NCBI GenBank assembly: GCA_963793425.1
Contig: CAWCAG010000005.1
Coordinates: 1,760,001 to 1,824,000 of the forward strand
From: an uncultured cyanobacterium
Lineage (GTDB): Bacteria; Cyanobacteriota; Cyanobacteriia; Cyanobacteriales; CAWCAG01
Direction of reading: 5' to 3'
DNA: 64,000 bases
The position numbers and the translations under genes are program-made. The notes below the pieces were generated by a model, which did no database searches, was not told the DNA's origin, and saw only the letters and a list, made by a program, of their open reading frames with translations. The first letter of the stretch is position 1. Every line of letters starts with the position of its first letter. Shown one piece after another: positions 1 through 64,000 of this stretch.

Positions 1-475
1 GGCTAGAGGTCATAGGCGATGTTTCTCCGTCTTCCTCTACTGTAGCTTCTGGAACAGTAATTAAATTATTGAGGTGAGTTTCTAGCTGCTTGAATACTGG
101 CTCAACTTTGGCAAGAGAGTTCTGAGCAAATTCTGGAGTTAAACCCCCTTGAGCCGATAGTTTCTCGATTAGTTCTTGTAGAGTGATGAATAAACTCAGA
201 AAATAGGCTGCTAGTTTTTGGTCTGGCTCGAAGGAAGAATCTTGGAAAATGTTGAAGTAGTTTTCTAAGCGATGAGAGATTGCCTGAATACTCGTTAAGC
301 CTAACATTGCTGCTCCACCCTTAATTGAATGAGCAGCCCGAAATAGCTCGTCTACTATCTCTTGGTTTTGCAAAGTGTCAGCTAAATTCAGCAAACCATG
401 CTCTATGGTTTGAAGATGCTCTTGGGACTCCAAGATGAAGTAATGTGTTATTTTTCGGTGTTGTTCAGGTTGCAT
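1..475 (-). CDS. Hpt-domain (CheA-like) signalling protein, N-terminal part; continues beyond the window edge
   Basis: Manual translation from ATG at 475: MQPEQHRKITHYFILESQEHLQTIEHGLLNL...ELFRAAHSIKGGAAMLG, with the Hpt motif; frame open to position 1. Confidence 0.85.
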   Translation of the reverse strand, partial: MQPEQHRKITHYFILESQEHLQTIEHGLLNLADTLQNQEIVDELFRAAHSIKGGAAMLGLTSIQAISHRLENYFNIFQDSSFEPDQKLAAYFLSLFITLQELIEKLSAQGGLTPEFAQNSLAKVEPVFKQLETHLNNLITVPEATVEEDGETSPMTSS

Positions 476-810
476 AACCGCCCCTTCTTCCCTACATAGC
501 AAGTAGTTTGCTGAATATTGAGTTTTTTTGTGACCGTAGTGATTTTAAAGATAAATTACGGTTCTTTCCCCGACCTTAAGCCTAGCTATTTATCAGCTTA
601 GATTCAATTGCTCTTGGACAAGTTTCTTTATAACTAGCCATTTTAAGTTATTACTTTACCCGGAGGTAATCATGGTAATATTAATAGGATTATTTAACCT
701 TAAGATAAATTGCCTGTAATCCACCTATAGCTTAAATCTTCTCGGCACAGAAGCAATTGAAGAGACTTCTCTCAAAATAAGTTTCCTGAATTTGATTTAA
801 GTGATACTTT

Positions 811-1752
811 TTATTCTTCCACCCGATAACCAAACTCAGTTAAACGCATTCTCGATTGTCGCCATTTTGGTTGTACCTTAACAAACAACTCTAAATAAAC
901 TTTGCCAGTAATTAGCTTTTGGATTTGTTGTCTGGCGGCTGAACCAATTTGTTTAAGCATAGTTCCCTGCTTACCTATTAAAATTCCTTTCTGGGAACTG
1001 CGTTCAACATTAATAATAGCAAAAACACGGGTTAGTTGCGGCTGTTCTTCCACTTTCTCGATCACTATTGCCACAGAATGAGGAACTTCTTGGCGGGTTA
1101 GCAACAGAATTTGTTCACGGATTAATTCTCCCATGATAAATCTTTCTGGTTGGTCTGTAACCAAATCAGGAGGATAATAATAAGGCCCAGGTTCTAAATA
1201 ATCAACTAAGAGCTTTTGTAATTCTTTTAATCCTGTTCCTGTTAAAGCAGAAAACTTAACTAAAGGAATGTCTTTTTCTGTAATTAACTGGCTGTAACTA
1301 TCATCAAGGAGTTGGATATTATCAGACTGAAGGTCTGTTTTATTTAAACCTAAAACAACTGGAGTTTTCGTTTTTTCTAATAGTTCAAAAATGAAGCGAT
1401 CGCCTCCCCCAGCTTCTACAGAACTATCAACTAAAAAGAGAATTAAATCTACTGAATTTATAGCTACTTGAGCATTCTTAACTAATACTTTACCTAATTG
1501 GTGATGCGGTTTATGAATGCCGGGGGTATCAACAAAAATTATTTGCGCTTCTGAGGTGGTTAAAATACCTCGTAAGCGATTACGAGTTGTTTGGGATACC
1601 GGGGAAGTAATGGCTATTTTTTGTCCTACCAAATAATTCATTAAAGTAGATTTGCCTACATTTGGTCTACCGATGATAGCGACAAATCCTGATTTGAATC
1701 CTTCCGGTGCTTGGGGAATTAGATTGAGTTGTGGTGGTGGTTCGTTAGGCAT
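811..1752 (-). CDS. era: GTPase Era
   Basis: GRPNVGKS, DTPG and NKTD G-motifs; C-terminal KH domain (ILIGKQG). Confidence 0.97.
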   Translation of the reverse strand: MPNEPPPQLNLIPQAPEGFKSGFVAIIGRPNVGKSTLMNYLVGQKIAITSPVSQTTRNRLRGILTTSEAQIIFVDTPGIHKPHHQLGKVLVKNAQVAINSVDLILFLVDSSVEAGGGDRFIFELLEKTKTPVVLGLNKTDLQSDNIQLLDDSYSQLITEKDIPLVKFSALTGTGLKELQKLLVDYLEPGPYYYPPDLVTDQPERFIMGELIREQILLLTRQEVPHSVAIVIEKVEEQPQLTRVFAIINVERSSQKGILIGKQGTMLKQIGSAARQQIQKLITGKVYLELFVKVQPKWRQSRMRLTEFGYRVEE

Positions 1753-1770
1753 TTTATTAAGTAATAAGTT

Positions 1771-1980
1771 AAGTCCGATATGAAATCAATTTTATGTCTC
1801 AAACTCCAAGTCCGATATGAAATTAATTTTGCGTCTCGAACCCCAAGCCCGATATGAAATTAATTTTGCGTCTCGAACCCCAAGCCCGCCATGAAATCAA
1901 TTTCATGTCTCAAACGCCAAGTCGGTTTAAACCGACTTAATATATTAGACAGAGAATTTATTCTCTGGCTCTCTGGCTCT
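1771..1980 (+). repeat. Four tandem 37-bp hairpin units, then a palindromic core (AAGTCGGTTTAAACCGACTT, 1919-1938) and a second hairpin (CAGAGAATTTATTCTCTG)
   Basis: Units start at 1771, 1808, 1845 and 1882; consensus aag(t/c)ccg(a/c)(c/t)atgaaatcaatttcatgtctcaaac(t/c)cc. Confidence 0.95.
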
Positions 1981-2005
1981 GGTTAACTCTCTAGGCAAAA
2001 TTGAT

Positions 2006-2449
2006 ATGGCTTTTTGGCGTTTGTATTATCATTTGGTTTGGGCGACGAAAAACCGACAACCGCTAATTGACAATCAACGCGAAGCCAGACTTTATCCTTA
2101 TATTGTGAGTAAAGCTGATTCTGTGAATTGTATTATTCATGCCCTTAACGGTACACCAGATCATATTCATCTCATTGTTTCTATCCCTCCTAAAATAGCA
2201 GTCGCAGAATTTGTCAAACGCATCAAGGGTAGTAGCTCCCACTACTTAAATCAAACTTTCCCCGCTCCTCCTCAATTTGCTTGGCAAGAGGGTTACGGAG
2301 TATTTTCATTAGGTAGCAAACAATTAGATACTGGAATCGCCTATGTTGGAAATCAAAAAATACATCACCAACAAAGTACAACTATTTCTATGTTAGAAAT
2401 AAGCGACCACAACAATGATCCGCCTCAAAAACATAAAAGATCAGACTAA
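2006..2449 (+). CDS. tnpA: IS200/IS605-family Y1 (HUH) transposase TnpA
   Basis: YHLVWATKNR N-terminus, HUH motif DHIHL, KGSSS, WQEGYG, catalytic Tyr in AYVGNQ. Confidence 0.93.
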   Translation: MAFWRLYYHLVWATKNRQPLIDNQREARLYPYIVSKADSVNCIIHALNGTPDHIHLIVSIPPKIAVAEFVKRIKGSSSHYLNQTFPAPPQFAWQEGYGVFSLGSKQLDTGIAYVGNQKIHHQQSTTISMLEISDHNNDPPQKHKRSD

Positions 2450-2482
2450 TCACTATAAGAAAGCGATCACAACATTACCATC

Positions 2483-2938
2483 AAATCAATGTTGCGTCTC
2501 GAACTCCAAGCTCGACATGAAATCAATTTCACGTCTCAAACTCCAAGTCCGCCATGAAACCAATTTTGTGTTTCAAACTCCAAGTCCGCCATGAAACCAA
2601 TTTTGTGTTTCAAACCCCAAGCCCGCCATGAAACCAATTTTGTGTCTCGAACCTCAAGCCCGCCATGAAACCAATTTTGTGTCTCAAACTCCAAGTCCGA
2701 CATGAAATCAATTTCATGTCTCAAACTCCAAGTCGGTTTAAACCGACTTAATATATTAGACGGAGAATTTATTCTCTGGCTCTCTGGCTCAAACCCCAAG
2801 CCCGACATGAAATCAATTTCATGTCTCAAACTCCAAGTCGGTTTAAACCGACTTAATATATTAGACGGAGAATTTATTCTCCGGCTCTGACGGGCTGACG
2901 GGCTAACGGACTGACTGGCGGACTGGCGGACTGACTGC
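2483..2938 (+). repeat. Partial unit plus six 37-bp units, core palindrome (2730-2749), one more unit and core (2835-2854), then an 8-mer-like tail
   Basis: Units at 2508, 2545, 2582, 2619, 2656, 2693 and 2798; same orientation as the left array. Confidence 0.95.
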
Positions 2939-3225
2939 CTCTATCGGCTCTCTGCCTCTCTCTAGCTCTCCACAATTCCACCTCAGAGCTTCAAAGATCA
3001 TGCTCAACAACGAAAATCTTCTAGCTTTTTGCTCAATCACTGCTGCTCCAAGCTCCAAACTCCGAGGTGCGATCGCAATCGCTCACTCTACCTACCCAAA
3101 CTTTCCAGAAAATTGCTCCACATTTCCAGAAACCTAACTCGATATTTCCAGAAAATCACTCGAAACTTCCCCCTCAACACTCCACCACCAACATCATCAA
3201 CCAAATCATCCCACCTCATAACTCC

Positions 3226-3687
3226 TTACTCAATCTCCTTCCCACGGGCCTTACGGGCGAAGCGCTTACCCAACTCATCCAAAGCCTGATCCAGACCCCC
3301 TACAGAGTTATTCATCTTGGCGAAGTTATAAACTAACAGGGCTGCCGTGTAAGCTTCGCTACCCACCGCCATATAGGTATCATCTACCAGTTCGTGTAAT
3401 TGAGTCAGGGCCAAAAGAATAGGAAAAAGCTCTTCGGAAAGCTGCACATCCTTCGCCATCTCCTCAATGTCAAATGCTCTAGGTAAAATTCCTTCATTTT
3501 GTTGAGCAACTTCTGCCGCTTTTTTAACAAAGGCGCGGCTTTTATCTCCCATCTTGGGCAGGCTGCGGCGCTCCTCCGGCTCAAGATTAACCAAGAAAGG
3601 GAGCTTTTCCCGAATGGTCTTGATGGCATCCATGACAGCTTGTTTGTCTTCTGGGGTCAGGGTTGCACTAATACGGTTGTCGAGCAT
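3226..3687 (-). CDS. Hypothetical protein, predicted helical
   Basis: 153-aa ORF with ATG start and protein-like composition; no family confidently assigned. Confidence 0.8.
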   Translation of the reverse strand: MLDNRISATLTPEDKQAVMDAIKTIREKLPFLVNLEPEERRSLPKMGDKSRAFVKKAAEVAQQNEGILPRAFDIEEMAKDVQLSEELFPILLALTQLHELVDDTYMAVGSEAYTAALLVYNFAKMNNSVGGLDQALDELGKRFARKARGKEIE

Positions 3688-3849
3688 GGTCTTTTCAATA
3701 TTAGTTGTAGGAAAGAAAGCGGATAAGTTCGCTTATTTAAAATCTTAGTTCTTATATAGCAAATCTAGCCAATGAGATTGTGTAGAGTAACTTCAGATTA
3801 AAAGTTCTTGACAGATGCTAAATTTTAAATATAAGTCTAGGGTGAAATA

Positions 3850-4071
3850 GTGGAAAAACCAGAGGATAAACCAGCATCTAAGTTTAGGGATTTCTTAGTT
3901 CCCAACTTGCAAAACACATTGCAATCTGCGAGTTTTCAGCACAAGATAGGTAACTATCAACAAACAAAGCGTTTTCTTGATGCTGCTACTGAAGGATTGA
4001 AAAAATGCTACGAACAAAATGCTTTTGATGAAGCTGTTGCTGAGGAAGACCAAGAAAATGAAAAGAATTGA
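3850..4071 (+). CDS. Small hypothetical protein
   Basis: 73-aa ORF, GTG start, overlaps the next ORF. Confidence 0.45.
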   Translation: MEKPEDKPASKFRDFLVPNLQNTLQSASFQHKIGNYQQTKRFLDAATEGLKKCYEQNAFDEAVAEEDQENEKN

Positions 4072-4342
4072 TAGCTTTACGATTAGCCCTTGGACAGACT
4101 GGATTTATGGTGTCATCACCCAATCAAAAATCCAAGGAGAATTGTTAGAAGATTTTCTCACTCTTGTTTATAAACACTATGGGAAAGTTGTGGTAATTTG
4201 TCAGCCTCTAGAAAATGGCTATGCTTATACCTTTGCCCAAAAACAGAAAATAGTTACCCTTGACAGTCTATTGCAAATACTTTCGCGGCAAGAATTTGGT
4301 TGGACTGTTTCTAATGGGAATTCTTCATTCCCCACGCCCTAG
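4058..4342 (+). CDS. Small hypothetical protein
   Basis: ATG at 4058 (MKRIDSF...) in frame with track ORF 4019..4342; 14-bp overlap with the upstream ORF. Confidence 0.5.
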   Translation: MKRIDSFTISPWTDWIYGVITQSKIQGELLEDFLTLVYKHYGKVVVICQPLENGYAYTFAQKQKIVTLDSLLQILSRQEFGWTVSNGNSSFPTP

Positions 4343-4456
4343 CAAACTTAGTCTAGATTCCTTGGAAGCAGCAATTGTAGCAGCACGGAGTAAAACACTT
4401 GTTTCTCAAAAAGAGGGAACTGGAAACAGGGAATAGAGGTAACAAAACATACTCCC

Positions 4457-4532
4457 GTAGGTTGGGTTGAAGTCATGAAACCCAACACCATTAAGCTTTT
4501 CGTTGGGTTGCACTTTGTTTAACCCAACCTAC
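4457..4532. repeat. GTAG...CTAC inverted REP doublet (REPIN-like short dispersed repeat)
   Basis: gtaggttgggttgaa...tttaacccaacctac with internal gttgggtt/aacccaac hairpins. Confidence 0.8.
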
Positions 4533-4556
4533 CTTTGATACCAAGCCTATTCACTC

Positions 4557-4664
4557 AGCCCGCCAAGCCCGCCAAGCCCGCCAAGCCCGCCAAGCCCGCC
4601 AAGCCCGCCAAGCCCGCCAAGCCCGCCAAGCCCGCCAAGCCCGCCAAGCCCGCCAAGCCCGCCA
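4557..4664 (+). repeat. Perfect 9-bp tandem repeat (AGCCCGCCA) x12
   Basis: Counted directly. Confidence 0.97.
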
Positions 4665-4823
4665 AGGATTAAAATCCCTGGCTAATAGCTTAAGTCATCT
4701 TGAAGATGACTACCAACTGCTGGGATTGTTCAAAGAAAAATTGTTACCAGATTTCCAAAAACTAATCTTCTAGTCATGTTTAGATGACTTGTGCTGTGAG
4801 CATCAGAATTTATTCACGAGCGG
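4661..4823. repeat. Inverted doublet of a hairpin-plus-palindrome REP-like element
   Basis: gccaaggattaaaatccctggc, then agtcatcttgaagatgact (4693-4711); mirrored by agtcatgtttagatgact (4772-4789) and a degenerate gaatttattc hairpin. Confidence 0.75.
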
Positions 4824-4886
4824 TTTATGCTTACTAGCACCGAAATAACTCTGATACCATAAGAGCAAAAACTAGGTATAAGCTGC

Positions 4887-7800
4887 ATGGAAAGAGAGGA
4901 GTTGCTACGGGTAATTGAAGAGGCGGCTAGGACGGGAGCTAAGGAGTTGGATCTGGCGGGGCATGACCTGACGGAGTTGCCACCGGAGATTGGGCAGTTG
5001 ACCCAGTTGGAAAGTTTGGTACTGGGTAAAGTTGATCATGAAAGGAGAAAAATTCTTGGCAACAAGATTAAGAGCTTCCCTCCTGAAATAGTCCAACTCA
5101 CCAATCTCACCTCCCTTAACCTGAGTCGATAACCAGTTAACGGCACTACCAGCAGAAATAGTCCAACTCACCAACCTCACCGCGCTTTAACCTGAGTGGT
5201 AACCAGCTAACGGCACTACCAGCAGAAATAATCCAACTCACCAACCTCACCGAGCTTTACCTGGGTGGTAACCAGCTAACGGCACTACCAGCAGAAATAA
5301 TCCAACTCACCAACCTCACCTCCCTTTACCTGATTCGTAACCAGCTAACGGCACTACCAGCAGAAATAGTCCAACTCACCAACCTCACCTCCCTTAACCT
5401 GAGTAGTAACCAGCTAACGGCACTACCAGCAGAAATAGTCCAACTCACCAACCTCACCTCCCTTTACCTGATTCGTAACCAGCTAACGGCACTACCAGCA
5501 GAAATAGTCCAACTCACCAACCTCACCTCCCTTCACCTGGGTGGTAACCAGCTAACGGCACTACCAGCAGAAATAGTCCAACTCACCAACCTCACCTCCC
5601 TTGACCTGGGTCGTAACCAGCTAACGGCACTACCAGCAGAAATAGTCCAACTCACCAACCTCACCTCCCTTGACCTGAGGGGTAACCAGCTAACGGCACT
5701 ACCAGCAGAAATAGTCCAACTCACCAACCTCACCTCCCTTGACCTGAGTGGTAACCAGCTAACGGCACTACCAGCAGAAATAGTCCAACTCACCAACCTC
5801 ACTTCCCTTTACCTGAGTCGTAACCAGCTAACGGCACTACCAGCAGAAATAGTCCAACTCACTAACCTCACTTCCCTTAACCTGAGTGATAACCAGCTAT
5901 CGTCACTACCAGCAGAGATAGCCCAACTCACCAACCTCACCTCCCTTGACCTCCGAGGCAATCCCCTCCCCATTTCCCCAGAAATACTTGGCCCTAAAAG
6001 CCTTTTCGAGAAACCTGGGGATATCAACACCATCCTTAACTTCTACTTCGCCACCCAAGACCCCAACGCCACAGAAAAACTCTACGAAGCTAAATTCCTC
6101 ATCGTCGGTGAAGGGGGTGCAGGAAAAACTTCCCTCGCCAAAAAGATCCAAAACCCCAACTACGAACTCGACCCCGAAGAAGAATCCACCCACGGAATAG
6201 AAGTTATTCAATGGCGCTTCCCTTTGGATAATGGGCAAGAATTTCGCGCCAATCTCTGGGACTTCGGAGGACAGGAAATTTACCACCAAACCCACCAATT
6301 CTTCCTCACCGAACGCTCCCTCTACGCCCTGGTGGCCGATACTCGCCAAGAAAACACCGACTTTCCCTACTGGCTTAACTCCATCGAACTGTTCGGAGGA
6401 GATAGCCCCGTGTTGTTAATTAAAAATGAGAAGAATGACCGCCCCTGCAACGTTAATGAAGCAAGACTGAAAAGGGACTTTCATTACATCAAAGAAATCT
6501 TACCCACCAATCTCAAAGATGGTCGGGGCTTAGAAGAAATTAAAAATGCCATCCGCTACCACATTAGCCGCTTAGAATATGTGGGCTATCCCATACTGAA
6601 AAAATGGGTGCGAGTGCGCTATGCCTTAGAAAACGATAGCCGCAACTACATCGACCAACGGGACTACTTCGCCCTCTGTAAAGGAAACGGAGTCAATGAA
6701 CGCTCAGAAATGCTGCGGATTAGCGACTTCCTCCATAAATTAGGTATCTGTCTTCACTTTCAAGAAGACTCCACCCTCAAACATATTGTTATCCTCCGCC
6801 CCGAATGGGCTACTAACGCAGTTTATGCAGTATTAAAAAACCAGAAAGTTGCGGCGGCTAAAGGTTTGTTTACTCGCTCTGACGTCAAGGAATATTTGGC
6901 AGGAAAGGCAATATGCCTACATGGAAGATGAGCTACTGCGGCTAATGAAGAATTTCAAACTCTGCTACCCCATTCCCGGTTTAAAAGAGCATTACATTGC
7001 TCCTCAATTGCTAGAGTTTGAGCCACCGGATTATGAGTTTGCAGAGAATGATAATTTAATGCTGCGCTACGAATATGAATTTATGCCCAAGGGAATTATT
7101 ACCCAGCTTATTGTGCGGCTTTATCGTTGGATTGAACAACAGCAACTGGTCTGGCGTAGTGGTGTGGTTTTTAATAATGGTCGCGCCCGTGCTGAAGTTA
7201 TCGAAACCTATCGTCCCTATAAAGGAGAAATCTGTGTTCAGGTTTCCGGCATCCACAGTAAAGAGCTTCTCAGCGTGGTTACTAATGAGATTGACCAAAT
7301 TAATAGTTCTTTTGAAAGAATAGATGTTAAGAAAAAGATTCCCTGCAACTGTAAAGAATGTCAAAATGATCCTGAACCCTATTATTTTGATTTGGAAACT
7401 CTCTATCGCGCCCTTAATAAAAGGCGTTATGAAATTGATTGCCACAAAAGTTTTGAAGATGTCAATGTTCGTAATTTGACGGCTGTGGTAGAAAACAATT
7501 TCTTTTCAGGGGAAGATAAAAAACGAATTGAGCAAGAAGAGTTTGAACGCTTAAAAGAGCGGCATACTGAATATTATCAACCTAATTCTAAGACCATGAG
7601 TTCTAAATTCCACATCAGCGCCGAGAATGTGCAAATTGTTGAAAGTGTTGCTCAAGGGGATGCGGTTATTCACAAATACGCTGACAACCCCGAAGTAAAG
7701 ACAGCCCTCGATGAGTTGTTAATCTTCCTCAAAGATTTACAAGGGAAGCACCCCGACGCTAAACCAGAAGAAGCAGGAGAGATTCTCAAGGCTGAAATTG

Positions 7801-8003
7801 TGGAGATGAAGCAAACTCAACCCCAAGGTTGGCAGAAGTTTGTACAACAGCTTCGCAGCTTGCCCCAGGATATAAGAAGTCCTGAACGTATAATGCAAGC
7901 TAGCAAGTCTGCCCTAGTGCAAGTGACTACAGATTTAACGGATAATGTTTTTCTCAATGCTGGGGTAGCTTTTCTTGATGGTTTAAGTGGGGAACCAGAA
8001 TAA
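4887..8003 (+). CDS. LRR-Roc-COR (Roco-family GTPase) with C-terminal Cys-rich and helical module; three +1 frameshifts in this sequence
   Basis: N-cap, 13 LRRs, Roc P-loop GEGGAGKTS, STHG, WDFGGQE, NEKND, COR (LHKLGICLHFQ, WRSGV). Extra bases near 5127-5130, 5188-5191 and 6890 split it into track ORFs 4887-5132, 6224-6931 and 6849-8003; these may be consensus errors. Confidence 0.88.
5091..5962 (+). repeat. Tandem array of 69-bp LRR-coding units (12 full plus a capping unit)
   Basis: Units at 5091, 5161, 5231, 5300, 5369, 5438, 5507, 5576, 5645, 5714, 5783, 5852 and 5921; consensus (V/I)QLTNLTxLxLxxNQLTALPAEI. Confidence 0.97.
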
Positions 8004-8013
8004 TGAAATCACC

Positions 8014-8232
8014 AACCAATCTCATCTCTCAAACCCCAAGTCCGACACGAAATCAATTTCATCTCTCAAACCCCAAGTCGGTTTAAACCGACTTAACATA
8101 TTAGACAGAGAATTTATTCTCTGGCTGGCTCTGGCTGGCTCTGGCTGGCTCTGGCTGGCTCTGGCGGACTGGCGGACTGCTGGCTGGCTCTGGCCTGGCT
8201 GACTGGCGGACTGGCGGACTGGCGGACTGGCT
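8014..8232 (+). repeat. Third locus of the 37-bp unit plus palindromic core (8075-8094), followed by (CTGGCTGGCT) x4 and GGCGGACT repeats
   Basis: Direct match to the elements at 1882-1970 and 2693-2780. Confidence 0.93.
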
Positions 8233-8250
8233 CAAAGGAGAACTTCCAAC

Positions 8251-8850
8251 ATGATTGCCCTCAAAGATAATCAATCCCTACCCCCAGAAAAATACCTCCA
8301 ACTCGAAGCGGAAAGCAAAGTCAAACACGAATACATTGATGGTGAAGTTTATGCCATGGCAGGAACTACCGATACCCATAATACCATTGCTGGAAACTTC
8401 TTTATCCTCATTAGTAACCACCTAAGAGGAACAAACTGTCGCGTTTACTTCGCCGATATTAAAGTTCGTCTCGAACAAGTAAACTGCTTTTACTATCCTG
8501 ATCTCCTTGTTACCTGCAAACCCCAAGACAGAGAAACGTCAATCTATAAACGCTTTCCTAAACTAATTGTTGAGGTGCTTTCTGATAGTACAGAATCTTT
8601 TGACAGAGGTGATAAGTTTAACCACTACCAAACCTTAGAAAGCTTAGAAGAATATGTTTTAGTTAATACTAAACAACAAAGAGTAGAAAGTTTTCAACGT
8701 CAAAAACAAAACTCCTGGCTATTTCAAACCTATACACCTACTCAAACATCTTTGACTCTACAAAGTCTGAACTTGACTATATCTTTGAGCGAACTATACG
8801 AAAGTGTGAACCTCGAAACAACCTCCAATCAATCACTCATTACTGAGTAA
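8251..8850 (+). CDS. Uma2-family (PD-(D/E)XK-like) endonuclease
   Basis: HEYIDGEVYAMAG, YPDLLV, LIVEVLSDST..DRGDK motifs; AAGGAG RBS. Confidence 0.92.
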   Translation: MIALKDNQSLPPEKYLQLEAESKVKHEYIDGEVYAMAGTTDTHNTIAGNFFILISNHLRGTNCRVYFADIKVRLEQVNCFYYPDLLVTCKPQDRETSIYKRFPKLIVEVLSDSTESFDRGDKFNHYQTLESLEEYVLVNTKQQRVESFQRQKQNSWLFQTYTPTQTSLTLQSLNLTISLSELYESVNLETTSNQSLITE

Positions 8851-8983
8851 TTTATAGAACAAGATATAGCCTTACTCAAAAAGGTTAAGATATTTTAGAA
8901 TACCCTGAATGTAGAAGCAGTATACTGTTGCAAGAGTACTATAGTTTAGCGATCCGCTTTTGTAAACTAATTAGAAATCAATA

Positions 8984-9169
8984 GCTAATGTTATACAAGC
9001 TAATTTCAAGAAAGCTAGTTTGAAAAGAGCTAATTTGATTGGTGCAAACATTTACGCAGCCAACTTTGAAGGAGCCAATTTAACTGGCGCAAGGATGCCT
9101 GACGGAGAAATTTATAGTGCTTCGCTCAACCTAAATAATCAGATTAACAACACTCTTGAACAGAAATAG
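8984..9169 (+). pseudogene. Pentapeptide-repeat gene remnant
   Basis: Reads ANVIQ ANFKK ASLKR ANLIG ANIYA ANFEG ANLTG ARMPDG; in-frame TAG at 8972 and no upstream start. Confidence 0.7.
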
Positions 9170-9190
9170 CTGGAAGTTTGGAAAAGCCAA

Positions 9191-10309
9191 TCAATCACTC
9201 ATTATTGATAAAACATATTCTCCTTGATTAACAGCTTGGTTAGTAGCTAAATCAAAAACTAAGCCGTTATTCTCGGCGTGAACGCTAATTTTGTGGGGAA
9301 GTTCATTAGATGCAGGAAAGGATAAAACTTGGTAGAGCAAATCTCCTTTTTGAACTTTAGTACCTAATTCCACCCTGTTTTGGATCATGCCACCAACTGA
9401 AGCATAATACTTTTTGATAGCACTTTTTTGAACTAATTTAATAGCGGTTTGTTCTACTTCATTTAAAGATAAAACTTTTTTGTAAGTAAGATAATTGATG
9501 ATACCGCGAACTCCTTTGGTAACAGAATCAGGTTCAATTACTAAACCAGAACCTAGTTCTAAAGTCCAAGACTCTACATCGAAAGCAACAGTTTGACCAA
9601 CTTGAGCAAATTGTTTTTCTACCGCTAACCAAGGCTTGAGGAAAGCTTCATCGAAAGCATCGCCATCATATTCGTTCATTAAGATGCCAAGTTCTAAAAG
9701 AAAGTATTTAGCACTTTCTTCTCTACCGTGGAAACAATATAAGTAATCAATAGCTTGGTTACTGGAACTATGAATATCGATTACGTAATTAGCATCTAAA
9801 CATAAAGACTGTAAATGATAGCGATAACGTTCACTATAAGGAACACTACTAGGAGCTTTTATTCTCTCTAGTTGCTGCTGAAATGCTGTTAATATTTTCT
9901 CCAGAAAGTTCTTTTGAACCAACTCGGTTTCTAAGGTTAGTTGACTAGCAACAAAGTTACCTAAATCATTACATTCTTTTTCATAATCCCAAAATATGCG
10001 GTTCCAATCTTGACCATTATAAGGGTTAAATCTACCTGTAGAAAAGAAGTGAGTCCGTTCGTTAGTAGCCAGGGGATTGCAAAGAGGAACTAACCAAATT
10101 TCGCCTACAAGTTGCTTTTTATCTAAATCAAAAAGAAAATTTATCAGTTCGTAAATAACTTGATTACCAACAATTTCACAACCATGAAGATTGGCTTGAA
10201 TATAGGATTTCTTACCCGGTTGAGAGCCAATAAATTTATAAACTTGGATAGATAGATTGTCCCCCGAAGCAAGTTGAATGACATCAATGGTAGTAATTTG
10301 TGGTTCCAT
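9191..10309 (-). CDS. Succinylglutamate desuccinylase/aspartoacylase (M14-type) family protein
   Basis: LHGCE, DWNR, IDIH and LELG motifs; C-terminal lipoyl-like barrel. Confidence 0.88.
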   Translation of the reverse strand: MEPQITTIDVIQLASGDNLSIQVYKFIGSQPGKKSYIQANLHGCEIVGNQVIYELINFLFDLDKKQLVGEIWLVPLCNPLATNERTHFFSTGRFNPYNGQDWNRIFWDYEKECNDLGNFVASQLTLETELVQKNFLEKILTAFQQQLERIKAPSSVPYSERYRYHLQSLCLDANYVIDIHSSSNQAIDYLYCFHGREESAKYFLLELGILMNEYDGDAFDEAFLKPWLAVEKQFAQVGQTVAFDVESWTLELGSGLVIEPDSVTKGVRGIINYLTYKKVLSLNEVEQTAIKLVQKSAIKKYYASVGGMIQNRVELGTKVQKGDLLYQVLSFPASNELPHKISVHAENNGLVFDLATNQAVNQGEYVLSIMSD

Positions 10310-10336
10310 TATCAATTATCAATTATCAGTTATCAA

Positions 10337-10876
10337 CTAGCAATTAGCCATTAGCGATTGTAACTTGTACATATGATCAAACAATTGCCAACAATATTGT
10401 TCGGATAAACCACAAGTTACGGCTCCTCGCAAAACTACGTTAGAATACCAATCATTAGGAGCAATTTCTGCTGTTAGCTTATCAACAACGACATAGGTTC
10501 GTACATTCTGGTAAACAGCTTGTTTAGTTTCCACTGTCACCATTTCTTGACGATAGCCATTATTAGGAACTTCTTCCCGCTTATCAAGGAGGTTGCTTAA
10601 ACGCCAAGGCAAACGATATAATACACCTTGCACTGAAGAGTTAGGATCGCTAACTACGTCCAAGACACCACAATTACGACGAAGGGAACGGCGATAAAAT
10701 CCTAAACGATAGCCTTTCAGGGTGGCAGTGCCAATAATATAGTGATGAGTATTTTCTTGCAGCGATCGCTTCAAATCTACTGGACACATACAAGAGCCGT
10801 AGGCAAAGTAGTTAAAATAATTAGGGTCGGGTTTTGCTGAAGATTGCAGACAAAAGTCTAAAGTAGATTCGCTCAT
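10337..10876 (-). CDS. Gamma-glutamylcyclotransferase (AIG2-like) family protein
   Basis: YFAYGS, VQGVLY and LDKRE motifs. Confidence 0.88.
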   Translation of the reverse strand: MSESTLDFCLQSSAKPDPNYFNYFAYGSCMCPVDLKRSLQENTHHYIIGTATLKGYRLGFYRRSLRRNCGVLDVVSDPNSSVQGVLYRLPWRLSNLLDKREEVPNNGYRQEMVTVETKQAVYQNVRTYVVVDKLTAEIAPNDWYSNVVLRGAVTCGLSEQYCWQLFDHMYKLQSLMANC

Positions 10877-11046
10877 ACTGAACGTTTTTGCTCTCCTTCA
10901 AGGGTTTGTTACTAATAACTAAGCTAGAATACCAACTCTTTTCCTGTTGAGTAAAAGAAGACCTTTATCGTTACAAATTCTTTACAACAAGAGGAAATTT
11001 ACGATCTTGACCCAGAAGATTGCTTTAAGCTGAAATAATTAATATC

Positions 11047-11160
11047 TATAGCAATTCTCTTAGTTGTGAGGTACTAAATTCTTGGTTTGAGGGAGCAGGG
11101 AGCAGGGAGCAGGGAGCATGAGGAAAAGCTATGTACCTCATGTGGCTTAGAATTGCTATA
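11047..11160. mobile_element. MITE-like element with TATAGCAATTCT terminal inverted repeats
   Basis: Perfect 12-bp TIR, inner GAGGTAC/GTACCTC pair, internal GGGAGCA heptamers; second copy at 18283. Confidence 0.75.
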
Positions 11161-11185
11161 TAAGCCTTAGTAAACTTCTTTGAAA

Positions 11186-12382
11186 ATGACAGTAGCACCT
11201 CCCCATCTTAAATCTAAAGCTCTTAAACCTGGTAGCCGCAAACCTGCTAAAGAATTATGTAGCGAGTGCGGTTTGTGCGATACCTATTACGTGCATTACG
11301 TCAAAGAAGCTTGTGCGTTTCTTAATCAACAAATTTCCGAGTTAGAAACCCAAGCACACGGACGCAGCCGCGACTTGGATGATGAAAATGAGTTATACTT
11401 TGGTGTGCAAGAGCAGATGATGGCAGCACGGAAGAAAGAACCTATTCCTGGGGCGCAATGGACGGGAATTGTCAGTACCATTGCTTGTGAGATGCTTAAT
11501 CAAGGCATTGTGGAAGGGGTTGTTTGTGTCCAGAATAGCGAAGAAGATCGCTTTCAACCTCTGCCTGTGGTAGCCACAACCCCAGAGGAAGTACTTGCAG
11601 CGAAGGTTAATAAACCAACCCTTTCCCCTAACCTTTCTGTTTTGGAACAGGTAGAAAAATCTGGTTTCAAACGTTTATTGGTGATTGGTGTCGGTTGTCA
11701 AATCCAAGCTTTGCGGGCGGTGCAAAAGGATTTAGGTTTAGAAAAACTCTATGTTTTGGGAACACCCTGTGTAGATAATGTTACCAGGACTGGGTTGCAG
11801 AAGTTCCTCGAAACCACTAGTAAATCTCCAGATACTGTGGTGCATTATGAGTTTATGCAAGACTTTCGCGTCCATTTTAAACACGAAGATGGTTCCACAG
11901 AAAAAGTACCTTTCTTTGGCTTAAAAACCAACCAACTTAAGGATGTCTTTGCACCTTCTTGTTTGAGTTGCTTTGACTACACCAACAGTTTGGCAGACTT
12001 GGTTGTAGGTTATATGGGAGCGCCTTTTGGTTGGCAGTGGTTGACGGTGCGTAACTCATTAGGGCAAGAAATGCTTGATTTGGTGATGGATCAGTTGCAT
12101 ACTCAAGCTGTGATGTCTCAAGGCGATCGCCACAATGCTGTGCAACAAAGCATACCTGCTTACGACAAAGGGGTTACTTTACCAATGTGGGCAGCTAAAT
12201 TGATGGGAGTGGTGATTGAAAAAATTGGCCCTAAAGGTTTAGAATACGGGCGTTTTTCCATTGATTCTCATTTTACTCGCAATTATTTGTATGTGAAACG
12301 CAACTATCCGGAAAAATTAGCTAATCATGTACCGGAGTTTGCTAAACGTATTGTGGGGCAGTATGAGTTACCCGATGAATAA
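11186..12382 (+). CDS. bciB: Ferredoxin-dependent 8-vinyl (divinyl chlorophyllide) reductase, FrhB-like
   Basis: PAKELCSECGLCD, GAQWTGIV, GVGCQ and SCLSCFDY motifs typical of cyanobacterial BciB/CvrA. Confidence 0.88.
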   Translation: MTVAPPHLKSKALKPGSRKPAKELCSECGLCDTYYVHYVKEACAFLNQQISELETQAHGRSRDLDDENELYFGVQEQMMAARKKEPIPGAQWTGIVSTIACEMLNQGIVEGVVCVQNSEEDRFQPLPVVATTPEEVLAAKVNKPTLSPNLSVLEQVEKSGFKRLLVIGVGCQIQALRAVQKDLGLEKLYVLGTPCVDNVTRTGLQKFLETTSKSPDTVVHYEFMQDFRVHFKHEDGSTEKVPFFGLKTNQLKDVFAPSCLSCFDYTNSLADLVVGYMGAPFGWQWLTVRNSLGQEMLDLVMDQLHTQAVMSQGDRHNAVQQSIPAYDKGVTLPMWAAKLMGVVIEKIGPKGLEYGRFSIDSHFTRNYLYVKRNYPEKLANHVPEFAKRIVGQYELPDE

Positions 12383-13184
12383 AACTAGTAACCTCAAAGT
12401 TGTTACCATTAATATCCTTTTTGAAATGAAAGAATGGCAACAGCGTCGGGAACTTTTGGTAAAAGGTTTAGCCGCAGAAAATGCTGATTTGATTGCTTTG
12501 CAAGAGGTTAAACTGCCGGAGGATAATAGTGTTTGGTTGGCTGAAAAACTTAGTTTACCTTATATCCATTTAGTTCCCTATGAACAATCAGAAATTAAAC
12601 ATATTCCTCTCTACGGGGCAGCTATTCTCAGTCGCTATCCTTTCAGTAAAAAAGCTATTCTTGATTTAGCATCTCAAGGTAGAAAAGCTCAATATGTACA
12701 AATAGAATGGCAAGGAAAACCTTTAATATTTTGCAATGGGCATTATTATTGGCATCCTGGCCCTTCCCCCGGTAGAGTTAAACAAATAGAGTTACTCCTT
12801 GATTGGTTAGGGAGCTTACCTCAAGAAACTCCGCTCATCGCTGTGGGAGACTTCAACGGTACTCCTGATACTCCGGCGATCGCACTTATGAGAGAACAGT
12901 TTACTTCTGCCTACGCAGCTTATCATGGCCAAGAGCCAGAATACACTTGCCCTACCCCTTTGGCTTGGCATGGTTGGCAACGCAAATGGCGTTCATTTAA
13001 GCTCAATCTGCTCAAAAATCGCACTCTTAAACCTTGGCGCGGGACACTGGATTATATTTTTATTAACCAGCATCTCAAAGTAAAAGATTGCCACCTCATC
13101 CTCAATCAATCTTCACCCTACAGTCGAACTCTTTATCCTTCTGATCACTTTGGTATGGCAGCTTTGCTAACAGCAAAATGTTAA
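12375..13184 (+). CDS. Endonuclease/exonuclease/phosphatase family protein
   Basis: LQEV, GDFN, LDYIF and SDH motifs; ATG at 12375 overlaps the bciB 3' end. Confidence 0.9.
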   Translation: MNKTSNLKVVTINILFEMKEWQQRRELLVKGLAAENADLIALQEVKLPEDNSVWLAEKLSLPYIHLVPYEQSEIKHIPLYGAAILSRYPFSKKAILDLASQGRKAQYVQIEWQGKPLIFCNGHYYWHPGPSPGRVKQIELLLDWLGSLPQETPLIAVGDFNGTPDTPAIALMREQFTSAYAAYHGQEPEYTCPTPLAWHGWQRKWRSFKLNLLKNRTLKPWRGTLDYIFINQHLKVKDCHLILNQSSPYSRTLYPSDHFGMAALLTAKC

Positions 13185-13237
13185 ACTAATTCCCAATGGT
13201 CAATGATGCCTAACGGCAACGGCAAGCCGTACAATGA

Positions 13238-14962
13238 TCAATGATCAGGAGGTATAGGAATTTCGATAATAAACTCGGAACCTTTGCCAGGAGTTGAAAT
13301 ACACCATAGTTGTCCCCCGTGTTTTTCAACAATAATTTGATGAGAAATTGATAACCCTAAACCTGTACCTTTGCCCACAGATTTAGTGGTAAAGAAAGGA
13401 TCAAAAAGGCGAGAATGAACTTTTTCTGTCATACCTGGACCATTGTCAGCAATTCTGATTACCACTCGGTCATTTTCTTTCAATTCTGTACGGATTACAA
13501 CTTGAGGTAGAAAACAGAATGCAGCGTTTTGTTGTTGGTGATGGAAATCTTTTAAAGCATCAACGGCATTAGCGATGATGTTCATAAATACTTGGTTTAT
13601 TTGCCCAGGATGACATTTAATCCGGGGCAAATCCGTATAGTCTTTAATGATTTGAATGCCAGGAAAACTCGATTTTGCTTTGAGTTTGTTACCAAGAATC
13701 ATCAAGGTGTTATTAATGCCTTCGTGTAAGTCTGCATACTTTTTTCCCTTCTCATCTAAACGGGAGAAATTCTTAAGCGATCGCACAATTTCACAAATTC
13801 TTTCTGTACCTACTTGCATCGAAGCAAGCAATTTTGGTAAGTCTTCTTGGAGAAATTCTAAATCAATATTTTCTGCTTCCTCTTCTATTTCCGGAATTGG
13901 TTCGGTTACTTTTTCTTGATACATTTGCACCAATCTAAGGAGGTCTCCTGTGTATTCCCTCGCATGGCTTAAGTTGCCGTGAATAAAGCTAATGGGGTTA
14001 TTAATTTCATGGGCAACTCCAGCAACCATTTGTCCTAAACCAGACATCTTTTCTGTTTGAATTAGTTGCGATTGAGTATTTTGTAGTTTATCTAGAGTTT
14101 TTTGGAGGTTTAAAGCTTGGGATTCTGCTTTAGCCGCGAACTTTTGTGATTCTCTACTCCGACGGGAAAGCTGAATAAAATGGTTGAGGGAAGTGCGGGA
14201 GGCAACCATGCCAGCAATAACGGCTGAGAGCAAAATACTGATGATAATAATTTGTTTTTCTACTACTTGAGATGCCTGCCTATTTAATTCTTCTTGTTTA
14301 ACTTTTTCTTTGGCCTTTTCGAGTACGATTGCTAATTCTTGGTTAAGTTTGTCAAGATTTGCAAGTCTTTTTTCGACTTTATCGAGGTCTTCTGGTTTTT
14401 GAAGAGCAGAGTTTATTTCTTGAGAGTATAAATTTATTTGAGTGGTATAGTTACGCAGCAAATCCTGTAATCTGTCTGCCCTTTCTACTAAAACTAAAGG
14501 TCTACTAAGAGCAAACTTTTCTATCTTACTACGAGCATTATTAACTTGTCTGACATTTCCGGCTAGATAAATCTTTTTGTTGTTAAATTTCTCGGGATTA
14601 TCTACCAAAGAAATTAAGCGATAGCTATTAAACTGAGCTTCTTCAACACTAGATTTAAAATCTTCTAATAGTTCGCTTTGTTCCCTAGCATTAGCTAAGC
14701 TTTTTACTCCCTGATCTTGCTGATAATCAGCAATAAGTAAACCAATTAAAGGACCGAAAAAACCAATTCCTATAGACCAAAAATAACCATAACTAGACTT
14801 TTCAGGAAGCCTCCAAGTCCGACTTTTAAGCTGCCACCCCAGCTCCGATTCAGCTCTTTCTCCCTCTGAAGATATAGGGATGTTTGGGGTAGAACTTTGA
14901 GTTGAGGAAACTGTATCTTTCACTACTGTTTTTGGTGCAGTTATAGGCCTATGAAGTGCCAT
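13238..14962 (-). CDS. Membrane sensor histidine kinase
   Basis: Two TM segments; AHEINNP H-box; N, DNGPG, FDPFFTTK and GTGLGL boxes. Confidence 0.93.
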   Translation of the reverse strand: MALHRPITAPKTVVKDTVSSTQSSTPNIPISSEGERAESELGWQLKSRTWRLPEKSSYGYFWSIGIGFFGPLIGLLIADYQQDQGVKSLANAREQSELLEDFKSSVEEAQFNSYRLISLVDNPEKFNNKKIYLAGNVRQVNNARSKIEKFALSRPLVLVERADRLQDLLRNYTTQINLYSQEINSALQKPEDLDKVEKRLANLDKLNQELAIVLEKAKEKVKQEELNRQASQVVEKQIIIISILLSAVIAGMVASRTSLNHFIQLSRRSRESQKFAAKAESQALNLQKTLDKLQNTQSQLIQTEKMSGLGQMVAGVAHEINNPISFIHGNLSHAREYTGDLLRLVQMYQEKVTEPIPEIEEEAENIDLEFLQEDLPKLLASMQVGTERICEIVRSLKNFSRLDEKGKKYADLHEGINNTLMILGNKLKAKSSFPGIQIIKDYTDLPRIKCHPGQINQVFMNIIANAVDALKDFHHQQQNAAFCFLPQVVIRTELKENDRVVIRIADNGPGMTEKVHSRLFDPFFTTKSVGKGTGLGLSISHQIIVEKHGGQLWCISTPGKGSEFIIEIPIPPDH

Positions 14963-15088
14963 GAGTTTAAGCTCCTGATCTGAGGAAATGAAGAGATAGA
15001 AATTCTGGACTAATGTTAAGCTGCACCACCAAATTCTTAACAGTATAAATCCTATTTAAGAGGAATTCCCAAATTTTCTCAAAAATTC

Positions 15089-15577
15089 TCACAAAAACTC
15101 ATATTTCTGCTCTAAGCCATTGAGGGTAATTTGCTCGTAATACTCAAAAGGTTGACGAATCCAAGGATTATCAGATAAATAATTAACGCAATAATCGGGA
15201 ACAAAAATAGAGCAAGCTTTATGCCAAATAACGGCTGTCCGAATTTCTTCTATATCGTCAGAATAATGTTCCTTTAACCAATTAACGCCTTCAGCAAGAC
15301 TATAACCAGAGTCAACTAAATCATCTACCAACAGCACTTTGCTACCCACTGAAGGGGTGGTCATTGCTAAATGCTTAGAGAAAGCTAATTGACCACGAAC
15401 TTTGTTATTACAACCACCGTAGGAGGAAGCAAAGAGAATAGCTAAGGGTTTGTCATAAATACGAGAAAGAAGATCCCCAACCCGTAACCCTCCCCTGGCA
15501 AGACAAACAATTTGCTCAAAATGCCAGCGATCGCGGTGAATTTTAACAGCTAGGGTTTCAATTAAGTTATGGTACAT
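15089..15577 (-). CDS. Type I phosphoribosyltransferase
   Basis: ARGG and VLLVDDLVDSG PRPP-binding motifs; start uncertain (15577 ATG or 15589 TTG). Confidence 0.88.
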   Translation of the reverse strand: MYHNLIETLAVKIHRDRWHFEQIVCLARGGLRVGDLLSRIYDKPLAILFASSYGGCNNKVRGQLAFSKHLAMTTPSVGSKVLLVDDLVDSGYSLAEGVNWLKEHYSDDIEEIRTAVIWHKACSIFVPDYCVNYLSDNPWIRQPFEYYEQITLNGLEQKYEFL

Positions 15578-15600
15578 AGTTATTAACAATCAACAATATA

Positions 15601-17001
15601 ATGACTACGAAAAATAAACTAAGTTTTATTAATAAAGTTGCCTACGGGGTTGGGGATCTTGGGGCTGGGGTTACTTCAACTTTAATTGTCTTTTCTTTAC
15701 TAATTTTTCTTACTGATGTTGCTGGCTTAAGACCAGAATTAGCGGCAACGGTTCTTTTGATTGGTAAAGTTTGGGACGCTATAATGGACCCGATAGTCGG
15801 GATGTTAAGCGATCGCACTCGTCTGCGTTGGGGTCGTCGCCACTCTTGGATGCTATTTGCTGCTATACCTTTTGGTGTTTCTTTTTTCCTTTATTGGATT
15901 GTCCCTAATTTTAGTAGTGATCCTGATACTAATCAGTGGCTTTTGTTTAGTTACTACGTTGTGATTGGCCTCATCTTTAACACGGCTTTCACCTGTGTTA
16001 ATATCCCCTATTCTGCCCTCACTCCAGAGTTAACAGATGATTATGACGAACGGACAAGTTTGAATAGTTTTCGCTTTGTCTTTTCTATTAGTGGTAGTCT
16101 TTTTACTTTAGCCTTTGGAGAGTTGATTTTTCAAATTATTCCTGACCCTCAACCAAGGTTTCTACTTATAGCTTCTATCTGCGCTTGTTTGGCGATTATT
16201 CCTACTTATTTATGTGTTTGGGGAACTACTGATCCTTCCGTAGAACGTAATCAAAACAGACAAGAAACGCCTACCGAATCTATCTCTTTACCAGAACAAT
16301 TAAAAATCGTTTTTAGTAACCGTCCTTTTCTGTTTGTAATTGGTATTTATCTCTGTTCTTGGTTAGCTTTCCAATTAACCGCCGCAACTATTGCTTATTA
16401 TCTAATTTATTGGATGAGGCAAGATTCTTTCTTTATTGCTGCTTTGGTAGTACAAGCTGTTGCTTTAGTTATGTTGTTGGTTTGGACTGAGGTTAGTAAA
16501 AAAGTTGGTCGTCGGGCAGTTTATTTTATGGGTATGAGCCTTTGGATTGTGGCCCAAGGGGCGCTTTTCTTCTTACCTAGAGATCAAATTGCTTTGATGT
16601 ATTTCCTGTTTGTTTTAGCAGGATTTGGTATTGCTACTGTTTATTTAGTTCCTTGGTCAATGTTACCGGATGTAACTGACTTAGATGAATATCGTAGTGG
16701 CAAAAGAAGAGAAGGTATCTTTTATGCTTTTATGATTTTGTTACAAAAGATTGGTTTAGCTTTAGGTATTTGGCTTGTTGGGCAAGGTTTATCCTTTGCT
16801 GGCTATATTGAACCCCAGGGAGGAAAACAAGTATTAGAACAACCAGAATCTGCTTTATTGGTTATTCGCCTTTTTGTTGGCCCTTTGCCGACAATTTTCC
16901 TGATCGGTGGCTTGATTCTTGCCTACTTTTATCCTCTTAGTAAGGAAGTTCATGCTGATATTATGCTGCAATTGCAAGAGAGGAGAAATGCAGATGTTTA
17001 A
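15601..17001 (+). CDS. MFS transporter, glycoside-pentoside-hexuronide (MelB-like) family
   Basis: About 12 TM segments; WDAIMDPIVG.LSDRT...GRR, ELT.DYDERT and RREG motifs. Confidence 0.92.
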   Translation: MTTKNKLSFINKVAYGVGDLGAGVTSTLIVFSLLIFLTDVAGLRPELAATVLLIGKVWDAIMDPIVGMLSDRTRLRWGRRHSWMLFAAIPFGVSFFLYWIVPNFSSDPDTNQWLLFSYYVVIGLIFNTAFTCVNIPYSALTPELTDDYDERTSLNSFRFVFSISGSLFTLAFGELIFQIIPDPQPRFLLIASICACLAIIPTYLCVWGTTDPSVERNQNRQETPTESISLPEQLKIVFSNRPFLFVIGIYLCSWLAFQLTAATIAYYLIYWMRQDSFFIAALVVQAVALVMLLVWTEVSKKVGRRAVYFMGMSLWIVAQGALFFLPRDQIALMYFLFVLAGFGIATVYLVPWSMLPDVTDLDEYRSGKRREGIFYAFMILLQKIGLALGIWLVGQGLSFAGYIEPQGGKQVLEQPESALLVIRLFVGPLPTIFLIGGLILAYFYPLSKEVHADIMLQLQERRNADV

Positions 17002-17016
17002 GTAGACACAGAGCAA

Positions 17017-17658
17017 TTATCTCACCAAAGTGACATTCAATTTATAGCCTGCAAAATCTCCACCAAAATTATCTAAAGTTACGGGACTTAATTCAGGGCC
17101 AATCCAATAATAGCTGCTTACTTCTCCCTCAGTAATTGTTTCTCTATATTCCCCATATTTCTTAGCTACTTCCTTAGCCATTTCTGCAAAAGAAAGTTCG
17201 TTTTTTAAACTAGGGTCAAAAACTAGTTGAATTGACCGAAGATTTTGAGGTTCCCCAGCATTGTTTTTGGAAAAATAAAGCTCATATTTTTGTAATCCTG
17301 GCACGTCCTCAACCCTGATTTCACTAAATCCAAATTGAGAAACTTCCTCTGCTCCTGGTAAAACTTTACTCACTTCTTCTGGGTTCATACCTCTTTTTAA
17401 ATCCTTGTCGGCAATTACTTTAGGAAGCCAGCTCTCTTGTGTCGTTCCTATAATTGCGGCAATTTGCTCTTCAGTACTTGCAGCATTGGCTGTAGAACTT
17501 GTTTCTGTTGTTTCGTCAGGAGAAGCTTCAGTAACCACAGAAGTATTTTCTTCTTGTTCTACTGATTCATTCCTGCTTAGGGTTTCGGACTTGGTACAAC
17601 TGTTAAGTATTAGAAATGAAGCTATTAACAGAAAAGCAAAATATTTTTTGTAGTTCAT
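17017..17658 (-). CDS. Hypothetical lipoprotein
   Basis: Signal peptide with lipobox-like LNSC; S/T/E-rich linker. Confidence 0.75.
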   Translation of the reverse strand: MNYKKYFAFLLIASFLILNSCTKSETLSRNESVEQEENTSVVTEASPDETTETSSTANAASTEEQIAAIIGTTQESWLPKVIADKDLKRGMNPEEVSKVLPGAEEVSQFGFSEIRVEDVPGLQKYELYFSKNNAGEPQNLRSIQLVFDPSLKNELSFAEMAKEVAKKYGEYRETITEGEVSSYYWIGPELSPVTLDNFGGDFAGYKLNVTLVR

Positions 17659-17751
17659 TGTCAAGGTTCACTCTCTATTAGTTAAGTCCTGTGTATCGAC
17701 ACTCTACAAAGTAGTTAGAGCAAATTCCTGAAAGTTGTTTGACAAACTTGA

Positions 17752-17822
17752 TTTTTCCTTTCTTGACATGGTATTATGTACATGGTGGAAAAGGTGCGCC
17801 CTGAAAAGTAGTTTTTAAAAAC
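17752..17822 (+). repeat. Dispersed ~65-bp repeat, copy 1
   Basis: cttgacatggtattatgtacatggtggaaaaggtgcgccc...gtttttaaaaac; matches 21922-21987 and 57428-57496 in reverse. Confidence 0.85.
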
Positions 17823-17855
17823 TTCATTTAGTAAGTTTCTCAAAAAAGCATTGAA

Positions 17856-18278
17856 TCATTCTTGATGCCATTGATAAACCTGTTTGAGTTGAGAGAAACT
17901 TGCTTTTCCTGCTGGGGTAGCTGTAATAGGGAAATAACCAATTTCCCTGACTTTTTGAGGATGTTGGACAACTTTTGCCCCCAAAACCCTAGCTAATAAT
18001 TGTGCTCCCAAACAGATACCTAAAAAGGGTTTTCCTGATGCGATCGCAGTCGGAATCCAGTTTGATTCTGTCTGAATATGGGGCAAGGTTTGGTCATCGT
18101 TAGCACTCATCGGACTACCAAAAATGATCACAGCTTCGTGATAATCTAAACTGACAGGAAGTTCCTGCCCCACACTAGGAATGCGAACATCAAGTTCATA
18201 TCCTGCCTGTTGCAATAACTTTCCTACTAATCCTGGATTAGATATTGTTTGGTGAACAATAACCAAAATTTGCTGCAT
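17856..18278 (-). pseudogene. Type 1 glutamine amidotransferase, C-terminally truncated
   Basis: GICLGAQ nucleophile elbow present; stops at QWHQE before the catalytic HPE segment; no continuation seen. Confidence 0.7.
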
Positions 18279-18282
18279 TACT

Positions 18283-18404
18283 TATAGCAATTCTCTTAAT
18301 TGTAAGGTACTAAATTATTTGTTTGAGGGTTCGCGTAGCGTTGCCGTAGGCTACAGGGAGTATAAGGAAAAGCTATTTACCTCATGTAACTTAGAATTGT
18401 TACA
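18283..18404. mobile_element. MITE-like element, degenerate copy of 11047-11160
   Basis: tatagcaattctctta.ttgt.aggtactaaatt...ggaaaagctat.tacctcatgt..cttagaattgttaca. Confidence 0.7.
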
Positions 18405-18565
18405 TTACCTATTACCTATTACTTATTACCTATTACCTATTACCTATTACCTATTACCTATTACTTATTACTTATTACCTATTACTTATTACCTATTACC
18501 TATTACCTATTACCTATTACTTATTACTTATTACTTATTACTTATTACTTATTACTTATTACTTA
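18405..18565. repeat. Heptamer tandem repeat TTACCTA/TTACTTA, about 23 units (STRR-type)
   Basis: Read directly; overlaps the polA stop. Confidence 0.95.
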
Positions 18566-21447
18566 GCTTCCATCCAATTTTTTCCTGAATTAATTTCCAC
18601 TAATAAAGGAACACTCAACTCTACAGCATTTTCCATGGTTGTTTTAATTTGATTCTGTAAATCTGGCCACTCTTCTGGAGGAATTTCTAAGATAAGTTCA
18701 TCATGAACTTGAAGTAATAACTTAGCTTGATAATTTGCGAGGATTTTCTGCAATTTTATCATAGCGATTTTAATGATGTCGGCACTGGAACCTTGTATAG
18801 GAGAATTAGCTGCTGCCCTTAATAATTGTGCATCATATTGACCAACATTTTTAACTTTGTTGAGATCAATATCTTGAGGATCACTACCTTTTAGTTTCCG
18901 GAGGCGATCGCTTGTAAAATTAAAGTAGCGGCGGCGGTTAAAAATGGTGGTAACAAAACCCTGGGCGATGGCTTCTTTTTTCTTGTTTTCTAAATAGTCG
19001 AAAATCAGGGCATAACGCTCTTTATAGCGTTCAATGAAATCTTTACCTACCTGAGAAGTTAATCCTGATTCTCTTGCAAAACGTTGCGCCCCCATGCCAT
19101 AAATAACCCCAAAGTTAATGATTTTTCCTAAGCGTCTTTCTTCTGGGGTTATTGCTTCTTTTTCAAAGATAATTTGTGCCGTGACTGTATGGACATCTTT
19201 TTGTTCTTGATAAGCGGCAACTAAAGTTGGTTCCTGACTAAGATGGGCCAGAATTCTTAACTCAATTTGTGAATAATCTGCCGCTACAAGTAACCAACCT
19301 TCTTTGGGAATGAAAGCTTGACGAATTTGTCGAGAAAAAGCGGTGCGAATGGGAATATTTTGTAAGTTAGGATGAGAAGAAGAAAGTCTTCCAGTGGTGG
19401 TAACGGTTTGATTAAAGTTGGTATGCACTCTATTTGTATCGGGGCGAATTAAAGCAGGTAAAGCATCTACATAGGTGGATTTTAATTTAGCTAAACTACG
19501 CTGTTCTAAAATGAGATCAATTAATTCATGATCTCCTTGTAATTTTTCTAATACGGCATGGTTAGTAGAATAGCCGGTTTTGGTTTTGCGAGTTTTCCTG
19601 GTATCTAAATTCAACTTTTCAAAAAGAACTTCACTCAACTGTTTAGGAGAAGCTAAATTAAACTCTTCTCCTGCTGCTCGATAAGCTTGTTGTTCAATTC
19701 TTTGTAAATCTTGCTCTAATTGTTGAGAGAACTTTTCTAAATACTCTTTGTCAATTCTTATCCCCACATATTCCATCTCTGCTAATACGGGTTCGAGGGG
19801 TTGTTCTATGGTTGTCAATAATTCTGCTAAAACTGGTTTATTGGCTAATTTTGCTTCTAATTCTGGTTTCAAACAAAAGGTACTATAAGCATCTAAACCA
19901 CAGTATTCTGCAACAAGAGGAATATCTAAATCAGCGATGGTTTTTCCTTTAGGAAGGTCTAAGTCTTCATAACTTTTGGCTTCAATCCCTGATAAGTATT
20001 TGAGGGCTAAATCTCCTAGTTTATGGGAAGCGTTAGGGTCTAAAATATAACTTGCCAACATAGTATCAAAGATAACCCCTTTTAGCTCAATTCCTTGGGC
20101 TTTGAATACTAAGCGGTCAAATTTAGCATTTTGCAAAACTTTAGGATAGTCTGTACTTTCTAGTACGGGTTGCAAAGCATCTAAAACTTCTTTTTTGGGT
20201 AAATTAGTACCGGAATTATGAGCTGTAGGGATATAAGCAACTTCTGTTAATTCCTGGCCCCAACAACAACCAATTCCTACCAATTCAGCATCCCTTGGTT
20301 CTAAGGCTGTGGTTTCGGTATCCCAAGCAACGGATATTTTTTGATAGGTTTTAAGTTGTTCAACTAAAGCAGTTAATTTCTCGGTGGTATCAATAACTTG
20401 CGGTTGTATTTGTAGTTGATTGACTTGCTGTTTTTTCTCTGTATCTTCAGCACTAAAAAACCATAGTTCTTCATCTTCAATAACTTCTACAGTTTCTTCT
20501 GCATTTTCTAATAAAGAATCACCACCGAACTTATCCTGTAACTTGCTAATATCTTTAACAAACTTCTTCAACTCCAACTCTTCTAATAAAGCTTGTAACC
20601 TAGGAGTATCAAAACCTGTCAACTGAAACTCCTTTGCTTGCAACTCTACTCCAGGAACCTCATAAACTAACTGAGCCATATACTGAGAATGGTAAGCAAT
20701 TTCTTTCCCCTCAGCCAACCTTTTCTTCTGTACCCCTTTAAGCTTGTCCAAATTCTCATAAACCCCTGCCAAAGTTTCATACTCTCGCAATAACTTAACA
20801 GCCGTTTTATCTCCTATGCCCCTAATACCAGGAATGTTATCAGATTTATCTCCCGACAAAGCTTTATAATCAACCACCTGAGAAGGTTTAATGCCCATCT
20901 TCTCTTCTACTTCCTCTTCCCCAAACTCAATGATGCCAGAAGCACTTTTCATGGCACGAGGATCTAAATAAAGAACAGAAACATCTTTTTGATTATCAAC
21001 TAACTGAAATAAATCGCGATCGCCACTAACAATTTTCACCTGATAACCTAAATCACTTCCTTGTTTAGCTAAAGCAGCAATTACATCATCTGCTTCATAA
21101 CCAGGAGTAAAAACAATGGGTAAATTCAAAGCCGAAATTAACTCCTGGAGATTTCCTAAATCGATGCTAAAATCCTCCGGAGTTTCCTTACGATCTGCTT
21201 TATAAGTGGCATCTTTTTCATGGCGAAAAGTCTTTCCTCCCAAATCAAAAGCTACCGCTACTAACTGAGGTTGTTGAGTATCCATAACATGAAGAAGAGA
21301 GTTAAGGAAACCGAAACAAACACTAGTAGGAATACCGCTTGAGGTATATAAGCCTCCGCTACGACTTTTTGCAAAGGCATAATAGGCACGAAAAGCTAAG
21401 GAATGGCCATCAATTAATAGTAGTTTTTTAGGCGTTGAATCCGGCAT
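18559..21447 (-). CDS. polA: DNA polymerase I
   Basis: 5'-3' exonuclease (LIDGHSLAFRAYYA), 3'-5' exonuclease (DTET) and polymerase motifs DYSQIELR, NFGVIYGMG, VHDEL. Confidence 0.98.
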   Translation of the reverse strand: MPDSTPKKLLLIDGHSLAFRAYYAFAKSRSGGLYTSSGIPTSVCFGFLNSLLHVMDTQQPQLVAVAFDLGGKTFRHEKDATYKADRKETPEDFSIDLGNLQELISALNLPIVFTPGYEADDVIAALAKQGSDLGYQVKIVSGDRDLFQLVDNQKDVSVLYLDPRAMKSASGIIEFGEEEVEEKMGIKPSQVVDYKALSGDKSDNIPGIRGIGDKTAVKLLREYETLAGVYENLDKLKGVQKKRLAEGKEIAYHSQYMAQLVYEVPGVELQAKEFQLTGFDTPRLQALLEELELKKFVKDISKLQDKFGGDSLLENAEETVEVIEDEELWFFSAEDTEKKQQVNQLQIQPQVIDTTEKLTALVEQLKTYQKISVAWDTETTALEPRDAELVGIGCCWGQELTEVAYIPTAHNSGTNLPKKEVLDALQPVLESTDYPKVLQNAKFDRLVFKAQGIELKGVIFDTMLASYILDPNASHKLGDLALKYLSGIEAKSYEDLDLPKGKTIADLDIPLVAEYCGLDAYSTFCLKPELEAKLANKPVLAELLTTIEQPLEPVLAEMEYVGIRIDKEYLEKFSQQLEQDLQRIEQQAYRAAGEEFNLASPKQLSEVLFEKLNLDTRKTRKTKTGYSTNHAVLEKLQGDHELIDLILEQRSLAKLKSTYVDALPALIRPDTNRVHTNFNQTVTTTGRLSSSHPNLQNIPIRTAFSRQIRQAFIPKEGWLLVAADYSQIELRILAHLSQEPTLVAAYQEQKDVHTVTAQIIFEKEAITPEERRLGKIINFGVIYGMGAQRFARESGLTSQVGKDFIERYKERYALIFDYLENKKKEAIAQGFVTTIFNRRRYFNFTSDRLRKLKGSDPQDIDLNKVKNVGQYDAQLLRAAANSPIQGSSADIIKIAMIKLQKILANYQAKLLLQVHDELILEIPPEEWPDLQNQIKTTMENAVELSVPLLVEINSGKNWMEAK

Positions 21448-21597
21448 ATTTTTTTATTACTAATTTTTTAAATCAAACACCACATTATACGTAGCTAGAA
21501 CATATTTTAAACCTAAAGAAAAACAGACATTCTCCAAAATGTTCTTAGGCAAGGCTGCTTAAGCATCTACTCAATCTTCCCGGAGAAATTATAAATT

Positions 21598-21858
21598 ATG
21601 AAAGCTAACTGTTTTTCTAAGTCTATAGCTACGGCGATCGCAACTGGTTGGCTTTTATCTGGCATTGTACCTATTAATGTTAATCCTGATTCTCTGTTCA
21701 ACGCTTCAACCTCTAGGGTGAACAAAAGCCTTAGAGTCAATGTCACAAGTCTTGTTCCTTCAGCAAGTCAGCTATTAGTTAAATATCAAAAAGCGAGTAA
21801 ACCTCGTTTTGCTTCTCAGATTATGGTTTTCAACCAACAAGAAATTATTTCTAAATGA
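21598..21858 (+). CDS. Small hypothetical protein with signal-peptide-like N-terminus, possibly truncated
   Basis: 86-aa ORF, ATG, GGAG upstream. Confidence 0.45.
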   Translation: MKANCFSKSIATAIATGWLLSGIVPINVNPDSLFNASTSRVNKSLRVNVTSLVPSASQLLVKYQKASKPRFASQIMVFNQQEIISK

Positions 21859-21921
21859 TTTTGCTTTAATTTTGAGGCTGCTGTAAACAAATCAATTAAC
21901 TAAACAGTTGCTAAAGAGATG

Positions 21922-21987
21922 GTTTTTAAAAACTGCTTCCATGGGCGCACCTTTTCCACCATATACATAATATCATGTCAAGGAAGA
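21922..21987 (-). repeat. Dispersed ~65-bp repeat, copy 2
   Basis: gggcgcaccttttccaccatatacataatatcatgtcaagg core. Confidence 0.85.
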
Positions 21988-22032
21988 CTTTGCTTCATGC
22001 TCAATACTAATTAATTCATTCAAAACAATTCG

Positions 22033-25000
22033 ATGAAATGGAAATTTTTCGCTGATCGCGGTGGTACATTTACTGACTTAGTTGCGATCACCCCCGACTC
22101 TCAGGTAATCATTCACAAACTACTTTCAGAAAATCCTGAACGCTATGACGATGCAGTTATTCAAGGCATTCGGGATCTCCTTAACCTTCCTGGAGATGTA
22201 CCTATCCCCTCAGAAAAAATTGAAGTGGTGAAAATGGGAACAACCGTTGCTACCAATGCCTTATTAGAAAGAAAAGGTGATCCCACTTTATTACTTATAA
22301 CTGAAGGGTTTAAAGATGCGTTGCGGATTGCTTATCAAAATCGCCCTGATATTTTCGCCCAGCAAATCATCCTACCAGAAATGCTTTACCAACAGGTAAT
22401 TGAAGTTAAAGAACGTTATAGCGCCAAGGGAGAAGAGTTGCAACCTCTCGACACAACAGAGTTACTTCCTGCATTAGAAGCTGCCTATAATAATGGCATC
22501 CGCAGTTGTGCTATTGTTCTTTTACATAGCTATCGCTATCCTCTCCATGAACAGCAACTAGCAGCCTTGGTGCAAGAAATCGGCTTTACGCAAATTTCTG
22601 TTTCTCACCAAGTAAGTCCTTTAATGAAATTAGTCAGTCGTGGAGACACAACGGTTGTCGATGCTTACCTCTCCCCAATTTTACGCCGCTATGTCAACCA
22701 AGTTAGCAGTAGCTTAGGGCAAGCAGCCACAGATTCACCTCAATTAATGTTCATGCAATCCAACGGCGGCTTAATAGCAGCTAACCAGTTTCAAGGTAAA
22801 GATAGCATTTTATCTGGTCCCGCAGGGGGCATTGTGGGAGCGGTACAAACTAGTAAACTAGCTGGCTTCAACAAGATTATCACCTTTGATATGGGAGGAA
22901 CCTCTACCGATGTTGCTCATTATCAGGGAGAATATGAAAGGCAAGGAGAAACAGAGATTGCAGGGGTAAAATTGCGGACTCCCATGCTGGCAATTCATAC
23001 TGTGGCGGCGGGGGGGAGTTCCTTAGTTAAGTTTGACGGTTTCCGCTATCGAGTCGGGCCAGAGTCTGCTGGTGCAAATCCTGGCCCCGCTTGCTATCGT
23101 CGCGGCGGTGCTTTAGCAATTACTGATTGTAATGTTTTATTGGGGAAAATTCAACCCCAGTTTTTCCCCCAAGTATTTGGTATTGAAGGTAATTTACCCT
23201 TAGATCAAGAGATTGTCCAACAGCAGTTTATAGCATTAGCTACCAAGATTAAAGATGCTACAGGAAATAAACCAACCCCAGAAGAAATAGCCTCCGGTTT
23301 CATTACCATTGCCGTAGAAAATATGGCCAATGCCATCAAAAAAATCTCCTTACAACGGGGTTACGACGTTTCTAGCTACACCCTTTGTTGTTTCGGTGGT
23401 GCAGGGGGACAACACGCTTGTCTAATCGCTGATACCTTGGGCATCAAGCAAGTATTTATTCATCCCTATGCTGGGGTCTTATCTGCCTATGGTATGGGTT
23501 TGGCAGATGTGAGGGTGATCAAGGAAAAAGCAGTAGAGGAACAGTTGCAAATAGAGTTAAATTTAGAAGAGATATTTACAGAATTAACCGCCGTAGCAAG
23601 AGCAGAAATCAACACCCCTGGAACTATTCTGCGCCGAGTAAAGCTAAAATATCAAGGTACAGACTCCACCTTGCAAATCCCTTATGCCCCCACCGTCAAA
23701 GCAATGGCAGAAGAATTCGCCTCACAACATCAACAACGTTACGGTTTTGTACAAACGGAAAAAGCTTTGATTGTGGAATCTGTGGCAGTGGAAGCAATAC
23801 AACAAATGGAAACACTGGAAGAAGCCACCATTCCTCAAAATTCCCGTAATTCTCCTCAGCCAATTGCCACAGTGCAAATGTACACAACTGGGCAATGGCA
23901 TTCTACCCCTGTGTTTAAGCGAGATGACTTGCAACGAGGAGATTGTATTGCTGGCCCAGCCATGATCATTGAAGGAACAGGAACCAACATCATTGAACTA
24001 GGTTGGCAAGCAGAATTAAATGAGTGCAACCACTTTATTTTAAAATCTTTAGAGCAAAATTTATCTCCTACTGTTCAATCCAAAGAATATGACCCGGTTA
24101 AGTTAGAAATATTCAACAATCTCTTCCGGGCGATCGCAGAACAAATGGGGGTCACGTTGCAAAACACAGCCTCTTCAGTTAACATCAAAGAACGCCTCGA
24201 CTTTTCCTGTGCCATCTTCAATCAACAAGGACAATTAATAGCCAATGCCCCCCATATACCTGTACATTTGGGTTCTATGGGGGAAAGTGTAACCGCCTTA
24301 ATTAGCGATGCCCAGATAGATTTGCAACCAGGGGATGTTTATATGCTGAACAATCCCTACAACGGTGGCACTCATTTACCTGACATCACCGTCATCACCC
24401 CTGTATTTGCTCAAAACAACCAGGAAATCATCTTCTACGTTGCTTCCCGTGGACATCAAGCCGACATTGGTGGTATAACCCCCGGTTCCATGCCTCCCCA
24501 CAGCACAACTGTCACCGAAGAAGGTATCCTCATCAATAACTTCCCCTTAGTTACTGCCGGAAAATTCAGGGAACAAGAAGTACTGCAACTCCTCACCTCT
24601 GGTAAATATCCTAGCCGCAACCCCCACCAAAACATCGCTGATCTACAAGCCCAAATTGCCGCTAATGAAAAAGGAGTGCAGGAACTGCAAAAAATGGTAG
24701 CCAACTTCGGTTTAGAAGTAGTTCAAGCTTATATGGGTTATGTTCAAGATAATGCAGAAGAATCAGTACGTTGTGCCATTGAAGTACTTAATCATGGGGA
24801 GTTTGCTTACCCAATGGATAATGGCAGTGAAATCAAAGTCACCATCACCATCAACAAAGTTAACCGGAGTGCCAAAATAGATTTCACTGGTACATCACCA
24901 CAACTCCATAGCAATTTCAACGCCCCCCAAGCAGTTTGCAAAGCGGCTGTACTTTACGTCTTCCGTACCTTAGTTAAAGATGATATTCCTCTCAACGCAG

Positions 25001-25620
25001 GTTGCCTCAACCCCCTAGAAATAGTTATCCCTGAAGGATGCCTTCTCAATCCTCGCTATCCGGCTGCTGTAGTGGCAGGTAACGTAGAAACATCCCAATG
25101 TATTGTTGATACTTTATACGGTGCATTAGGAATCATGGCAGCCTCCCAGGGGACAATGAACAACTTCACCTTCGGCAACGCTAAATATCAATATTACGAA
25201 ACTATTTGTGGCGGTTCCGGTGCAGGAAGAGACTTTCCTGGCACAGATGCGGTACATACCCACATGACCAACTCTCGCTTAACTGATCCAGAAGTGCTAG
25301 AATGGCGTTTTCCTATCCAGTTAGAAAGTTTCGCCATTCGCCAAGGAAGTGGCGGTCCAGGAAAATATCCCGGCGGCAATGGTATAATCAGACGCATCTG
25401 TTTCTTAGAACCTATGACAGCAGGCATTCTCTCTGGACATAGAATAGTACCCCCTTTTGGTATAGCTGGAGGGCAACCTGGCGCTTTAGGTAAAAATTGG
25501 TTACAACGGCAAGATGGGACTGTAGAGGAATTAAACAGTACAGCTACAGTAGAGATGTCTGTGGGAAATACCTTTGTGATTGAAACCCCTGGTGGAGGAG
25601 GGTTTGGTTCTCATACTTAA
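22033..25620 (+). CDS. oplA: 5-oxoprolinase (fused hydantoinase A/B)
   Basis: [36 protein letters not shown] and ETPGGGG motifs; 1195 aa. Confidence 0.93.
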
Positions 25621-25816
25621 TCTTGTTGAGTTGCATGACTTGTTTGTTAAGGTAGGGAGTGGGGAGTAGGGAGTAGGGTTTGAGAACTCTATTCGGTCGA
25701 TTTTATCAGGATACTAAAGTACCTGGATTTACTATTAGCGAATAGCCCCAACTTTTTCTCAAACTACCTCAAAAAGTGCGATCGCATCAACAAATTTATC
25801 TTGTTTGTAAAACTCA

Positions 25817-27109
25817 ATGGTTAAAGACAGAAGCCTGGTTCCTAGTGAACAAGCTATGGAGTTGTTTAATCGCTATAGCGGCACTTTAAATATAGTAGTA
25901 ATTAGTCACTTAAACGGAGAAATTGACGAAGCAATTCTGAGGGAAAGTTTAGATTTACTTCAAGCTACTTATCCCCGCCTTAATTGGCATATTACGGGTT
26001 CTTTTCACAATTGGAAATTTACTGATGAAGGCACTAAGAAAATTTCTTTGCGTGTCGTAAATACAGACTCTTATAATTGTTGGCAAGAAGTAGTAACAGA
26101 AGAGTTGAATCAAAAAACTCTTAGTAATGAATGTTTACTACGTTATGTACTTTGGCAAAATCCTCAACAAACTTGTTTAATTGCTACAATTCATCACGGC
26201 ATAGCCGATGGTTTATCTGCGGTACAACTACAGGTAGAACTATTAACCTATTATCAAAAAATTGCTGCTGGAAAATCTCCTACTCCTCATCATAATTTAC
26301 CCCATCTTCCTGCAATAACTGATTTATTACCCAAAGTAATGCAAGGTTATAGAGGAATTGTAAGAAGCACTTTCTTTTTACTGAAAACAAAACTAAAGAT
26401 GTTGCGGTTTAAGCCAGAATGCCTTAAAAGCGAAATAAAAGTACCTCTAGAATCTCGCAGTTGTACCATGACTCAGAGATTTTTAGCAGCAGAAGTAACT
26501 GAGAAATTAATTAGCTTAAGTAAACAAAACAAGACGACAATACAGGGAGTGTTGTGTGCAGCAATCTCCATTGCTGTAGCTAATCAAATTAGAGATGGAA
26601 AAATGAGAAATATTAATGTTTCTTGCAGTTCCTATGTGGATTTGCGCCGAAGGGCAGAACCCACAATCACCTTAAAAGCAATGGGAATTTTTGTATCTTT
26701 TATCAATACTTTCCATACCCTAACGCCACAAAAATCCTTTTGGGAATTAGCCCAAGAAGTAAGTAGAGAAATCCAGCTAGGTTTAAGTAAGCAAGATCAT
26801 TTCAAGCCTCTAAGGTTAATGAGACAAGTTGCTGCTTATTATTTAGCTAATCCTGATCAGCTTTCTCTAACAACTTCTGTGACTAACTTAGGCAAGTTGA
26901 ATATACCAACAGAATATGGAGATTTAGAGTTAAAAGAAATTAGTTTTCTTCCCTCTAATGTTGTTTTTGGCAGAACTTTAACTGTGGCAGTAACAACCTT
27001 TAAAGGTAAGATGATTCTTAATTTTCTAGTTTCTCAACCTTCAGTTAGTAAAGAGACAATGGAAAAGTTAGCGGATCAAGTTATTCAACATTTGTCATTA
27101 AAACATTGA
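25817..27109 (+). CDS. Stand-alone condensation-domain / CoA-dependent acyltransferase (PapA5-like)
   Basis: HHGIADG (HHxxxDG), VDLRRR and TNLG motifs. Confidence 0.85.
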   Translation: MVKDRSLVPSEQAMELFNRYSGTLNIVVISHLNGEIDEAILRESLDLLQATYPRLNWHITGSFHNWKFTDEGTKKISLRVVNTDSYNCWQEVVTEELNQKTLSNECLLRYVLWQNPQQTCLIATIHHGIADGLSAVQLQVELLTYYQKIAAGKSPTPHHNLPHLPAITDLLPKVMQGYRGIVRSTFFLLKTKLKMLRFKPECLKSEIKVPLESRSCTMTQRFLAAEVTEKLISLSKQNKTTIQGVLCAAISIAVANQIRDGKMRNINVSCSSYVDLRRRAEPTITLKAMGIFVSFINTFHTLTPQKSFWELAQEVSREIQLGLSKQDHFKPLRLMRQVAAYYLANPDQLSLTTSVTNLGKLNIPTEYGDLELKEISFLPSNVVFGRTLTVAVTTFKGKMILNFLVSQPSVSKETMEKLADQVIQHLSLKH

Positions 27110-27271
27110 ACATTAAACATTTATCATTTATCATTAAACATAGCCTTTCTTCGACTCATATGCACAATTTTGTATTCCTGTATTTCCACACTTCAACTAG
27201 CCACTAGCCGTTAGCAAAAGCGCAAAAACCAGAATCTAGGCTGTACCTTACTAGACTGTTGTTTTGCTGTA

Positions 27272-29521
27272 TTAATCTTTAACTCTTTGTACCGCAGCTT
27301 CTGCATTTACCAATCCGCTACCGAAGAAATACTGTTTAGCTGATTCTTGATTAGCCATTAGATCAGCTTTATAAAGAGCAATTTCCTCTTCCCTTAAACT
27401 CAATCCTTGGTAACTAGAGGTTTGTTGAAGAATTTCTACTATTTGTTCTCGGTTGAGACTTTGCGAAACATCTTCCCCCTTCATTAAAGCTATAACTCCA
27501 GCTACAGCAGGAGTTGCGAAAGAAGTTCCTAAACTCCAACGATATTTTCCTCTCGTATCAAAATTCGGTCCCCAATTCCCTGGATTATCAATACCAGTCC
27601 AAAAAGCATTTAACCAGGTTCCCCCAGTGGTAAGAATGCGGCCTAAGTTACGGGGGGCTGTGTTATCTCCTCCGGGGGCAACAACAGTTATGGTTTGGGC
27701 TAAATTCTCGTTTTCACCATAATTGCTATAGGAAGCACGATAGCCATTGAGATTCGTTGCACCAACGGCAACCACTCCTGGCACTCCAGCCGGAAAAATG
27801 ATATTGCCTTGGTTTTGATTTCCCGCAGCAGCAACAATAACTAATTGAGGATCAGCTTCTAGAAGTTCCGATATCAGTTCAACCTCCCCTTGGGAAGGCA
27901 TTTGAGAGCCAAGACTGAGGTTGATAATATCAACTTTCCTCGCCCCTGCATAAGCTAAAGCTTCTAAGTAAGCAGCATTAGAAAAACTGCCGTTCATCCC
28001 AATAACTCGTATAGGTAAAATTTGAGCTTGGGGGGCGACTCCAGTTACTCCAGCTTCTTCTTGGGGTTTGGCAGCGACAACCCCGGAAACCATAGTACCG
28101 TGGAACTCTGCGGCTACTTGATTACGGATGCGAAAACGAGCAGTGTTAGCAATTTGCGCTTCTTTGTATTTTGGGTATTGTCCGGCAATTTCGGTAAATA
28201 GTTGAGAATGTTGTTGGCGCAACTCCCCATCAGAGAGGGTAAACGCTTGACGAAATTGAGTACTAATGATTTGCAATTCTGCTGGGCTAACTCCTGTATC
28301 AGGATCATTTTCGACAAAATCCCAACCTTGCACTTCACCAGGTAAGCGATCGCTAACATTGCTAACTTTGTGGATGTTATTAATCAAGTCGGGATGTTCC
28401 CATTGAATTAAGCTATCAATTACAGCAACGGTTACCCCTTCACCACGATTACTTTGCTGCCAAGCTTCTGTCGCCCTAATATCAATGCGAGGGGAATTAA
28501 CATTTTCTTGAACCCCCATACTCTGTAAACATTTATCTAAATAACCTTCTAAACCTTCAAGATTATTAGGACGCTTCTTTAAACAACTAGTGAGGGAAGT
28601 ACTATTAAGATGCCAGTGCATAGCTAATAACTTGTTTTTTTTATCTCTATTAGCTTTGCTAAAATCAGGCTCTTCTTTTACATACTGGCTAGTAAGAGTT
28701 TGAATAAAATTAGGGTTAGCAGATTCTATATTAGGGACTTGATTAAGTTGGTTAGCAACTTGTAAAACTTCAGTACCCGAAGCTATAGTAGAACTCACCA
28801 AATAACGATTAGAGCTAAAACGTAGAGGACGAATTATTTGTAGATTATTTTCTTTAAGAATAGTTTGTTTCTCACTTTCAGATAGCCCAGAAGCAAAGTT
28901 AATTGTGATTTCGTTTGGTAAAATAATAACTTCCTTTTCCAAAGAAGTTTTTTCAGAGCGAGTCAATACTGGTAAAGTAGTTTCTACGTAATCTTTTTCT
29001 TCAATATTGCGCCTAACTGCTTTAGAAGTTTCGGTTGCGGCAGCAGAAAAACTTACCAAAGCATAATTTTCTCCTAATGACTTAACTTCTAAATTCAAAG
29101 GAGAATTGTTTTGAGCAGCACCAACCCCACTACGAGTAACTCCTCCTAAATCTTCTGCTTCTACATCTGCATCTTCTAAAACATCTTCTGGTGAATTTGG
29201 TGCTAAAACTCCTTCTTGCAAATCCTGTTGCAATTGCAGATGTAGAGGCAGATTAGAATTTTCTTGCTTCCTTTGCCCACTTATTTCTCCCCGGCTTGCC
29301 CCCCTTGTTGCCCCTACCAAACTTCTTTGCGGTTTAAAAGCAACAGCAAGTGCGTCAGAACGTAGATTCAAACTAATTTTTTGGTCAAAAAAGTTATAAT
29401 ATAGCTCATCTTCAGTAACTATTTGAGCTTTAGTAGGAGAAGTCAAGATGATTTCTGAAGCGCTGGTTGATAGTAAAAAATACCCCGCTAACAGAATTCG
29501 AGAGAAGACTGGGCTTTTCAT
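27272..29521 (-). CDS. Secreted S8 (subtilisin-like) serine peptidase
   Basis: Signal peptide; triad motifs VAVIDS, HGTMVSG, GTSFATP; AAAGN oxyanion motif. Confidence 0.92.
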   Translation of the reverse strand: MKSPVFSRILLAGYFLLSTSASEIILTSPTKAQIVTEDELYYNFFDQKISLNLRSDALAVAFKPQRSLVGATRGASRGEISGQRKQENSNLPLHLQLQQDLQEGVLAPNSPEDVLEDADVEAEDLGGVTRSGVGAAQNNSPLNLEVKSLGENYALVSFSAAATETSKAVRRNIEEKDYVETTLPVLTRSEKTSLEKEVIILPNEITINFASGLSESEKQTILKENNLQIIRPLRFSSNRYLVSSTIASGTEVLQVANQLNQVPNIESANPNFIQTLTSQYVKEEPDFSKANRDKKNKLLAMHWHLNSTSLTSCLKKRPNNLEGLEGYLDKCLQSMGVQENVNSPRIDIRATEAWQQSNRGEGVTVAVIDSLIQWEHPDLINNIHKVSNVSDRLPGEVQGWDFVENDPDTGVSPAELQIISTQFRQAFTLSDGELRQQHSQLFTEIAGQYPKYKEAQIANTARFRIRNQVAAEFHGTMVSGVVAAKPQEEAGVTGVAPQAQILPIRVIGMNGSFSNAAYLEALAYAGARKVDIINLSLGSQMPSQGEVELISELLEADPQLVIVAAAGNQNQGNIIFPAGVPGVVAVGATNLNGYRASYSNYGENENLAQTITVVAPGGDNTAPRNLGRILTTGGTWLNAFWTGIDNPGNWGPNFDTRGKYRWSLGTSFATPAVAGVIALMKGEDVSQSLNREQIVEILQQTSSYQGLSLREEEIALYKADLMANQESAKQYFFGSGLVNAEAAVQRVKD

Positions 29522-29837
29522 CTTAAGGAAGGCACATAGATTTGGTTACTATTCAGTTTAAGAGAGAATTAAGCTGCAATTTGCTTTCGTTACTTTTTTG
29601 TAACTCATACCGAATAGCGGTACTTAGACAAAAATCAAGCCCAAACAAAGCCCAAACTTTCTTTATGGCGAGCAAATACGTCGCTATTGTTGTTGAGCCA
29701 AGCCACGAAACGATAAGACATACCTGTCCTAAAAGTCAACAACCGCTTGTGCAAATGTCTCCAAAGGTTTGTTAGCCCAGCACCTTCTTAAACCCCCAGT
29801 TAGCTTGTGATAAACAATAAAAGTTTTTTTACTTAGA

Positions 29838-29978
29838 GTAGGGTGGGCAAAAAGATAATTAGGTTGTCTATCAAGCTTGTTTTGTAATGTTTGCCCACCA
29901 TTACCTAGTTAATCATTTGTGGGCAACAGCAAATAAATTTTTGATGCTCATTTAACTTGCTTATCTTGCCCACCCTAC
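29838..29978. repeat. GTAG...CTAC inverted REP doublet (REPIN-like)
   Basis: gtagggtgggcaa...ttgcccaccctac with internal ttgcccac/gtgggcaa. Confidence 0.8.
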
Positions 29979-30520
29979 AAAGTGCGATCGCAATAACTCA
30001 GATCAATTAAACTCTTACCATCATTGTTAAATGAAGTATGCAGCCATTCTAATAAATTTTTATCTAAAACTTCTGCTTCTTTGGCAATCTCTCTAACTGC
30101 TAGCGGATGAGAAGCAATTTCATCTTCACTCTAATTGCTCCGGCATTGCCTATTACATCATTTGCTAATTTAGGACTGTATATTATCACCTCTTTTCTGA
30201 AGAAAATTACCATAGCTAAGTACAATTCATATTTCTTAACTATAATTATAACTAATACTGATTAATCGAGATGAAGGCAAGAACTTAAACTCAGCTAATA
30301 TTCCTATTGGCTAATGGTTCAGAGGGGTTGACAAAAAACATTCTACTGCAAGAGAGATAGTCCATACCTAAAAACCAGTATAAGTAAATATTATAATTTG
30401 TCGGATTAGTAATTTCATTGCTAATGCAGGCTAAACTCTGGAGAGTTTTCTCGTAGTATCAAAAGTAATGCTTAAACAAAAAGCAACTACTGCCGTTCTG
30501 TTTAACAAGAGGAGAAACCT

Positions 30521-30820
30521 ATGGCCACTTTCAAAGTTACTTTAATAAGTGAAGAAGAAGGAATTAACGAAACTATCGAAGTTCCTGATGATGAATATAT
30601 TCTTGATGCGGCGGAAGAACAAGGTATTGACTTACCTTACTCCTGCCGTGCGGGTGCTTGTTCTACCTGTGCTGGTAAAGTAAAATCTGGTACTATCGAT
30701 CAGTCTGACCAGTCTTTCTTAGATGATGATCAAATCGAAGCAGGTTACGTTCTCACTTGCGTTGCTTATCCTACTTCTGATTGCACAATCATAACCCATC
30801 AAGAAGAAGAGCTATATTAA
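30521..30820 (+). CDS. petF: Plant-type [2Fe-2S] ferredoxin
   Basis: [13 protein letters not shown]...LTCVAYP; GAGGAG RBS. Confidence 0.97.
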
Positions 30821-30918
30821 AAAACTGAATTTAATCTGGGGCAGTTTATGCTTAACTCCTGAGCAATTATCAGTAGTTATATTTAAATTCCCCCCAACTA
30901 AAATTCGGTAAAGTTTCT

Positions 30919-30951
30919 GGCAGGTATCTCGTAGGTATCTGCCTTGATTTT
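30919..30951 (+). terminator. Possible terminator downstream of petF
   Basis: Hairpin ggcaggtatct-cgt-aggtatctgcc (with G-U pairs) followed by ttgatttt. Confidence 0.45.
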
Positions 30952-30998
30952 GGGCAAATGGCCTAAAATAGGCGCAGTAAAGCAAAAATTGTCAACAA

Positions 30999-32084
30999 AT
31001 GTACTGGAAATCAGCCTGTATTGGTTTTGTCCTCAATGGAATAGCTTTAGGCTTACCAATACCTGTTCAGGGACAAATTCCTGACGAAAATAATGTACCA
31101 CCGGGAGACTATCAGCCGGAGTATGAACAAGAACCTCCTCCAGCCAGAATAAAACCTTTGCCTCCCCAACGCATTAGGCAAGATGTCAAACCCCCAGTAA
31201 AAGACTTTCGAGTTACTGCCCTACAAAGCCATTATACTGGGGATCTTTGGGTAGGTTCATGGCTAGGTTTAGCTCGCATAGATCCTAACACCGGGGCAAT
31301 AATTAGCAGAATTAGTTTACCTAACTACAAAATTGGTGCTTTAGCACAGGATAAGGTAGGAAGAATTTGGGTGGGAACTCATCAGGGCCTACTAAGAGTA
31401 GATTCTAACTTAAACTCTGTTACCGTAGATAGCGTTGCTTTACCTTCTCAAAAAATACTGTCTCTTTTGATTGACAAAAGAGGATTTTTGTGGGTAGGAG
31501 GCGATCGCGGTTTAACTTTAGTTAGTCCTGATAAGGGATTGCAAATGACAACCCTACAGGAATTACCAGGGGTAAGTGCCAATGCTTTAACCTTAGATAA
31601 AAAAGGTCAACTTTGGGTAGGAACCCTTCAAGGATTAGTCAAAGTAAATACAGGCAGTGCTTTCCCTGTCGGACGCATTGCTGATCTACCAGGTGGTGTA
31701 GTCCAAACCATCACTACCAATCCTAAAGACGGCAAACTTTGGGTAGGAACCCCTAATAGTTTATTAGTAATTGACCCAGAAACTCAGCGCATTGAACGTT
31801 CAGTAACTCCTTTGAGAGGCCTAAACGTTACTAAAGTAAGTTTTGCTAAAGACGGTACGGTTTGGGTAGGTACAACCACTGGTCTTTTAAAGATCAAAGC
31901 TGATAGTGGTGCTTCTTTAGGAGTCGTCACTAACCTCCCTTCCGACCAAATTATGTCCTTAGCCCCAGACTCAGGTAACAAACTTTGGATCGGTACAACA
32001 GAAGGGCTAGCCTGGTTAAGCTTAACTAGCGGCAAAGCAAGACCTCATTTAGCTTTTGTCCGAGAAGCGCCAGAAAATTATTAA
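30999..32084 (+). CDS. Secreted beta-propeller (two-component-regulator propeller repeat) protein
   Basis: Repeated D..G.LWVGT..GL motifs; signal peptide. Confidence 0.85.
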
Positions 32085-33190
32085 ACAACTTCCGCCATAC
32101 TAGAAGAACGAGCGAGTTCTTCTAAACGTTCTTGCTGATCTTGAGAAATACAAGCTTGGATGATATGTTCCACATCTCCTTCCAAGGCGGGGGCTAAACT
32201 AAAATTCTGCCCCAAGCGATGATCTGTAATACGGTTATCTTTGTAATTATAGGTACGAATTTTTTCCGAACGCGCTCCTGTACCTACTTGAGAACGCCTC
32301 ATAGAAGTAACCGCAGCTTTTTGTTCCTGTAACTTGATCTCATAAAGTTTAGCTCTGAGAATCTGCATTGCCCGTTCACGGTTTTGTAGTTGCGATCGCT
32401 CCTCCGTACAAAAGATGCGAATACCTGTAGGTTTATGAATTAAATCTACAGCCGTTTCTACCTTGTTAACATTTTGTCCCCCTGCACCCCCAGAACGAGC
32501 AGTAGACATCTCAATATCTTTAGGATCAATTTTCACCTCCACATCATCCACCTCCGGCATCACTGCCACAGTAGCTGTGGAAGTATGTACCCTTCCTCCT
32601 GCTTCTGTAGTTGGAACCCTCTGTACTCGATGAACTCCAGCTTCAAATTTCAACTGACTGTAGACTTGCTGCCCTTGAATTTCTAGGATAGCTTCTTTAA
32701 AACCACCCATATCAGCAGTAGATTCGCTAAGTAACTTAACCTTCCAGCCCTGACTCTCTCCATAGCGAGAGTATAGACGCACCAAATCCCCCGCCCAAAT
32801 ACTTGCTTCATCACCCCCAGTCCCAGCCCTGATTTCTAACATAATGTTTTTATCATCGTTAGGATCTCTGGGTAAAAGCAAAACCTTGAGATAATTTTCT
32901 AACTCAAGAGATTTTTCCTGCAACTCGGCCACTTCTAAAGCTGCCATTTCTTGCAATTCTGGTTCGCTGCTAGCTTCTTTTTGTACTTCCTTTGCTCCTA
33001 CCAATTCTTCTTGAGTAGCCTTCCAAGCTTCATAGGTATTAACCGTTTCTTCCAAAGAAGAACGAGCTTTAGCTACCTTTTGCAGTTCATTTGGATTAGT
33101 AGCAACATCTGGATCTGCTAAACGTCGAGTTAATTCAGCAAAGGTTTGTTCTACAGATTTCAGTTTATCTAATAAATAAGACTCAGCCAT
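32081..33190 (-). CDS. prfA: Peptide chain release factor 1
   Basis: GGQ motif and PTT (PxT) tripeptide. Confidence 0.97.
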
Positions 33191-33280
33191 GATAATTACT
33201 CCTTAGAAAAATAGCATTTTTGTTGAGTGTATTTAATCCAAACTCATTGGATATACTCTTTTTCGGCCCTTAAATACAAT

Positions 33281-33307
33281 TAACCCAGCAGATAATCTAC
33301 TGGGTTA
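33281..33307 (-). terminator. Hairpin after rpmE, possible terminator
   Basis: taacccag-N11-ctgggtta inverted repeat. Confidence 0.5.
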
Positions 33308-33326
33308 ATAAAATTTGCCTAGGGAG

Positions 33327-33563
33327 CTATTTTTCGTCAGACTGAGACTCTTCTGCTGAAAGCATTCCGTATTTACGCATAAAACGCTCGACACGTCCTT
33401 CTGTGTCGATGATCTTTTGAGTTCCGGTATAAAATGGGTGATTCCCCGACCAAACCTCAACACTAATCTCTGGCTTTGTGGAACCGACAGTCATAACCAA
33501 CTCGCCATTACAATAAACCTTGGCATCTGGATACCATTCAGGATGGATATCTGGTTTAGGCAT
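33327..33563 (-). CDS. rpmE: 50S ribosomal protein L31
   Basis: IHPEW...HPFYTG...GRVERF. Confidence 0.97.
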   Translation of the reverse strand: MPKPDIHPEWYPDAKVYCNGELVMTVGSTKPEISVEVWSGNHPFYTGTQKIIDTEGRVERFMRKYGMLSAEESQSDEK

Positions 33564-33588
33564 TTTCTTTTTCCTTCCCTTATATTAA

Positions 33589-34000
33589 TTATCGCTTAGA
33601 GTACTGAGGGGCTTTTCTGGCTTTATGTAAACCATATTTCTTACGCTCTTTGGCTCTCGGATCACGAGTCAAATACCCTTCAGTTTTCAGAGGTTGGCGA
33701 TTATCTGGATCTAAGTTCACAAAGCGCTCTAGCTACTCCTAGTTTAACAGCATCAGACTGACCAGTTAGTCCACCTCCGTGGGCATTAACCAGAATATCG
33801 TACTCGTTTTCCAAACCTAAAGTTTCTAAAGGGGCTTTAGCTGCGGCGATATAACTAGGGTTTTGGTTAAAGTAAATATTCCCTTCCTTACCATTAACCT
33901 TAATTTCGCCACTACCAGGAACTAAACGTACTCTAGCTATAGAGCGTTTACGACGACCAGTTCCCCAGTATACAGCTCGATCATTTTGTTCTTCAGGCAT
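33589..34000 (-). CDS. rpsI: 30S ribosomal protein S9 (one +1 frameshift near 33712, probably a sequence error)
   Basis: GTGRRK N-terminus; C-terminus [27 protein letters not shown] lies in the shifted frame, ending at 33589. Confidence 0.93.
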
Positions 34001-34003
34001 TGC

Positions 34004-34453
34004 TTATCTCCTTGGAATAGTATTAATTAACAAATTTTCCGGTGTTTGTGACTGGTGGGGGTGGTTAGGACCCGCATAAACTTTTAATTTGGTAAAAAGT
34101 TTACGCCCCAAAGAGTTTTTAGGTAGCATTCCCTTCACAGCCTTTTCAATAATCCTTTCAGGAATACGATTTTGCAGGTTTTCAAAGGTTTCTACTTTCA
34201 TTCCCCCTGGCCTTCCTGAGTGGCGGTGGTAGAGTTTTTGAGTACTTTTTTTACCAGTAACAACAACTTGCTCAGCATTGATTACAATTACAAAGTCCCC
34301 AGTATCCATATGGGGAGTAAAAGTAGGCTTGTTTTTACCACGTAAAATACTAGCAATTTCTGTTGCTAATCTGCCTAAGCGTTGGTCAGCAGCATCAACT
34401 ACATACCATTTCTGCTCTAGAGTTTCTTTATTGGGTAACGGTGTCTTAATCAT
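34004..34453 (-). CDS. rplM: 50S ribosomal protein L13
   Basis: WYVVDA...LGRLA...KGMLPKN. Confidence 0.98.
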
Positions 34454-34540
34454 TTATCTGTAATATTTAAGTGGTTCGGTTTAAGAAATAATCAGCAATT
34501 AACTATTATCTAATAATCTCGAACTATAAACAAAGTTTTA

Positions 34541-35364
34541 TTAGTAGTTCGATAATAAGAATTGAGGTTGAGTATCAAACCAAATATCAGGAGGAAAAGG
34601 AAAATCTGGATAACCAACTCTTAACAAACATAGTCCTTTGGCTGGGGCTGAATATTTTACTTCTTCTCTTTTTTGGTTTACCCAAATTTCTGTAAAACTT
34701 TCTGGCGATCGCTTCGCGGCCCCACTTCAACTAACATCCCAACTAACAATCTCACCATGCCATAGAGAAAACCATCAGCCTGAATTTCTAGTTGGATGAA
34801 AGGTCCTCGACGATAACATTCTGCTGCTTGAACCTCTACCCAAGAATGGGTTCTGTGAGAACCTGCCCTCCTAAAAGCAGCAAGGTGATGGCGGCCAATT
34901 AACGGCTTGAGTGCCTTATTTAGTAAAGATTCCTCTAGTTGATGATGGTAATAGTGCCAGCAGAAGGGTTGGACAAAAAGGTTAGGTTCTTTATCTGTGT
35001 AAAAAGTATAGCGATAACGCCGCCAGATTGCTGAAAAACGAGCGTGCCAGCTAGGAGCAACCAAAGCAGAAGCTCGAATCAGTAAATCATCAGGTAAAAG
35101 GCTATTAAGAACCTTAGCCCACCGCAAAGCGGGGATAGGACTAGTAATCTCAAAATGAGCTACTTGAGCCGCTGCATGAACTCCTGCATCTGTACGTCCT
35201 GCCCCATGTAAGGTTACCGGCTTACCCTGAACTTTAGTGATCGCCTGCTCTATTTCTGCTTGCACTGTCCTTTGGTTCGGCTGCCTTTGCCAACCATGGA
35301 AATGAGTTCCTACATACTGAATAACTAGAGCAATACGTTGCTTTTCGCCCCTCAAATGAGTCAA
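34541..35364 (-). CDS. truA: tRNA pseudouridine(38-40) synthase (frameshift near 34715, probably a sequence error)
   Basis: AGRTDAGVHA; C-terminus SAPAKGLCLLRVGYP continues in another frame to the stop at 34541. Confidence 0.9.
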
Positions 35365-35368
35365 TACC

Positions 35369-35719
35369 TCAAACTAACTCGATAATAGCCATTTCTGCAT
35401 TATCTCCGCGCCTTCTTATGGTGCGAGAAATACGAGTATAACCGCCACTGCGATTGCCATAGCGTTCTTGAGCTTGTTCAAATAAGGCATGAACTAATTT
35501 TTTATCATAAAGAAAAGCCATAGCCTGACGGCGAGAAGCTAAAGAACCATCCTTAGCTAAGGTAATCATTTTTTCTACTTTAGGACGCACTGCCCGGGCG
35601 CGAGTTTTAGTCGTTTTAATTTGCCCATGGCGAATTAATTGTGTTGCTAAAGCTCTTAATAAAGCTTTACGCTGATCGGCCGGTAAGCCTAGTTCTGGTA
35701 CTCGACAGCGGTGACGCAT
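35369..35719 (-). CDS. rplQ: 50S ribosomal protein L17
   Basis: MRHR...GGYTRI...RRGDNA. Confidence 0.98.
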
Positions 35720-35795
35720 TTTTTTCCTCCATAAAGTAAGTGTGAATTATCTGCTGAGGAGGTTGACTGATAATAATTGGCCAACCTACTCATAA

Positions 35796-36737
35796 CTAAA
35801 CTTTTGATTTCTCTTGGGGTAAAGTAATTCCTAAACGTTGCTGTAAAGCCTCAATTACTTCTTCAGCAGATTTTTGACCGAAGTTTTTAATTTCTAACAG
35901 GTCTTCTTGAGAGTAATCAAGTAAATCTGCTACTGAATTAATTTGAGCGCGTTTGAGGCAATTATACGCTCGTACAGAGAGTTGCAATTCTTCAATGGGG
36001 ATTTGGCTAGTAGGATCTTCGTCCTCCTGGTAATCTTCAGGTTTCTCTTGAATGTTAAGATCCTGAATGGGGCTAAAGAGGTCTACAACAATTCCCGCAG
36101 CCTGAGAGAGTGCTTCTTCTGGCTTTAAGCTACCATTTGTCCAGATATCCATGATTAGCCTATCTTTGGCAACAGTACCATCAGTATGAATATCCTCTAC
36201 ACTGTAATTAACTTTGCTCACAGGCATAAATACAGCGTCAATTTGGAGGAAGTCCAAAGAAGTCGCTTCATCTTTTCCCCTTTGTACTGCCCGATAGCCT
36301 TTTCCTCTTTCTAAACGGAATTCCATTTCCAGTTTGGCCCCTTCTGCAAGAGTAGCCACATACTGATTAGGATCAACAATCTCTATTTCTGAGGGCAGAT
36401 CGAACTGAGCAGCAATCACCGTTGCTGGCCCTGTAGCCACAAGACGTGCTATTTGCGGTGCTGAAGTATGGCTTCTGAAGACAATTTCTTTCATATTCAA
36501 AAGAATTTCTAGAACGTCTTCCCTTATACCTTCAAGGGTGGCAAATTCGTGGCTTACTCCAGCAATTCGAACAGCCGTTACTGCTGTCCCTTCTAAGTTA
36601 GAGAGTAAAACCCGACGCAGGGCGTTACCAACAGTTGTCCCTTGACCGCGTTCGAGAGGTTCTATGACAAACTGGCTATACTGGCTCTGATTTTTATGGG
36701 TTTTAGACTCTACTGGATCAATACTAAACTGCACCAT
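35796..36737 (-). CDS. rpoA: RNA polymerase alpha subunit
   Basis: EPLERGQGTTVGNALRRVLLS; LSVRAYNCLKR. Confidence 0.98.
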   Translation of the reverse strand: MVQFSIDPVESKTHKNQSQYSQFVIEPLERGQGTTVGNALRRVLLSNLEGTAVTAVRIAGVSHEFATLEGIREDVLEILLNMKEIVFRSHTSAPQIARLVATGPATVIAAQFDLPSEIEIVDPNQYVATLAEGAKLEMEFRLERGKGYRAVQRGKDEATSLDFLQIDAVFMPVSKVNYSVEDIHTDGTVAKDRLIMDIWTNGSLKPEEALSQAAGIVVDLFSPIQDLNIQEKPEDYQEDEDPTSQIPIEELQLSVRAYNCLKRAQINSVADLLDYSQEDLLEIKNFGQKSAEEVIEALQQRLGITLPQEKSKV

Positions 36738-36814
36738 AGAGTAACCTCCCTTTTTTGTCCTTTGTCATGTTTCGCGGTGTTGTTTTGTCTTTTTTACTAG
36801 GGGATGGATTGAGA

Positions 36815-37207
36815 CTAAACTCTACGCCGCTTGGGTGGACGACAGCCGTTGTGAGGAATCGGCGTTACATCCCGGATTAGAGTAATTTCCAATCCGGCTC
36901 CTTGCAAAGCACGTATTGCTGTTTCTCTTCCTGCACCCGGCCCACTAACCATTACTTCCAGTTGGCGCATTCCTTGTTCCATTGCTCGGCGGGCAGCGCT
37001 ATCTGCTGCGGTTTGAGCAGCAAAGGGAGTACCTTTTTTAGCTCCTTTGAAACCGCTAGAACCAGCAGAAGCCCAAGAAACGGCATCTCCACGAGTATCG
37101 GAAATGGTGACGATGGTATTGTTGAAAGTAGAATGAATGTGGGCAATACCACTGGGGATGTTACGCTTTTGCTTTTTAGCGCCACTTTTCTTTGTTGGTC
37201 GAGCCAT
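36815..37207 (-). CDS. rpsK: 30S ribosomal protein S11
   Basis: STFNNTI...[12 protein letters not shown]. Confidence 0.98.
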
Positions 37208-37280
37208 ATTACTTAACTTGCTAACTTGATATCGAGTTTGAATGAAAAAACGGGGTTAAGAAAGAATAGATATAGACTAC

Positions 37281-37667
37281 CTATTTTTTGCCAGGAGCCT
37301 TTTTCTTTCCAGCAACAGTTAACCGCCTTCCACCACGCCTGGTTCGGCTGTTGGTACGAGTGCGCTGCCCCCTGACTGGTAGTCCTTGGCGATGCCGCCT
37401 TCCTCTGTAAGCACCAATATCAACAAGACGCTTGATATTCATAGATTCCCAACGTCTCAAGTCACCTTCGACTTGGTAGTTGCTTTCTACGTAGGAGCGT
37501 AATTTTGCTGCTTCTTCGTCAGTTAAATCTTTTACTCTTGTATCTGGATTAATTCCCGTATTTGCTAAAATTTCTTGAGAACGGGATAATCCAACTCCAA
37601 AAATATAGGTTAAACCTATCTCTATTCGCTTATCACGCGGAAGGTCTACACCACTAATCCTAGCCAC
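37281..37667 (-). CDS. rpsM: 30S ribosomal protein S13
   Basis: ARISGVDLP...[11 protein letters not shown]. Confidence 0.98.
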
Positions 37668-37787
37668 ACTTTCTTCTCCCTAATTTGTCACTTTTACTAC
37701 TAATCTTGTTAGTCTTTAAACTTAAAAATGAATAACTTAAATTGCTTGGTCTTTATCTTGATCTTGACAGAGCCAATTTTAAGCTAG

Positions 37788-37901
37788 TTAACCTTGGCGT
37801 TGTTTATGTTTGGGATTCGTACAAATCACCATTACTCTGCCGCGACGACGGATAACGCGGCATTTTTCACACATTTTTTTAACGGATGCTCTAACTTTCA
37901 T
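37788..37901 (-). CDS. rpmJ: 50S ribosomal protein L36 (not in ORF track)
   Basis: Manual translation [37 protein letters not shown]. Confidence 0.97.
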
Positions 37902-37931
37902 GCGTCTTTTTGGCCATACTGCAAGCTTACT

Positions 37932-37940
37932 ATTATACCA
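37932..37940 (-). promoter_or_regulatory. Extended -10 element upstream of rpmJ (internal promoter)
   Basis: Minus strand TGGTATAAT (TGnTATAAT) about 30 nt upstream of the rpmJ ATG. Confidence 0.5.
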
Positions 37941-38008
37941 ATAATTGACTTTTTTTTGTAAGTCTATAGTTGGATTTATGCTTTTTAATTATCTTGATCA
38001 CTCAATGT

Positions 38009-38233
38009 TTATTTCTTACGCAAACGATAGGTAATCCTACCTTTAGTAAGATCGTAGGGAGTTAACTCTACTTTGACCCTGTCTCCAGGTAAAATTTTGA
38101 TGTAGTTGCGGCGAATTTTGCCAGAAATATGGGCTAGGATGTTAAAACCATTGTCTAGATCAACTCGAAACATGGCATTAGGCAAAGACTCTGTTACTGT
38201 GCCTTCCATTTCAATTAAATCTTGCTTAGCCAA
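38009..38233 (-). CDS. infA: Translation initiation factor IF-1
   Basis: LPNAMFRV...HISGKIR; TTG start. Confidence 0.97.
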
Positions 38234-38426
38234 TTTATAAATACCTCAATTCTTGTCAACAGGTAATCTGTTTGGTGTAACTTAAAACGATAAAAGGCGA
38301 TATAATACCTATTTATTAAAGGGATTTTTCCCTACTCAATCCTGGTTTTGCTAGGGGCCGCTTAGCTTAGTTTCTACAAAACTATTTTTAATGATCAGGA
38401 ATAAAGTTTGATTAACTTAATATTCT

Positions 38427-38987
38427 CTACAAAGCTACTATTTTTTCTAAAGAGTTGGTCACTTCTTCAGGTAAAAGATTGCCATCCACAGACTTAAGAC
38501 TATTACGAGTTCGATAATAATCAAGCACTGGAGCTGTTTCTTCTTGGTAAACTTCTAGACGACGGCGGATTGTTTCTTCTGTATCATCTCTACGGCCTCT
38601 TTGAAGAAGACGAGTGATGAGTTGCTCTTTCGGGACTTCTAGATTAACTACATATCCAGCAGACTGTTGTAAGTCATCAAGCAAATTATCTAAGAACTCT
38701 GCTTGTTCAACATTCCGAGGGAAACCATCTAAAATCCACCCTTTGACAGTATCTCCTTGATTCAATCTTTCTTTGATTAAATCAAGAATTAGTTCATCAG
38801 GAACAAGCTCTCCCCTATCTACATAACCTTGAGCTTTTTTTCCTAAAGGAGTGTTTTCCTTAATAACACCTCGTAAAATTTCACCTGTAGAAATATGAGG
38901 AATACCCAGCAATTGTGCTAATTTTTGAGCTTGAGTGCCTTTTCCTGCACCTGGGGGACCTAAAAAAATAATTCTTGAACTTGTCAT
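38427..38987 (-). CDS. adk: Adenylate kinase
   Basis: GPPGAGKGTQ and LDGFPR motifs. Confidence 0.97.
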   Translation of the reverse strand: MTSSRIIFLGPPGAGKGTQAQKLAQLLGIPHISTGEILRGVIKENTPLGKKAQGYVDRGELVPDELILDLIKERLNQGDTVKGWILDGFPRNVEQAEFLDNLLDDLQQSAGYVVNLEVPKEQLITRLLQRGRRDDTEETIRRRLEVYQEETAPVLDYYRTRNSLKSVDGNLLPEEVTNSLEKIVAL

Positions 38988-39012
38988 TTTTTATCCTGGT
39001 TAGGTTGTAAGC

Positions 39013-40329
39013 TTATTGCTTAACCATGCCTTCATATCTTTGAGAGATTACATAGGTTTGGATTTGCTTAGCTGTGTCTATAGCAACACCAACAAGGATC
39101 AACAACGAAGTTGCCCCTAAACCCTGAAAGGTTGTTACTCCTGTAGCTGTTTCTACGAAAATAGGTACAGTAGCTACTAAACCCAAGAAAATTGCTCCCA
39201 AAAAGGTCAAACGATTCAACACCTTTTCCAGATAATCGCTTGTAGCTTTACCAGGACGAATACCAGGTATACTAGAACCCATCTTTTTTAAGTTTTGGGA
39301 CATATCTACAGGGTTGACAATTAAAGAAGCATAAAAATAGCTAAAAAAGACAATAGAAAGACCCAGTACAGCTACATATAACCAAGGAATTCCCCCAGTG
39401 CTTCTTGGGCTTAAGTATCTGGCAATAGTATCAAAAGCTTCAATATTGGTAAATTGCGCCAAAGAGTTGGGCAAAAATAGTATGGCAGTGGCAAAAATAA
39501 TTGGCATTACTCCGCCTTGGTTAAGACGCAGAGGTAAGTAACTTTTCCTTTCCCTGTATAAGCGTTTGCCTACTTGTCGGCGGGCAGAAATAATTGGGAT
39601 ACGGCGTGTACCTTCTTGGACAAAAACAATCAGCAAAATCATTACCAAGAAAACAAGTAGTAAAATAACTACTTGAGCTACAGCTTCTCGCCCTCCACTT
39701 TGAGCAAACTGGATCGTATCTCCTAAAGTTTTGGGTAAACTAGCGACAATATTGACAAAAATCAATAAAGAAGCTCCGTTACCAATACCTCTTTCTGTAA
39801 TTACTTCTGAAACCCACATGACGAACATAGAGCCAGCAGTGAGAGCCAGTACTATAGCTAGCTTAAATAACAGCGAGTCATTTTCTATATAGTTTCGCAA
39901 CAAGCCAAAAGTGAATCCTGCGCTTTGAATAATAGCCCAGCCCAAAGCTACATAGCGGGTTATTTGAGAAATTTTGCGTCTTCCAGCTTCTCCTTCATTT
40001 TTTTGCAAATTCTCTAGGGAGGGAATAGCTGCTGTTAGCAACTGCATAATAATGGAGGCATTAATAAAGGGTAGAATCCCTAAACTAAAAATACCTACTG
40101 CGGTAAAACCGCCTCCAGAAAAGATATCTAAAAAGCCCAGGACAGCGTTATTGCGAACTCCTTCTTCAAAAGCAGCTCGGTTGATTCCCGGTACAGGAAC
40201 TCTTACCCCAAAGCGGACTAGGATCAAAAGACCAACTGTGACTAGCAGCCGCCCCCGAAGGCCAGCCGCTTGAGCCATTTGCATAAAAGTCTCTTGGGCT
40301 GTTGGTGTTTTATCTCGACTTACAACCAT
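39013..40329 (-). CDS. secY: Preprotein translocase SecY
   Basis: LGILPFINASI, GIGNGASL, PGIRPG. Confidence 0.98.
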   Translation of the reverse strand: MVVSRDKTPTAQETFMQMAQAAGLRGRLLVTVGLLILVRFGVRVPVPGINRAAFEEGVRNNAVLGFLDIFSGGGFTAVGIFSLGILPFINASIIMQLLTAAIPSLENLQKNEGEAGRRKISQITRYVALGWAIIQSAGFTFGLLRNYIENDSLLFKLAIVLALTAGSMFVMWVSEVITERGIGNGASLLIFVNIVASLPKTLGDTIQFAQSGGREAVAQVVILLLVFLVMILLIVFVQEGTRRIPIISARRQVGKRLYRERKSYLPLRLNQGGVMPIIFATAILFLPNSLAQFTNIEAFDTIARYLSPRSTGGIPWLYVAVLGLSIVFFSYFYASLIVNPVDMSQNLKKMGSSIPGIRPGKATSDYLEKVLNRLTFLGAIFLGLVATVPIFVETATGVTTFQGLGATSLLILVGVAIDTAKQIQTYVISQRYEGMVKQ

Positions 40330-40447
40330 GAATTTTGACTTTTTAAGGTTACTAGGGATAGGCTTGTAAACAATTTTAATTCTTTTTTTAGAATTATTTT
40401 TTAACTCAATTGCTGCTCAAAATTACCTAAGCAATGTTTGACCTATT

Positions 40448-40891
40448 TTAAATAACTTCCCAGCTACCACCAGCCGCTTCAATTTTTTGGCGCGCGCTAG
40501 CTGTAAAAGCAGCGGCTTTTACTTGCAGAGGAACATTTAGTTCGCCATCACCAAGAATTTTGAGAGGGCCATCATTTTGAGTTACGATACCGTTTTCTAG
40601 TAAAGAAGCAAGAGTTACTTCACTATTGGCAGCTACAGAAGAAAGATTCTTAACGTTGATTGTAGTGTAATGCCGAGGATTAATTACTGTAAAGTGCTTC
40701 AATTTGGGTATGCGGCGATAAAGGGGCATTTGTCCCCCTTCAAAGCCTGGTTTTGTTCCTGTTCCGGAACGGGCTTTTTGACCGCGCATTCCTTTTCCAC
40801 AGCTAGCCCCTTGCCCTGCGGAAATTCCCCTGCCTAAGCGACGGGGCCGTTTTTTAGAACCTTTTTTAGGTACAGCGTCATTAATTCTCAT
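40448..40891 (-). CDS. rplO: 50S ribosomal protein L15
   Basis: [12 protein letters not shown]. Confidence 0.98.
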
Positions 40892-40928
40892 AATTTGTTT
40901 TTGTAAGCTTTTAATTGTGGCAATCTCG

Positions 40929-41450
40929 CTATATGTAGAGCTTTTCGATGGGGATTCCTCTTTCTTTAGCTACAGCAGAAAAAGTTCGTAAACCATCTAG
41001 GGCATTAATGGCCGCCCTAGCATTATTTAAGGGGTTATTAGAGCCTAATTGTTTAGCGAGGATATTTTTCACTCCAGCTAGTTCTAGTACTGTACGTACA
41101 GCACCCCCAGCAATTACACCAGTACCTGGGGCCGCAGGACGCACCATAACTTTCGCTCCTCCAGAAATGCCATTGGCTGGGTGGGTAATAGAGTTAGATT
41201 TGGTCAGAGAAACTTCAATCAACTGCTTTTTGCCATCAGCAACTCCTTTACGGACAGCACCAATAACATCACTTGCTTTGCCAACACCAACACCAACTTG
41301 ACCTTTCTCATTGCCGACTACAACGATGGCACGAAAACTCAATTTTTTACCACCTTTGACAACTTTGCTGACCCGACGAATTTGAATTACCCTTTCTTGC
41401 CAGGTTGATTCTTTTTCTTTAGCACGCTTGTTTTTTTTACCTTTAGCCAT
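40929..41450 (-). CDS. rpsE: 30S ribosomal protein S5
   Basis: RVSKVVKGG...[11 protein letters not shown]. Confidence 0.98.
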
Positions 41451-41502
41451 GACGCTTTTTTGTTTTTTAGAGTTTTAATTGAAAAATAAAGGTCTTACTT
41501 AA

Positions 41503-41865
41503 TTAAAAATCTAGTCCTCCTTCACGAGCTGCATCAGCAAGGGCTTTGACTCTGCCATGATAAAGATTGCCACCACGATCAAAAACCACCTTTTCGATCC
41601 CTTGTTCTTTAGCTCTTGCTGCTACTAATTTGCCAACTTCAGAAGAAGCTTCGCAAGTTGCCCCAGAGGGTATTTTACTTTTCAAATCTGGATCTAGTGT
41701 AGAAGCCGCAGCTATAGTATGTTGGGCTTGATCATCAATTATTTGAGCATAGATATGTTGGTTGGAACGAAAAACAGCTAACCGAGGGCGAGTAGATGTG
41801 CCACGAACTTGGCGACGTATCCTTTGATGGCGGCGTTTGACTAATTGTTTGCGAGAAGGCTTCAT
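41503..41865 (-). CDS. rplR: 50S ribosomal protein L18
   Basis: [10 protein letters not shown]...VFDRGG. Confidence 0.98.
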
Positions 41866-41870
41866 TTTTA

Positions 41871-42410
41871 TTACTTCTTACCTGCTTTACCAGCTTTACG
41901 TCTGACGAATTCACCTTGATAGCGAATACCTTTACCTTTGTAAGGTTCAGGGGGTCTAACTGCTCTAATTTTGGCAGCTACATTACCAACAATTTCTTTG
42001 TTGATTCCGCTAACTGTTACTTGGGTATTTTTTTCCACAGCTAGCTGAATTCCTTCTGGAGGATCAATCTCCACAGGGTTACTGTAACCAACATTGAGAA
42101 TCAGCTTTTTGCCTTGGACTTGAGCGCGATAACCTATACCTTGGATATCTAACTGTTTGGTATAACCTTGAGATACTCCTTCTACCATGTTAGCGACTAG
42201 GGTTCTAGATAAACCATGGAGTTGTCGGGAGGTGCGGGATTCATCTTGGCGCTGAACTTCAAGGGTATCTCCTTGCTGCTCCACTATTACTTTGTCGGGC
42301 AATACTCTATCTAGAGTACCTTTAGGCCCTTTGACTGTAATATGTTGCCCTTTTATATCTACTGTTACTTTGCTAGGAATGGGAATCGGACGCTTACCGA
42401 TACGAGACAT
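41871..42410 (-). CDS. rplF: 50S ribosomal protein L6
   Basis: Start placed at MSRIGK (42410); PEPYKGKG. Confidence 0.97.
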
Positions 42411-42496
42411 GATTGAGCTACTCCATTGTTTGACTTTGTTCTTAAGTTTTTGACGGTACAAAATATCGATGAACTTAGGTGACAACTAGCCAATAG

Positions 42497-42898
42497 CTAC
42501 CATACATAACAGAGGATTTCTCCGCCAATTCCTTTTTGCCTAGCTTCTCTATCAGTCATGATGCCACTTGAGGTAGAAATGACGGCAATACCAATACCAC
42601 CTAAGACCCTTGGTAATTCTTTGCGATTTTTATAGACTCTTAAGCCTGGTTTACTAACTCTTTTTAAATTGGTAATAATGGGCTGACGGTTCCTTCCTTT
42701 GTATTTAAGGGAGATTACTAAATTTCTTTTAATAACTTCGCCTACCTCTTCAAAATCAGCAATAAAGCCTTCATCTTTAAGAACTTGAGCAATACTGCGA
42801 GTCATTTTTGTTGCAGGAACATTGGTGGTGGAATGCCTAACCAAACAAGCATTCCGGATGCGGGTCAGCATATCTGAAATTGTGTCATTAGAAGCCAT
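42497..42898 (-). CDS. rpsH: 30S ribosomal protein S8
   Basis: DMLTRIRNA...SKPGLRVY. Confidence 0.98.
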
Positions 42899-42992
42899 TC
42901 TTTGCTTTTTTGTCTCCTTTTAATAGGTTATAGGGGCAAGTTAGTAGCAACGTTAATCTGGAAAATTAATTCTACTTAACCCTCCTGCCTAA

Positions 42993-43538
42993 TTAATTGT
43001 TCCGGAAAGGCATACCCATTTCTTTGAGTAAAGCTCTACCTTCCTCATCAGTATTGGCTGTGGTCACGATGGAAATATCCATGCCACGAATTTGGTCGAT
43101 GCTATCGTAGTCAATTTCTGGAAAAATCAGTTGCTCTCTAATGCCAAGACTATAGTTGCCTTTACCATCAAAGCTTTTTGGGCTAACACCACGAAAATCT
43201 CTAATTCTGGGTAATGACAAACTAATTAAGCGGTCAAGGAAAGCGTACATTCGTTCTTGGCGTAAAGTGACCATGACCCCAACAGGCATCCCTTCACGAA
43301 TTTTAAAACCAGCGATCGCTTTTTTCGCTCTAGTAACTACAGGTTTCTGCCCTGTAATTGTTGCTAACTCCCGAAGAGATGACTCCATGGCTTTAGTGTT
43401 TTGAGATGCTTCTCCTAAACCCCGATTAATAGTTATTTTTTGGACTTTAGGTACTTGATGGATATTAGTATACCCAAACTGTTCTTTTAGTTTAGGAACA
43501 ATTTTTTCTTGATAAATAGTCTTTAGTCTTTGTGTCAT
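42993..43538 (-). CDS. rplE: 50S ribosomal protein L5
   Basis: ITGQKP...LPRIRDFRG. Confidence 0.98.
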
Positions 43539-43604
43539 GGTTTTTGAATTGTAAATTTCCCTGGGCTTGGTCAGGGAATGTTTTTAACAGCGATAGAGAC
43601 TGAA

Positions 43605-43952
43605 TTAATCAATAATCTCCCCTGTTTTTTTCAGCATCCTGACTTTACGACCATCTTCTGTAAAGGTGTAGGAAGTTCGACTAGCTACTTTTTCTTTGTT
43701 GGAATACAACATGACGTTAGAGCTATGAATCGGCGTTTCTTCAGTGACGATTTGACCTGATTCGCCTTCCTGTTGCGGCTTAACGTGCTTGGTTCTGATG
43801 TTAACCCCTTCAATTACAACTTTGCTTAACTTAGGAAAAACTTTGGTTATGTCTCCAACTTTTCCTTTGTCTCTACCAGAGATGACTTGTACTGTATCTC
43901 CTTTTTTTACGTGCATTTTGTAGCGCATTGGGCTACCTTTTGTTTGAGCCAT
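43605..43952 (-). CDS. rplX: 50S ribosomal protein L24
   Basis: [16 protein letters not shown] (KOW motif). Confidence 0.97.
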
Positions 43953-44320
43953 CAGATGACCTCCGGAGCAAGAGAAACAATTTTAGTAAAGTTTTTTTCC
44001 CTTAATTCCCTAGCGACAGGACCAAAAACTCTTGTTCCCCTAGGATTATTATCAGGATTGATAATCACAGCAGCATTATCATCAAAACGGATACTCATAC
44101 CGCTTTCTCTACGGATGCTGTGACGGGTACGAACAATGACGGCTCGTACTACATCGGATTTCTTGACTGCCATGTTGGGAATAGCGTCTTTAACCACAGC
44201 GATAATAACATCGCCAATGCCGCCGTAGCGACGGTTTCCAGACCCCAGAACCCGCAGGCACATTAGTTGACGAGCGCCACTGTTGTCGGCAACATTAAGG
44301 TAAGATTGCTGTTGAATCAC
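43952..44320 (-). CDS. rplN: 50S ribosomal protein L14
   Basis: VADNSGA...[12 protein letters not shown]. Confidence 0.98.
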
Positions 44321-44348
44321 GGTTGTTAGTAGTTACTGATTTAAGTAT

Positions 44349-44597
44349 TTACTTGCTGCTTTCGTTGAGAACGTCAGTCACTCTCCAGCGCTTAGTCCGA
44401 CTAAGGGGACGAGTTTCTCTTATACGAACTCTGTCTCCTGATTTGCATTTGTTTTCTTCGTCGTGAACTTTGTATCGCTTAGTACGAACAACGATTTTTC
44501 CGTACTTAGGATGAGGAGAACGGTTTTCTATAGCCACAACAATGGTTTTATCCATTTTGTCGCTAACGACTAATCCGACTCTTTCTTTAACTGCCAT
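44349..44597 (-). CDS. rpsQ: 30S ribosomal protein S17
   Basis: VVSDKMDKT...ETRPLSRTK. Confidence 0.98.
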
Positions 44598-44603
44598 TAA
44601 GTT

Positions 44604-44846
44604 TTACTCCTCTTGTTCTTCAGCAACGGGGGAATCATTAGTAGAAGCTTGCAGTTGGCGCTCCCTTTCTACAGTTAATAATTGGGCTAAACGATGTCGA
44701 GCGTGCTTAGGCTCGTGAGTTGTTTCAGTCTGGCGGGTGACTTTTTGTAGCCTTAGTTCAAACAATTTCTTTTTGACAGTGATGATTTCAGCAGCGATTT
44801 CTTCGTCGCTCAAACTTCTCACTTCTGCTATTTTCGGAAAAGCCAT
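44604..44846 (-). CDS. rpmC: 50S ribosomal protein L29
   Basis: LFELRLQ...RHRLAQLLT; operon position. Confidence 0.95.
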   Translation of the reverse strand: MAFPKIAEVRSLSDEEIAAEIITVKKKLFELRLQKVTRQTETTHEPKHARHRLAQLLTVERERQLQASTNDSPVAEEQEE

Positions 44847-44849
44847 GAT

Positions 44850-45269
44850 TTAGAGTTGATCCTCAGAGCGGGTGACAAATTTGGTCTTCAAGGGTAGTTT
44901 TTGAGCCGCAAGGCGCATTGCTTCCCTAGCAATTTCTTCGGATACCCCCGCCATTTCAAACATGATGCGTCCTGGTTTGACTACAGCTACCCAGTATTCA
45001 GGGGAGCCTTTACCAGAACCCATTCTTGTTTCAGCCGGACGCATGGTGACAGGTTTATCAGGAAAAATACGAATCCAGATTTTACCGCCACGACGGACAT
45101 AGCGGGTCATAGCTCGACGAGCAGCTTCAATTTGCCGTGATGTGACCCAGCTAGGTTCAATTGCTTGGAGAGCAAAATCTCCAAAGTCAACTCTATTGCC
45201 CCGATGGGCTAGCCCTCTCATGCGGCCACGATGTTGTTTACGAAATTTGGTTCTTTTTGGACTTAGCAT
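44850..45269 (-). CDS. rplP: 50S ribosomal protein L16
   Basis: RQIEAARR...RMGSGKG. Confidence 0.98.
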
Positions 45270-45287
45270 AGTTAGTTTTTGGCCCCT

Positions 45288-46007
45288 TTATTCAGATCGG
45301 TCTTCAAACTGCTGGCGGCGAAGCTGACGGCGCGGAGTTTGGGAGGGGGTAGGAGTTGATTGTTCTTCTTGTCCAGGAATAATCTCTCCTTTAAAGACCC
45401 AAACTTTGACCCCTAAAATGCCGTAGATAGTTTTGGCAGTGCGGTAGGAATAATCAATGTCAGCCCGAAGGGTATGTAAGGGTACTCGACCTTCACGAGT
45501 CCACTCAGTACGAGCAATTTCTGCTCCATTAAGTCGGCCACTCACCTGAATTTTGATACCTTGGACATCTGCTCTTTGCGCTCTTTGAATGGCTTGGCGT
45601 ACTACTCTGCGAAAGGAAACTCGCCTTTCTAGTTGCTGAGCAATATTTTCGGCAATTAGAGTAGCATCAGCATCAACTCTAGTTACTTCGACAACATTGA
45701 TACGAATCTGACGATTACTACCCAAGGCATCCTGAAGACCCATCCTCAAGGATTCGATGCCACTACCACCGCGGCCAACGACAACACCAGGTCTAGCTGT
45801 ATGAACTTCTAAGTCAATTTGATCAGCTTTACGTTCAATACGGATGTCGGAAATCCCAGCATTGTTGAGGTTTTTATCAATATACTGGCGAATTTTATGG
45901 TCTTCTTGCAGTAATTCTGGATAGCGCTTTGTGTCAGCATACCAGCGAGAAGAGTGTTCTTTGGTTACGCCTAAACGAAAACCAATTGGATGAATTTTTT
46001 GTCCCAC
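45288..46007 (-). CDS. rpsC: 30S ribosomal protein S3
   Basis: [12 protein letters not shown]...[13 protein letters not shown]. Confidence 0.98.
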
Positions 46008-46044
46008 AAACTTTTCCTTTACTACTATTAGTCAAATCTCGGAG

Positions 46045-46404
46045 CTATTTCTCCATCTCCGGAGCCACAGCAATGGTGATGTGACAAGTTGGTTTGCGGA
46101 TTTGATAAGCTCTACCTTGGGCCTTTGCACTAAAGCGCTTCAAAGTCGGTCCTTTGTCGGCATAGGCTTGGCTAATAATTAGAGAAGCTCTGTCTAATCC
46201 TGCATTATGCTCGGCGTTAGCACCAGCAGAACGCAGTGCTTTAAGCACTGGGCCACAAGCGCGATAGGGCATAAACTCCAATAAAATTAATGCTTCTCTA
46301 TAAGTACGACCGCGAATTTGGTCTAAGACCCGTCTAACTTTACGGGGAGACATCCGGATATAACGAGCGATCGCTTTTACTTCTTCTGTATTATCTACCA
46401 CCAT
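46045..46404 (-). CDS. rplV: 50S ribosomal protein L22
   Basis: [10 protein letters not shown]...ANAEHN. Confidence 0.98.
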
Positions 46405-46471
46405 AGTTTTCTCCTCTTAAAGCCATCATTAATACTTAATTTATTTACTAGTTGACGGCTAGGTGAGCTTT

Positions 46472-46753
46472 TTATCGACGACCAGCTTTTTTGTCACCTT
46501 TGGAATGACCCCGAAAGGTTCTTGTCGGGGCGAATTCCCCTAGTTTATGACCAACCATTTGTTCATTGATAAAAATCGGAACGTGTTGGCGGCCATTATG
46601 GACAGCAATAGTATGACCCACCATTTGAGGCAAGATTGTTGAAGCCCTCGACCAGGTTTTGATCACCTTTTTCTCGTCCTTGGCATTGAGTTTTTCAATT
46701 TTGCTTAGTAAGCTATCAGCAACAAATGGCCCTTTTTTTAAAGAACGACCCAT
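46472..46753 (-). CDS. rpsS: 30S ribosomal protein S19
   Basis: RSLKKGPFV...[11 protein letters not shown]. Confidence 0.98.
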
Positions 46754-46794
46754 AGTTTATTTCAGATGTAAAGTTGTTTTAGTCAAAATTTCGT

Positions 46795-47643
46795 TTAGTC
46801 TTTTTTACCTTTACCAGAACGACGACGGCGTACAATCAGGGAGTCGCTGCGCTTTTTCTTTTTACGAGTTTTAGCTCCCAAGGTTGGTTTACCCCAAGGG
46901 GTTACTGGGCCGCTTCTACCGATAGGAGCGCGACCCTCACCACCGCCGTGGGGATGGTCTACAGGGTTCATGGCGCTACCTCGTACTTTTGGTCTACGAC
47001 CTAGACGGCGAGAACGACCAGCTTTGCCTAAGCTGAGGTTACGGGCTTCTGCGTTACCGACTTGACCGATGGTAGCGTAGCATTCTTTGCGTACCATGCG
47101 TACTTCTTTGGAAGGTAGTTTGATGGTGACATAGTTACCTTCTTTGGCGACAACCTGGGCCGCAGCACCAGCAGAGCGGACGATCTGTCCCCCTTTGCCT
47201 GGTTTCATTTCAATATTGTGAACCGTTGTACCTAAAGGTATTTTGGCTAGGGGTAAGGCATTACCAATTTCATAGGGAGCATCGCTACTAGAAATTACGG
47301 TAGTACCGACGGTTAATCCGGCTGGGCATAATATGTAACGCTTTTCACCATCTTCATAGTGCAACAAGGCTATTCTGGCGTTGCGGTTAGGATCGTATTC
47401 TATTGCCAGCACTTCTGCGGGCATATTGCGCTTGTCGCGGCGAAAGTCGATTTGGCGATAGAGGCGCTTATGACCACCACCACGACGGCGACTAGTAATG
47501 ACACCACGATTGTTACGACCTTTGGCGCAGTGTTTGAATTTTGTTAGGGATTTTTCCGGCTTACTTTTGGTAATTTCAGCAAAGTCTGAAACCGTCGCTT
47601 GACGAGTACCAGGAGTATAGGGCCGATAAGAACGGATAGCCAT
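46795..47643 (-). CDS. rplB: 50S ribosomal protein L2
   Basis: [21 protein letters not shown]. Confidence 0.98.
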
Positions 47644-47669
47644 AACTTAAAGGAATAAAAGATACAAGT

Positions 47670-47972
47670 TTACACTTCTGGGAATAAGGTTATGGAGTCG
47701 CTTTCTGCTAAAGTGACAATCGCTCTTTTATATTGAGGTTTGTAACCGATATATTTACCAACGCGGCGTTTCCTTCGGGGAGGACGACTGGTGTTGACTT
47801 TAGTTACTTTGACCTCAAATAGGCTTTCAATGGCAGCTTTAATTTTCGGTTTGTCAGCTTTAAGAGCGACATCAAAGACGTATTGATTATTTTCTAAGAG
47901 TAAGGTTGCCTTTTCTGTGACAATGGGCCTGATAATCAGATCCGGCAAGTCACGGGGATTGTAATTAGTCAT
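47670..47972 (-). CDS. rplW: 50S ribosomal protein L23
   Basis: PIVTEKA...KRAIVTL. Confidence 0.97.
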
Positions 47973-48597
47973 TATAAATCTCCTGAATTTTTGCCAAACC
48001 TTCAGCCGTGGTGACGATTTTATCAGCTACTAATAAGTCGTAGACGTTGAGGTTGTTGGTGCGAATTAGCTTCAGGTTAGCTATATTTCGCGCTGAGAGG
48101 TTTACGTTTTCCGCTACTTCTGGCAAAATGAGCAAGGCTTTCTGACGAGGTTCTATACCCCAACGAGATAAGGCTCTGACCATTTCTTGAGTTTTGGGTT
48201 TGGGAAGTTGTTCAGCAAAGTCGGCTACTACTAATAAGTCTTCAGCACGACTAGCAAAGGCTGTTCTTAGGGCTAAACGCCGCTCTTTGCGGTTCATTTT
48301 GAGGTTGAAGGTTCTTGGTTTAGGACCAAAGATTACCCCACCACCTTTCCATAAAGGAGAGCGAATAGAACCAGCACGGGCGCGACCCGTACCTTTCTGC
48401 CGCCAGGGTTTGCGGCCACCACCTCTAACTTCTGCTCTGGTTTTAGTAGAAGCAGTGCCTTGACGAGCGTTAGTCATTTGTCGTACTAAAGCTCGGTGAA
48501 CAATATGAGCGGCATTTTCTTCTTTAGCAACTTTTAGCTCTAAAGTTGCTTCGGAGATTTCTTCTCCTTCCCAGTTTTTGACTACACATTTAACCAT
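47965..48597 (-). CDS. rplD: 50S ribosomal protein L4
   Basis: [19 protein letters not shown]. Confidence 0.98.
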
Positions 48598-48630
48598 TTG
48601 TTTCTTTGATTGTCATTTGCCAGAGATGAT

Positions 48631-49275
48631 TTAGTTACTTTGCTTGACCCATTTAGCTGGGGTAATGCTTAATAAACCACCTGGTTTGCCTGGGACTGCT
48701 CCTTTGACTAAGAGGAGGTTCCTTTCTGGATCTACGCTCACTACTGTGAGTTTGCGTACGGTTACTTTTTCTGCTCCCATACGCCCTGCCATCTTTTTGC
48801 CAGGAAAGATTCTACCTGGAGTTGTTCCCGGTCCTGTTGAACCAGGAAGGCGATGGTTTTTAGAACCGTGAGACATAGGACCACGTTTGAAGTTATGCCG
48901 TTTTTGATATCCAGCGAAACCTTTTCCTGTACTAGTACCGCTGATATCAACCATTTGTCCAGGATTGAAGATATCGGCTTTGATGGTTTGACCGAGTTCG
49001 TACTGGTTGGGATCATCTAAGCGATATTCTTTTAGATGGCGTAACAAAGGAGCATTAGCCTTTTTGAGATGGCCTTGCTCTGGCTTGTTAATTGCCTTGG
49101 GTTTGGCTTCTTTGTAACCAACTTGAATGGCGTTGTAGCCATCTGTTTCTTTCGTTTTGATTTGAGTTACTGTGCAAGAACCAGCTTCGATGACGGTTAC
49201 AGGAATAGCTACCCCTGTTTCCCGATCAAAGATTTGGGTCATACCTAGTTTGGTGCCAAGAATGCCTGAAAACAT
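48631..49275 (-). CDS. rplC: 50S ribosomal protein L3
   Basis: KLGMTQIF...GKGFAG...GKKMAG. Confidence 0.98.
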
Positions 49276-49558
49276 AGCGGCAATCCCTCTCCTTTTTAGA
49301 CAACACTTTAGCTAGCGAGAAGATTAAAGTGATTTTAATCTTCTGCCAACAGGCAACTTCTCCGAAAAGGAGAGCGCGAACCTTTAGTTTGTTACTGCAA
49401 TGTCCTTTTAAGTCCAAGTACGCTAGTTTAAGCTTCAGTCAAAAATACTTGGCTTTAACTTTCGCCTGTTACCGTTAAGACTTAAAAATTCAAAGAACTT
49501 CAGTATCTTAACGAGGCACGTTTGCAAGTAAAGGTTTGAACTTTAGTCACAATCGTCT

Positions 49559-49587
49559 ATTGTATCGAGTTTGGTTAATTTAGTCAA
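49559..49587 (-). promoter_or_regulatory. Sigma70-type promoter of the rplC operon
   Basis: Minus strand TTGACT-17 nt-TACAAT. Confidence 0.7.
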
Positions 49588-49773
49588 TAAAAAAAATAAT
49601 TTGGCTTCAATTAACTGAAAAGGGGAAATCTCCGATTTATCAGTGACAAATGACCCCCAAAATATTATGCCCTGGTATCTTACAAATTATGAATCAAAAT
49701 TTTCTGTTTGATTCTGGCTTGACGGTCAAACTATAATTACAACTTAGGGAATTTTAACAAAAACTAAAACGCA

Positions 49774-50250
49774 ATGGCACTGATTACAAGCGGTAAATCC
49801 TTTATCCGGGACTTAGATAAGTCTGGAGCTTTAGGAGTTTATATGCCCCTGGAAGGGGGGTTTGAAGGACGCTATCAAAGGCGTTTGCGGGCAAATGGCT
49901 ACTCAAGCTTGCATATTACAGCCAGGGGTTTGGGAGATTTGGCTGCTTATTTGACCCGAATACATGGAGTACGCCCCCCTCATTTAGGTAAAAAGGATAT
50001 TGGTCAAGGTGCGGCTGTTGGACCAGTTTATTACATACCACCAATAGTTAATTATCAATTGGAAAACTTGCCTCCTAAAGCTAAGGGTTTGGTGATTTGG
50101 ATTTTGGAAGGACAAGTTCTTTCTCGCCAAGAAAGAGAATACTTAGTTAATTTGCCTAAGCTTGAACCAAAGGTGAAAGTGATTTTAGAATTGGGAGGCG
50201 ATCGCAAGTTTAGTTGGGTTTCGTTAGACCAAACTTTGGTTTCGGTTTAG
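49774..50250 (+). CDS. ndhN: NDH-1 subunit N
   Basis: PLEGGFEGRYQRRLR...HGVRPPHLGK; divergent from rplC as in other cyanobacteria. Confidence 0.95.
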   Translation: MALITSGKSFIRDLDKSGALGVYMPLEGGFEGRYQRRLRANGYSSLHITARGLGDLAAYLTRIHGVRPPHLGKKDIGQGAAVGPVYYIPPIVNYQLENLPPKAKGLVIWILEGQVLSRQEREYLVNLPKLEPKVKVILELGGDRKFSWVSLDQTLVSV

Positions 50251-50303
50251 TAGTTGTTAAATTGAAGTTAGAGAAAAAAATCCAGCTAGGTTAAGGGGAC
50301 TCC

Positions 50304-50909
50304 ATGCTAGAAGACCGTGACTATACCCTAATTATTGACAAAAGTGGCAGTATGTCGATTAAAGACCAGTGGGGAGGCAAGAGCCGTTGGCAGGTGATGC
50401 AGGAGTCTACCTTAGCTTTAGCTAGTAAGTGTGAAGACTTAGATCCTGATGGGATTACAGTTTATACTTTTTCTGGGCGGTTTAAGCGCTACGATAATGT
50501 TACCGCCGCTAAGGTGTCACAGATATTTACTGAAAATGAGCCTTCTGGCCGGACTAACTTGACCGGGGTTTTGCAAGATGCTTTAGGAAGTTATTTTCAA
50601 AATAAAGCATCTGGTCAATCAAAGTCCAACGGAGAGACGATTTTAGTGGTGACAGATGGTGAGCCAGATGACCGTAAGGCAGTGATGCGGACGATTGTAG
50701 AAGCATCGCGACGTATTGATCGAGATGAAGAGTTGGCTATTTCTTTTGTCCAGGTTGGCAATGATACAGAAGCAACAAGATTTTTAAAGATTTTAGATGA
50801 TGAGTTACAAAGTGCTGGGGCTAAGTTCGATATTGTCGATACTATTACTATAGATGATATGGAAGATATTACTTTGACAGAGGTTTTGTTGAATGCAATT
50901 ACTGATTAA
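50304..50909 (+). CDS. vWA domain protein
   Basis: MIDAS DKSGS, T and TDG motifs. Confidence 0.92.
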   Translation: MLEDRDYTLIIDKSGSMSIKDQWGGKSRWQVMQESTLALASKCEDLDPDGITVYTFSGRFKRYDNVTAAKVSQIFTENEPSGRTNLTGVLQDALGSYFQNKASGQSKSNGETILVVTDGEPDDRKAVMRTIVEASRRIDRDEELAISFVQVGNDTEATRFLKILDDELQSAGAKFDIVDTITIDDMEDITLTEVLLNAITD

Positions 50910-50959
50910 ATTTGCTAATTGCTAATTGCTAATTGCTAGTTGTTAATAGGTGATATGCA

Positions 50960-51523
50960 ATGGAAGAGCTTTTCTCTGAGATCAAGAAGGAGTATGAGGA
51001 AAAAGATAAACAGAAGAAGTTGTCTTCAGAATCTGTTGAAGATAAGCATAAATCAAGTTCTGATCAGTCTTTGGCTAAAGTTAACGAGAAGGAGAAAAAC
51101 AAAGAGAGGTCTTCTTATTTAGATGGGCTTCTAGCTGAGGTTAAGTCTGAATTTGAAGGCGAAAAAGAGAGTTTTACAAAGAATCATGGTTCTAAATTCG
51201 ATAACTTATTATCTCAGGTAGATCAGGGCAGTTTTTCACCGCGTACTCCTTCTTATTCTGTCCCTAAGCAAATGAGATTTAGGGCAAAAAATGATGTTTT
51301 GGCAGAGATAAAAGAGGAAATTAAAGAACAAGAACAAGAAGAGAAAGTTCGTCAAGAAGATTTACGACAGCAACAATTACAAGAAAGAGAAAATGAAGCT
51401 AAGGTCTGGCTGGAACAATTAGATGTTAATTCAGAAGAAGGACTTTGGTTTGAAGAATTTGCTTACGCTTATCCTTCTAATTTAGCGGCAGCTATTGATT
51501 ATTTAGCTGCTCTACAAAAATAA
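50960..51523 (+). CDS. Charged cyanobacterial protein, Slr1339-like
   Basis: C-terminal WL..LD..SEEGLWFEEFA..YPS.LAAAIDYL motif. Confidence 0.75.
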   Translation: MEELFSEIKKEYEEKDKQKKLSSESVEDKHKSSSDQSLAKVNEKEKNKERSSYLDGLLAEVKSEFEGEKESFTKNHGSKFDNLLSQVDQGSFSPRTPSYSVPKQMRFRAKNDVLAEIKEEIKEQEQEEKVRQEDLRQQQLQERENEAKVWLEQLDVNSEEGLWFEEFAYAYPSNLAAAIDYLAALQK

Positions 51524-51630
51524 AAATGTACTCATGGATTTAGTCAACTTTAGCCTAACCCTGCTCCCTGCTCCCTACTCCCTACTCCCTCCCCTCACAA
51601 ATAACCTGTGCTATTAAACAGGGTCTAGTA

Positions 51631-52566
51631 TTATATTGACTTTGACCACTTTTTTTTAAAGTTGTTTATTTCTTTATCAGTGTAGAAAAATTTTACAAAT
51701 CTAGAATCATATATATTATCTAGATATTCTACAGGAAAATTTATTTTATTTCTAAAGGTTTGATAAAGTTCATAGTATCTTTTTGAATTTGACATATTAG
51801 CATTCACTATGGTCACTTCATCTATTTGGAGAAAATCTTTTAGGCAAGGTTGGAGGTAGGGAGAAAATGCTTCTAGTTTGATAATTAACAAGTCTATATT
51901 CTTATTGATATTTTTTTGAATCAGATAACCTTGAGATTTAGGAAAATCTATGGAGAAGATATCAATACCAAGGACAGAATTAAATTCCTGATCAAACCAG
52001 TTTAAGGCTCTATATCTTCTTTCTTGAGCTTCAGGATGTTCCCAATATAATTTGATGAGATTGTCTACATTAATCTCTTTCGTCTCTATCATTTGATAGA
52101 CATTAGGTAAGAAGTTACTTATATTCTGAAAGAAGCTAGAAATACCGCGCCCAATAGGATCTCGAACGGAAGTTATCATTTTAATTTTGTCTTTCTGAGC
52201 GACAAGATGAGCAATATTTTCGCAGAAATACTGATCAATAATTAAATAATTGGGAGCTAGCAAGCTTTTATAGCTTTTTTGATTTTGCCATCTTTGTAAA
52301 TTCGTATCAGGATTGAGAAAATGAATTTTGTAAATAGGCTGTGAAATATTCGAGGCTTCTAAGGTTCTCACAATAGTTGACGAACCTACTTTTCCCATCT
52401 GGTAAACTAAGACAATTTCTGAGCTACTGTCTAAAGTATTCTGTATTTGCTGATAAGTAGTTTTACTTTTGAAGAAGTTGCCTATATAAGACAGTGAAGA
52501 ACGAACAATTGCTTGGTTTTTGACCTTACTTATCGATTGTTGGAACATTTTCTCAGCAGAGTTCAC
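51631..52566 (-). CDS. Sulfotransferase-like putative capsular polysaccharide synthesis protein
   Basis: VYQMGKVGSST and VRDPI.R.IS.FFQN PAPS-binding-like motifs; AT-rich. Confidence 0.8.
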   Translation of the reverse strand: MNSAEKMFQQSISKVKNQAIVRSSLSYIGNFFKSKTTYQQIQNTLDSSSEIVLVYQMGKVGSSTIVRTLEASNISQPIYKIHFLNPDTNLQRWQNQKSYKSLLAPNYLIIDQYFCENIAHLVAQKDKIKMITSVRDPIGRGISSFFQNISNFLPNVYQMIETKEINVDNLIKLYWEHPEAQERRYRALNWFDQEFNSVLGIDIFSIDFPKSQGYLIQKNINKNIDLLIIKLEAFSPYLQPCLKDFLQIDEVTIVNANMSNSKRYYELYQTFRNKINFPVEYLDNIYDSRFVKFFYTDKEINNFKKKWSKSI

Positions 52567-52821
52567 TACAAAAACACCTCGATTTTACTGGTTTTTGATA
52601 AATTTTAGTTTATGCTATTTGCTTCCTTTTTATGCAACTGAACATGGTTATCCAAAAATTCCCGAACTTCCCACGATCCACAAGTGAAGTGACTTGCGAC
52701 TCTTAAGTTGAAAAGAGATTAAGTTTGTTTCATAGATTAATTTTGTTCTAATTATCTATTTTGTTACAAATATTAAGAAAAACTTAGATGGAAATACACT
52801 TCCTACAGTCGTGACTTAATC

Positions 52822-52971
52822 TTAAGGGGGGCAAGAATGGAAAAAGCGAATCTATTTAAAGCTCAGTTGAAGGGTTGCAACCTTTTTTGGAGCAAAGATG
52901 TCGCTCTTAAACACGCTTATTTGGATAACTATACTATTCATCCTGACGGCTACCGACTCATTGATAATTGA
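52822..52971 (+). pseudogene. Pentapeptide-repeat gene remnant
   Basis: LRGARMEKANLFKAQLKGCNL...TIHPDG. Confidence 0.5.
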
Positions 52972-52988
52972 TAATTAATAATAAAATT

Positions 52989-53927
52989 GTGTTTTTTAGT
53001 ATTGTTATTCCGACTTACAATCGTTTGCCCATTCTCCAAAAATGTTTATTGGCACTGGAAAGGCAGAATTTAAACCTTGATAGTGTGGTGGGAGGTTATG
53101 AAGTTGTGGTGGTAGATGATGGTTCTACTGATGGTAGTTGGGAATGGTTAGAAGATAATGCAGAGATTATTCCCCATGTAAAAATTGTAGCTCAAGATCA
53201 TCAAGGACCAGCCGCAGCTAGAAATTTGGGAGTTAAGGAAGCTAAAGGCGAGATAATTGTTTTTATTGATAGTGATTTAGTTGTTACAGAACAGTTTTTG
53301 CAGGCACATGGAGATGCTTTGAAAGCAGGAGAGAAAGAGTTAGGTTGCGATCGCCTCTTTACTTATGGAGCGGTGATTAATACTGCTAATTTTACTAATC
53401 CCACTTCCGAACCCTATAAAATAACGGATTTTTCTGCTGCTTATTTTGCTACAGGTAATGTTGCAATCCCCCGTCATTGGTTAGAAGAAGCGGGACTTTT
53501 TGATACTCGCTTTCAACTTTATGGTTGGGAAGATTTGGAGTTAGGAGTTAGGTTGAAGAAGTTAGGTTTAAAATTAATTAAATGTCCTGAAGCTGTAGGT
53601 TATCATTGGCATCCTGCTTTTAATCTTAAGCAACTTCCTGGTTTAATTGATAGGGAGATTCAGCGGGGAAGAATGGGGGTTTTGTTTTATGAAAAGCATC
53701 CTACTTGGGAAGTGAAGATGATGATCCAAATGACTTGGTTACATCGTCTTTTGTGGGGGATTTTATCTTTACGGGGAGCTTTAAATGAAAGAACAATGGC
53801 TCCTTTTTTACAATGGTTAATTAATCGTGGCAAGCCTCAGTTAGCTTTAGAAGTAGCGCGCATTTTCCTTAATTGGTATAACGTACAGGGAGTTTACACA
53901 GCTTATGCAGAGAGCTTACGTCAGTGA
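52989..53927 (+). CDS. Family 2 glycosyltransferase
   Basis: SIVIPTYNR, VDDGSTD, FIDSD and GWEDLE motifs; GTG start at 52989 preferred. Confidence 0.93.
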   Translation: MFFSIVIPTYNRLPILQKCLLALERQNLNLDSVVGGYEVVVVDDGSTDGSWEWLEDNAEIIPHVKIVAQDHQGPAAARNLGVKEAKGEIIVFIDSDLVVTEQFLQAHGDALKAGEKELGCDRLFTYGAVINTANFTNPTSEPYKITDFSAAYFATGNVAIPRHWLEEAGLFDTRFQLYGWEDLELGVRLKKLGLKLIKCPEAVGYHWHPAFNLKQLPGLIDREIQRGRMGVLFYEKHPTWEVKMMIQMTWLHRLLWGILSLRGALNERTMAPFLQWLINRGKPQLALEVARIFLNWYNVQGVYTAYAESLRQ

Positions 53928-53973
53928 TAAGAAGATGGGGGGACTAATATGTATTTTAATCAACACTCAGCTA

Positions 53974-55005
53974 TTAGTAAATTGGCATTAATTGTTCAGA
54001 AAAAAGGCAATTTCTGCCTTGTTCTTTTGCTTTATAAAGTGCTTTGTCTGCCGTACTTATTAAGTTCTTAACTGTTAAACCAGCTTGAGGTGTTATAGTT
54101 GTTACACCGAGACTGATGGTAACAAACTGGCTTACTTGAGATTGAGCATGGAGAATTTTTAAGCTGAATATTTCCTTTTGTATTTGTGTTGCCATCTTCA
54201 TAGCTTGTTCAATATTTGTATCAGGAAGAATAGCTGCAAATTCTTCCCCTCCATAACGAGCCACTCTTCCCCAAGAAACATCAGCCTTTTCTATCATTGA
54301 ACTGAGGCAACTAGCTATTCGGCGTAAACAATCATCTCCTTTTAGATGTCCGTAGGTATCGTTATAGGCTTTAAAATAGTCTACGTCACATAAAATCAAA
54401 GAAAGAGGTGAACTTTTGCACAAATGCCTTTGCCATTCTAGATTAAGATGAATATCAAAACTACGGCGATTAAGAATTTCTGTTAATCCATCTAAATTAG
54501 CAAGGCGTTCTAGTTCTCTATTTGCAGCAACTAAAGCTTCTTCTGTTCGTAAGCGTCCCTCTATTTCTTGTTCTAAAAGTAGGTTTTTCTCCTGTAATTT
54601 TCTAGCTAGTCTTTGTTGATTTAACTGATTTTCAACCCTAGCTAATACTTCTTCTAAATGAAAAGGTTTAGTAATATAATCTGCGCCACCAATTTTGAAA
54701 GCTTTGACCTTATCTAGGGTGCGATCAAGAGCGCTAATAAAAATAATTGGTATTCGACTAGTTTTGGTTTGTTTTTTTAATTCTTCACATACCTGATAAC
54801 CATTCATAATCGGCATATTGATATCCAGCAAAATCAAATCAGGAGGAGCAACCTGCGCCCCTTTGATAGCAAATTTACCATCAAGAGATTTTTTGACTTT
54901 GTACCCCTGTGCTTCTAACATTGTTGATAAAAGTCTGAGATTATCAGGTTTATCGTCCACAATTAAGATACTTTCTTTTGGGCTTGCCAGGTTGGTCTTG
55001 GTCAT
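53974..55005 (-). CDS. Response regulator-diguanylate cyclase (REC-GGDEF)
   Basis: ILIVDD, DLILLD, KPF; DVDYFK.YND.YGH and RYGGEEF. Confidence 0.94.
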   Translation of the reverse strand: MTKTNLASPKESILIVDDKPDNLRLLSTMLEAQGYKVKKSLDGKFAIKGAQVAPPDLILLDINMPIMNGYQVCEELKKQTKTSRIPIIFISALDRTLDKVKAFKIGGADYITKPFHLEEVLARVENQLNQQRLARKLQEKNLLLEQEIEGRLRTEEALVAANRELERLANLDGLTEILNRRSFDIHLNLEWQRHLCKSSPLSLILCDVDYFKAYNDTYGHLKGDDCLRRIASCLSSMIEKADVSWGRVARYGGEEFAAILPDTNIEQAMKMATQIQKEIFSLKILHAQSQVSQFVTISLGVTTITPQAGLTVKNLISTADKALYKAKEQGRNCLFSEQLMPIY

Positions 55006-55260
55006 TCAGCTTTTACCATTACTTGGGGGTATTTTAATATTTCCTTATTACGATGGCTTTTACCCTGATTCAGTAGATTAGATTATTATATCTAATTGGA
55101 AGTTGTTAATTTGAGTCTGTCAAGCTCTCTAACAAGATTAACTTCTGATGACGAAATTATCTCAATCAATTGCTAGAAACGATGCTAAAGTTTTACGGAG
55201 CATTTGAAATTACTATAGTAAAAAATATTTCTGATTGGGGAAACTGGGTAAAACTAAAAA

Positions 55261-55662
55261 ATGATTAAAGAAAAATCAATCTTTCCTGGGCAAAAAACTA
55301 AAGCAATACTGCAGGTTATTCTTGCTGTTGGTATTATAGTTCCAGGAATACTTCACTTCTTGCTCCCCGAACCTTTTGTCAAGATTGTGCCAGAAATCTT
55401 ACCCTTCCCTTTGGCACTAGTTTATGTTACTGGAATCTGGGAGATCCTCGCTGGTATTGGCTTATTAATACCTTCAGTAAGTCGCAGCGCGGCTTGGAGT
55501 TTAGTCATCTTACTAGTTGCTGTATATCCTGCTAACATCAATATGGCAATTAATGATATTAGTCTTGGTGGCGTATCAGATTCATCTTGGTTTCATGCTA
55601 TTAGATTACCTCTACAATTTGTCCTCATCGCTTGGGCATATTGGTACACAAAAAAATCATGA
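55261..55662 (+). CDS. DoxX-like membrane protein
   Basis: Four hydrophobic segments; GILHF, PANI and RLPLQ motifs. Confidence 0.82.
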   Translation: MIKEKSIFPGQKTKAILQVILAVGIIVPGILHFLLPEPFVKIVPEILPFPLALVYVTGIWEILAGIGLLIPSVSRSAAWSLVILLVAVYPANINMAINDISLGGVSDSSWFHAIRLPLQFVLIAWAYWYTKKS

Positions 55663-56624
55663 AAGCATTAGTTACAGGGGCAAGCGGTTTCACAGGTTCT
55701 CACTTAGTTCGAGCTTTGGAACAAAGAGGAGATCAAGTTGTTGGTTTAGTGCGGCAATCTAGTAACTTAGAACCTTTGGCAGAAAACAATCTTAAACTGG
55801 TTTATGGCGATATCACTAATGGAGATGTCTTACAAACGGCCATGGCTGGGGTTGACATAGTTTTTCATGTTGCTGCCTATGTAGACTTGGGTATAGTTGA
55901 CGCTGAAGAAATGTTTAGGGTAAATGTCGAAGGGACTCGTACAGTTTTAGAGGTAGCCCGCGCAGTAGGTATTAAAAAGCTAGTTTATTGCAGCACTATT
56001 GGTATTTACGGCGATAGCAAGGGAAAAGTTGTTAACGAAACCTACCAACGTCAACAAAAAGACTTCTCTTCCGCCTATGATCGCAGTAAATATCAAGGAC
56101 AAAAATTAGTAGATCAATCTGCCCAGAAAGGCTTGCCTGTAGTTAGTTTAATGCCTTCGGGTATCTTCGGTTCCGATGATCCTCACTTCGGTCCGGTTTT
56201 AAAGCTTTTTGTCGCTAACAAACTAAAATTATGGGTAGGGGGCGATCGCCTCACAGGTATCGTCCACGTAGATGACTTAGTAGAAGCGATGTTACTAGCC
56301 GCAGAGAAAGCCCCACCAGGAGAACATTACATCATTTCCGCTGGAGAATTAGCAACCAAAGAAATGTTCGCTATCCTTAGCCAAGCAACAGGCATTCCTA
56401 CTCCGAAAGAAGTTCCCCAATCCCTTGCCAGATTAGTAGGAAAATTACTCGATCCCTTGGGAAGATGGTTCAAGTTCAACCCTCCCTTAAGCAAAGAACG
56501 TCTTCATTACGTTTATGATCGTTGCGTCAGGGTAGATAGTAGCAAAGCCCAACAAGAATTAGCTTGGCAACCCCGCTCTCCTGAAGAAGTCTTGAGACAA
56601 ATAGTTAGGGAGTTAGAGAAATAA
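55659..56624 (+). CDS. NAD-dependent epimerase/dehydratase
   Basis: MKALVTGASGFTG and YDRSK motifs; ATGA overlap with the upstream stop. Confidence 0.92.
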   Translation: MKALVTGASGFTGSHLVRALEQRGDQVVGLVRQSSNLEPLAENNLKLVYGDITNGDVLQTAMAGVDIVFHVAAYVDLGIVDAEEMFRVNVEGTRTVLEVARAVGIKKLVYCSTIGIYGDSKGKVVNETYQRQQKDFSSAYDRSKYQGQKLVDQSAQKGLPVVSLMPSGIFGSDDPHFGPVLKLFVANKLKLWVGGDRLTGIVHVDDLVEAMLLAAEKAPPGEHYIISAGELATKEMFAILSQATGIPTPKEVPQSLARLVGKLLDPLGRWFKFNPPLSKERLHYVYDRCVRVDSSKAQQELAWQPRSPEEVLRQIVRELEK

Positions 56625-56629
56625 ATAAT

Positions 56630-57313
56630 ATGCAGCAAACAGCTTTAAATACCATTGCGATCAGCATCTTTGTGATCACGATGTTTTCTCTGTTGGGGCC
56701 ATTATTTAAAATTTCTCCTGCTGTACCAGCTTTAATTACAGCCGTTATTTTGGGTCTAGGAACCATTGACACTCTTAGTTTACAGGGCAAAGGTTCTACC
56801 TTACTTCTCGACTGGCTAGCCTCTTTTTCTCCTCGCCACCGCGAGAGAATTATTCGCCACGAAGCAGGGCATTTTCTCACTGCCTATTTTTTAGGTATTC
56901 CCATCCTTGGTTACACACTCACCCCTTGGGAAGCTTTGCAGGCAGAGCAGCCTGGTTTAGGAGGAGTTGAGTTTAATACCGAAGAAATATTTGCCCAAAA
57001 AATTCCCACCCAAAATATTCCCTTACTCTTAGAGCGCTTTTGTACTGTTTGGATGGCAGGAATTGCCGCAGAAAAATTAGTTTATGGTAGTGCTGAAGGA
57101 GGGGGAGAAGATAAACAAAAAATCAAAGCAGCTTTAATGGCATTAGGTTATTCAGAAAGCGAGTCCCCGAAAAAACAACAATGGGCTAGTTTACAAGCGC
57201 GAAATTTGCTGCAAAAATATAATTCTTCCTACGAAGCTTTAGTAGAAGCGATGGCGAGAAGAGCTTCCCTTGATGAATGTTATCAAGTAATTCAAAAGCA
57301 GATTGAAAGTTGA
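56630..57313 (+). CDS. M41-like Zn metalloprotease, short cyanobacterial type
   Basis: HEAGH and MAGIAAE motifs; N-terminal TM segments; no AAA domain. Confidence 0.87.
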   Translation: MQQTALNTIAISIFVITMFSLLGPLFKISPAVPALITAVILGLGTIDTLSLQGKGSTLLLDWLASFSPRHRERIIRHEAGHFLTAYFLGIPILGYTLTPWEALQAEQPGLGGVEFNTEEIFAQKIPTQNIPLLLERFCTVWMAGIAAEKLVYGSAEGGGEDKQKIKAALMALGYSESESPKKQQWASLQARNLLQKYNSSYEALVEAMARRASLDECYQVIQKQIES

Positions 57314-57427
57314 GTTATTATACCAATCCTGCTCTTGTTGCATGACTTATCTGTTAGGGCAGGGAGTAGGGAATAGGAAGTAAGGAGCAGAAAAGAGAAA
57401 ATGCTTAATTTTCAAGCTAAATATACT

Positions 57428-57496
57428 GTTAAAAAGCACTTTTCAAGGGCGCACCTTTTCCACCATATACATAATATCATCTCAAGGAAGAAAAAA
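57428..57496 (-). repeat. Dispersed ~65-bp repeat, copy 3
   Basis: gggcgcaccttttccaccatatacataatatcatctcaagg core. Confidence 0.85.
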
Positions 57497-57906
57497 GCAA
57501 AGTCTTTGAGCAAACCCGAAAATTCATAAGTAAAACTGTTATTTCTTTTGCTTGCATAACAATTATTTTAAACAGAAGCAGCTTTTTTGAGGTTTCATGA
57601 AGCTATGTTAACAATGGTTTGACAAGGTATTCAAGGGCTTCCCTTTTGTAATAGGATTGAGAGTGAATTTACAAAAATGATAGAATTGGGTTCTTGTTAA
57701 GACAAAAAACTTTGAACAAAGTAAAACCTCAGTAAAACAAAGCTTTCAGAAAAACTAAACAGCAAGAAAGCAACAAATTTCCTATATTACAACTACCACT
57801 ACAAATACTTCTTTTTTCGTAACAATTAAAGCGCCTCTTGACAAAGTAACAATTTTGTGAAAGAAAACAATATTCAATTAGTTACCCCATCTTCTTATCT
57901 TTCAGA

Positions 57907-58542
57907 TTAAAGTCTCCCCAGTATTGGTATCAACTCTTGCGGAGTATTAATTAAAAAATCTGGAGAGTAGGTTGCGAGTATTTCTTGAGAGTTAAAACCC
58001 CAACTCACAGCAATCATCTTAATACCGCTTTTCTGCGCTGCTTGAACATCCCTAGTTTCATCACCCACATAAAAAACATTATTGGGGGAAAGATGGCGAT
58101 CGCGGATAACTCGATTAATTATTTTATGTTTGCCGAACAAACTTGTACCGTGATATATAAACTCAAACATCTCCTGACAAGAGTTTTTTCCTAAAAAGCC
58201 AACTACATTTTCTTGAACATTAGAAGTGACAATACCTAAATAATGCCCTTGATTTTGCAGTTCTAACAAAGTTTCCGGCATTCCTGTAATTGGAGAGATA
58301 GTCGCTATTTCTTTACCTAACTCAACTTTAGCTTTCCTTAAAAGAAAAGGTATTTTCACTAAGGGAATTTGCGATCGCTTAATTATTTCCCTAGAACTTA
58401 AATGTCTCAATTGAGATACTTCCACCGGAGTGGTAGGTTGATAACCAAATTCTGGGGATAAACGATTTAAAATATTAATGAACGCTTCTTGAGTATCAGC
58501 AATTGTGCCATCGAAATCAAATATAATTACTTTTTGAGTCAT
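57907..58542 (-). CDS. HAD-IA family hydrolase
   Basis: FDFDGTIAD, TSN and YVGDETRD motifs. Confidence 0.93.
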   Translation of the reverse strand: MTQKVIIFDFDGTIADTQEAFINILNRLSPEFGYQPTTPVEVSQLRHLSSREIIKRSQIPLVKIPFLLRKAKVELGKEIATISPITGMPETLLELQNQGHYLGIVTSNVQENVVGFLGKNSCQEMFEFIYHGTSLFGKHKIINRVIRDRHLSPNNVFYVGDETRDVQAAQKSGIKMIAVSWGFNSQEILATYSPDFLINTPQELIPILGRL

Positions 58543-58625
58543 TTTATTAGATCAAATATAAAACAAGCTTTTAAATCTCTATATCACCCAGATAACCCCA
58601 ATCAACAAAGTGAACTTTTGCTAGC

Positions 58626-59603
58626 TTATTCACCAACATTTATTGCTGGCATTGTTGGTATATCAGCATAATAATCAGGAGAACGCTTCAAGATTCTTGC
58701 TTTAACTGCTGGTTCAATTTCCGCTAAACACTGCCAAATTTCTTGAATATTTTGTGGTCTTCTTTCTGGGAAAGGAGACATAAGATAATTAATCAACCCT
58801 CCCATCAAAGGAGTGATTTGGGGCGCATGATCGCGCCAAATTAATTTTCCTGATTGCGGATCAACAGGAAAATCCAGGGGATACTGCCCGGTTAACAAAT
58901 AAACAAAGCTGCGTCCTAAAGCAAAAAAATCAGACTGAAGAACAGCCCTTCCTCCAATTTGTTCTGCTGGAGTATAACCGTGGGAAACAAAGCCAGTAAT
59001 TTTATCTGTTGCCAATTTATGAACGTAGGTATCTGTTATTTTTCTCACTCCACCAAAGTCAATCAAAACTAGTTGTCCATTAGGGCGTAACATAATATTA
59101 GAAGGTTTAATATCACGGTGGAAATACCTTTGTTGATGTATTTGTTCAAGAATTTCTAATAACTGATTTAACCAATTAATCGCTAGTTCTTGGGTAATAG
59201 GTTGATTATTTCTTTGCCTTAGCCATTGTTGTAAATTTACTCCCTCAATTTTTTCCATGATTAAGCAATGCAAAGGTTTATCGCTATTGTTAGGAAACAA
59301 AACAAAGTAGCTGTCTTTTTCTACTTTAGGGATACCTGCATGACGTAAAGTACCCAAAACCTCAGCTTCTCTCCTAAAAAGAGTCACTAACTTAGTTTTG
59401 TTTTTCAGTAAAACCTTAAGAACCTTATTTTCCGTACCGTTAGTAATTTCAAAAGTTCTCCCAAAACCTCCTTTGTTGAGAGGTTGAATAACTTTATATT
59501 TTTCTTGAAGCAATAATAAAGAACCACAATGACGGCAGAATTTATTATTTCTATTCAGAGAATCGTGAGGAAGTTTACATTTAGGATTGAGACAATAACT
59601 CAT
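58626..59603 (-). CDS. Ser/Thr protein kinase with N-terminal 4-Cys zinc ribbon
   Basis: CLNPKC...CRHCG; GGFG, HRDIKPSN and DFG motifs. Confidence 0.93.
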   Translation of the reverse strand: MSYCLNPKCKLPHDSLNRNNKFCRHCGSLLLLQEKYKVIQPLNKGGFGRTFEITNGTENKVLKVLLKNKTKLVTLFRREAEVLGTLRHAGIPKVEKDSYFVLFPNNSDKPLHCLIMEKIEGVNLQQWLRQRNNQPITQELAINWLNQLLEILEQIHQQRYFHRDIKPSNIMLRPNGQLVLIDFGGVRKITDTYVHKLATDKITGFVSHGYTPAEQIGGRAVLQSDFFALGRSFVYLLTGQYPLDFPVDPQSGKLIWRDHAPQITPLMGGLINYLMSPFPERRPQNIQEIWQCLAEIEPAVKARILKRSPDYYADIPTMPAINVGE

Positions 59604-59688
59604 ATAGTTGCTAATAGCTAAATAGCTAATCCCTAATTGCTGAACAAAAGGGCTGAAAAAATGCTATACATATACTTATTTAAGCGTA

Positions 59689-60738
59689 ATGGCCCAAACT
59701 AGAGCAGTTATTTGTGGATATTATGGCAAAGGCAATGGTGGTGACGAAGCCTTACTTGTATCATTGCTACAAATGTTACCGAAACAAGTAAAACCTCTGG
59801 TACTTTCGGGAAACCCTGGACAAACGCAAAAGCGTTATGGAGTAGAAAGTTGTGATCGCAAATCGGCTTTCTCGGTTTTAAAAGCTTTACAAAGTTCAGA
59901 CTACTTCATCTGGGGGGGCGGTAGTTTGATGCAAGATGCAACTAGCCGTATCAGTCCTCTCTATTACGGTGGCTTAATGGCTTTAGCCCAGCAACTAGGC
60001 TTAAAGACTATTGCCTGGGCCCAAGGAATAGGGCCTTTAAACCATAAATTAAGCCGTTCTGTAACTCGACGAGTCCTAGAAAATTGCGTCGCTGTTAGTG
60101 TCCGGGATGGTGCTTCTGCTCAGCTAATGAAAGATTGGCAAATTCGGAGTATCATGGCTCCTGATCCTGTCTGGGCTTTACAAGGGCAACCTGTTCCAGG
60201 GCTATGGGATTTACCAGCCCCTAGAGTCGCAGTAACCCTACGTCCCCATCAACAATTAACTTCTCAAGTTCTTGCTAACTTAACCAAAGCACTACAACAA
60301 TTCCAAGCAGCTACTAACACCTGTATTTTACTTATTCCTTTTCAAGCTTCTCAAGATGGAGCGATCGCCCTATCCATCGCCAACCAACTACAAGGGCCCC
60401 ATAAAATTATTTCCCTAGAAGATCCCAGACAACTAAAAAGCGTTTTTCGGGGAGTGGAAATGGTCATCGGTATGCGCTACCATAGCCTCATTATGGGAGC
60501 AGGGGAAGAATGCCGTTGCTTTGCCCTCAGCTATGATCCCAAGGTCAGCCTTTTGATGGCACAATTAAATTTACCAGGCTGGGAATTAGCAGCCATGCCA
60601 GAAGAGCCTAATTTAATCAGCCAGGCGTGGATTGAGCAATATGCCAACGGTGAAGCTCTTAACAAAGCTCAAATTCAATCTCTAGTAGACCGCGCTTTAA
60701 TGCACCAAGAAATTTTAAGAACGGAAATAACTAATTAG
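59689..60738 (+). CDS. csaB: Polysaccharide pyruvyl transferase CsaB
   Basis: GYYGKGNGGDEA, GGGSLMQD, SVRD, GMRYHS and YDPKV motifs. Confidence 0.93.
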   Translation: MAQTRAVICGYYGKGNGGDEALLVSLLQMLPKQVKPLVLSGNPGQTQKRYGVESCDRKSAFSVLKALQSSDYFIWGGGSLMQDATSRISPLYYGGLMALAQQLGLKTIAWAQGIGPLNHKLSRSVTRRVLENCVAVSVRDGASAQLMKDWQIRSIMAPDPVWALQGQPVPGLWDLPAPRVAVTLRPHQQLTSQVLANLTKALQQFQAATNTCILLIPFQASQDGAIALSIANQLQGPHKIISLEDPRQLKSVFRGVEMVIGMRYHSLIMGAGEECRCFALSYDPKVSLLMAQLNLPGWELAAMPEEPNLISQAWIEQYANGEALNKAQIQSLVDRALMHQEILRTEITN

Positions 60739-60905
60739 CATGACTTGCCTTCACTTTAGGCATCAATGCTTAATTGATCATTGAAAAAAATCCACCCCTA
60801 ACCTGGAATTATATATCTAAGGATCTTATCATTGGGCAATGGCTAATGGTACAAATAAAAGATATCTAATGGTGAGGGTTTCTCACCTCCAGCCCTAAAA
60901 TAGCT

Positions 60906-62084
60906 ATGAGTGAAGCCGATCTCCCTAACAATTCTCCCCAAGAACCCCTTCATCCTCTCCCAGAGGATGAAACTCTCCAGTCATCCACTGAAGCTATTCA
61001 GGAGGAAAACGAATCTGTTTATTCAGAAGAAACTGACCTAACGGTAGACTTCAGTGAAAGCAATGCTATTAGTGAAGAAGAAAACTTTGCTTTAAGTAGC
61101 AAACTGCGCCAGCGTAACCGCGTCTTGCTCAAGAAAGTAGCCACATTGGAAAGAACCTTAGCAGAAGCCCAGGAAGCTCTACAAGCCCAGGAAATGCGGA
61201 CGAGGGGAAACGACAACCTCCTAGCTCAACAAGCTGAGGAATTTAGCGCTACCCAAGAGCAACTAACTCGTTTATTTCGTGAGTTAGAATCTTCCCACCA
61301 AACTGCTCAACGCCAACAAATCTTAATAGAAACCCTTTCCCAACAACTAGAAAGCGCTCAAGAACGCATCAATCAACTAGAACAAGAATATACTTCCCTT
61401 CAGAAACGTAATCAGACAAAAGCCAAACAACTCCTGCAACAAGAGCAACAAAATCAAGAACTGCGTTCTCGCCTTCAACGACAGCAGCGCCGTGCTATTC
61501 AATTCAAAACTGCGTTAGATAAATGTTTGGATGTTCCCAATAGTTCTTCACCAGACAGTGGAGAAATTGAACCAACGCCAACACAAATACCAACACCAAC
61601 CCTAAGCCAAAATAAAGAAGAAACCTTCTTTCCTAAAGCTTCTCCTATTCAACCTTGGTCTGCTCAACTAGAACAAGACAGCCCTCCCACTTCAGAATGG
61701 TTGAAAGATTTGGAGCAGACTGAAAAACCAGATCAGAAAAACGATAACAACCCCAAGATAGTACCTTTAAACCTTGTTACTACCCAAGAAGAAGAAGAGG
61801 AAGTAGAAATGCCAGAAACTGAGATAGAAACCATGACCTGGCAGCCAGAATTAGTCCTCAGTTTAGAGGAAGAAGGGGGAGGAAATATAGAGATTGAAGT
61901 TGTCTCCGAACCAGTTGTTCAAGAAGAGGGGAAAGGTAGGGAGAATGAGGAAGAAGAGGAAGAGGAAGAGGCTTTATTTAATTCCTCAAGCTGGCCCTCC
62001 CCCATCCTTTATCCTCTGCGTCCCCACAAAAAGCGTAAGTCTCTCGCTGCTATAGAATTGCCTGATTTCCCCCGCTATACGTGA
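60906..62084 (+). CDS. Coiled-coil hypothetical protein
   Basis: Long Q/E/L heptad region, acidic tail, C-terminal WPSP...KKRKSLAAIELPDF. Confidence 0.8.
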   Translation: MSEADLPNNSPQEPLHPLPEDETLQSSTEAIQEENESVYSEETDLTVDFSESNAISEEENFALSSKLRQRNRVLLKKVATLERTLAEAQEALQAQEMRTRGNDNLLAQQAEEFSATQEQLTRLFRELESSHQTAQRQQILIETLSQQLESAQERINQLEQEYTSLQKRNQTKAKQLLQQEQQNQELRSRLQRQQRRAIQFKTALDKCLDVPNSSSPDSGEIEPTPTQIPTPTLSQNKEETFFPKASPIQPWSAQLEQDSPPTSEWLKDLEQTEKPDQKNDNNPKIVPLNLVTTQEEEEEVEMPETEIETMTWQPELVLSLEEEGGGNIEIEVVSEPVVQEEGKGRENEEEEEEEEALFNSSSWPSPILYPLRPHKKRKSLAAIELPDFPRYT

Positions 62085-62166
62085 GTAGGGAGAGTAGGTA
62101 ACACCAAAAGATTGTACGGATCATTTCACGAAGTTAATAATTCAGTCGTTCAAGTATCATGAGAGC

Positions 62167-63999
62167 TTAAAATTCAAAAAAACCTCCAACTATTCCTTCT
62201 GCAACACCTCCAACTATCCCTTCTGCAACTCCCTCAGCTATTCCTCCTATTACTCCACCAACTAATTCTTCTGTAATAGCGTCAAATGTAGCAGTTGGTA
62301 TTAAGTCAATATCTCCAAAATCAATATCTATAAACCCTCCACCTTGTTCGCCACTGAAAATATCTTCAAACCATTGCAATGAATTTTGTAATAGCAAGCC
62401 ATTGCTTCCGCCACCACCCCCAGATGAAGGTACACCTTCAGTGGAGTTACTGGATCTTCTGGCTACTGTATTTCCTTGAATTTCCTCTGAATCAGATGAG
62501 TTTTCTAAAGGTACGGGTTGATACGATTCATCTACAGGAGAAGCAGTTATATATTTCAGTTTTATCAACTCCCTAATAAGAGTAATAAGGTCTTCCTCAC
62601 GTTTTTTAGAAGAGCGCTCACTATCTTCCCGATCAGGTTCGTTATGATCTGGAGATTTCGGCTCTTGATTTTTAGCCCCATTAGGCTTGTCTTCATCTTC
62701 AGATGTTAGTTCATCAATAATTCTTCTGTAATAAGCTGACGTAATACCAACTCCAGCACCAAAACCAACACTTCCAACTACAAAAATACCAACACCAACT
62801 ATACGACCATTCAAATGACCGTCAACAATTAACCAACCAAGACGCTTCCTAAGCTTTCTGTATTCTTCGTCAGAAGAGAGCAAAGATTGAAAGTCTTGTA
62901 TACTGATCTCACTAAGCTTGGTCAATATCAGAGAACTTTGCTCTGATGAAATTGATAGTTTTTCATCTTCTAAAGATAACTTAACTACCTGAATAGCAAG
63001 ACTTTTTCTTACTTCTGGATTTGCTTTAGGTGCAATTTGATTAATAACTTTTTCTAGTAGAGATTCAACTTCTTTACTACTTATTGAGTAATTACATTCA
63101 ATAAATATCTGTTCAATAATTTGATTTATTTTCTCAATAAAAACACTATCAGCAGTCACATTTTTGAGAACAACTTGTTCAGCAGTTATTATTTCCTCTT
63201 CGCTCCCTTGAATATTTTCTCCTGATTGAATATAGTTCTCTTGAACTGACTTCTGTTTAATTGTTTGGGAGAGGTTAGTAATATATAAATTCTCAACCTT
63301 ACTATCATCTAAAACAACTTGTAATACTTGAATATTCTGTTCTCTTAATTCATCTTTTACTTGATTAATATAATTCTTATCGCCTATAGACCAAAGAAGT
63401 TGATAAGCTCTCTGTAAATATTCTTGTGCTTCCTTTTTTTGACCCGTTCCTATCCTAAGTAAAGCTTTACCTTTCAAGAAATAACCATAGTAAGCAGCTA
63501 GAAATGGATTATTCATTTTGCCATATAGCTTTAGGCACTGCTCACTCACATCCAAAGCCCTTGCGTATCGTCCTTGAGTCAGCAAAATAGAACCTAAGAA
63601 ACCTAAACAAATTGCTGTACCATGTGGATCTTCAAGCTCTCTCATTTTTGAATAAGCTTGACGAAGTGATTGACCTGCTTTCTTGTATTGACCTAGTTTT
63701 GCATTAGCTTCACCAAAATCAGATAAAGTATATGCTTCTCCAGAACGATCTTTAAGTTTTCTGAAAATAGCTAATGCTTGTTCGTAGAATTCTATCGCTT
63801 GAGCATAATTTTCTAGTTGTTTATGTCCATTTCCAATAGACTGCAAACAATAAGCTTTTGAAGATATATCATCTAAATCTTCACAAATATCTAGTGCCTG
63901 TTCATATGCTTCAATAGATTTTCTAAATTGACTTAAGGAAAGATATACACTTCCTAGCCCTCTTAATATTCTACTTTCTGCACTGCGATTACCAAGTTT
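62167..63999 (-). CDS. TPR-repeat protein with hydrophobic segment and glycine-zipper C-terminus; start lies beyond the window
   Basis: Frame stays open to the window end (KLGNRSAESRILRGLGSVY...); several TPR motifs; tail GGVIGGIAEGVAEGIVGGVAEGIVGG. Confidence 0.85.
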   Translation of the reverse strand, partial: KLGNRSAESRILRGLGSVYLSLSQFRKSIEAYEQALDICEDLDDISSKAYCLQSIGNGHKQLENYAQAIEFYEQALAIFRKLKDRSGEAYTLSDFGEANAKLGQYKKAGQSLRQAYSKMRELEDPHGTAICLGFLGSILLTQGRYARALDVSEQCLKLYGKMNNPFLAAYYGYFLKGKALLRIGTGQKKEAQEYLQRAYQLLWSIGDKNYINQVKDELREQNIQVLQVVLDDSKVENLYITNLSQTIKQKSVQENYIQSGENIQGSEEEIITAEQVVLKNVTADSVFIEKINQIIEQIFIECNYSISSKEVESLLEKVINQIAPKANPEVRKSLAIQVVKLSLEDEKLSISSEQSSLILTKLSEISIQDFQSLLSSDEEYRKLRKRLGWLIVDGHLNGRIVGVGIFVVGSVGFGAGVGITSAYYRRIIDELTSEDEDKPNGAKNQEPKSPDHNEPDREDSERSSKKREEDLITLIRELIKLKYITASPVDESYQPVPLENSSDSEEIQGNTVARRSSNSTEGVPSSGGGGGSNGLLLQNSLQWFEDIFSGEQGGGFIDIDFGDIDLIPTATFDAITEELVGGVIGGIAEGVAEGIVGGVAEGIVGGFFEF

Positions 64000-64000
64000 T

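Follow-up and report, generated by a model that had tools for sequence, protein, structure and literature searches.

An uncultured cyanobacterium carries a Roco gene in which near-identical LRR units differ at only a handful of codons. What could keep most of each unit identical and yet diversify those few codons, and is the gene part of a new kind of immune-like system? A first-pass annotation of the window (the whole 64-kb stretch of DNA that was analysed) had proposed a recombination-diversified receptor coupled to a Roc-COR GTPase switch, and had singled it out as a candidate for an undescribed system.

Architecture of the Roco gene

The gene lies on the + strand at 4887-8003, as do all of its features described below, and it encodes, in this order, LRRs, Roc, COR-A, and COR-B (by Pfam) and a C-terminal module of about 170 amino acids that has no assigned family. 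Translation in the frame of 4887 gives the start codon, an N-terminal cap, and the first irregular LRRs at 4887-5084 (Pfam LRR_4 and LRR_14 match 4887-5129). This N-terminus is conserved in P0002, in P0004, and in the ortholog from G001, which belongs to the same genus. Next come 13 tandem 69-bp LRR units of 23 residues each at 5085-5983 (Pfam LRR_8, E = 3.3e-64; PDB 4u08, an LRR protein, E = 4.7e-130). The Roc GTPase domain is at 6092-6430 (Pfam Roc, E = 5.5e-25, residues 302-414 of 5189-6928), and its translation shows the P-loop motif GxxxxGKT and the motif DxxGQ. COR-A, at 6599-7013 (E = 1.1e-30), is split by the third of three +1 insertions that break the assembled frame, so that the profile matches in two successive frames, at positions 2-104 in the first and 100-143 in the second. 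COR-B is at 7053-7478 (E = 1.6e-40), and a profile search of the genome matches the same place. The C-terminal module and the stop codon occupy 7491-8003, which is where relatives have their effector.

Judging from the placement of Roc directly before COR (Pfam order Roc, COR-A, COR-B), the gene encodes a bacterial Roco protein, as had been annotated. By sequence it matches PDB entries for Chlorobium tepidum Roco (6hlu, 8r4b, and 3dpu; E = 2.1e-83 and 8e-83) and also LRRK2, the Parkinson's-disease protein for which bacterial Roco proteins serve as models. The likeness to the C. tepidum protein, the bacterial model of LRRK2, rests on the LRR, Roc, and COR domains and their order; we know of no cellular role for that protein. 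The genome contains one other Roco locus, a truncated paralog remnant on contig C7 that has a TAG stop and no array. A third COR-B match (C5:1062088-1062771) lies in an open frame of 228 amino acids, and as no LRR or Roc part is seen in the ORFs listed around it, we left it out of the Roco genes.

The C-terminal module had no match in Pfam at E ≤ 0.01 and nothing meaningful at E up to 10. PADLOC, which has no model for such proteins, returned no match for the pieces of the window gene or for P0006. An AlphaFold2 model of the module, from a 7-row alignment, is all-helical with a mean pLDDT of 56.6 and a pTM of 0.45, which is too poor to support a fold search. In the ESM Atlas, the module led to unnamed cyanobacterial clusters and to a sub-threshold TCAD2 lead at 0.89. 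We saw the module only on five Roco-type proteins and on L030 (Leptothoe). A second copy in the genome was found only in the C7 remnant, so the module does not show the multiple-copy adaptor pattern of EADs.

Variation within and between arrays

Tandem Repeats Finder reported a single array that spans 5085-5952 and has 12.6 copies of a 69-bp period, with 93% matches, no indels, and a score of 1459. Anchoring on unit starts gave 13 units at 5085-5983, with spacings, as assembled, of 70, 70, and then ten times 69 bp. The array is real, but its annotated extent (5091-5962) had been slightly clipped. Units 3-10 have an identical scaffold, and the edge units (1, 2, and 11-13) diverge more. If codons are counted from the unit start of the first-pass annotation, then the variable codons in units 3-10 are codon 3 (GTC/ATC), codon 10 (TCC/GAG), codon 12 (TAC/AAC/CAC/GAC), codon 14 (GGT/ATT/AGT/AGG), and codon 15 (GGT/CGT/AGT). 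There are nine polymorphic sites in these units, and all nine are non-synonymous. Eight of them fall inside the 12 nt (out of 69) of four codons (hypergeometric P = 5e-7), and these four are x3, x5, x7, and x8 of LxxLxLxxN, which are predicted from textbook LRR geometry and the in-register match to PDB 4u08 to face the concave sheet. The fifth variable codon (V/I) is LRR position 19 and, by the same textbook geometry, is outside the LxxLxL strand motif. Codon by codon, we could confirm that the 69-bp scaffold has no synonymous differences in units 3-10, that changes are limited to the V/I codon and four x codons, that one codon (codon 12) samples all of AAC, TAC, CAC, and GAC, and that the codes of units 3-13 are EYGG, SYIR, SNSS, SYIR, SHGG, SDGR, SDRG, SDSG, SYSR, SNSD, and SDRG, with SYIR shared by units 4 and 6. 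The proposal that the variable codons form one binding face holds for the four x codons but not for the V/I codon.

At x3/5/7/8 of the window array, pN was 0.337 and pS was 0.048 (a 7-fold excess), and in the scaffold pN was 0.020 and pS was 0.046; these values were computed from pairs of units, which are not independent. The x positions vary in all LRR proteins, and a recent expansion by slippage or unequal crossing-over, with x positions that are merely unconstrained, would require no diversifying selection. Relatives provide some grounds for this explanation: their arrays contain runs of identical units (as in L068 and L030), and in 38 other arrays, whose most variable positions are the same LxxLxLxxN x positions as in the window array, pN at the x positions is close to pS (0.336 versus 0.279, or a pN/pS of about 1.2). 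However, neutral x sites should diverge like synonymous sites, and the window array has its sevenfold excess and not one synonymous change among the polymorphic sites of units 3-10. Differences between alleles also cluster at x positions, as described below. We consider it quite unlikely that diversifying selection is absent.

Variation that is limited to a few codons would also be expected from targeted mutagenesis, whether by a diversity-generating retroelement or by copying from silent cassettes, and the genome does have seven matches to reverse transcriptases. But none of these is in the window (the nearest on the same contig is about 600 kb away) and the substitutions are not adenine-specific. 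Furthermore, the donor cassettes sharing the 69-bp scaffold that had been suggested did not materialise: a blastn search with a word size of 7 across the whole 5.28-Mb genome found no template-like or cassette-like copy of a unit, and no silent library of donor LRR cassettes like that of lamprey VLRs, but only the single unit in the C7 remnant and a stretch of 31 bp that is 87% identical. Targeted mutagenesis is already largely refuted, and we give it almost no weight.

Between species, the scaffolds differ. The consensus units of the window and of Leptothoe L030 have 15 differences outside the x positions, and 13 of these separate all units of one array from all units of the other; the array of G001 has 7 non-x differences from the window. 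Scaffolds that are fixed within each species imply concerted evolution, which is how the annotated homogenisation of the scaffold can be understood. G001 has 9 units versus 13 in the window, with no code series in common.

Much closer relatives differ as well. For the alleles P0001 and P0006, COR-B and the C-terminus are 99.5-99.7% identical to those of the window gene. At the protein level, the differences between P0006 and the window affect 2 of 15 x positions and 0 of 66 other LRR positions; for P0001 the counts are 6 of 15 versus 1 of 66 (Fisher P = 1e-4). The contigs of both alleles stop within the array, and mis-joining is possible. Apparently, these alleles also differ in unit content, in keeping with the earlier proposal of a diversified receptor. 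In one case, S is replaced by E at x3. Because the window's codons for S and E differ at all three bases, and because the resulting E-Y combination is that of window unit 3, this change suggests an exchange of cassettes. Contigs from two sequencing runs (X2 and X3) have a T>A change at 5334, which is in an x7 codon.

Near-identical repeats assemble poorly, so the number and order of the units might be an artefact of assembly. Among 80 relatives, 25 have contigs that break off no more than 1.1 kb upstream of the Roc match, versus about 5 that are cut short downstream, and the four runs we examined cover the window array only in pieces of about 60-100 bp. On the other hand, the units have distinct cassettes and a fixed frame, run X1 contains pieces that match units 4 and 12 without any difference, the last units of the array are common to independent alleles, and complete chromosomes of relatives carry arrays of 6.2, 11.3, and 24.2 copies. 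An assembly artefact seems very improbable.

Arrays with 69-bp units are widespread in this family: 70 of the 80 cyanobacterial relatives have one, and 30 of the 80 have matches of at least 90%. Identical units in a row and blocks of several units that recur can be seen in these arrays. (The pattern of the window's scaffold had 0 matches in metagenome contigs.) Among the C-termini of 73 relatives, 50 are TIR_2, 12 are CHAT, 5 are EAD1, and 6 have no assigned family. By analogy, these ends fit an immune-like sensor. They do not fit well with a housekeeping or developmental signalling GTPase whose LRRs bind a self partner and whose unit-specific residues are under purifying selection. Bacterial Roco proteins do not have an experimentally known function, and the neighbours of the window gene (an Era GTPase, an IS200 transposase, and a Uma2 nuclease) are not of defence type, which would both be compatible with a housekeeping role. 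But the codes and the number of units are wholly different between two species of the genus, the x positions differ even among near-identical alleles, and the gene is present in just 17 of the 41 related genomes searched (counting G000). We doubt that this is a housekeeping gene.

Three breaks in the assembled reading frame

The first-pass annotation had touched on frame repair only briefly. The first +1 insertion (5127-5130) is in the hypervariable codon x8 of unit 1, which reads CGAT instead of the CGT or GAT of other units, and a TAA stop at 5130-5132 results from it. The second (5188-5191) is in the hypervariable codon x5 of unit 2, with TAAC in place of TAC or AAC. The third (6889-6893), in COR-A, has its extra base at 6889/6890 and is G+GAAT, where P0001 and P0006 have AAT and P0009 has a D codon. 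All three insertions are at first positions of codons that vary between alleles or units (R/D, Y/N, and D/N), and each looks like two variants merged together, so they may be consensus artefacts. As for the third insertion, contigs from all four runs are one base shorter at 6889; P0001, P0006, P0007, and P0009 are in frame at this site; and P0001 and P0006 have an open frame from the tail of the array through the stop codon. The single frameshift of the G001 ortholog has the GAAT form too. (These are Logan contigs from four runs of one study, and because of their short pieces within the array, they are uninformative for the first two insertions and for the order of the units.) Most likely, the three insertions are artefacts of the consensus at sites where two co-existing variants differ, and the organisms themselves probably have an intact gene.

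Real decay is nevertheless plausible. The gene has three breaks within 1.8 kb, whereas elsewhere in the window the long ORFs are open; the paralog remnant on C7 has its TAG stop; the G001 ortholog has a single frameshift; and the frame ends early in 7 of the 80 relatives. If the insertions are genuine, then the gene is a pseudogene in this strain, and past selection has left the array as a recent relic. However, random mutation would not be expected to place all three insertions at variable sites with the look of merged variants, units 3-10 show no decay of their scaffold, and the frame at 6889 is unbroken in related populations and alleles. We consider a real pseudogene to be unlikely, but it deserves serious attention.

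Insertions that are each at a codon first position that varies between alleles or units could also mark two variants that co-exist in nature. They might then be the imprint of an array that is polymorphic within one natural population, or even within filaments, and that diversifies on ecological time-scales by recombination between the 51-bp blocks of identity. This is a speculative idea and we would not expect it to hold. If true, this multicellular cyanobacterium would have a GTPase-based bacterial equivalent of the receptors that have been proposed to diversify rapidly or somatically in fungi and brown algae.

A probable receptor and its known counterparts

Overall, we think it probable that the array encodes the LRRs with which an intracellular Roco ("AP-GTPase") protein of NLR-like design senses its ligand, that concerted evolution homogenises its units while the x positions are diversified, and that the insertions are likely consensus artefacts. 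The layout would be that of an NLR, in which a repeat sensor is followed by an NTPase switch (here Roc-COR) and by an output module at the C-terminus. Each 18-bp variable cassette is flanked by identical 51-bp blocks, and we infer that unequal crossing-over and gene conversion between these blocks homogenise the units and that the same exchange shuffles and duplicates the cassettes. Point changes would mostly affect the first base of the NAC-type codons, and selection for new binding surfaces would keep them. Amino-acid differences persist at x3, x5, x7, x8, and position 19. By analogy with the relatives that end in TIR, CHAT, or EAD1, a ligand (probably a protein of an invader) would switch Roc-COR and release the output module.

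This kind of gene is already in print. Kaur et al. 2021 (Kaur, Iyer, Burroughs, and Aravind, eLife; PMC8195603) predicted computationally a class of LRR-"AP-GTPase"-COR conflict systems with rapidly evolving LRRs, and their function against invaders is likewise a prediction in that paper. As in those systems, the window gene combines N-terminal, rapidly evolving LRRs with an AP-GTPase/Roc, COR, and a variable C-terminal position. The TIR, CHAT (caspase-like), and EAD1 domains of those systems are present in the relatives of the window gene, 67 of 73 of which have a recognised effector or EAD at the C-terminus (TIR_2, CHAT, or EAD1), whereas the window's own module has no match in Pfam or PADLOC and corresponds to none of the families listed in the passages available from the paper. 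Those passages also do not include the nucleotide-level homogenisation and position-specific variation that we see in the window gene, and the passages found in Kaur et al. 2020 (PMC7159879) contain nothing on LRR arrays. Because the class has been described, the window gene belongs to a known kind: it illustrates well a receptor class that others had already predicted, and not the undescribed system that had been proposed.

High internal conservation (HIC) has been published as well, in repeat sensors of fungal and bacterial NLRs or NLR-like proteins (Dyrka et al. 2020, preprint; Ament-Velasquez and Saupe 2026, PMC13449251). According to the passages of PMC13449251, HIC NLRs resemble the window gene in having near-identical units with variation at the predicted binding positions; there, as is proposed here, repeat shuffling is both a cause and a consequence, and in both the repeats break short-read assemblies. 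The window array has the expected unit identity (93% over 12.6 copies, with about 80-90% or more typical of HIC), the excess of amino-acid change at predicted binding positions (from pN/pS at x3/5/7/8 and the clustering P value), and repeat content that differs between strains (in P0001 and P0006, whose contigs end in the array). But in HIC NLRs the central switch is a STAND ATPase (NACHT or NB-ARC) and the repeats are mostly WD40, TPR, or ANK, while the window gene has a Roc GTPase and LRRs. By analogy, then, the window gene would work like the HIC NLR-type class without being a member of it.

The LRR ROCOs of brown algae, which have been proposed as immune receptors (Zambounis 2012, PMC3341825; Teng 2024, PMC11378527), share the LRR-Roc-COR architecture and the fast-diversifying LRR units (see also PMC13449251). 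As portrayed in the passages of PMC13449251, however, they have one exon per repeat, exon shuffling, alternative splicing, and weak internal conservation, whereas the window array is in one continuous ORF.

Our literature search found no experimental paper that links bacterial Roco proteins to defence, and the term "anti-phage" did not appear in the papers that it listed. Together, the window locus and its 80 relatives illustrate, at nucleotide resolution, a cyanobacterial Roco family whose behaviour resembles that of hypervariable fungal NLR receptors, which lends concrete support to the computational prediction that AP-GTPases are immune sensors. Intact relatives with TIR or CHAT, in culturable strains of Nostoc, Scytonema, and Calothrix, are candidates for testing. 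As a practical warning, such arrays break short-read assemblies and may give false frameshifts in a long-read consensus.

The LRR array and its variable codons

The array-bearing gene lies at 4887-8003 on the forward strand and encodes, from N to C terminus, the Pfam domains LRR_8 (E = 3.3e-64), Roc (5.5e-25), COR-A (1.1e-30), and COR-B (1.6e-40). In the PDB, it matches a Leptospira protein with 23-residue LRRs (4u08, E = 4.7e-130); further solved relatives are the Chlorobium tepidum Roco protein (6hlu, 8r4b, and 3dpu) and LRRK2. No hydrophobic stretch is seen in the translated N-terminus, which makes a cytoplasmic protein probable. For the C-terminal ~170 residues (7491-8000), neither Pfam nor PADLOC has a matching family, and the AlphaFold2 model of this module, from a 7-row alignment, is all-helical and poor (mean pLDDT of 56.6).

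Tandem Repeats Finder reports a single array at 5085-5952 (period 69, 12.6 copies, 93% matches, no indels, score 1459). Anchored at the unit start, there are 13 units over 5085-5983, with spacings of 70, 70, and then 10 times 69 bp. Variation across units 3-10 is limited to five codons, which read GTC/ATC, TCC/GAG, NAC (N being each of the four bases), GGT/ATT/AGT/AGG, and GGT/CGT/AGT. Each of the nine polymorphic sites in these units changes the amino acid (none is synonymous), and eight of them are concentrated in 12 of the unit's 69 nucleotides (P = 5e-7). The first-pass annotation had described this pattern and listed the unit codes; repeat finding, unit anchoring, and a codon tally confirmed the pattern and reproduced the codes exactly. 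When numbering begins at the first L of LxxLxLxxN, these five codons are x3, x5, x7, x8, and position 19. By textbook LRR geometry, the first four would be on the strand lining the concave face and the fifth off it.

At the four x positions, comparison of unit pairs, which are non-independent, gives pN of 0.337 versus pS of 0.048; in the scaffold, pN is 0.020 and pS is 0.046. If x sites were neutral, they should resemble synonymous sites; the sevenfold excess therefore speaks for differing residues being retained or selected. Across 38 other arrays from relatives (1,920 unit pairs), variability is again highest at positions 3, 5, 7, and 8, with 19, 16, and 18 next. Among the relatives, position 5 is almost everywhere D, Y, N, or H, from NAC codons. 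In the 38 arrays, pN/pS at the x positions is only about 1.2, versus sevenfold in the window.

Variation between strains and homogenisation of the scaffold

Near-identical alleles are labelled "Spirulinaceae cyanobacterium." Over the 371 residues of COR-B plus the C-terminal module, the partial proteins P0001 and P0006, taken from other assemblies, share 99.5-99.7% identity with the window. In the last 3.5 LRR units, compared as protein, P0006 departs from the window at 2 of 15 x positions and at none of 66 others, and P0001 does so at 6 of 15 and 1 of 66 (Fisher P = 1e-4), with the caveat that both contigs terminate within the array. Contigs from two sequencing runs (X2 and X3) also carry T>A at 5334, in an x7 codon. 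An array that is invariant across strains, which would have spoken against a diversifying receptor, is thus not what we found. One of the allele differences is S to E at x3. Because the window's codons for these residues differ at all three bases and the resulting E-Y combination is that of unit 3, an exchanged cassette is a likelier source of this change than a point mutation.

The scaffold is particular to each species. The consensus units of the window and of the Leptothoe locus (L030) have 15 differences outside the x positions, and at 13 of these sites every unit of either array carries its own array's state; for the second species of the genus, there are 7 such differences. Judged from these comparisons, the scaffold is under concerted evolution. 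The edge units (1, 2, and 11-13) are less homogenised than the inner ones, and units 11 and 12 retain synonymous states that are also present in the second species. Homogenisation would proceed by intragenic unequal crossing-over and gene conversion, and the likely substrates for exchange would be the 51-bp identical blocks that separate 18-bp variable cassettes. The proposal of a recombination-diversified sensor on a Roc-COR switch largely stands, given concerted evolution and the allele differences, except for its donor cassettes: none was found across the genome. The window contains no reverse transcriptase (the genome's seven matches are all outside it), and substitutions at the variable codons are not adenine-specific.

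Breaks in the reading frame

The assembled frame is broken by three single-base insertions, each a +1 shift: CGAT at 5127-5130 (unit 1, codon x8), TAAC at 5188-5191 (unit 2, codon x5), and an extra base at 6889/6890, in COR-A, all on the forward strand. The remaining long ORFs across the 64-kb window are open, so the breaks do not reflect general assembly noise. Each of the three insertions falls in a codon that differs among units or alleles and resembles a merger of two variants: CGT and GAT are each found at x8 of other units, TAC and AAC are each found at x5, and the COR-A site encodes N in three alleles (P0001, P0006, and P0007) and D in another (P0009). At 6889, the aligned contigs of all four runs have one base fewer. 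Most probably, the insertions arose as artefacts of the consensus at places where variants present side by side disagree. That the insertions are genuine and the gene is a real pseudogene seems to us rather unlikely. The ortholog in the second species (L006) has one frameshift, of the same GAAT form as the COR-A insertion, and the genome's only other Roco locus is a paralogous remnant (L022, C7:282156-283917) from which the array and start have been lost, with a TAG stop in Roc.

This remnant is 88% identical over Roc-COR and has an internal deletion in the C-terminal module. Elsewhere in the genome, an open 228-aa frame at C5:1062088-1062771 matches COR-B (E = 1.6e-22), and the nearby listed ORFs lack LRR or Roc. 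In 7 of 80 relatives (L055, L058, L077, L081, L082, L099, and L101), the frame from the Roc match ends early (under 600 codons), through either gene decay or additional frameshifts of assembly; one of the seven is on a record titled as a chromosome.

Relatives, output domains, and other repeats

From 290 stretches, 244 of which encode a relative, we kept 80. Among named relatives, those of Leptolyngbya, Leptothoe, and Leptolyngbyaceae are nearest, with 71-77% identity across Roc-COR; many Nostocales come next. Occurrence is patchy, with a match in 17 of 41 searched genomes, including the window's own. A 69-bp array is present at 70 of the 80 loci (2.4 to 24.2 copies), with at least 90% matches at 30. 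Some arrays (e.g., L068, L030, and L049) contain identical units in succession and blocks of several units that recur. The contigs of 25 relatives end within 1.1 kb upstream of the Roc match and the upstream flank is cut in 29, while by our reading of the locus table the downstream side is cut in about 5; therefore, these arrays break assemblies. Two database proteins, P0002 and P0003, are nearly identical from Roc to the end and have entirely different LRR domains (one a highly uniform array, the other built of divergent repeats), which suggests whole-sensor swapping.

Among 73 relatives with readable C-termini, some of which are duplicates on one contig, 50 end in TIR_2, 12 in CHAT, and 5 in EAD1, and 6 have no Pfam match; one of these six, L030, has the same C-terminal module as the window gene. 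The closest Roc-COR relatives end in differing domains. The Roco family shares the sensor-switch-effector layout of NLRs. Internal repeat conservation in bacterial NLR-like proteins has been described (Dyrka et al. 2020, preprint; Ament-Velasquez and Saupe 2026, PMC13449251), but these reports centre on ATPases, whereas the switch here is a Roc-COR GTPase. In an incomplete library, we found no paper on bacterial Roco LRR arrays at nucleotide or unit detail and none with an experimental defence test of bacterial Roco proteins. The first-pass annotation's "undescribed system" is not supported: Kaur et al. 2021 (PMC8195603) already predict this class computationally, as conflict systems that combine fast-evolving LRRs with an AP-GTPase (Roc) and COR, and we rate the gene as belonging to that known kind of system.

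About 220 bp upstream of the Roco start codon is a perfect 9-bp repeat (4557-4666, 12.2 copies), and directly downstream of the stop are G-rich 8-10-bp repeats (8119-8231) whose unit is approximately the reverse complement of the upstream unit. At the corresponding upstream place, the ortholog in the second species has a different, 7-bp repeat (L006 652-742, 13 copies). A small hairpin-like element occurs at 4456-4540 and 4659-4715. Around 4457, 4489, 4658, and 4711-4715, the aligned run contigs show loose ends, as if short dispersed repeats were present at several genomic sites. An IS200-type transposase gene (2006-2449, Y1_Tnp, E = 1.7e-31) is followed by a 37-bp tandem repeat (2478-2734, 6.9 copies). 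More high-identity tandem arrays are found in this genome at C7:1-2874, C9:634503-635193, C5:1990458-1991256, and C9:51110-52232. These arrays include 66-bp ones (24.5, 11.7, and 10.5 copies, 87-91% matches) and 126-bp ones (94-97% matches), and judged by their periods, they may encode repeats.
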